DNA of 64,000 nucleotides from Fimbriosthenelais zetlandica (GCA_977030845.1 OZ365115.1:6572001-6636000), one strand, 5' to 3'; positions 1-64,000 are shown, counted from the first letter of the stretch. Numbers and translations are program-made. Notes: generated by a model not told the origin, from the sequence alone.

Positions 1-21103
<21,103 letters not shown>

Positions 21104-21542
21104 GGTGATATTTTACGGACAACCTGTTTTGAACTTGCACATGATCGAAGTATTTTATGCAATTAGTTATGCAATGGGTAAAACATAAGGCCGTTTATGG
21201 CACTATTGAAAAAGTGCTTTCTATTTTCTTGTTGGAATATTAATGTAGGCCTAAATGTCTTACTCAAGATCTATTTGTGGATAGGGTGTCAGATCGTTTT
21301 AATCATTTATACAAATACACTCAAAAGTTATTACGACTCACGGAAAGAAAATAGTTTACATTGAAGAGTCTCCGAGTCTTTTATTATGCGGCGGTAAACT
21401 CAGTTAAGTTTACATCCATCAACAAATGTTTTCTTATGCGTAAGTTCTTGAGTAGATATTCATGTATGTATACCAAAGTTTCATTCACTGCTAAATATAA
21501 ACGTACTTGAGTATGCTAAGTATTCTTCATCCTGATCTCTTG

Positions 21543-22648
21543 TCATCTCTCGGCCTTGTAACTTGGCAGTCTATTTTCTATACTTCCCCGATCTGCGAGA
21601 GGCCAAACCTGAAGTGTAGATTATTCAACAGCTTAATTGAGAACAGGGGAATCCTTAAGCCTCTCCGAATAATGTCAATCCCCCATCACAGTTTACAAGT
21701 CATTGAAATGTAACAATGCAAATGTTTTACCTTATAAAATACTCGACTCCGGATGAGACCATATGGTACTGGGCCGTAGGTTCGAGAATCAGTGGAGTTA
21801 TACTCATTATCACCTTCTAACCATACGTGGCCTTTAGGGATCTGTCAGAAAAAAAGAAAGGAAAAATTAGTGAAGACAAAACAAAACCTGTTGGCAGTTG
21901 GATTTTTGAACCCAATATGAATTATTAGATTATATTAATTATGCCGAAGTAAGGTGAATAATATTTAGTATCGTAGCCATAATAGCCCAGGCATTGTGGA
22001 ATATCTAGAAACATTTCTCACGTATTTATAGGAGTAGTTTGGGGAGGGATGGGTTATGGGATCTCCCTCTAGTCCTGTTATTCGCTTGCAAAGGAAGTTC
22101 TCTGGATTCGTGGGCGAGCGGACTATCACAACATCACCTCTGAAATGAAATATTTTTTGTAATATCTATTTTCATTTTAAGATTTTTGATAATTTCAAGG
22201 AATGTGTCATTCTCTCCAGTGTTGCTTACCTGTCCACTTTCCTTTTCTGCACCGAGAAATGCTCAGTTAAGACTACATCATCTGAATATATAGTGGGTTG
22301 CATCGAGGGACCTGAGCACTGAAAATTTAAACAGATGAATATTGATGATTTTACAATAAATTATGCATATTTTAGAATTTAAGACACATTATGAGAGATA
22401 TTTTAGGAGACCTCGGGTATAGCTGTATGGTATAGACTAATAGATGTTGAATGTAAGCTACCTTATCTAGTTTACACCTAAGCAGATCATACCCTAGTAG
22501 TGATTTATGATTATAGTGATTTATTATAGGCTATTGCACTTACCACTACAAAATCTCCAATGAATTCAAGTGTGCAGTGAGCAATACAGCCATACTGAAC
22601 CACGACTGCGCCAAAACCCAAAACCTTTCCTAAAGCTTTTCGAAACAT
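21543..22648 (-). CDS. IMMP1L: Mitochondrial inner membrane protease subunit 1 (IMP1), 162 aa, 5 coding exons
   Basis: Exons 22648-22544, 22318-22230, 22139-22022, 21841-21731 and 21608-21543 have canonical GT-AG junctions and total 489 nt. Protein: [55 protein letters not shown]...[27 protein letters not shown]...[41 protein letters not shown]... The S26 Ser-Lys dyad (GPSM, CKR) is intact. AATAAA on the minus strand at ~21380-21385. Absent from the ORF track. Confidence 0.97.
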
Positions 22649-23037
22649 CTTCTGAAAATTACAGGAGGTACGGTATCACATTTCGACCAATTAAACAGTT
22701 AACAAGTAGACCGTATATTATAGAGCGTTTAGTTCATGATCATCAGAGGGTTCATAAACAAGAGAATTATATTAAAGGGATGTTAAGCACTATGCTTTAA
22801 GTAATTTCCCTGTAGATTTTCTATAGTAATCCGTGTAATACGATTAGCCCCATAGCCTAAGCCATAGTCATACTGCCCATAGAAATAGCATTGTTATCAT
22901 TGAACGCTTCCAACAAACTTGTCATTATTTGCAATTTACACCCATATGTGCAACTGACAACCAAACAAGATCGTGGCGAACATACAACTGAACTAATAAG
23001 TCCAAAAAATGCCCCTTTCATACACGTTAACACTCAC

Positions 23038-23100
23038 GAGCGTAGAAATAAGAAAATCTGTTAGCCTCAAATCGCCCTTAGCGCTCCCTTGGCCGCCATG
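23038..23100 (-). other. IMMP1L: Putative non-coding first exon of IMMP1L
   Basis: Minus-strand donor GTGAGT at 23037-23032 and acceptor TTTCAG before 22651. A YY1-like ATGGCGGC lies at 23099-23092. The TSS is approximate. Confidence 0.55.
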
Positions 23101-23270
23101 ACAGTTTCCCAGGGTTCAAGGTCGCGGGTTCAAGGCCAATCAGAGATAGGGTTACATGCCACATGGCCAAACCCCCACACGGCCACGTTGACAAGATCCT
23201 ATTGGTTGATGCTGGGCACGTGACGCTATTCTCGCACTCTCATTGGTCGAGCAGCCGGCGAAGGTACTCT
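23090..23270. promoter_or_regulatory. Bidirectional promoter between IMMP1L (-) and calumenin (+)
   Basis: GC-rich island with CCAAT boxes at 23136 (+), 23201 (-) and 23242 (-), E-box CACGTG at 23217-23222, CCACGT at 23183 and a YY1-like motif at ~23092. Flanked by divergent non-coding first exons (donors at 23037 minus and 23299 plus). Confidence 0.7.
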
Positions 23271-23298
23271 TGGAGCGACCGATCGTCAGCATACATAG
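23260..23298 (+). other. CALU: Putative non-coding first exon of calumenin
   Basis: Strong donor AG|GTGAGT at 23298/23299; the next acceptor CTGCAG precedes the ATG at 24431. The start is approximate. Confidence 0.55.
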
Positions 23299-24430
23299 GT
23301 GAGTAGTGAGAGATTCTGTTCAATGTCTAAACAATACAGCCTTTGTGTTCACTCGATTGTTGTACCTACCGTGCCCAGGTGTTATTTTGTGACTAACGAG
23401 TTGATCGAGACAGAGATTTAAGGTAATATCATTGGTTTCATATCTTTGATTTGCTTGGATGTGCAGTGATTGGGTACAGTTCCACTGCCAGCTTCTCGCG
23501 GTTGCAGTTTGGTTGCAGGGGTAAGCCCCCTCATCCCACTCAGCCTCTGACTCTTCAGATATTTCCGCTTGCTTACCTTCTCATTTCTGAAGCTTAATGA
23601 ATTTGGTACCCTGGTAATATAGTAAGAATGCATGCGGTTAACTTGGACGACAGATTCTTTTACTGTTTGAAACTGTCCCCCAGATCTTTACATTTATTTT
23701 CTTATTCTCAACACTGACACTGTCTGTCTGGCTCTGACCTTAGAAAAAGAAGTGCCAAACATTTTCACCGCCCCCGGCCTCCCTTGGTACTTGCTATAGG
23801 TGGTAACGTCAGCATCATACTCCCCTGTGTCGACGTGTCACTGTTTTTGTTATTCGCCAAACGTGTATAATTCATTCCCTTTCATTAATGCATTTGTGAT
23901 ATCTAGGGATCTCTTTCCATATTCGTAATCTATTGTGCAATCATGCATAGCTGCATATTGAATGGTTGATTGCTTCTAAAGTTATCCCTAGATCTACCCA
24001 GTTCAACTTCAAGGTCCCTATTGTCTGATAAATTCTTAATTGAAAAGCTTTTCTGTAGTAAATGGGTGGTATAGGCCTCTAGGCTACGGTATCTATAATG
24101 GTTGAAATAAAATGGGCCTAAGGAATATTATCTAGGCTACTCAAGTACAGCCAAAAGTTTTTATTTAAAATAACCAAATAAAGTAAAAAAAAAAATGTGT
24201 AAAAATGACAATATTTCATTTATAAAAAAAAGTTGAGATTATTTCAATGCGCTACGAATAGACCTACACTCTAGCACCAAAATCAAAAGATCAGAAATGT
24301 GAAAAAACAAGTGCGTTTGTAACATAGAAACTAAGTATTGACATTATTGTTTGACATAAAAATTTCATGTTATTTCCTGCATGCCCTGTGTCCATGGATT
24401 ATCAACAGAAAGTTAATTTTGATCCTGCAG

Positions 24431-27400
24431 ATGTTCCAGCACAGATCAATCATGAAGGTGTACGTGATGGCAGTGGTGCTAGGCCTGGCAGCCACCTCCC
24501 TCTCCGTGGCCATCCCTAAACCTGGCGAGGCTGACGACCAGAAAAACAGAGTCGTTGACAGGGTAGGTAACTCTGTGTATTCATATAGCCTACATTTATA
24601 TGGAATTTGAAAAGCGGTAATTGTAATAGAAAGGGAATGGGAAAACAAGGAAGATAAATGGACAAAAAATAGGCCTAATCACGAACAAGGATTGAATTTA
24701 GTATAAGATTTAATAATTTTTATTCCTTTGCAGGAACTTAGTGATCAGAAACATTATGATGATTTAGAGCATAACCCCGAGTACGATCATGAGGCCTTCC
24801 TGGGTCGTGAAGAGGCCAGAAGATTCGAGGATCTTAGCCCTGAACAAAGTAAAGATAAACTAGGGTAAGAAGAGTTAATCTCGGTCTCTTATTTTTGTTT
24901 TTTAATTAAAATTAAATTTATATAATCAATATAATGCCTTTGATTTATGTCCGAGGAGAAATTGATTAAGAGTAGCGCATTATCACGTAAAATGTAATTA
25001 TAAAATTGATCAGTAAACTTTGTGTTCTCACTGTGACGTATTTCATGATCTTTCAGAATTATATATGATAAAATCGACAATGACAAAGATGGAGGAGTCA
25101 CACAGGACGAATTACAAAATTGGATAAAATATGTACAAAATAAATACATTCACGAAGATACAGAGAGACAGTGGAAGGAACATACGGTAGATGATGGCAA
25201 ATTAGCATGGGATTCCTACAAGTCACGAACGTACGGAAATATAGATGGTGAGTGCGTGATTTTAAAAAGAATGCGGGAAAAATTAATTCTAGACACCAAT
25301 TTTGGTTAGGTCACAAACTCTTATTTGACTACTTATTGATTTGTGAGGGATTTTTATTTGACCTAATGTCTTCAAATAGAAAAATATAAACGAGAGTATA
25401 ATAATATAAATGTATTTTAGTATGTTATCTAAGATTGAGAAAGGCACAGAATAACGAGATATATTAAGTATCTATAGAGATGGCCAGAATAATTAATTGT
25501 ATTAATATTTTGTGTTACAGAGACAGGCGATGAGGACGAGTATAATTATAAAGACATGATCAGACGTGATAAGCGGCGGTGGGAGAAGGCGGACAGTGAC
25601 GGTGATGATAAATTGACACAGGAGGAGTTTGCTCTCTTCCTTCATCCTGAAGAGTCGGAGAGCATGAGGGACATCGTCGTCGAGGTGAGAACATTATCCT
25701 GATCAAATTTATCAGTATTTATTTTGTAGTTGTTAAATATATTTATATTGCTAAAATATTTTGTATTCAATTGAAATATTTTGTATATATTAGAAGTTAT
25801 AACTGTTAAATATTATTTCCACAGGAAACGCTTGAGGATATTGACAAAGATAAAGATGGAGTAATCAGCTTGGAAGAATACATAGGTAAGTCTGCTATGA
25901 CTGTTCAAATTAGGAATTGCCGGCAAATATAATACAATATATAGTGTTTGTTTTAAAAACAAAACTGCGTAGTATTAAATAATGAAATGTCTTCGCTGCA
26001 GATGAAGTGGCTGGTAGTATTCTATATATGCTAACAATTTTTAAAAGTTCAAGTATTTCAAATTGTTCGTTCTTATTCCAATTTCAGCCTTTTACGTCTA
26101 CCTAACATTTTACTAATTAGTTCGATCTGATTTGTTGATTAATTGAATTATCTTGGGAATTGTCTCCAAATGGCATTAAAACATGATTTCGTCACAACAT
26201 GTCTCTACTAAATCCAACAGCAGTTAGTAAAGTGTGGAAATATACACTTAAACTTCTTAATAATCAATGAACTGTTTTATCAAATAATCTAGTTAAGATA
26301 TTGTCCTATTCTCTGATACTTTTGGATAACATTAATAGTCCTTTCCCAGGTTAGTCTATAATGAGAAAAAATAAGGGTAGATGTAGTAAGTATAAATGAA
26401 CTTTCATTTGGTTATCAAGGGGTACCTGCTTTTTGCATTGCCACTTTCCGTGTACCAGAATTTTGTATAAATATCTCTCCGCTCGTTGCTGCCCATTAAG
26501 GTGACATGTACCCAGGAGCAGATGAAGATGAAGAAGAGGAACAACCAGACTGGGTACACACAGAACGCGACCAGTTCATGACCGTCCGCGACAAGGACGG
26601 CGACGGCTTCCTAGATCACAAAGAGATAGCCGAGTGGATTATACCTGATGATTATGATCATGTTCACGCTGAGAGTGAACATCTCTTTAATGAAGCTGAT
26701 GTTGATAAGGTCTGTTTAGCTCGTTTACTGTCCTGATCGGGTTGGTGGGGGGTGGGGGATATTGCACAAGGATGGTTGTATGGCAAGGCTATAGGCTGAC
26801 TCAACATTGCAGAGCTTTCCTTCCCTTTTCAGAACTCCTGGATTACCCCCGCTCTCTTTTTTTCTGATTGCTTTGGGACTTTTCTTTTCCAGAGAAATGG
26901 AAGAACTTAGTTGTCTTGTCTAATGTCTATCTACCTTACGTTATTTTCCTTAGCTGGATTTAGTTGTGTTCATTGACACCTATAATTTAAGTTTCCCAAG
27001 TCTTTGTTGGCCTTGTTACTATCAAGTTCAGCAATGGCACTATTTTGTGTGGAGTTCTGTATAACCACTTGACGTATAGTAGTACATGTACAGATTTTTC
27101 TCCAATCCACTAATCATGTATTGCACCAAAAGTGAGCGACCAACAATCCTTCTTCCGATTTTAGCTCTCCTAGCCAGAGCTATCGGTCAGAACATGATTC
27201 TCTATTTTCATAATTCCTCTAGACATTGCCTCAGTATCTCAGGCCTGTCACCCAGGTCTCAAGTTCCAGATGTCAATTAACACAACTAAAATAAGACAAG
27301 GAAAACCTCCAAAATAAAACCATTCCTGAAATATTCAGCTGTCTGAGGATGGAGTCTGCCGGCTGACGAATCCTCCCTCAATCACCCAGTCTGAAACGGA

Positions 27401-28730
27401 GGGCACTGACCAGGCAAACGATCGAGGCCACCCACCCTGAGTCTATCTAGAATGACTTATCCACCCTTTGTGTTTGTGCTAGGTGATATGTGGCCAAACA
27501 GGGACACAGAGGACAATGAGCCTGACTGGGTGAAAACAGAACGCGACCAGTTCTCAACCTTCCGTGACAAAAACAAGGACGGTAAAATGGACCGTGAAGA
27601 GGTGGCTGACTGGATCTTACCGTCCGACTATGATCATTCAGAAGCCGAGGCTCGCCATCTTATGCTAGAATCAGATGTGGATAGGGTAGGTACCCAGGGA
27701 CAGCTGGAACCTGTATAGAAGCAGGAGAAAGTTGAGTTAACTGGGTATGGATTAACAACTTACACAAAACCCAACTAAAGACTGGATGTCCAGAATGTGG
27801 CTTCTTGCCAGAGTAGATCCTGATAACATGTGGTTATGTTATTCAGCATGCTTGTGTATTATATGTTTGGCTTGTAGATGATGCACGGTTTAGATTTGGT
27901 TTGTTACTATAGGGAATCTGCACCTACTCACTCTGCATAATTATCTCAGTATAAGTGTCCCTCCCATTCCACAATTTACACAAGTACTAATACATTGTGC
28001 TTCACATATGATATGCTAATGATATATATCTGTGACTTGTATCTATTTTAAAATCAACCATCCAACCATACTCCCTGGTTGGCGACTAGCCCAAGTTCAT
28101 CTATTAATTTCTCCTCTTATCCTCACTCATATCTCATCAGTTTTTATGTTCTTGTACAGGCTTCCAACATGGCATGGCGGCTGACTGATCTAATGGCTTT
28201 TAGGCTCCAGTGGATCCGATCTGTGCTCTTTATTTCTGCCTTTGATTGCTTGTAGATTATCACTGCTAACTCATATCACTGCATCTAATGTTGAGTCGAT
28301 GTATATAGCTCACATCTGCCATACAACTGGTTCTTGGGGACAATATATCTTTCTTTTTATATCAGTCGCCTTATATATGCTATGCGACACTTTTTATTTC
28401 TTGATATTTTAGAAATGATAATTTTTATATTAAATGGTTTGATGGATCTTCTGCTGTAAAGGCTCGGTACTTGCTAAAATCTTAAATAGTAACTGGTATG
28501 AAACATACTGAAGCATTTAGATGCTTGTGAACATAGCTTTAATATTTTGGGGATATGTTAAATGCATGGAACCCTTGGTATCATTGTTAATTGAAATTTA
28601 AAGGCCGGTATATTTCTTTTTGCAGGACGGTGTATTAACAAAAGAGGAGGTGGTAGAAAAGTATGATCTTTTTGTCGGTAGTCAAGCGACAGACTTTGGT
28701 GAGGCCCTTTCACGGCATGACGAGTTCTAA
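24431..28730 (+). CDS. CALU: Calumenin/reticulocalbin (CREC family) multi-EF-hand ER protein
   Basis: Exons 24431-24562 (signal peptide [20 protein letters not shown]), 24734-24864 (YDHEAFLG), 25057-25247, 25521-25684, 25825-25885, then 26501-26709 or 27483-27685, then 28626-28730. It ends [21 protein letters not shown], the calumenin-type HDEF retention signal. First AATAAA I found downstream is at 30748-30753. Confidence 0.96.
26501..26709 (+). CDS. CALU: Calumenin alternative exon 7a ([42 protein letters not shown]...ADVDK)
   Basis: Acceptor TTAAG|GT and donor AAG|GTCTGT; 209 nt; phase 1 in, phase 0 out; homologous to exon 7b. Confidence 0.85.
27483..27685 (+). CDS. CALU: Calumenin alternative exon 7b ([40 protein letters not shown]...SDVDR)
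   Basis: Acceptor GCTAG|GT and donor AGG|GTAGGT; 203 nt; same phases as 7a; closer to vertebrate calumenin as I recall it ([21 protein letters not shown]). Confidence 0.9.
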
Positions 28731-31218
28731 ATACTTGACGTCAACTATACAAATCGACCTAAACCGAGAGAGTGCATCTATCTGACCTGAGATGGAAGGT
28801 TCAATCTCCACCCGCCAACACTGCCAAAGTCATAGGTCATTGAGAGGTCATAGGATCGTAAAATTCAGGAGATCAAGAAGTGGAGCCAGCAAGAGAGAAC
28901 TAGCCGAGTTCATAATGATGTAGAAGCATTGAGTGACATTGATAACTTGCTGAGATACATTAGGTTATTGTTAGGTGCCTTCAGCAAAGATTTTAATTTG
29001 ATAATGCCATGGTTCATACAGTCTGTACCTGATAAACTGATCTCACATTGCATAGTAAAATGTAATGTAATGTGGGATCAAATTATTCTGAACAGACTAT
29101 AGTCATCCCGAGTCTTGGTGGTGAGTGTAACAAGCTTTCTCATTGTGAAGATTTTGTACGAGTATTTCCACCACTGAGCTCATTTGTACATATACTTGTA
29201 TATGCATTGCGGGTTCCTTATGTAACAACTTAAAAGAAATAACTCGTAACCCATTGTAAGGCGTTTACGGTTATGACATCATTGATATGAAATGTCATAA
29301 CCATCGATGTTGCCGTGAAAATCGTTATATCTGGTCTGAAATTCTTTGGAGAAACTAGAATAGAATTAGGCTCGAGATAATCTTCCTCAGGTTAATTGAA
29401 GTTATTTAGAAGTAGTTTTATATTTGGGCTTTTTTGAAGATTAGAAATGTTCTCGTTTGTTGTATTTTATGAGACGGTTTGACCTTCTGACGGATATTAT
29501 TTAACGGTGTGTGTGATTATACCACTCCTCAGGCGATTAAACTCTAGTGAAACGGTCAGGTACAGGAAGGACGACCAAGAGTGAAAAGTGACAGATTGGT
29601 GCTGCATAAATGGTATTTACTAACGATTGCTGCATTAACGCATAATCTCAACTAACTAAATCGTGCTATTAGTAAAACTAGCTTTGAACTGAGTAAATTG
29701 AATATGTTCACTAACGCTGCCAATATTTTCCAGCAGTTTAAAAATTTGTACTGTTCATACAAGTTTGTTGTCGCTTTTTTTGTGACATTGAAATGTTCAA
29801 GGGAATTTAGAAGTTAATTTTGGCTCTAAGTTCTTTGTTCCGAAGGAGAGATTTTCCCACCTACAGATATTAGATTGACATAATAATACCTTGAATTTTT
29901 TCTCCTTCTTCCAGTTAAAATCTTATTCTAACATGACTAAATTATATTGACATCCTGAGCAGTTGTACCATGTCAAATATCTTCCAATATTTTCCCCGTG
30001 ACATCATTTTAACAATCTTGTATGCCATTGATATAATCTTTCACTTAAGTTATCTTGTTATTTTTTAATATGCTTGTAATCGGACTGCTTTCTTTATTTT
30101 GCATGATATTTATCTATTTTCTAGTGTTGGTTTCTGAATTATTCGATTCTTAATTTGATTCTTATGAACAAACTTGCCACATATGAACACACCTAAGCTT
30201 TTAGCTGTCAATGGAAGTGGTAGATTTCTATATATATGTATCTCTAAGTATTTTTCCTAATAGGACTTAAACTATTTGGTATGCTTGGACCAAATACATG
30301 ACTTTTAATGAGTAGATATAAGCTTTTGAAGAGTTGCTATGTTGGATTTCGCCCTCCTTGTACTAGGTAAATATTGCTTCATGTTTAATCAGGAATCATG
30401 TCTTGCATGAACATATCATTCATTTATATTTCATGATATCATGAACGAACGAAAGATCCCCCACCCCCCACCCACCCACACCGCTGCTCCCTCCCATGTC
30501 CATTTCCTATTCATGTACATTGCTATCAAACGACCCATGTTTGATTGACTTACTTAAAACCAATGATGAGACTTAGATAATGGGAATTTAATAGGATAAG
30601 AGGAATCTCGGTGGACATACCCTTAAATTATGGGAATTTAACTCGTGAAGACCTATATGATGTATTTAGCATTTTTCTAATAACAGTTGTTTTCCTGGTG
30701 TTTCTATTTTTGTACAAATATCATTCATCATGTCATTTCATATGAGCAATAAAATGATCTGTAGAGAAGAAACTTTAAACCTATATATCAGTTGATCAAG
30801 TACTATAGAAAACATATTTTAGGCCAAGACCAGGTACCTTTATTTAGGTAGTATAATGGTTCGTCGGTAGATTTATAGATTTCATAGATTACATGTTGAT
30901 AAATTTATCTATTTTAAGTGCACATAAATTGATGTTTAAAGGGTAACATAAAACAAATGACAATGGTTTTTTTTTTGGTTTTTTTATTGTTTTTTTTTTA
31001 CATTTTCTTTTATTGAGATAGTGAGGAGAGCACAGATGAGAGAACTGGTTAGGATATTTAGAGGGTGAAGAAGGAGGGAGAGTGGAAGGGGAATTTTTAG
31101 GGATAGGCCTATGAAAGGTCTGTTCATCCACATTCCACCCTCCCTCCTTCCCCACCAAAGATTCAGAGGTGAAGAGGAGAAGGGAAGTATATGACTAATT
31201 ATTAATTAAGAAGATTAT

Positions 31219-34000
31219 TTAATCAAATACATCTGGACCGAACATTTCTTCGATCTCATCTTCCAAAGTTTTACGGAATGAATCGGATGGGGGTCGGGTG
31301 GGGTGGTAGGTATGTTTGGAGCGGGGGTGCCGCGCAGCACCGGGGCGGATGGGCCTATCGTCCATGCTGGCAGTGGGGCGAGGGGCAGGAGGCGGTGCCT
31401 TTATAAACAATAATACATTTAACTAACTATGAATTCCTTTATCTTTTAATTCATATTGTCTCTAGTTCCTCTTTTCCATCTTTGGGTTGTAATTATGTAA
31501 TTGTATGATCTTATATTAATTTACGATGAAATGATTGGTGTGAGTTGGAGATTTAGCAGGAAAGCAGAGAAAGGTAACTCACATCTGGTGGGTAGGACAC
31601 CCGTTTGTTCTGCACTGCAATCCGCAACTCTTCAAGAGCTGCTTCCCGCTCGTCCGCATCTGGAGCAGTCGACCTCTGGATAAAGCCCCAGATCTGCACC
31701 TAAAAAATCAAACAAAAAATATTAAATATCATATAAAGTCGACTGATTTTCATAACATAAAAAGAAGTATTTTTATTTAAATGATTTATATTTATTATCT
31801 AGTACAAAGGGTAAATGAGGTTTGATTTTGACTGACCTGTTCTTGATGTGTGTTCTGGAGCTTCATTTTTTCCTCCTGGGCCGCAAGAGCTGCAGCTCTC
31901 AATTCAAGGCTGCGCTCTTCCTTCAGTTCCAGTTTGCGCGCCATCTCCTGCAGGGTCAGGGGAGCCTCTCTCACACGAGATTGAACGTGAGAAAGGTCAA
32001 TTCCTCCTGCAGCAGCTGATGTGCAACCCACACGAGACTGACATCTGGTGTTATAACCGTCAGGTGTCAGTAAAGTGCTGTAGACGTTGATGAAGTCAGA
32101 TGGCATGGCGCTCCGGCTCAGGGTGCGGGTCTCCGATCTATCATCAAGGCGAGAGCTGAAAAAATACATTTCATTAATTAATCTTCTCTTCTTCAATTGA
32201 TATCAAACATATATAAGTCAATAGCGAGTGTCCATTTGTGGGAGACCAGTTGCCATTAAAATAATTAGGAAACCAGCTGTGGGCACACAAAGGATTGCAC
32301 ATCTCACACAGCGTTTACATGCCTCTCACCGCATTGGAGGCATGGCTGTCATTTGATAATACAGTAAACTGCAATGGGGGAAGAATCTGCAGCACAATGA
32401 CAAATGTGGAGAATGCTTGAGGCATTGAGCTTACAAATACTCTAACTCTGAGCCATTTAACTAAATAATGAAGTTAGTACGATGTGTATACCGTGCTCTG
32501 GCCTCGACGCAGGCATCATACGAGGCAGCAGCCTGACTGGGGGCCTCCAGGGCGGCAGAAGATCCACAACGATCCACTATTTCCCATTTTACTGCTTTGG
32601 GCTTGATGACTGCGCTGGCCGTCATCTTAAGCTCAGCCTCCTTAAGGATGCTGCGTCCTTCGATGATGTGTTCGATCCTCTTCAGATCCTCCTTTATACG
32701 CCTGGCCTCACGCTTACCTGCACCATACAAGTCTTACTTATTGTCTGCATATCTGTTAATTTTTATAATTAATTATATTAAATTCTAATAGTAATAAATT
32801 GCCCTTTTCACATTCCTATGAATACATTTTTTAATTATATAGGCCTAGTAGTGTAAAGAATTTCAAATCTAATGAAGAATGCGTACATTATTATAAATAC
32901 CCGGTACTGTAAGTTAATTGATATGTGAAGTAGCCTATACATTAGTAAAACTTAGTAATATAATAATAGTTTTAAATAAAAGCAAACACTTTTAACTAAC
33001 TGGCAAATTGTACTTCAATTCTAACAGTAACATCGATACATAATATGACATTGACAACTCTAAAGTGTTCTTCCATTAGCCATTTCCAATCATGTCTAAG
33101 TAATACAAATCTTACATGACTTACCTGTCTGATTAGGCCTACCAGTATATTAGAACTATTTAATTACGGTAAACTTATACAAGAATATGGTACCTACTTG
33201 AGGTTTTCCATGTGCTATCAGCAGTTCTACTAGACCTAGAGTCTATCTGCTATTTTTATTTTAAAACTCAACAAGATTAATATGTGAAAATACACTCAAA
33301 AATACAAGTTAAAGAGAAGACGGGGAAAAATATTATAGATCTAGAGTCTAGTTCACAATTTTAAATTAGATAAAACATTTTTAAAAGTCTATTCATCTGC
33401 AAAAATAGATCTACCAATAAATGGAAGGACTCAATAACAACAAGACTTACTTAATGGTTTCTGTCCACTACCAATGGGTGGCAGTGGATCCTGGGTAGAC
33501 GTAGCCTTCTTCACCTCAGCGGGTGGGGGCGACTGTGGAGGGGTCGGTGGAAGAGTAACATCATCATCATCCATGACCATAGACGGTGCTGGGGTGGGGG
33601 CCGGGGTCTCCATCTTCCCAATCTCGTCATCTGTCTTCTGTTCATTCTCTGTCTTCTCCTTCTCTCTCTTCGCTTTCTCTTTCTTATCCTTCTCTATCTT
33701 CTCCTTCTCTTTCCTCTTCTCCTCCTTCTCCTTTTTCTTTCTCTTCTTCTCTTTCCACTTCTCTCTTCGTCTTATCAACTTTCTGAAAAGTCCTCCAAGG
33801 CTGCAGCCTGTCTGACTATCTTCCTCGTCATCTGAGGGTAGGTCGTTATTTCGGCGGTCCGCATTCCGTTTTCCGGCCGAATGCATAACTTTATCCAATT
33901 TATTTTCTTTCTCTTCAAGAGAAAGGCAAGCTTTGGGGTCAGGCCCGCTTTTTGGGGCATTTGTATCCCCTCTACGAAAGGGGTTCTTGAAGAACCCCAT
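31219..34000 (-). CDS. Orphan 463-aa protein, 5 exons, with a Lys/Glu-rich tract, a Pro-rich segment and a stathmin-like helix
   Basis: Exons 34000-33451, 32717-32492, 32155-31837, 31699-31583 and 31398-31219 have phase-compatible GT-AG junctions (1,2,0,0) and total 1392 nt with no internal stop. TATATAAA at 34207-34200; minus-strand AATAAA at 30844-30839. The exon 2 acceptor is the weakest junction. Confidence 0.75.
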
Positions 34001-34199
34001 CGTAGAGCGATTGAGCTTTTTTGTACGTCCAACCTATCAGCTGATCAAAGTCTCAATGAAAGGGCTTCCTTAGGAACGCTCCTAGCAACACTTCACAACG
34101 GAAGTAGCCCTATCCGTGACGACATGTACGGTGTCCCAAAATGGTGATTTGAAGGAACTTAGGAAGGTGGCCAGAAAATAAAAAAGTTAAAAGTCTCTG

Positions 34200-34207
34200 T
34201 TTATATA
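34200..34207 (-). promoter_or_regulatory. TATA box of the orphan gene
   Basis: TATATAAA on the minus strand about 200 nt upstream of ATG 34000. Confidence 0.5.
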
Positions 34208-34316
34208 GGCTAGTTAAATACCTTCGATGGATTGGTCTACTCCTAGAGGGTTATAAGCTAAGGAGTTTTACTTACAGTGGACAAAGGGCCTAAACAAGCG
34301 ATATTTGTTTTTTAAA

Positions 34317-34417
34317 ACTGACAAATGACAAACAGGGTCATTTCCGACTGGAGACAAGCGACAAATGAGCCTAAATTTTACTGACAACTGACAAATAAGG
34401 CGAAGTTTTACTGACAA
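34317..34417 (+). repeat. Degenerate ~30-nt minisatellite built on ACTGACAA(C/A)TGACAAA
   Basis: Copies at about 34317, 34353, 34376 and 34406; likely the internal part of a non-autonomous element. Confidence 0.55.
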
Positions 34418-34987
34418 GTTCAACTGAAAAAAGAGTGTCCCCCGATCTTAGTTCCACTGCCTTCCGCCCACGGCAGCACGATAGGCTTCTCTTATCAGCG
34501 TTCACCTCTCAGCAGAGAGGGCCAGGAGAGTGGTGTATAGGCTTCTTCCTCCCACCCAAAAGGCTAAATTATATTAAAAGTGGCTAAAACTATGCTTAAA
34601 TAGGATAAATTCGTCAAAGAAAATGCCCCAGTTGGTCTCAATCCATAGTAATACATGAAGGTGTTCTTAGGCCGTCTTTCGCTGGCACCGCACACCCACA
34701 CAGTCTTGAACCGTGTTTCAAAGTGACAACACGAAAGTTGCTAACGGTCCCCACATGGCGGGCCAGGATACAAGTTTGGAGATATCTTTTTCAAGTTTAC
34801 ACCAGAATATCGTTTACAAACCAGCTCAAATATACTCCTACAGTATAGGTATTACCTCTCTTAGACGATTGCGAAGGAGAATACGCGATGACATTTGGGG
34901 TAAGTTCTTTTGAAATTACATTCAACTTTGGGCATTAGCCGCGCACGTGACATGGCCATGCTCTCAGCTGTGGGAGGGGGTTTAAAT

Positions 34988-35590
34988 AATTCAATTCAAT
35001 TCAATTCAATTCAATTCAATTCAATTCAATTCAAGACTTTATTTCGGATGACAGGGATCCATAGTAACACTACATAAGAGAAAAAACACACAAACAACTT
35101 TAGGGAAAAAAAACAAACAACAGCACCAATATACAAAAGAAAGAAGCACATAAGTTATAAATACGTTTGTAGATCTAGATCATAGATGAACATATCAGCC
35201 AGTGTTTCCAAATGCTAGAGCTGAACCTCACTGAGGATTTATAAGTAAATTGGTCCATTATGTTGTTACTGGATTGTCTAATCCTACAAAGAAAACTATA
35301 TACAGCTTTGCGGATTAACATTTGACAAGTCACAAGGCCTCTTGTAACAAACATTTCACTTGCACTGCACCATTTGGGCTCATGAAATAAGATGCGTGTG
35401 ACATTGTTATATGCAACATATAAGCTATTGATGGATTTTTTGGTGTAATTCCACCACAGGTGGGCCGTGTATAGGCAATTACAATAGGTTTTAAATAATG
35501 TTTTCTTAACATTATCCGAGCACATGCCAAATTTCCTTACTAGCATATTTCCCTGAGCATAGATTTGTTTACGTTGTCTGTCTATGCTTA
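34988..35590 (-). mobile_element. 5'-truncated non-LTR retrotransposon (L2/CR1 group): ORF2 C-terminus, 3' UTR and (ATTGA)n tail
   Basis: Minus frame RQRKQIYAQGNMLVRKFGMCSDNVKKTLFKTYCNCLYTAHLW...VAYNN..RILF...CSASEMFV matches post-RT C-termini of CR1/L2-type ORF2. It is followed by a GGAT-CCCTGTC-ATCC hairpin, AATAAA (35043-35038) and 9 pentamer repeats (34988-35032). Confidence 0.88.
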
Positions 35591-36346
35591 GATCGAGTAA
35601 AAGGTCTATGTCTGTATGGAGTAAGGGCTGGTTATACTGGCTACATGTAGGCCTACCGGTAGGCCTTTAGACAATAATTATGATCGGCTCCTTACCCCGG
35701 GCGGAACACACAGGGATGGATATTTTATCTAGTAGGCCTTGATGACACCAAATGGGGCCTACCAAACCACATTTTTCTGGCTGCTCATACCAATGAGCCT
35801 ACCCAACCTGACACCCCTTCCCATCCACCCTCAAAAAGCATGGCCATTGCCATTGGCTATCACCGTGCTACCCCCTTGTGCCTTGTGGTCACCACCACGG
35901 ACCAAGCTTGGGAATGAACTGGACCTCTATTCTCCAACTTTAAAAATGATACCCGATGAGTCTTACTTGATGAAACCGTGTCTTGATTATGAAAAATTAA
36001 ACCAAGCCTACCCATATCCCATATTGAATGAATATGAGGCACGGGGGGCTTAAAATAGGGCCCCCCTGGTCCCCCTCCCCCCTTATGTGTTCCCCACTAG
36101 GGGGCCTCCTATAATAAGAGCGTGTTTGAAATGTCTTATTTGTATAAATTCGGCACGGTGGTCTGTGTTCCATGTTTTCAAAATTGTAGGTTATTTTTTG
36201 TAATTAGTATAGGCCTAGACACAACTCTTGATAAGAGGAGTGAACATTAGCATACCGTATGCATATTATACACAGAACAGAAACTATATGTTTACAAAAC
36301 AACGTTGTTAAGGAAAAACCACTGTTCGCAATGAAATGACTGAAGT

Positions 36347-36385
36347 GGGAGGGGGGAGGGGGGGGAGGGGGTGGGGGGGGGGGGG
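36347..36385 (+). repeat. G-rich tract
   Basis: Interrupted poly-G followed by (GA)n, read directly. Confidence 0.85.
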
Positions 36386-39122
36386 AGAGAGAGAAAGGCT
36401 TTGAGGTGTAGTGTATGGGTTGAACGTTGAAGATGTCAGACACGGTCGCATCAGAGTGGGGACTGGTACTCACACTTCTCGCCATACATATCTATGGTGT
36501 CCCGGATTAACTCATAATGATTAAATGACCCATCATGACATGCTATCAATAGCCATTAAGCCTTTTGTGATAGACTGTCATAGACATAATATCATTGAGT
36601 GCCGTATCATTGAGTGCCATCTAATTGCATTTTTTGGAAATAAATAAACTTTACGTTAGGTCTATAGGCCTACTGTTATAACATTTTATGAGCGAAAAAT
36701 ATAATGGGCAAATATGATGTTTACAATTATCACTAAATCCAATGATAACTCGTGTTTTAAGTGTGGGTGCTTTTATATCGCATGATCTAATAATATCAGT
36801 CATGAAGAACTCACGCGACCAGATGAGGATAACAATAGTTTTTCACAATTATTTCATAATGACAGAATCGCTTGCATGTCTATAATTGTACTCTACGAGT
36901 TAATTAGTGTTAATTGCGATCGAGGGCCACTTCATAATTTATATTAGCGAGCAGAATACATGATAAATCCCCAGGACTTGAGCCGCGCGACGCCGTTTTA
37001 CATAAAAGACGCACCTTTAACAAAATTAATGTGTATTATTCTATCGAATAACATAGCGATAATACTGTGTAATATTAAGAAATTACGCACACCTACCAAA
37101 ATATTGAATATTGAAACATTAAAACTATTTGTAATACGTTGAAGTATTTTAAATCACCATTAATATGATTAATTATTTTGATTGAATGTTAAACTGAAAT
37201 GAAAGGGTCTGAGCACCCCTTACCCTCCACAGCTCATTTTTGTACTGTGAGTCATTTAAAAGGTATCATTTCCCTTCCTCCCACCCAACTACAGAAACTT
37301 AGTTATTAACTGAAGTCCTCGCACCTGTACTCTATAATTGAGGACATTCGGTATGCCCCTTTGTATGAACCCCCATTAACTATTCCATTCCCAAACTCAC
37401 CTACCAACACAATGGGCGGTACCTTCATTGTTACATGCACTCTTACAACAAGAGTACTCCTTGTTTTACCACCTACTACCAAAACTGGATCATTGGAAGT
37501 CGGATCCTTAATCGGTTTAAGAATATACCTGTGGGTATATAATAACATGTTGGCCCCTATGACATATTCCCCTACCCGAGGCCAATCACCAGGGACGCTC
37601 CTATGGAATGACATGCTTTCATGTTGAAACGTGCTATCAAAAGGTCAGGAATGGTGTGGAGTGGGCTGGAGGAGTAAGGGATATATAGAGGCGTAAACTT
37701 ATATTCCTCAGTTGGAAACATGCACACTTGTTTTCACATAAATCCCAAGTCCAGACATGCAGGCATGCTTTTGTTGCAAGGACGAGATCGTCTGGGTGGA
37801 AAAAATCAGAGAATCGTTGTTGGCGTGAGGTGAGAGCTGAGGAGGTAAATTTGACCCCAGTTGCACTTAGGTTGTGAGAGAGTTGGGAGTATTGGACATT
37901 TAACGGCATAACCTATAGTGAACCCTGGAGATAATACCACACATTTACTTGGATTACCTGTCAGCATCATCGAAACATTCAAAGGTAAGCTCATCCACTG
38001 TAATATTAATTAAGAATTTTCAAATTAAAGTTAATCATTTTTGCCGTTCACGTTTTTTTGCATGACTTTTTGATTCCCAATTTTTATACTTTTTGGCCAG
38101 GGGAACAAAATCTTGGCCTTTGAATAAATGGGTCCAGAACCTACCATGCACCGAATAGTACCTACCGAATAGATTACATGAATGCTATGGTGACTTGTTT
38201 GTGGATTTGAGAAACCCCAATCTTGAGTCGTAATTGTCATGAAAACCCTCGAGCATCATGATGCATGTAGTTTATGAATATTTTAAACTTCATGATGGAA
38301 GAGAAGCAAAGATTTCGGATCTACATTGCTCCGAGAAGTCAAGTCTGAAAGGTTGAATTTACTGACATTCTTACTCCAGTTGTTCAGAGTAAATTACATT
38401 TATAGGGTTTTTTCCAGATCATCTTCCAAATAATAATAACGTAATTAATTCGTGGTAGTTGGCAATTTCATGATTCTATTATGATGTATTCTTGTATGTA
38501 TTTATGGCCTTAATCCGTATATAATAAACCTTTTGAAAGCCATTCAGTAAATTGCTTTAGATTGGGACACTGGAAAGAAATAAGTACTTAACGTTGGTAA
38601 TTATCTTAACACTGAGCCGTTGACTTTGCTCAAAAGCTCAGTATTGTCACAAGAGTCATAATATTCAACCTGACAGCCTTTTACCTTGACATTCAATTAA
38701 TTTTCATTTGCTAATTTGATAAACCATTAGCATTATTAACTTCATTCTTTTGAGTGACCTTAATCCCCCGAGCCTATAGTCATTATGCATTGTCTAAAAT
38801 TCTTTCAGTGCTCTTGATAATCAGCTTGGAGGCGAAAGGCTTTAGAACTGTAGAAATCAGCTTCGAGCTATAAGATATGTCTAAAATATTGACCCACAAA
38901 TCTATCTGATTTACCAATAATTATTAAATTTCAACCATATCGGTAGAGAAGACTATTTGTCATTACTCATTTCAATAAGATAATTCTTGCCCTTTCATTT
39001 AGAATCTTAGTGCCATTGTATGGGTGATAAAATTGTAAAGTAGTGAACAACTGTTTTGGCAGCAGAGTATGTGATTATGTATATTTTATCGGTTTATCTC
39101 CTGCAGGAGCCTTGAGGGCAAG

Positions 39123-41261
39123 ATGACTGCATCTGTCACAATGGAACCCTGGTATGACGTCACGCCTGGGATGACTAATGACTTGATGAATGGTACGCTT
39201 GGGGAGCAAATCAGGAGAGAACTCAAGTTCTGGATACCACCTATCAGCTTCATTCTAGGAATAATTGGTAGGTTTCCCCAGAGAAGGAATCTATACTTTG
39301 TATGCCATAAGCGTATAATATCATACCTATTTGACTTAATAGTTAAACTGTCTAAGCTTGGTTTCCGATATTTAAAAAGTCATATGTTTAAGTGCGCACA
39401 TACTACGATATATGCAGGGTACAAACACATTTAGTTTTACATTGTGGTAATACATGTACTGTACTAGTAACGTCTGTTCATTGGATGTCCATTAGAAAAG
39501 TTATATTATCAAAAGTTTATTTCCACTTTAGTATGTTTACCTGCCGAAAATGGAAACTCAATTTGAGACCAGTGTTGACCCTGTCAGTAATACGAACTCT
39601 GACATCCGGGACTTCTTCTCTGACACCTGGCTAAGCTGAGGTGTTATGTTCCCATCCCAGCTCAGTGTCCTTTCCAAGCCGGAAATTGAGACTCCTCCAG
39701 CCCACATTACTGGGAGAATTCTTGAAAATAATGCTCATACATTTCTATTCGGTCGCGTTTAGAAGTTATCTGTTTGCTAACCAATCGGAAAATGCTAGTA
39801 TAGTATACAATTACCACAAGGGACGAAGATTTGGAATATCTACAATTGCCTGACTGGTTGTTGAACAGCTTTCTTCAGTACCACTACCAGTATTTGAATA
39901 GAAAAATAGGACATCCCTTGATTCCAGAACCTGCAAGAATATCTTATGGGGAAATTGAAACTCTGAGACAAAACTAGGACGAGAATAGCATGTTTTCTGA
40001 AACCAGTCATTAAAATGTGTGGCAGAGGATACAATTACTGAAAAATGTCATGTATATTTTACTATGTTCTCAGGGCTTTCTTAGATAGGCTATATATAGG
40101 TTAGATGTTTCTTCATGTCGGGTGCTTCACATGATATAAAACTCCAGAAAGTAGTGGCTGATGAAACTTTGAAACTGATGCATTCTTCTCTCATTTTCAG
40201 GTAACTCTCTCTGTCTTGCAGTCACGTGTTCTTCCAGGTCTATCCTGTCTGCTCCTACAAAAATCTATATGACGGTGATATTTATTATGTGTGACATCCA
40301 TTTGACAGCTGCTGTCATTGCCTGGCTGCCAACATCCTTCATAGACTATGTCAACCTGCCACAGGTCGTCTTCCTGCGATCAGCAATCATCAGTGACCTG
40401 GGCTGCCAACTTTTGGCCTTCTTTCGTTCAGCCTCAATTTTTGTACTTTCCTGGATAATGGTGGCGCAAACAGGAGAAAGATACTCCATTCTATCAAGAC
40501 CCTTCACACAAAACAAGAATCCCATTCGGTTAGCCTCTTTGGTGTGCTTGGCCATATTCTTTATCGGTTTTGGTGTGGAAACAACAAAATTCTTTGGAGT
40601 TTTTGCTGCACCTGCCAACAGTACTATTCCCGGAGAAAGATTGAGATGTGAGCTGAATGATTTGGGAAATGTGGTAAAGTTAGTGGATGTGCTCATCATC
40701 TATCTCCTCGCTCCCATTTTCTTGTTTGTTCTGTCCCTCTGCTTGTGCTGCATGGTCAGTTTGCATAACAGCCTTCTGAAGAAATGGAGATATAAAAAGT
40801 CCAGCTTACCAATCAGCGATCACAAATCTGCATTGTCATTGACCATGGCATTCGTCTATTCCTTTGGACTTTTGCCTTATTTCATCTGGTCGTTGCTAGT
40901 TCTTATTTCCCTGATCTGGGGGGAGGATAGCAGCATTGATGATATTGCTGCATACTTTGAGGAAGGTGCCACACTGCTGGTTGTCCTAATTTCAGGCCTC
41001 AATATTATATACCTCATCATTGCTGGAAAGAGTTATAGGTCACTTCTCTGCAATGTTATGTGTGGATGCTTTTGCAAAGACAACCTGGACATGCGAAGTG
41101 AAGGGGAGTCTCTGAGTCCAAGCATGTCTAATGGGACAAGTAGTGACTATGCTAATGGACATATCCCATCCAAAATGGACAAAAGTGAAGAAGAATTGAA
41201 TCATGGACAGATCAACATGGGTTTTGATGACCATGACAATACAGAAACGACACCATTATGA
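39123..41261 (+). CDS. Divergent rhodopsin-like (class A) GPCR, peptide-receptor-like orphan, 401 aa, 2 coding exons
   Basis: Exons 39123-39267 and 40201-41261 join in phase 1 (GII-G|N-SLCL). Seven hydrophobic segments with TM1 GN, TM2 D, TM3 Cys and ERY, an ECL2 Cys, TM5 P and TM6 LP; N-glycosylation sequon NGT in the N-terminus. Confidence 0.88.
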
Positions 41262-41961
41262 TTTGTTTATGATACATTATATTAGACAATGCTCCAAGTT
41301 TTGACTTATATATGAATATATATATACTTTCATGAAACTGGAAGGGACAGAGGTTTATTTTCAGCTTTTACACAAAAATATTGGGAACTTAGGTTATTTA
41401 GTCATCTGTCAAAATAAGAAATTAATTAATTTAATTATAAATGTGCCATGAAGTTATTATACTTTTGCCACATAGCCTTTAGTATAATGGGCCTACATAC
41501 ATTCTATGAATTCCATGTATACATTTCATGAGTTATATAATGTAAGTCATGAACTGAGAGGTGGGGGTGATTGACAGGCCTGTACATGATCCAAGTACAA
41601 TAATCCCTAACCCTATGGGCTTTAACACAGTTTGGTATGTTAAAGCACTTATTATACAACAAGCGGCTACTTGCTCCAAGTTAATCAAAGCTGCCATGCT
41701 CGAACTTGGTTTCGTGAAAGTAAATTTTATGAAACCTAAGTAAAGTTACACAGACATAATCCTGGCGACTGGAAAGGCGTGTGAACCTGTGGAAGCTAAC
41801 AGGTGTGACAACTAAATCGCATTGTTTATTTGAACAATACTGGACACCTGTATATATACAGCAAATACAGAGTAGTTGTACTATTGATTATATATCATAC
41901 TGGAGTATGTACAACAGCCTCAATTTATAAGTCATTATTGCATTCAGTAGGATATAATATA

Positions 41962-42993
41962 ATGGAAAAAGAAGACGACAAGTTTGCCTTTCAATGCCCC
42001 AGCAGTTGCAGTCTCAGGAAGGTGATTTCCTTGTATTTAATCTCAGTTTCTTTGGTGGTTATGCATGGCTGCTTGGAAGCTGTTGAAGATTATTGGTATT
42101 TGGAGGAACCATCACAGTCTGGGATGTTCAACTGGACTTTATGGTATAGAACCGATGAACAACTAGCCCGATACTGTACCAACAACTTCGAGCAAATAAG
42201 ATTTCCCCCTGGAGGTAGTCGAGTCTGCCAGAAAGACCAAGGTGAATATATTAGGAAGATTTCCAAAAATTTCCCACAAAGGTTGACCTCAAGTGACAGC
42301 GATTGTGAACGGACGATGACCTTGTATGCAGCCTATGTGGAAGAAACACCCGGAACATCTGAAATATCATTAAGGATTTCAGCGATTATGAAGTCCAAAG
42401 AGCTGGGTTACATACTGGACAGGACCTACTGCCAAGTACTGCTCCCTGGTAGGAGACAGCCACTGGTCTCTTTAGCAATAGGTTGGCCTTTACAGAAAAA
42501 GTCCTCTTCTATTTACAGCACAGTTGTGTTCCAATGCCAGACGAAAATACCAATAATTGACACAGAAATGCCAGCTTTTGTGTCTCTTACCAAAGAACCA
42601 TGTGAAGATCCTCAAAATGCTCTCCCTTTCGCACCTTTTATTCCTAAAAAAGTAGAAAAGACAGAAACATTTTGCATTAAGTATGATGGAACTAGTTATT
42701 CCATAGATTCTCTGGGTAAAACTGTCAAGAAAATGTCCAACAAATTCTCCGAAGAAAGACTTATAATTTATGATGGTTCTAAAAGTGGAAGTGCCTGGAA
42801 AGTACTTAATAATGCAATGAAATCTGCGAGAAGTAGGATATGGATACGTGGGAATCAGTGGACACGGGCTTTGGCATCGGTTGTTTCTGCTCGTGAGAGC
42901 CCCGAGGCCCTCAATGGTATCAGTCGCCAGGTGGACCTACTATACATACATGACTGCCACATTCGAGCCCGAGGAAAGTTTCTGGAACAGTGA
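41962..42993 (+). CDS. Intronless type II membrane protein resembling glycosyltransferase family 92 (DUF23), C-terminally truncated, 343 aa
   Basis: N-terminal TM (VISLYLISVSLVVM), then a motif series recalling GT92: LYAAY..LRI..YCQ..YS.VVFQC..P.FVSL...C..P.N.L..FC..IIYD..VL..W..HDC..R. The stop falls where the Y..xDxDE motif would follow. AATAAA at ~43305. The family call is from memory, not a search. Confidence 0.55.
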   Translation: MEKEDDKFAFQCPSSCSLRKVISLYLISVSLVVMHGCLEAVEDYWYLEEPSQSGMFNWTLWYRTDEQLARYCTNNFEQIRFPPGGSRVCQKDQGEYIRKISKNFPQRLTSSDSDCERTMTLYAAYVEETPGTSEISLRISAIMKSKELGYILDRTYCQVLLPGRRQPLVSLAIGWPLQKKSSSIYSTVVFQCQTKIPIIDTEMPAFVSLTKEPCEDPQNALPFAPFIPKKVEKTETFCIKYDGTSYSIDSLGKTVKKMSNKFSEERLIIYDGSKSGSAWKVLNNAMKSARSRIWIRGNQWTRALASVVSARESPEALNGISRQVDLLYIHDCHIRARGKFLEQ

Positions 42994-43599
42994 ACAAATG
43001 GAGTGGAAGGCCAAATATGTTTGTCATGCAACATGTAGATAACTTTGAAAACTGGTAATGATAACTGATTCTTACTGTTGACTGTTATTGCAATATGTAT
43101 ATTTTGAATACATATATAATCATGACCATTATATTATTGTTGATTATTATTTTGGATGTTGATGCTCAGAGGGCGTGCCTGCCACAACAATGTCAAAATG
43201 AATTGATTAATATTTAAGTATATAGTCAAATAGAATGTAATCAGTATGACTCACTCACGACTGTTGTTTTTGTAATTATGTTTACACAATTATTTATCAT
43301 AAATGAATAAAAAAAAAAGTAAGAAGAAATAACACGAATCCAGTTGAAATAATTATATAGGCCTAAAAAATCAACCACCACACCTTCCTAAAGTCCAAAC
43401 CAATATCAGTTTTTATTCACTTTCGTATAAATTCGCCTCTTCCCGGGGCAAATGTCAAATATAAAAAGGAATTCATATAGAACTCCACTTTACAACGCCT
43501 GCATCTTCTCATTCCTCTTCAATATTATATGTTTCCTGTTTTTGCCGCACCATATCCCCGCCTATCCCTGAATACATTTCAGATTCGACCTCCGACCTT

Positions 43600-43696
43600 A
43601 ACCTGTAACCTCACTCATGGCATTTGCCATCTTTTCCCCAGCGCCGTCTTCACCTTTACCACCAAACTTGCTGCTCGTATATGTCGTTCACCTTAA
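43600..43696 (+). promoter_or_regulatory. Probable promoter-proximal non-coding first exon of the ZNF gene
   Basis: YY1-like GCCATCTT at ~43626 and donor AA|GTAAAC at 43697; acceptor TTTTATTAG at 44349 just before the ZNF ATG. Confidence 0.45.
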
Positions 43697-44377
43697 GTAA
43701 ACAAAGAACAACATGTATTTCTTTATCAGAGTTAAAGATCATGCCCTGACATGGGTAGGGAAGGTTATGTCCATATAGGTTTACTGGCCTTCACGACCCT
43801 AATATCACCAAAACACTCAAAGAAAGACCATCTTCCCCCTGAATGACATAAGGATTTAAAGTCAAGTAAATCCCTTCTTTTATGCAGAATACTTGATGCT
43901 AGTACAGGGCAGTTCTGAACATACATCTAGTCCATACTCTGTGGTACTCAAAGATCTCTTCGACTATTGTTACTATAGCATCTTGTTTGCTTTAGTCATT
44001 GAAGATACACCAAGATGAAAAAGATAGTCACGTGATTATTAGATAGAACTCATGGTTTCGATCAATATTATAATATACATTTATTCTTAGGAATCAGTTG
44101 CTAACAATAACAGACTGGGCAGAGTTTCAATCTGGGTATGATGGGAAAGGGAAGTGAATTTATTTGGAGAAGTCAAATCATTTAGCTTCATTGGATTAAG
44201 CAGTGGGGAAATTTCATGGAAGATTATATTTCTGGAAGTATTCTCGAGATGTTTATAAACTAGTATAAGTGATACCCTGTGAGTGTGATTGAAGGACCTT
44301 TACTGTCACAGGAACATCTTTTTTTCATCTTGGACACTTATTTTATTAGATGCATAACATTGTTGGGTGAGCACAAA

Positions 44378-46723
44378 ATGGACCAGTATAAATGTTCACA
44401 TTGTGAGAAGGTATTTACCACAGCAACACCTCTTAAAAAGCATCTTTTAGTACATACTGACTACAAAGCTATAGAATGTCCACTCTGCGATAAGCGCTTC
44501 AAAGAACAGGGAGCCATGGGGCGGCACTATCGCAGTAGGCACACCAATGAACGTCCTTACTTGTGTGCTGTATGCAACAAAGGCTTCCCCGCAGCAGTCA
44601 ATTTGAAAATCCACTTGCGTTCCCATAGTGGGGAAAGGCCCTATTGCTGTGACCATTGTGAGAGCCGATTCACCACTCTGAGTGGCTTGAAAGCTCACAT
44701 TCGCTCACATACTGGGGAAAGACCGTATCCCTGCAAAATATGTGGGAAGCGATTCCTGCAAACAGGGCATCTTGCTGTGCATCTTCGTAGACATAGTAAC
44801 ATTCGCCCCTTCAAATGTGACTATGAAGGTTGTGATAAAGCCTTTAATAGTAGAAATGCTCTTAAGAATCATCTGAGCTACCATTCCAGTCTTAGACCAT
44901 ATACTTGCGACTTGTGTGATAAGGCGTTCAAATGTCAGAGTGATTTAACTAAACACAAACGTACTCATTCTGATATGCGGCCATACGTATGTTCTACATG
45001 TGGTCGCTCCTACAAACATGTTAATGGTCTTCGGGTGCACCTCCGCACACACAGCTTGGAGCGTCCGTACAAATGTGACAAATGTAACAGAACATTTGCT
45101 CAGTCCAGTACACTAAAAGTCCATCAACGTGTGCATAGTGATGAACGCCCTTATCCCTGTGGGACTTGTGGCAAGCGGTTCAAAGACAAAGGTCATCTAG
45201 AGAAGCATACGCTCATTCATGAAAATATCAAACCATTTCAGTGCCCAACTTGTGGCAAGAGATTCCGTCAGACCAGTACCCTTGTTCGTCATCAAAGTTC
45301 GCATAGTCAGACTCGCAACTTTGTATGCGCCATATGCAGCCATGCATTCATGCAGCAAGGGCATCTTAAAGCCCATATGCGAGTACATACTGGAGAGCGC
45401 AACTACACCTGCTCCACATGTGGCAAGTCTTTCTTACACAGTGGAGACTTAAAAAGGCACAGTATGATTCATACCAAAGAGAAAGCATTTAAGTGCACTC
45501 TCTGTGGAAAGTGCTGGAGACTAAAATCAGAACTGAAAATGCATATGATCTCTCACAAAACAGAGCGAAGCATACCATGTGGAACTTGTGGGAAACACTT
45601 CAAAGATGGCAGCCATCTGAAGAAGCATTTGAAGATTCATACTAGTATTCGCCCTTACAAGTGTGTATTGTGTTCTGCTAAATTCATGTGTCAGAGAGAT
45701 TTAACTCGACATCAACACACTCATGCTGGAGTCAAGCCCTACAACTGTAAATTCTGTGATCAGGCATTTGTACAACCGGGACAAGTGAAGAGTCATATAC
45801 GTGTACATATGAGGGAAAGTCGAATACACAAGACAGCAGAAGGGCATGGCGATGATTTGAAGAGTGAGAATCATGATATGACAAAGATGAACAAGGAGCA
45901 TAATTATCTATTTGAAACAGATGTTTCACCCAAGAGACAGACTGAATCTGAAGGAAGTGACAAACAAATGGATGGTACAGTTATAGGTTCTGAAACTTGT
46001 GAAAAAGAAGTCAAAACTCGTTCTGGCAGTGATACAGTGACTCAGCAAGATGAACAAAGTCAACACCACTTTGTAAAGGACAGTGATGAGACTTACATGG
46101 TCTCTCAAGAAGGCATTCATCAAGGATTGTGTATCAAGGAACGTCCTGGTCAGACCCAGTACCATGAAAGTATGAATGATGAAAGTAGTAAAGATACTGG
46201 TCCACTGCCCCCGCACAATCCGTCATACACTTACAAGGGAGATGAAGAAATTGTTCAAGTTGTTGGACAAGGTTGCCAGACTAAACTGGAAAGATGCACC
46301 GACAATTCTGAACGTCAATCAACAGAAAGTCTTAACATTGATGAGAAGACTTCTCAACAGCCATGCTTGAGCACCAGGAATAATCTTTCATTTAAGGGAC
46401 ATCCCCTGAAGAAATATGGAAAACTGAATCATGATAATAGTTTTCCTTTATTCAACTGTAGGAACCATGGATTTACAAAGTACAACCCTGGCAGATTGCG
46501 TCCTGAATTAAATGGCCAATCTCATGGTACAGAAAAAAAGAGACCAGAGAAGATATTGGATTTGGATGACAATGTTCCTCTTAACCTTAGTGTTCATCGT
46601 AGAAATGCCCTGACATATTGTAAGACAGTTCCCAGTGGGGTTAAACAGGATATTTCGCAAACTTCTGATTATGCGCTGGACTTGAGATTAATTCACAGGG
46701 ATGGATATAAGCTATCAGACTAA
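44378..46723 (+). CDS. C2H2 zinc-finger protein, 781 aa, 17 tandem fingers plus an acidic/disordered C-terminus with PLNLS and ALDLR motifs
   Basis: I counted 17 C-x2/4-C-x12-H-x3/4-H units with TGERPY-type linkers in one uninterrupted exon. First ATG after the acceptor uORF is at 44378. Confidence 0.93.
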   Translation: MDQYKCSHCEKVFTTATPLKKHLLVHTDYKAIECPLCDKRFKEQGAMGRHYRSRHTNERPYLCAVCNKGFPAAVNLKIHLRSHSGERPYCCDHCESRFTTLSGLKAHIRSHTGERPYPCKICGKRFLQTGHLAVHLRRHSNIRPFKCDYEGCDKAFNSRNALKNHLSYHSSLRPYTCDLCDKAFKCQSDLTKHKRTHSDMRPYVCSTCGRSYKHVNGLRVHLRTHSLERPYKCDKCNRTFAQSSTLKVHQRVHSDERPYPCGTCGKRFKDKGHLEKHTLIHENIKPFQCPTCGKRFRQTSTLVRHQSSHSQTRNFVCAICSHAFMQQGHLKAHMRVHTGERNYTCSTCGKSFLHSGDLKRHSMIHTKEKAFKCTLCGKCWRLKSELKMHMISHKTERSIPCGTCGKHFKDGSHLKKHLKIHTSIRPYKCVLCSAKFMCQRDLTRHQHTHAGVKPYNCKFCDQAFVQPGQVKSHIRVHMRESRIHKTAEGHGDDLKSENHDMTKMNKEHNYLFETDVSPKRQTESEGSDKQMDGTVIGSETCEKEVKTRSGSDTVTQQDEQSQHHFVKDSDETYMVSQEGIHQGLCIKERPGQTQYHESMNDESSKDTGPLPPHNPSYTYKGDEEIVQVVGQGCQTKLERCTDNSERQSTESLNIDEKTSQQPCLSTRNNLSFKGHPLKKYGKLNHDNSFPLFNCRNHGFTKYNPGRLRPELNGQSHGTEKKRPEKILDLDDNVPLNLSVHRRNALTYCKTVPSGVKQDISQTSDYALDLRLIHRDGYKLSD

Positions 46724-47635
46724 TATTTGTAGATCTGTTGCCTGCAGGTTGCCTGCCTTCCACATGTTTATAACTCTGCCTTGGATGGTTTTTGGAGCTA
46801 GAACTACCCTGCCCATGGTGGAAATGACCATCTTATACCCCTTTAAGCAACATGGAACGTCCCAGAGCCCCGACCCATGGTTTTGAAGATCCTCACCTAG
46901 AGGTTATAACTTCAGGGGAGGAATAATTATTATAGGATGTCAAAGTTGGAATGTAAGGTTTTATCCAAATGGTGCACCAATAAAGCTGTCGGTTATTAAT
47001 TTGTAATTCCTCTTGCAGTGTGCCCATTAACTGGCCTGTTTTGTGGCTTTTGCCAGCCTTTTATTGTGCAGGACGACCATCAGCATCGTCTGAATATGAC
47101 CGATAATGGCTCATAAATCAAGATCACGAGTAGAGACACCCTTTAATTTGTTATTTGCTCCTAGAAATTACCACAAGCAATCAATGAAACGTCGTTTAGT
47201 ATCGGATCAAACAAGATCTTTATTAATTGCGTCGCCTTGGAGGAAAAGTGGTTTTACATGAGGCAACGCTACCAAACATTTGAAATATTTCATTATTCAG
47301 AATTGCTGGAATGGTGGGCAAGCATGTAGTGGTTTGTAAAAGAATGCCGTTATCAGCACCAAGTGCCTCTTTTTATACCGACCATTAAGCCAATAACTGA
47401 CATTTCCACCTCCAACTAAAATCATGTTGTCTTTAGGATAAAAATTGATCCATTTCTAAAAATAATAGTCAGGGAGGGGGAATCGATGATGGAGCAGGAA
47501 GCACGGAGTCATAACCAGCTGTTCGGCTTCATTAGTTTCACCCATCATCGCTCATCATGCATTCTTCACTATTCTAGATGTCCCCGAAATTTCCCTTTAA
47601 TTGATGGAGTGTGGCGAATCGCATCTCATTAGTAA

Positions 47636-48348
47636 AACTTTCTGGAACCGTTTAGAGGTCTGGACAAGCTCTTTTATAAGGGTTGTAGGCTAAATGTAAA
47701 TTTGACTTTCGTAAATATCACAGCCTTTCAGCCTGAGCAATTAGCTAATTACACTTTAGAAATGCCAGAATTGGCATTCCTTACTAACATCTTCATCTTT
47801 GTGAAAATTCTAAATGGACATTTTCCGGATGTTTACGATGAAAGCTGCCAATTCTCACTTGAGTGAACCTACATTCTTTGTCATGTGGATCGTTATTTTG
47901 ATACGGCCATTAGATTTGGACGGCACAGCTGTTCAATATTATAACTTGCCACACCTGAAAAAACTTCCCGACTGGAAAATATTTATTGGATCCATTTAAG
48001 CATAAATCAATCACATTTTTACTGGAGTTGACTAATGGGAATTGTAATCTTGCACTCTACGACTGTTCCTGCATCTATACTACACTGTCTTATTCTGACT
48101 ATGTCTACTTGCCTTAGGATGAGGTCATTTCTGGCCGAGAAAGGCACTGTTTCCGGTATGACTGGATCCATAACTGGGATTCTCTACAAGGGAACCGGAC
48201 TTTATGGAAATCTATCACGTCTTATCAGAGTCGTGGAATAGAGTTCCGATGTGTGGCCAGTTCAACAACAGATGAATTCAAAACAAGTTACTTGAAAAGT
48301 TTCTGTTTCAGCCATGTGTGGAAGGACAATTTTGGCTATTTACAATGA
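47636..48348 (+). pseudogene. Decayed coding-like sequence of unknown family
   Basis: A 76-codon stop-free frame (47636-47863) plus a second frame (47959-48348) with one TAG; protein-like composition with N-x-T sequons. Confidence 0.3.
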
Positions 48349-51300
48349 GAACATATCACTGATGTTTAACTGGAACTGTCCCATCCTTATATGATGCAGC
48401 CAATGTAAAATTGTTCCTTTTTAAAAGACACTTTTGTTTACTGAGGTTGTCCATAATAATAAGTATATGGCATTGGGCTAGCTTAAATTTGAAAAAGATG
48501 CACATACATGTCCATGAAAAATCTAAGGAAGGTTTGTGATTCTGAACTGAACAATGGATAACCAAATCTTAAGTGGAATAATATCTCGGTGATAGATGAT
48601 TGACAACTTTCACGTTGCCTTTAGCGACAAAAGTCGATTAAAGTAGTCTTGCATGTAGTTCAGGAAGCCAGCTCGAGGCATTAGACTGATTCTTCTAGTC
48701 TCATCATGCTAACATACTCATCTTTCTTTACAATCTGTAGAATTATTGGCTAATTAATAAAGAAGTTCATGAAATATCCCTGACCCAATGCTGGATCTAT
48801 ATGAATGAACAATAGCTTTTGCCATGAATTCCAATAGATTATAATAGATGGCGACAGTAAATATCAGCAGAATATAACAAAAAACAGAAACGCAGTCAGT
48901 GTAGCCAGGCATCCATCGCATGTATACAAGGCTAACAACTTGACAGGTATTTTTATGGCAATTATTTGGCATTTTACTTGGTTAATGCCCCAAGGCAATT
49001 GCACACACACCCCTATAGATAAAGGAACGCTTTCTTTAGGTACGACTTTTGAGCAAAGGTAAAGGCAAATGCTAGAGTCCAATCTACACTATGACTCCCT
49101 GGAGGCTACTGCTTGTTGACCAAAGCAATGACCTTTAAGTCTAATGGCTATGCCATACCCCGCTTCCCACACTCTTTGTTCCATGTACCCTCGGTTCTAT
49201 CCAGTCTCTTTCTATCATCCATCCTATCTCTGTCCTTATCTCTTCCAGGCTCTGTATTCCCTTTATCCTTTATTTTATTCTCTTTTACTCCCTCCCTCCT
49301 TCCATTCCCTCACCTGACGGGAGTGAAAGCCTCTCTCGCTGGTGATTGCTCTCCGTCTGCCCATGTGCTGCTGCAGCCACAGCCTCTAGTCTGTCTCTCT
49401 CAATTCCCACTCTCTTCTCTTGCCTCGGAGGCTGATACTTCTCCACTTGGTACAACATTCCCCCCATCATCATCACCACCTCCCGACCCACCCGTCCCTT
49501 CCACACACACATACTCTCTACCTGCTCCTCCACCCTCATCCACCTTGCCCATCCATCAGGGACAGTGGGGCCACCTCCAGCTCTCCCCCCACCACCTCCC
49601 TCCCCTCACTCAACCTCCCTCTCCATATCCACCAGCACCCAACCTGTCCAGCTGCAGTCATTGCATTCTTCTTTTTCATCAGGACTTGCGAGCACACTTG
49701 CAATCACCTCGATTGCTACAACAGACTCGACATACTGCCTTTAACGAGCAGCTATTGTTGCCAGTAATTATCAACAATCTGCCAATGAAGAGTGTATTCA
49801 GTGTGCGTGGCACCTCCTGAACAGGACATCCTCCCTCCTAGTTGAGGACGTTGGCAAGGAGGAGACAAGATAATCTGTAGCATCATATCAAGTTTACAGG
49901 TGACAAATATCTGTGTTGGAATTGATTTCTCCTTTCAAAACACTAGACAGGTAAGTCCAGCAGTAAGTTTAGCAGTGCCTTTGAAGTAGTGCCTTTCTTA
50001 GACTTCGCATACCTATATATAAATACTACAGCTATTCAAGGGTTTATCAAGAAATATCAAAGACAATGATTAGACAGAATGTATGGAAACATACAATGAT
50101 TCCAATCCGTCTACTGTTCAGTTTGTGTCTCCTATAGCTGTCAGTGACGCCAATCAATCTGTTTGTATTATCACATTGTTGCAATTTAGGCTTTACGTTG
50201 GTATATAGGAGTCAAAATGTTGCTTGTTTTATTATGAGTAAGGTAACACAAGTAATACTCTGAATAACAGTTTTGTAGTCATGGTTTTGGAGATCCAATC
50301 ACTTTAGCCAGACGAGTATCAGGTCGTCTGATGTTATATTTAAGTGGTGAAGCAGATCTTGAAAAGCATAGCAAAACAATCCTGGGGAAAAAACTGTAGT
50401 TCTCACGATACATCTCTGGCTAATATAACCTGTGCAATACACAATGTGTACAAAACACAGCACAGGGAACTTTAATTGGGAAATTGCCTCATTATGTCTC
50501 AGATTTCATTCTAGGCTAATTTCAATTATTAAATTGATCTTGGCTTAATTTAATCAAGCGCGTCACCAAAATTAATATTCATTTCATCTAGATGATAGGT
50601 GAAAGAAGAGACCCATAACCTTACACTTGTGTAGTGTCATAAGCTGATTACCACGCCCTTGAAAGAGACCCAATATGAGGATCCAAGAATAGGACGTCTG
50701 TTTCTATATACAGACCGCATGCATATCACGCACATCCGTCATTAATCTCCCCCAGCCATGGATCCATGGATCCTTCATCACTTGTTCATATAACCACTTC
50801 TTTGCATGATCAAAAGAAGGTCCTCACAAAGAGTGCTGACAGAGGGGTTTCTTCAGCATGGTAACAAGGTGTGTCTATAGCGCTGTTTAGAGTTCCCAAG
50901 GTTCGCCACAATTACATCCCAAATGTATATACACAAAATACAATCAAAAGGAACCATTGTCAGAATTCAAAATAAATTCCTCATGAAAATGGGATGGGAT
51001 GGCGGTTTGGAAAACCCAACCCTACCTCTGAATCCGCCACTGAGTCTCACAGTTAGACAGAGCATCTTTTTCATTATGTTAGCTTTATCGTGGGAAGTCT
51101 ATATCTCAGATAATGAATAATGACAAACACTTTCTATCTCATAAGCAGTGAGCTTGATTAGCCTTACATCATTAGTCAGACCACTTAATTAGCCCCACAT
51201 TAGCTGTCTAGGGGATCCTGTGAAGGGCTATCAGGGTGTGTTGGATGACTGGGAATGATTGATTGCTGCGTTTTAGTTATATACCTCGAGGTCTCCTGCC

Positions 51301-54300
51301 ATTTCTAGCACAGAAGGAAATCATATTAGATAAAACGCCCTTGACCTCAAAAGATCCCCGTCTTATACAGTAATAGATCTTATTAAGTATAATGTGTAAT
51401 AGAGGCAATTACCGATAGCAATTATTGTTTTCCCCCTTAACACCAGTCATTGTCAGTGGCGCCACCGTCAGCTATATGCAGTTAGCTATATTTCTGCTTC
51501 CGGTCTCTCACCAGTCAAAGTGTATTGGGCCTCATAGGTTGGGTACCCAAGGACAATGATGTTGCTTTTATTATCCATGGTCCCCAGGTCTTCTGATTCA
51601 TTACTAGCTAACTTATATTCTAAGGTTTTGGTCCTAAGATTTATATATTATTAATTTCTATAGGCCTATACTCGCATGAGTGGGAGTCTCTCCCTCCTTC
51701 TCTCGCCACTGCCCACTCCAGGATCTCCAACCTTCCATGACTCATATACATCTTTTCTAATTTCATACTACTGGCGAATATAAAAAGTCAACAAACTTCA
51801 CATTAAATCAGCCTACCGCAAAACACATTAAATTTGTTGACGATCACACCATTTTCTCTATTTTCTTTAATTATCTGTCATTTGGAATTACCCCTGTCCA
51901 AAACAAATTCCCTCCTGACTTCTTGAAAAAACGGTAAAATGTTGGTGAAACAGGCAATGATGATCTCTAATTAGAAGACAAACTAGGGGATGGAGCCCCA
52001 TTAAGAAAGAAGCTGGGAGGATAATTAGTCCTGTCACCCTCTTGTCTCTTTATTATTAGACGTCGGAGATGGGTCATTCATTCTCCCCTCCGCTCCTCAC
52101 TCGGGGTACTACCAATCTATTTTACTGTGACAATGAGGAAATGAGCAGCTCAGGTGTGCTATTTTATTTTTTTCAGGCCATGCTGGCTTTGCCTCGGCAC
52201 CAAAACATTCTTTACAATCAGGTATTATGCTATCACGCCTTGAGACGCGAGGGAAATACACTTAGAGGCTGTAGTTAGTGTCTTAAGTCAGGAAAACATC
52301 AATTATATATAGATCTACATTATAGAGAAAGGGTGTCTGAGGGATATTTCCCGTTTGTGAAAATGTTCCCTCGGATATATATTATAATTAAGCCTTGAAG
52401 TTATTCCTTCGGATCTTTTTTCTAGATTATAACATATATAATGTGTCATTTTATATGGACTTGTAATAGGGCTATAGCATAAATTCTCTTTCAGAGACAA
52501 TAATATTTAATATTTTTCTTTTAGGGCAGTATTTCTCTTATATTAATACATCACGGCTACAATACCGCCCACCCCCAACACCGATTGTCCATGAATCTGT
52601 CACGACATTTTGGACATCACGAAAGAAAGATCAACTAAAATATCAACATTCTTTGAGCAACTCACGTTCATAGGAGATTCTGTTGATCAGGTCACATGCA
52701 TAGACCCAATTTAATTATTAATGCCTCATTAGGCCGGAAAAAAATCACGGGTCTTAGACCAGGACCTGAAAGTAATGTGTCTTTCAGATCTTTAAATCTT
52801 AATGCACGGTCAGTCATTGGCATTGGCAAAGATAAAATAGGCCCACATAATTATTGGGTTTGAACAAGTGACCCTTTTAATTGAACCAAATGTACCTCCT
52901 TACCTTGCATTCATTCGTTCGACTCTATATAAAAATGTTTACTGCAAGCCTGCTTGCCATGCACAGACACTTCTATTAACCTAGAACCTTAAATTACAAA
53001 TGGTTTTCTTCAGAGATCCTATATGATATATGCTAATATAGCAGCCTAACGAAAATAATTCAATCAATAACTAGTACGCCCACAGATTTCTGTGAATGTG
53101 TCATCTGTGACTGCAAAGTGGAAAAAACCTACCAGTAGACTATTTTTAATGGAATAATTAAGTCATGTTTTAATGTGTCCCTTAAAGTCTCCAAACAATG
53201 GAGAGATACCATTCAAAATAGAATAAGTGAACACAATACACTCAGCTGTAGCTTCATGCAGCAGACACTACCTCGAGTGTTGAAATATTAACCGCCGACA
53301 TGTCCGACATTTAAGTATAAGTGGAACAGGGTCTACACAATTATCCCAATCAACCCCCTCTCTCTTGTACATTTGTTAGAACCATTGGGTATCAATTTAA
53401 TGTAGGGGCCTAGGGGGAAGCTTATAAATACAAGTACATGTAGATCGGCGCGAGCCTGAGTTTGATATGCATAGAGTTGAGACTTTTTTGTTCAGCATTG
53501 TTGGAATCCTTTCATATGTTGTGAATGAGAATTCAGCAATGATTTTTCTTGGCCTGGAATGAAATGCTTTTGAAATGTTGAGCTTCATTTTAGTTCAGTG
53601 ATGGAATCTGAGGCACACCTCAAATTTGAACTGTAAAGATAGCAGAAAATGTCAACCATTTAATGAAGCTAGAAATAGCCCTGCGTACAGAGCCTCTGTC
53701 TCAACTCACAATTCCTTCATAAGCTGCCATCTAATTAAAAACAAGTAATCAATATTCTATGTGGACCTAGAGAGATTTGATGCACTCTTTTTGTTATCAT
53801 ACTCATACATGAATCGGCTTAAATATTGAAGTCATATTTATTCGTGAACCACTTAGATAAACAATGGCTATTTCAGGATATGGCTTATCTTTGGTTAGAT
53901 GCCAGTCATATATGACTGAGTATGGTACCTATAAGACTATGAGCCTAACATTCCTGTGGGTGTAGGCCCCCATGTAACCAATAGTTACACGTCGTTGGCA
54001 GATCCCATCACCTTGCCAAAAGTATCTACGAGAAAAATCTCCGTTCAAAGGCTCCATGATAAATACATCACAGACATAGCTACAGGGGGTTTCCATCTAT
54101 AGCATCAGTGACAATTCACAAAGCGTGCACGTTGATGGTAGTGCTTTCATTCCTCTACATATGTCTAGGTATATCAGGCCTAGGCCTATGCTATAATCGG
54201 ATAATGATTTTAGGCCACTGTCCCCAATGTCTGATGATGAATGGATCTACTTAAGACTTATTACTTATACTTATTACTTATTACTTACTACTAATAATTA

Positions 54301-56181
54301 GTAGTTAAACGGACTGATTCATAAAATGTATCTATCTAATATCTATCTAGATAAAATTAATGGGGAATTTGCTGGATGAGTGGGAGAGAAGGGGAGATTT
54401 AAAATGAAGATCATATGAAGATCATTCGCTACAGGCTAAATCTCCAGTTGCCTATATGCCAGGACTGAAACTTGAAGCATATATTGACGAGGAAATATAT
54501 TGATGCGACAACTCATTTCTTGTGATTTTTATTTTTTTATTTGTATTAGTTGTGTTTGTGATTAAACACATATGATATCAGTCATGAAACCTTGTTACAG
54601 CCACATGTCATTTTATGAAGCTATTTTAATTCCTATTTAATTAGAAGTTGATCTCCATAGAATATGGAATTTCGCTTTTTCTCCCATCAGAGAGTCCCAT
54701 TCTTCTAACCTGATATTGAAGAAGTACGGCTAGTGAGGATAAAGAAAAAGATATAAGTATATAACACGCAACACTTGGTATTAAGAAAACAATCTGACAG
54801 ACTGATATTAAAGACTACAGAAAACTTAGAATCTTGCTAAGAAGGGAAACTTTCAGGAACCTTATTTGTAGTAAAATGTTCCTGGTTTGTCACAAAGAAA
54901 AAAAATCAATGTATCGATCAAGAAATTTGTGGTTGAGGGAGCACGGTGGGTTGTAGAGTCTTGTTGCTCTGACAATCTTGTAACAGAAATCGTGCCTTGA
55001 CAGGAACCACCAGCATTTACCAGCACGCACGCCTTGTCTCTTGCCCTGCTCCAACATCGATTATTCTTTCCACCTAACATTCCCCCATCTATTAAATCCA
55101 AAAAGTTGCCCCTAGAAAGTCAGCAAGACTTTTAAAATGCATGATTTCATTCCTCGAGCTCATATTTTGTCTAAATATTGTCCTTGGAAGGTTAGGCCTA
55201 CCATTCATTGACCTTCTCGCTGTCCCCTTCCCCTTTCCTTCCATTTTTCCGTCTACTTCTAGGTATTTTTATAGGTATTTTGAAATCATGCACTTTCTGC
55301 CACTTATTAAATAGCACTGCCTTGATAATACCCTTTTGTGATTGTGCACCCCCTTTAGCTACAGATGAATGCCAGAAGGGATAACTCAAAGATCTTTGAA
55401 TATTAGCAAAATCTTCTCAAAGGAAACCTCTTTCACTTCACGCACCTATAAGGGAGGATCCCGCTAGGGCTTTTCTCCACAACTCTCACTTCAAAGCAAA
55501 TGCAAACCACCTCAGAAGCTCACGTCGAGGACTTCATGTCAATGCATTTATGTCCTATAGACGCCCCTGAGCCATATCATTCGAAGAACATTGACATTTT
55601 TGCTTGGCAGACTAGGCCTACAGACAAAGGGGTGGCGAGAAAATGCCTTGTTGCTTTGTGTCACTTAATCCACTGCTATTAAATTAGAGGAAATTGCCAG
55701 CCCTACCTCGACATTCTACTGTCAACCAACAGTGCTGTAACCCAGACATCAATGAATGCAATATTGATGTAATTGTGTAAGCCACAAATGTCCCAACATT
55801 CCAAGGCTCTAATATCAGTTATATTTAGAAACTGCCACCCCCATCCGTCATCTCCAGGTTTTAGAGTGAATTATGAAAAAGACGACACCCCTGCTATGTC
55901 ATTCAATGTTCAACACATCTATATGTTCTTTCACAATTATTGTTTGTGTTGCTTTGTTTTGTTGAGGTGTAAAAGAAAAACAGAATAGGGAGCTAGGTCA
56001 GGCTGCATGTCAGAAGAGCTTTACAATGATCTACGTCTCCCGCCATTAACCTTTCAAGCAAGGCCTTGTAAATGAGAACCCATCCTCCCCGGATCTTCTT
56101 GAACATTTCACATACAAATGTATATTAGCTTCGGTGAAAAGGAGTACTCGTACATGCAATAGAATATAAGGAAAACGGAGG

Positions 56182-56207
56182 CACTTCCGGCTAGCATTTC
56201 ACGTGAC
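56182..56207. promoter_or_regulatory. ETS (CACTTCCGG) plus E-box (TCACGTGAC) promoter-like motif pair
   Basis: Both motifs lie within 26 bp and are followed by a donor-like GAG|GTAAAG at 56431. Confidence 0.4.
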
Positions 56208-59200
56208 CACATAGATCTAGGAAATCCGTTACCTAGAGGCCTCTCCCAAAAAATAAAGAGCTTTGCATGCTCTTTCAGCTGTTTTAGAAATTCTGTAAAA
56301 TTCCTTAGTTCAATCAGGTTTCAGCAGAAATCGAGGTTATGGTCTCCGGTCATTGTAGATTCCACTAATTGTTGGATAAGAATAAAACACAACTGTTTTT
56401 GATTCTAGAATGGGCAGATCTACCTTAGGAGGTAAAGATTAACCATAGCCGCCCTTGGAGATAAAGCAGTTTCGTCAAAGAATAAGTGACCTCTCCATTG
56501 CGAGCTTAAACGGCTTTACCCTTGGAAGTACCAGCTGGCATTTTTTCCTTCCTAGCCATGATTCACCAGGATGGCCAGCTGTGGAGAGTGGCCATCACAG
56601 GCGGAGTGTGGTAGGTGACATCTCACCCCATACTCCCACATAATAGATACTCCTTCTATTTTTATACCCCTCAGCAGATTACGACCTCTGGACTCCTCAT
56701 TTGTCAATGGTAGACACTTCGGGAGACCTTAGACATGGGTTCAGAGGGACATGCAGTAATGGAAGATTCTATTGTGGGTTAGGCCTATAAATTGTTGTTA
56801 TGAGGCCTCCTTAATTCTCTACTAAATCAATGTTGTTTAGGGGGGTTTTGATCTATAGTCCACACTCAAATGCCAAAAAACACTGTCTCTTTGCTTCTTG
56901 AAACTAACGTTAGCCACAATATCGATCAGGTGTGCTACACCCAGCACACTTCTGAGCTCTGAAGGGTTGGATGCCACCACTCAATGAAAGGCCTCAAGGG
57001 GTGGGGGCATAGAAACAGCCTTTGAATCAACCCTCTCACGAGAGCCTTCTGGTCCACAAATAAATCTAGGTTTTAATTTCCAGCTGGGTACCTGACATCT
57101 TAATGAACCAATTTTGGTTTCCAAGTGTGATCATGTATCATGTACATTGATTTACTTCCATTTTAATCTTCTGACTGTCTCCCTCATATCATGAACACGA
57201 CGTATTGCATCTGGAATCCCACTGGGCCATGCGTGGGGTTTTATTACTTTGATAGAGCAACCCTACAACATTACGTTTGAACATTTGATGCACGGTTCCT
57301 ATTTTTCCAACTTCCATTTTCAGTAACGTCAGGCCTGAATGTGGGGATCATTTTCCTGACTATAATTATAACCATGGGAGGCCGGGTCTCAGAAGCCTTT
57401 TTATCATTCCCTCTCATGTGCTCGCCTACCACCACTTCACAAGGCCAGGCAGGCTATGTGGTTGAGATGGCGAAATGACCTTTAGCTAATGCCTGTTTGA
57501 ACCCCGTGAGCCCGGGCATCAAAATGTCTCTACTCTGAGGCTCAGGTGGTGTCAGGCATCTATAAAGGTCCAGAAACCAAGCTCTTTGTCCTCACAAATG
57601 TATCATTATCAAAGCAACTGGTAGCTGTTCCTTTCCTATAAGAGATACCGCCACATTTCTCTGTGGAAAAGCACAGCTAAGAACTTCCTTGAAACTGCAA
57701 TAAAACCAAATGCCACAGACTGTAATAGATATATCTTTATCCCACTGTATCATATGAAGCATACCCAGGTTCTCCATCATATCAAGGGCATGCCCTTGTT
57801 TCCTAGCTATCAAGGATACTCTGTCCATATTTTCTTTTTTGGGTGCAACATCAATATATCAAGCAGTGCGAAGACAAACCCGGTTAGGCCAATATCCTGT
57901 TGACATACATGATGCTAAATTACATGCTTCCTGTACAGGTTTCAGGGGACAATTACTTATCCCTGAAATATAAATGACCTGATATTTACGCTTTAATAGA
58001 AATACAACCGACCTTTATACTTCAATTTTATGACCCTTTAAATCAGAAGTTTCGTTTTTCCAATATGGCATGCATGATAAGCTATCACCTCATATATGTT
58101 GTATACATGCAACCTGAGATCCATGACGTCAATGTCTTCCTAAAATATCAGAGCAGACAACATTCATTCACAGAGCCAAAACTTGTCAGCTTTTTGGCTG
58201 CATGAAACAGGACTTTAGGCCATCTCGTGCCTTGTTTTCTCCTGGGTAAATGACGTTCTTACATTAATTGACGAGACAAGTCAAGTAGACTATACACAAA
58301 GGTAATAATACCTGGTAAAAATAGCCCCAATGTGGCTGGACTATACTCATGGAAACCCATAACTGGTCTTATATGGTAAGTGTGTCAGGTACTTTGCCCA
58401 TTTATTACTGTCATTCATCTCCTTTGATCCCCCAATGTAATATCAATATGTAACTAATAATATTCCTCTTATGCGTGCTTATATTATGAGAAATGTGGTT
58501 CAGGGTGTCTCGCAGGGGCTTGATTTTGCCAATTTCGCATGCATGCAATAAGCAACATCCTCTCATCGGCGGATGTCGTAAAAGATCAGGAGACAAGACC
58601 AGTTTATGGCCTGTCATAGATCTTGCAGGTACTGCCGATTGATTTTATTGCTTTCCTGTATATACACGGCAGGTAGTCGTGGGCCTGTTTTAAGAAGCAC
58701 ATTAAGCCGCGCCATCTATTTAGCATTGCTAACACTGCTTTTGAAACGGGCTCCTGCAGGTGGTGCCTTATCGTTCTCTGTGGACCCCCTTTAAGAATGA
58801 TGTCTACAAGGATATTTTTGTGATGAAGTTTTACGTGCAGGTGTTACTGTTTTTATTGAAATCAACACTATAGAAGTCTACTCAAGTCTAGTGGTTTTCT
58901 CAGTATATTCACAGTATTTTGAAGACCCACTAATGGCATCTCTCATATATATAATGCATCATATTCTTTTCTTTTTTACAGGTGATCCACAGAAGAGGTA
59001 TATGATCAGAAGCTAGAGACGTAGACTGTGATAGAGACTGGGTTGTTGTGTAGTCATACTGAGGGGACAATTCTTGAGACAGCAATCGATCCATAGGAAA
59101 GAAACTGCCTACGGCGGCACAAACATGGCGCTGATAACAGGTGCTATTTATATCTGCAGGACATGGGCTTGAGGAAGTAGAAAAAGAGGAACATACCTAC

Positions 59201-60864
59201 CCATAACTGCCACCAACACTCCTGCTGGCACCACCCAGAGCACCACTATCGCAATTAGTGACACCATTGCCTCTATCACCGCTACTTGTGGCACCACAAT
59301 TCTGATCTGATACAGAGTGAAAGCACCAAGGCCATTACTTCAGAAACTCAGGACTCAACCTCTTCCAGATAAGAATAACTCGCCAGCAATTGCTTGAGTA
59401 CTCCCTCTGGGATCCACGGTTCACTATTCTATATCATACCATCCATCAGGATTGCTGTGGGTTCTGCTTTCCATAATTGTTTTTGATGGAGAAGGATTAG
59501 CTGAACAAGAACAGCCAGGTATATCCAACCCATCCTACTGAGAATTTACACTACAAAGGAAACAGTTGGAAGTTAAATCACTCGGAGATAAACATCAAAG
59601 GGACGTCATTAGGCAGTAAGTAGGCTACAACAGTGAGCCGTTGATGAGCACTGAGAGCCATCTAGGTAATGTTTGAGAACCATGCTGGCCATGCCAACAA
59701 TGCAAGATTGTGGACCACCAGCATCCTTCTCCTGCCTCCTCTCCAGCCGACACACCTACACTTTCCCAGACACACACCACACTCCTTCAGACTCATTCTG
59801 GTGACATTTCCTTGCTTTTAAAATAGAAAGTTATGAGCGTCCCATTGCATCGGTTATCGTTAAAGGTCGCTCTGTTCCGCTGCCAATGAGAGCCATCCAA
59901 CACTTCTGGTGTGGATTATTTTTTGCCACGGAAGGGCTTTGCCCTCACATAAAGGGAAAAGCCTCTTGGGAAATTGCTGAGGAAATACAGCTTGAATGGC
60001 CCAATTGAATGCAGAATCACTTTACTGCATGGTTCTGGATATAGAGGGACATGGTCAGATTGCTATTGCCATGGATTATTTGAGTAAGCAAGTTGGACGT
60101 AGCACCCTTCAAATTAAGTTCTGAGTGGCAATGTTGATAATGAGTGGACTTCCCCCTCGCACCTCCCATCTAAACCAACTGACGTAATCTTCATGATCAA
60201 CAGCACATCTTTTCTTCATTTCTCACGGCGTCTCAAGGTTAGATAATCCCCATTTCTTTCTTGATGATTGTTCCGAAAAGAAAGGCACTGCAGGGCAGGA
60301 TTTGTTGCCCATGAGGATCATTCATTCTCAGAAGGCAAGCACTACTACCTCTCTTCTCATAACCAGATTATCCCCTCAGGCGTCAACTGGGACTATTTTT
60401 TTCCGATTCATTGTGAGGTAAGGTGGCTGAGGAAGCAAGGGAGAACCCATCCAAGGGTTCATCCAAAGCAGGGTCTCATGCCCTAACGAAGTCCCTTGTA
60501 AATCTTGTGATAGTAATCAGTTATTGCTCCATGTAGCTGAATAATATTTGCCCAAGCTTAATACCATTTTGGACCATCCCACAGACACTGTGACCGGCTT
60601 ATCAGAGGACCCCCTCTCTTATCCTTATTCAATGAAGACCAGGAGATCTTATCGGTCCCAAAATAATAACCTCGTATCTTCCAGATTTTCCCCTCCGCTA
60701 CATTTTATCCACATATCCAATTCTGATGTGGAGTGATTTCTCCAGGGTTGTTCCTAAGCCCTTGTAGTGTTCTTACTGCTAAAGACAAATACAGTTGATT
60801 TTCATCAGAGGGTTATGTTTTGTGACTAATTATTCGGTACATAAGGACCTGTTCAAGAACTTTC

Positions 60865-61079
60865 TATATAAAACATTGTGTGACGTAAGGAGAGGAAAGA
60901 CAGTATATTGAGGTTGAAATCACCATGGTAACCAATATGATAGATCTGAGGGTGACTGATGTGGATTCAGAGGAACTTGGACCGTCGGATCCCCCTTCTG
61001 GCATGAGGCTAGAGACAGCCCGGAAGTCCGATGCAAGCCTTGATACCAGCACAGAAGACCTCAGCCAACCAGTGTACAG
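60865..61079 (+). CDS. Probable first exon of an unidentified gene: TATA box, short 5' UTR and coding part 60925-61079 (MVTNMIDLRVTDVDSEELGPSDPPSGMRLETARKSDASLDTSTEDLSQPVY...)
   Basis: TATATAAA at 60865-60872, TGACGT at 60881, Inr-like CAGT at 60901, Kozak ACCATGG at 60925, a 51-codon open frame and a phase 2 donor AG|GTAGGG. Confidence 0.5.
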
Positions 61080-64000
61080 GTAGGGCCTTTGTTTTATGAT
61101 TAATTACCGTTCGTTGGTCCTCTTTTTTAATCATGATATTACGCAGTTTATTAGGACATTCGGGATAGATTGTAGGCCTATCTGCGAGTTATTTTCAGGA
61201 AGCCAATAATCTAGTCACCAAAGCATCCATGGGATTCAAGTTCTTGCTATACCAATAGCAATTCTCGATTAATCTCATACAAGTACATGCCTTTTTGCTT
61301 TTGTTCTCTGTCATTTTTCGATGTAGAACTACTAGTTGTTCTGTTGCACAGGAAATTGTAATTTAGATAATATGCCAGTGGGTCTGGAGCAATATAAGGA
61401 CATCTGGCAGCATTGACTGGTGCTTGCTGAGAGTGTCATGTGAAATTAGCCGTGATAGGAGAAAAATCTGGCGCTGACCAAGCCACGTACCCATTAATCA
61501 CTCTCACTATGTGGTCCATTTCCACTCTGTTGATGTGATAAGTTCTAAATAATGTTTGGAAGTTTGGATTCTTCCATTATCACATTGTACCGTATCTGCA
61601 GGAGGTTATTTCAGTCGTGTTGATAAACTTCCCGCTCAAATCAGGTCGGAAAAAATTGAAACCAGTTATAACTTTATGACAGTTATGAAATAAATTTCTA
61701 TCTCGTGTAAACCCATACATGTACCCATTACATAACCCCCCTCTCCAAAACATGTTGCCACCTCCCCTCATGCTACCCTGCTACACACTCACCTATCCTG
61801 CCACCCTCCCACTCACCAACCCATCCTGCGACCCCCCCCCCCCACCCCCCCTTACCTATGCAATCATCCAGCAAAAGATCCTTACTACTTAGCCGAATAG
61901 TAAAGCTAGGTTATAAATGACAGTACAGTTAATCTTTCTTGTCACCATCTTCATATTCAACATCCAATTAATGCCTCATCTCCTCTTAGTTCTGCCAGGG
62001 ATTTCCTTATTAATTTGCAAATTGAAAATATGTCAGAATGATAATGACTTTTCCTTACATATAAATTGATTTTGACATGGCCTAATGAGTAATTTGCAAT
62101 ATAATACAATATATTGAGTGACATGTGCGTATGCAATGAATTAGACATATCGTATGTCTTATAAATTTATGACCTTTTTTCATGAATCGTGGATTTGTTA
62201 TCAAACATTAGACCCTATTAATACACCATTCTTTACCTTTGATGTGTTTCTGAACACATTTTAACTGTAAAATAATTAAATAGTTGTGACCATATATGGG
62301 GGTTGAGCATGATCGATAGGAATCGGAGAAAAAACGTCTCATGAGCTCCATCATGGATATTACAACTAAGGTGTCAGCATATTGGTTTGCCGCTAAAACA
62401 ATGCCAATGATGAATAGGTTGGCTGAAACCATGGCCTGAGAAGAAAGGATTAAAAATGGAGACATGGGGGTTGTTTCAAAATGAATATTACCAATACTCT
62501 AAGTCTATGGCTAATATTCCTTTTGAAACAAGCTCCTGGTGGCATTATTGCAGCTACAACATTCAGACCATGTGTTAATAACTATTCATCATTCGGTCTG
62601 TCCAAACTTGACGTGGTATTATCAATAACAAATATCTGGCCATGGCAGAAGTGACTCCCCTGCATAGTGGGCAGAATACGACTCCCAGGGAACTAGGCCT
62701 ACTCTTATGAGGCAATGGGAGAAGTAAAGTAAAGCATTAAGAATGTCATTTGTTTCACCAGTTGGATTCTCATGGACAATCTGCGTTTTCTTATATTTAT
62801 GGTCATGGTCTTAAAACAATGCCTCACATGATTGATGGGGCTGAATACAGAAACGAAGGAAGGGACAGGATTTAAAAATAGATTTACAAGATTCTGTCCC
62901 TTGGCAAGGTAAATATTAAGATTCAGTAACAGAGAAGGAGCAGGCGCATTGACAGATCTACAAGGATTCTGTTCCTTGGCAAACATTAATAGATGTTTTC
63001 TTGCCCGTTTCAATTTCACACATTGTGGACTAAGAAGGATTCAATTTCACACACGATAAACTAGACCCCTGGCAGAATTAGGCATATTAATCAACCACAT
63101 AAAAATTGAACATCAGGGTAATTGATTGGTCTTATGAATGAATATATTATATGTTATAATGATAGGAACATGGATGTTTAATTAGAGAGAGAAAGACAAG
63201 AAGTAAAACGAAAAAAGCATTGATCTTTGTCCAACAATAATTTAGCCAATGTAATGGATGTGCATTGTCAGGGAGACACCGTGTCGGCCAAAGCCTGTAC
63301 TGAGCACTCTGTGGAATGGCTTATAATGATGCTGAATGTTCCCACGAGGAGGCAGCTCTGTGCTTCCAACATACATTGGAAGCTTCAGTGAATACAACTG
63401 GTGACCAGGTTCTCCATAATCTTCTCTCTTAATCTCGTCTTCTCTTAATAATCATATATATCCCCATATCTGGCTGTTATTTATGAAGTCAGTTTTGTAG
63501 GCCAAAACATTGTCACAGGACAAGGCATTTTACAAGGGGCTGGTTGAATCTAAAATGTGATGATACCTCTAAATAATTTATTTTTCACATTTTTGCATTT
63601 TTATTCATTTGAGTCATCCATACTGCAGACACTGGCAAATTTTAATCAGTGCATTTGAACTATATGGAATAGAAATACCTCGAACCAACACAATTGGCAC
63701 GACTTATTTTGCGTAACCCCCATCAACACCGTCCAAATTTCCTTCCTTTTGCCTTCTGCATGCAGGTGAGGAGGTGACCATGGATACTGGTGTATTTTGA
63801 TAGCACATGAGGGCAGCACTTGTTGTTGCCATGGAGACGTCAATGGTCCTCCATCTGGTGGTGGTTATATGATTCAGCCTTTGGACTCCTAATGGCTCGT
63901 TGAGAACTCTTTCAGCTTATTTTTAGTCACCATTCATTAATCATTGCTATAGAATTAATAGATATTTACCATGACATTGGAGTTACAGTGTCTTAATATT

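Follow-up and report, generated by a model that had tools for sequence, protein, structure and literature searches.

An IMMP1L–calumenin-type gene pair, head-to-head in Fimbriosthenelais zetlandica and Lottia gigantea, points to a linkage that probably predates vertebrates

Both the conservation of head-to-head gene pairs and that of ancestral linkage groups are familiar phenomena, and PAX6 synteny is the textbook genomic regulatory block, in which ELP4 and other neighbours are thought to be kept beside PAX6 for its enhancers. Two gene families associated with this block concern us here: IMMP1L, the IMP1-type inner-mitochondrial-membrane signal peptidase subunit 1 (MEROPS S26), and CREC genes of the calumenin/RCN type, which encode ER-lumenal six-EF-hand proteins. 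The order at the vertebrate locus is Eif3m-(Wt1)-Rcn1/Calu-alpha-Pax6-Elp4-Immp1l, paralogous loci carry Calu-beta/Rcn3-Fbxo47-Pax6.2, with Nosip, and EIF3M, FBXO47, NOSIP and Pax6 all stand beside CREC paralogues at vertebrate Pax6 loci (PMC3554528, PMC6925180). Human IMMP1L and ELP4 form a bidirectional pair with a gap of 128 bp, one of the best-conserved divergent pairs in the human genome (PMC2871058, Table 2, S5), and in a set of 64 species this divergent arrangement was recorded in nine vertebrates and one fungus, and in none of the invertebrates (PMC2871058). In our literature search, IMMP1L was not mentioned in the papers on microsynteny or calumenin.

We analysed a stretch of 64,000 nucleotides of the F. 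zetlandica genome (GCA_977030845.1, OZ365115.1:6572001-6636000; ‘the window’), in which IMMP1L on the minus strand (21543-22648) and a CREC gene on the plus strand (24452-28730) stand head-to-head, their start codons separated by 1803 bp and no ORF with a family match lying between them (22649-24451). The original prediction that IMMP1L and a calumenin/reticulocalbin gene diverge here is borne out: both genes are intact and located as it stated, and its limits, 21543 and 28730, are exactly the two stop codons. The splice model of IMMP1L has five exons, every intron being GT-AG, and yields a product of 162 aa (Table 1). Exons 3 and 4 match Pfam Peptidase_S26 (PF10502), and the spliced product carries both the GPSM..PT motif and the K in CKR..GLEGD, the Ser and Lys of which we take, from family knowledge, to be the catalytic dyad. 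The gene is nearer to IMMP1L than to the paralogue IMMP2L and, by own-genome search, is the only one of its kind in the assembly; a second S26 gene, on another contig (C10:16.55 Mb), has no significant tblastn match to IMMP1L.

The splice model of the CREC gene has eight exons and products of 323 or 321 aa, with two alternative exons, 7a and 7b, that would shift the frame if both entered one transcript. The product has a hydrophobic signal-like N-terminus (as read from the sequence), EF-hand Pfam matches on four exons, six D-x-D-x-DG-type loops (by eye) and a C-terminal HDEF, an ER-retention-type tetrapeptide. With exon 7b included, phmmer finds 271 library proteins at E<=1e-10; identity is 57-59% to full-length vertebrate calumenins and 56% to RCN1, and the last exon is 83-87% identical to its counterpart in Capitella, Lingula, Ridgeia and amphioxus. 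It is the single calumenin/RCN1/RCN3-type CREC gene found by searching the assembly. In the CREC tree it is sister to the Capitella sequence within a starred lophotrochozoan calumenin clade (98/98), and by this single-gene tree the genome is probably that of an annelid; vertebrate CALU and RCN1 together form one starred clade (98/96) with every invertebrate sequence outside, which supports the co-orthology of both to the window gene that the original prediction had proposed to check. Two further CREC genes of the assembly (C10:53.447 Mb and, on the contig of the window, C25:7.81 Mb) are far more divergent, with 24-46% identity in matched pieces and branch lengths of 2.5-4.8 among references that include no named RCN2 or SDF4; the three genes would fit three old CREC lineages, which protein names in the library do not separate.

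Table 1. Features of the IMMP1L–CREC locus (window positions) and linked markers (positions on contig C25)
Feature	Position	Strand	Basis or remark
IMMP1L exon 5 with stop codon	21543..21608	-	Splice model, AG acceptor; frame ends at TGA, 21543
IMMP1L exon 4, GHVWLEGDN...NSTDSR...YGPVPY	21731..21841	-	Pfam Peptidase_S26, E 4.8e-7, profile positions 130-163
IMMP1L exon 3, motif with presumed catalytic Lys	22022..22139	-	Pfam Peptidase_S26, E 1.9e-4; GT-AG borders
IMMP1L exon 2, CSGPSMQPT with presumed catalytic Ser	22230..22318	-	Splice model; aligns with IMMP1L-named proteins
IMMP1L first coding exon	22544..22648	-	Splice model; ATG at 22648, acceptor ttttcag before
IMMP1L non-coding first exon (inferred)	23039..23135	-	GTGAGT minus-strand donor at 23033-23038; sequence only
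CCAAT box (CCAATCAG), IMMP1L side of core promoter	23136..23140	+	Motif scan
CREC promoter module, CCACG-N13-ATTGG-N11-CACGTG-N19-ATTGG	23183..23246	+	Motif scan
CREC non-coding exon 1 (inferred)	~23250..23299	+	Donor catag/gtgagt at 23299; sequence only; 5' end approximate
CREC first coding exon	24431..24562	+	Splice model; acceptor 24430; ATG 24452, second in-frame ATG 24431
CREC coding exon 2	24734..24864	+	Splice model; CREC query match in own-genome search
CREC coding exon 3, EF-hand 1	25057..25247	+	Pfam EF-hand_6, E 4.3e-4
CREC coding exon 4, EF-hand	25521..25684	+	Pfam EF-hand_7, E 3e-4
CREC coding exon 5, EF-hand	25825..25885	+	Splice model
CREC alternative exon 7a, 209 nt	26501..26709	+	Splice model; Pfam EF-hand_1
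CREC alternative exon 7b, 203 nt	27483..27685	+	Splice model; form nearest vertebrate calumenin
CREC last exon, HDEF and stop codon	28626..28730	+	Splice model
EIF3M	C25 5.875 Mb		0.72 Mb from pair
FBXO47	C25 6.036 Mb		0.56 Mb from pair
NOSIP	C25 8.74 Mb		2.1 Mb from pair
Pax6	C25 26.930-26.970 Mb		20.3 Mb from pair; Pax6-type paired domain and homeodomain

The single promoter of about 200 bp from which both genes had been proposed to diverge is not confirmed, the ATGs being 1.8 kb apart and the gap between the starts an estimate. A good splice acceptor directly precedes the ATG exon of each gene, which makes non-coding first exons likely for both; the candidate for IMMP1L contains a 10-codon upstream ORF. 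Since the CREC promoter module is followed by a splice donor, we place the CREC start near 23250, and the IMMP1L start would fall between about 22660 and 23200; with both positions estimated in this way, the gap is probably 50-600 bp. By motif scan, the region ~23040-23300 holds CCAAT boxes and a CACGTG E-box, with no TATA box close to the estimated starts. The module occurs once in the window, as against 0.03-0.085 matches expected per 64 kb. Four further lophotrochozoans carry it at the corresponding place ahead of CREC and in the orientation of that gene: Lingula, Tubulanus, Capitella and, in variant form, Lottia. A splice donor follows it in each of them, 50-75 bp on in Lingula, Tubulanus and Lottia. 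Judged by its motifs, it is a conserved putative promoter module that combines CCAAT boxes with ACGT-core sites, and as such a small, testable item of invertebrate cis-regulation. Because it is present also where IMMP1L is absent, it does not show a shared promoter. The two starts would probably lie a few hundred bases apart in this TATA-less region, the module being an old possession of CREC and IMMP1L most likely starting just behind it, and the NF-Y-type boxes may also serve IMMP1L, in the opposite direction.

The same head-to-head pair is found in the mollusc Lottia gigantea, with an S26 gene at 6319-8292 (minus strand) and CREC at 10001-16049 (plus strand) of the Lottia locus. All named matches of the Lottia S26 exon are IMMP1L, its exons share 49-63% identity with those of the window gene (63% for exon 4; best E 8e-18), and the start codons are about 1.7 kb apart. 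The same orthologous pair is adjacent, in the same orientation, in two lophotrochozoan phyla. It is hardly credible that mis-assembly joined IMMP1L and CREC in the window or that one of them is a pseudogene: the window contains no N, both genes have complete open frames with canonical splice sites, neither has a second copy of its type in the assembly, and the Lottia assembly is an independent one. The adjacency could also have arisen twice, in the lineage of the window and in that of Lottia, by local shuffling of nearby genes under no constraint. Consistent with this, the genes flanking the pair differ between the two, alignment of their intergenic DNA does not rise above shuffled controls, and neither the two other annelids nor the brachiopod and the nemertean surveyed have the pair; we nevertheless consider such a double origin very improbable, as the same single-copy genes, in the same orientation and at ATG distances of 1.8 and ~1.7 kb, are very unlikely to have met twice in a set of ~20,000 genes if they were not very near neighbours from the start.

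We surveyed eight other invertebrates for IMMP1L within 10 kb of a CREC orthologue, the sample outside Lophotrochozoa consisting of Branchiostoma, Holothuria and Asterias. At this threshold, adjacency is absent from seven of the eight: two annelids (Capitella and Ridgeia), a brachiopod (Lingula), a nemertean (Tubulanus) and all three deuterostomes. Gigantopelta has IMMP1L and CREC each listed on a contig of 84,917,595 bp. Direct adjacency is seen within Lophotrochozoa only, in two phyla, and its absence from four of the lophotrochozoans surveyed means that inheritance of the pair requires at least four independent break-ups within this group. The gene that diverges from CREC on its 5' side in the starfish is FBXO47, which likewise neighbours CREC in lamprey and elephant shark (PMC6925180); given this match, the IMMP1L–CREC head-to-head may be a lophotrochozoan arrangement within an older linkage block rather than the bilaterian state. 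The opposite view would be that the pair itself is ancestral to bilaterians, FBXO47, PAX6 and ELP4 having come between the two genes in the chordate/deuterostome line and ELP4 having become the new partner of IMMP1L. It draws on the likeness in order and orientation of the window, Lottia and, presumably, human, where we take IMMP1L (minus strand) to lie on the 5' side of CREC (plus strand). It also agrees with the occurrence of the IMMP1L–ELP4 pair in vertebrates and a fungus but in no invertebrate of the 64-species set (PMC2871058) and with the state of ELP4 in the window genome, where it is compact (2.5 kb), sits on a different contig and has an LRR gene as its partner. We regard it as unlikely all the same: the adjacency is found in none of the three invertebrate deuterostomes, and FBXO47 beside CREC in starfish, lamprey and elephant shark (PMC6925180) gives CREC–FBXO47 no weaker a claim to be the old adjacency.

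The contig that carries the pair (C25, with the pair at 6.594-6.601 Mb) is 37.93 Mb long, 8.5% of the 447-Mb assembly, and EIF3M, FBXO47, IMMP1L and CREC all lie on it within 0.73 Mb. Of ten synteny markers, taken in part from the literature, four lie on this contig where 0.85 would be expected (binomial P about 0.007, for markers picked post hoc) and six, ELP4 and five others, on other contigs. As to the two genes that the original prediction had singled out for locating in the assembly, Pax6 does share the contig, whereas ELP4 does not. Its wider suggestion of an ancestral IMMP1L–CREC linkage has the Lottia pair, the C25 markers and the tree on its side, and the missing adjacency in seven of eight invertebrates and the remote ELP4 against it. 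From the Lottia pair, the C25 linkage and the tree we conclude that the linkage probably predates vertebrates. The explanation we favour, and consider likely, is that the divergent pair was inherited at least from the annelid-mollusc ancestor and independently broken up in several lineages, within an older Pax6-neighbourhood block, the IMMP1L–CREC linkage being probably bilaterian. The older block would comprise EIF3M, FBXO47, IMMP1L and CREC, with NOSIP and Pax6 on the same chromosome, and would correspond to the vertebrate PAX6/paralogue neighbourhood. A bolder version, which we hold to be doubtful, would have EIF3M, CREC, FBXO47 and IMMP1L linked in the bilaterian ancestor, IMMP1L and CREC on one divergent promoter, and PAX6/ELP4 joining the block in the chordate line. 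Were it true, the vertebrate linkage of the block would be older than, and independent of, the long-range regulatory landscape of PAX6, and the block could persist without an adjacent Pax6, as in the window genome.

The clustering of four genes that flank Pax6 loci, apart from Pax6 itself, and the presence of the IMMP1L–CREC pair in two phyla suggest that part of the PAX6 neighbourhood is older than the PAX6 regulatory landscape. This synteny finding is real but modest, and ordinary in kind; the EIF3M/FBXO47/IMMP1L/CREC linkage supplies a defined set of genes that a chromosome-level survey could follow.

How does the locus compare with described systems? The ER stress elements are ERSE, CCAAT-N9-CCACG, and ERSE-II, ATTGG-N-CCACG. 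The CREC module also joins an NF-Y-type CCAAT to CCACG/CACGTG in front of a gene whose product resides in the ER, but its CCACG-N13-ATTGG followed by CACGTG misfits both elements in spacing and orientation, having neither N9 nor N1. With CCAAT-rich, TATA-less pairs of the HSPD1/HSPE1 type the locus shares divergence, a short gap, clustered CCAAT boxes and the lack of a TATA near the inferred starts; unlike theirs, the products, one of the mitochondrial inner membrane and one of the ER lumen, have no known functional link. As in human IMMP1L–ELP4, IMMP1L is one half of a head-to-head pair that is conserved and closely spaced, although its partner in the window and in Lottia is CREC and not ELP4. 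In comparison with the vertebrate PAX6 block, Pax6 of the window genome is 20 Mb off, ELP4 is on another chromosome and IMMP1L abuts CREC; the order differs, EIF3M and FBXO47 being on the 5' side, and the arrangement involves no conserved Pax6 non-coding landscape. The likeness lies in the families themselves, since several of those in the EIF3M-WT1-RCN1-PAX6-ELP4-IMMP1L-DNAJC24-DCDC1 block and its paralogous loci (PMC3554528, PMC6925180), namely CREC, IMMP1L, EIF3M, FBXO47, NOSIP and Pax6, are linked in the window genome too, and in IMMP1L, which in both stands on the 5' side of CREC and diverges from it.

The pair consists of IMMP1L on the minus strand and a CREC gene of the calumenin/reticulocalbin type on the plus strand, and the outer limits set for it in the original prediction, 21543 and 28730, are exactly the stop codons of the two genes. 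It lies in gap-free sequence (N count of 0 in the window; G000:C25:6572001-6636000) on a 37.93-Mb contig, C25, of an assembly of 447 Mb in 79 contigs. IMMP1L has five coding exons with GT-AG at every border and encodes a 162-aa product. Atlas labels its exon 4 'S26' and nothing finer; the assembly holds one further S26 gene, at C10:16.55 Mb, which gave no alignment to IMMP1L and is taken to be of the presumed IMMP2L type.

The CREC gene encodes products of 323 or 321 aa, with a hydrophobic N-terminus, EF-hand matches on four exons and the C-terminus HDEF. Its two sizes correspond to predicted usage of exon 7a versus exon 7b, whose lengths of 209 and 203 nt are such that joint use would break the frame. 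Tandem 7a/7b-like exon matches are also found at the Capitella, Ridgeia and Lottia loci (see the table), and the exon pair therefore predates the window's lineage. At the beginning of the first coding exon (24431-24454), an ATG directly at the acceptor lies in frame, seven codons upstream of the ATG at 24452, and either of the two may be the true start codon. At the Branchiostoma locus (L019:11107-11826), the full EF-hand-1 exon is preceded by five partial copies of its beginning (window protein residues 83-117), mostly ~170 bp apart; the row is a tandem repeat or else an alternative-exon array.

Features of the window and of the compared loci (bare numbers are window positions; C, contigs of the same assembly; L018, Lingula; L020, Capitella; L021, Ridgeia; L022, Lottia; L023, Tubulanus; L027 and L028, CREC paralogues)
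Feature	Location	Strand	Remarks
Dynein heavy chain gene, 3' part	1-21103	+	DHC_N2 at 5238-5687, Dynein_C at 20687-21100
IMMP1L coding exon 5	21543-21608	-	
IMMP1L coding exon 4	21731-21841	-	Pfam Peptidase_S26 match
IMMP1L coding exon 3	22022-22139	-	Pfam Peptidase_S26 match
IMMP1L coding exon 2	22230-22318	-	
IMMP1L coding exon 1	22544-22648	-	
CCAAT	23136		G+C-richer spacer stretch
ATTGG	23201 and 23242		G+C-richer spacer stretch
CACGTG	23217		G+C-richer spacer stretch
Module: CCACG-N13-ATTGG, CACGTG, second ATTGG	23183-23246	+	CREC strand
CREC coding exon	24452-24562	+	
CREC coding exon	24734-24864	+	
CREC coding exon	25057-25247	+	
CREC coding exon	25521-25684	+	
CREC coding exon	25825-25885	+	
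CREC alternative exon 7a	26501-26709	+	209 nt
CREC alternative exon 7b	27483-27685	+	203 nt
CREC last coding exon	28626-28730	+	
Lysine- and glutamate-rich gene	31798-34033	-	no Pfam match
ORF, 360 aa, many hydrophobic stretches	40179-41258	+	no Pfam match
ORF, 394 aa	41809-42990	+	no Pfam match
C2H2 zinc-finger gene, 782 aa	44375-46720	+	single exon
EIF3M	C25:5.873-5.875 Mb		PCI domain and eIF3m C-terminal helix; 0.72 Mb from CREC
FBXO47	C25:6.036 Mb		0.56 Mb from CREC
CREC paralogue L027	C25:7810554-7811259		
NOSIP	C25:8.74 Mb		2.1 Mb from CREC
Pax6-type paired domain	C25:26,930,471-26,930,830	+	best PDB match human PAX6, 246.6 bits vs PAX5 205.6
Pax6-type homeodomain exons	C25:26,967,866-26,970,303		
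CREC paralogue L028	C10:53446898-53448588		
ELP4	C10:56,147,930-56,150,434		compact 2.5-kb gene
zf-CSL genes (DPH3/DNAJC24)	C11 and C37		
NAT10	C13		
CSTF3	C27 at 2.79 Mb		
Catalase (CAT)	C27:21526616-21529424		
CPT1	C27:21910296-21910436		
Lottia S26 gene	L022:6319-8292	-	
Lottia module	L022:9148-9193	CREC strand	other spacing
Lottia CREC gene	L022:10001-16049	+	
Lottia 7a/7b-like exon matches	L022:14531-14698 and 14755-14964		
Capitella module, first half	L020:7903-7945	CREC strand	
Capitella 7a/7b-like exon matches	L020:11626-11784 and 11900-12118		
Ridgeia 7a/7b-like exon matches	L021:19343-19462 and 19867-20088		
Lingula module, two copies	L018:9016-9078 and 15085-15147	CREC strand	
Tubulanus module	L023:8553-8619	CREC strand	

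When exon 7b was searched by phmmer against 1.84 billion representatives, the matches were calumenin-type proteins. Compared with full-length proteins, the 7b isoform shares 57-59% identity with vertebrate calumenins, 56% with reticulocalbin-1 and 60-66% with lophotrochozoan 'calumenin-like' proteins; its 73.5% identity to a partial Capitella protein is inflated, as that protein lacks the divergent N-terminus. In a maximum-likelihood tree of 40 sequences, the window's CREC gene is sister to Capitella (94/48), groups with Ridgeia (91/97) and falls within a lophotrochozoan clade that is starred (98/98). The vertebrate CALU and RCN1 sequences are united in a single starred clade (98/96) with no invertebrate sequence inside, as co-orthology of the window's gene with the two requires, and the proposed relationship to CALU/RCN1 holds up in this respect. 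Two further, far more divergent CREC genes of the assembly served as outgroups; both have very long branches and one is placed inside the echinoderms, which makes the root of the tree unreliable. For these paralogues Atlas gave just generic EF-hand or calumenin names, neither RCN2 nor SDF4, and no CREC structure was found in the PDB. L027, one of the two, is also on C25, at 1.2 Mb from the window, and L028, the second, is on C10, 2.7 Mb from ELP4.

Adjacency was surveyed from the CREC side, using the CREC orthologue with 10-kb flanks in eight species, and each locus was screened in two ways, by its listed Pfam families and by a tblastn search with the IMMP1L of the window (in Asterias by the listed families alone). 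The pair is present in the mollusc Lottia gigantea, in the same divergent orientation as in the window and with a gap of ~1.7 kb separating the annotated ends. The Lottia and window IMMP1L exons are 49-63% identical (tblastn, best E 8e-18); the IMMP1L homologue search was entered through the Lottia reading frame, not the window's full-length protein, and every named match to the Lottia exon was IMMP1L. The outer neighbours differ: the Lottia pair is flanked by choline kinase and a VCPIP1-like OTU gene, that of the window by dynein and an unnamed gene. The expectation that the pair would recur in other invertebrates was borne out in Lottia but not in the other seven species: no IMMP1L was found within the 10-kb flanks in the annelids Capitella teleta and Ridgeia piscesae, the brachiopod Lingula anatina, the nemertean Tubulanus polymorphus, the echinoderm Holothuria leucospilota or the cephalochordate Branchiostoma floridae, and in the echinoderm Asterias amurensis no S26 gene was among the listed families in these flanks. 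The divergent 5' neighbour of the Asterias CREC gene (+) is FBXO47 (-; L025:1-18906). In Gigantopelta, IMMP1L and CREC are each listed with a contig of identical length, 84,917,595 bp. With the data at hand, the IMMP1L-CREC adjacency dates at least to the annelid-mollusc ancestor and was lost repeatedly.

The two genes had been predicted to diverge from one promoter of ~200 bp. Their start codons are in fact 1803 bp apart, and a good acceptor stands directly before each ATG exon (ttttcag/AAGATG on the minus strand for IMMP1L, cctgcag/ATG... on the plus strand for CREC), so that non-coding first exons are likely. Candidate donors are catag/GTGAGT at 23299 (+) for CREC and GTGAGT at 23033-23038 (-) for IMMP1L, and the only G+C-richer part of the spacer (0.52-0.55) lies between them. 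A motif scan found CCAAT, ATTGG and CACGTG sites in this stretch and no TATA box near them. The composite ATTGG-N(10-30)-CACGTG-N(10-30)-ATTGG matches once in the window (0.03 expected) and is also found upstream of CREC, on the CREC strand, in Lingula, Lottia and Tubulanus. CCACG-N13-ATTGG precedes CREC with identical spacing in the window (23183-23205), Lingula, Capitella and Tubulanus and has no match elsewhere in the compared loci (0.085 expected per 64 kb); the 11-mer CCACGTTGACA is common to the window, Lingula and Capitella. A splice donor follows the last ATTGG by 50-75 bp in the window, Lingula, Tubulanus and Lottia. As the module is also present at loci without IMMP1L, it belongs to CREC. 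Its component sites are like those of ER-stress elements but their spacing is different, and spacing and orientation are not those of a canonical ERSE or ERSE-II. Alignment of the intergenic DNA of the window and Lottia was no better than that of shuffles. A module match inside the amphioxus gene (L019:12410-12466) sits in an ATTGG-rich tandem repeat and was dismissed as chance. In Lingula (L018:10001-19624), the module and the initial three exons of CREC are present as two copies ~6 kb apart that enclose an SCNM1-like gene; the protein of 480 aa annotated there appears to be a fusion spanning the duplication, or else an assembly artefact.

Given the position of the module and the donor 50-75 bp beyond its last ATTGG, CREC transcription would start near 23250; the IMMP1L start would have to fall on the low-coordinate side of the module, somewhere from about 22660 to 23200. 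Judged from these sequence signals, a divergent promoter with 50-600 bp between the two starts is likely. The putative IMMP1L 5' leader carries a 10-codon upstream ORF in good start context (23068-23100, -; ATGGCGGCC...TGA). We know of no functional link between the IMMP1L and CREC products. As a general finding, divergent pairs are not easily split when their promoters overlap or lie close together (PMC2871058), and this may account for the persistence of the pair here.

The pair had been likened to the vertebrate IMMP1L-ELP4-PAX6-RCN1 locus, in which human PAX6 is on the minus and RCN1 on the plus strand. Pax6 is indeed on the contig of the pair, 20.3 Mb away, but ELP4 is on C10, where it stands head-to-head, at ~1 kb, with a leucine-rich-repeat-like gene lacking a Pfam match and not with IMMP1L (locus L039, C10:56146438-56150434, holding both genes). 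Four of ten markers lie on C25, which makes up 8.5% of the genome (binomial P about 0.007), and EIF3M, FBXO47 and IMMP1L are all within 0.73 Mb of CREC; these figures are indicative only, the markers having been chosen after the fact from papers and from human 11p13. A broad 11p13 macrosynteny was rejected: NAT10, CSTF3 and CAT, which we take to be human 11p13 genes, are off C25, as are CPT1 and the zf-CSL genes, and the correspondence is confined to the genes nearest PAX6. On C27, catalase and CPT1 are separated by 0.38 Mb, and CSTF3 is on this contig as well; the part of 11p13 distal to PAX6 appears to correspond to a contig other than that of the PAX6-proximal genes.

The gnathostome Pax6.1 locus has the order Eif3m, Wt1, Rcn1, Pax6, Elp4, Immp1l, Dnajc24, Dcdc1, while Pax6.2 adjoins Rcn3 and Nosip and, in an elephant shark contig, Fbxo47 too (PMC3554528). 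Pax6-beta is found with Calu-beta and Fbxo47, and in lamprey and elephant shark Fbxo47 lies between the Calu/Rcn3 gene and the Pax6 paralogue (PMC6925180). These loci imply that the pre-duplication vertebrate locus already joined a CREC gene, FBXO47, Pax6, ELP4 and EIF3M; taken with the starfish FBXO47-CREC pair, the lamprey and elephant shark order makes the CREC-FBXO47 linkage look deuterostome-wide. The human IMMP1L-ELP4 pair is divergent, 128 bp apart, and in a 64-species set was present in nine vertebrates, one fungus and no invertebrates (PMC2871058). We found no literature joining IMMP1L with microsynteny or with calumenin.

Because EIF3M, FBXO47, IMMP1L and CREC cluster here and FBXO47 and CREC are paired in starfish, the window region and the vertebrate PAX6 neighbourhood are most simply remnants of one old linkage block, which is more than an echo. 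The ancestral IMMP1L-CREC linkage of the original prediction is probable as part of this block, and the adjacency is present in the annelid and limpet; adjacency in the bilaterian ancestor is possible but unsupported. Arrangements in which a conserved head-to-head pair sits within a conserved linkage group are well known. Within the block exact adjacencies vary by lineage: IMMP1L adjoins CREC in the annelid and limpet and FBXO47 adjoins CREC in starfish, whereas early vertebrates have CREC-FBXO47-Pax6 and in vertebrates IMMP1L adjoins ELP4.
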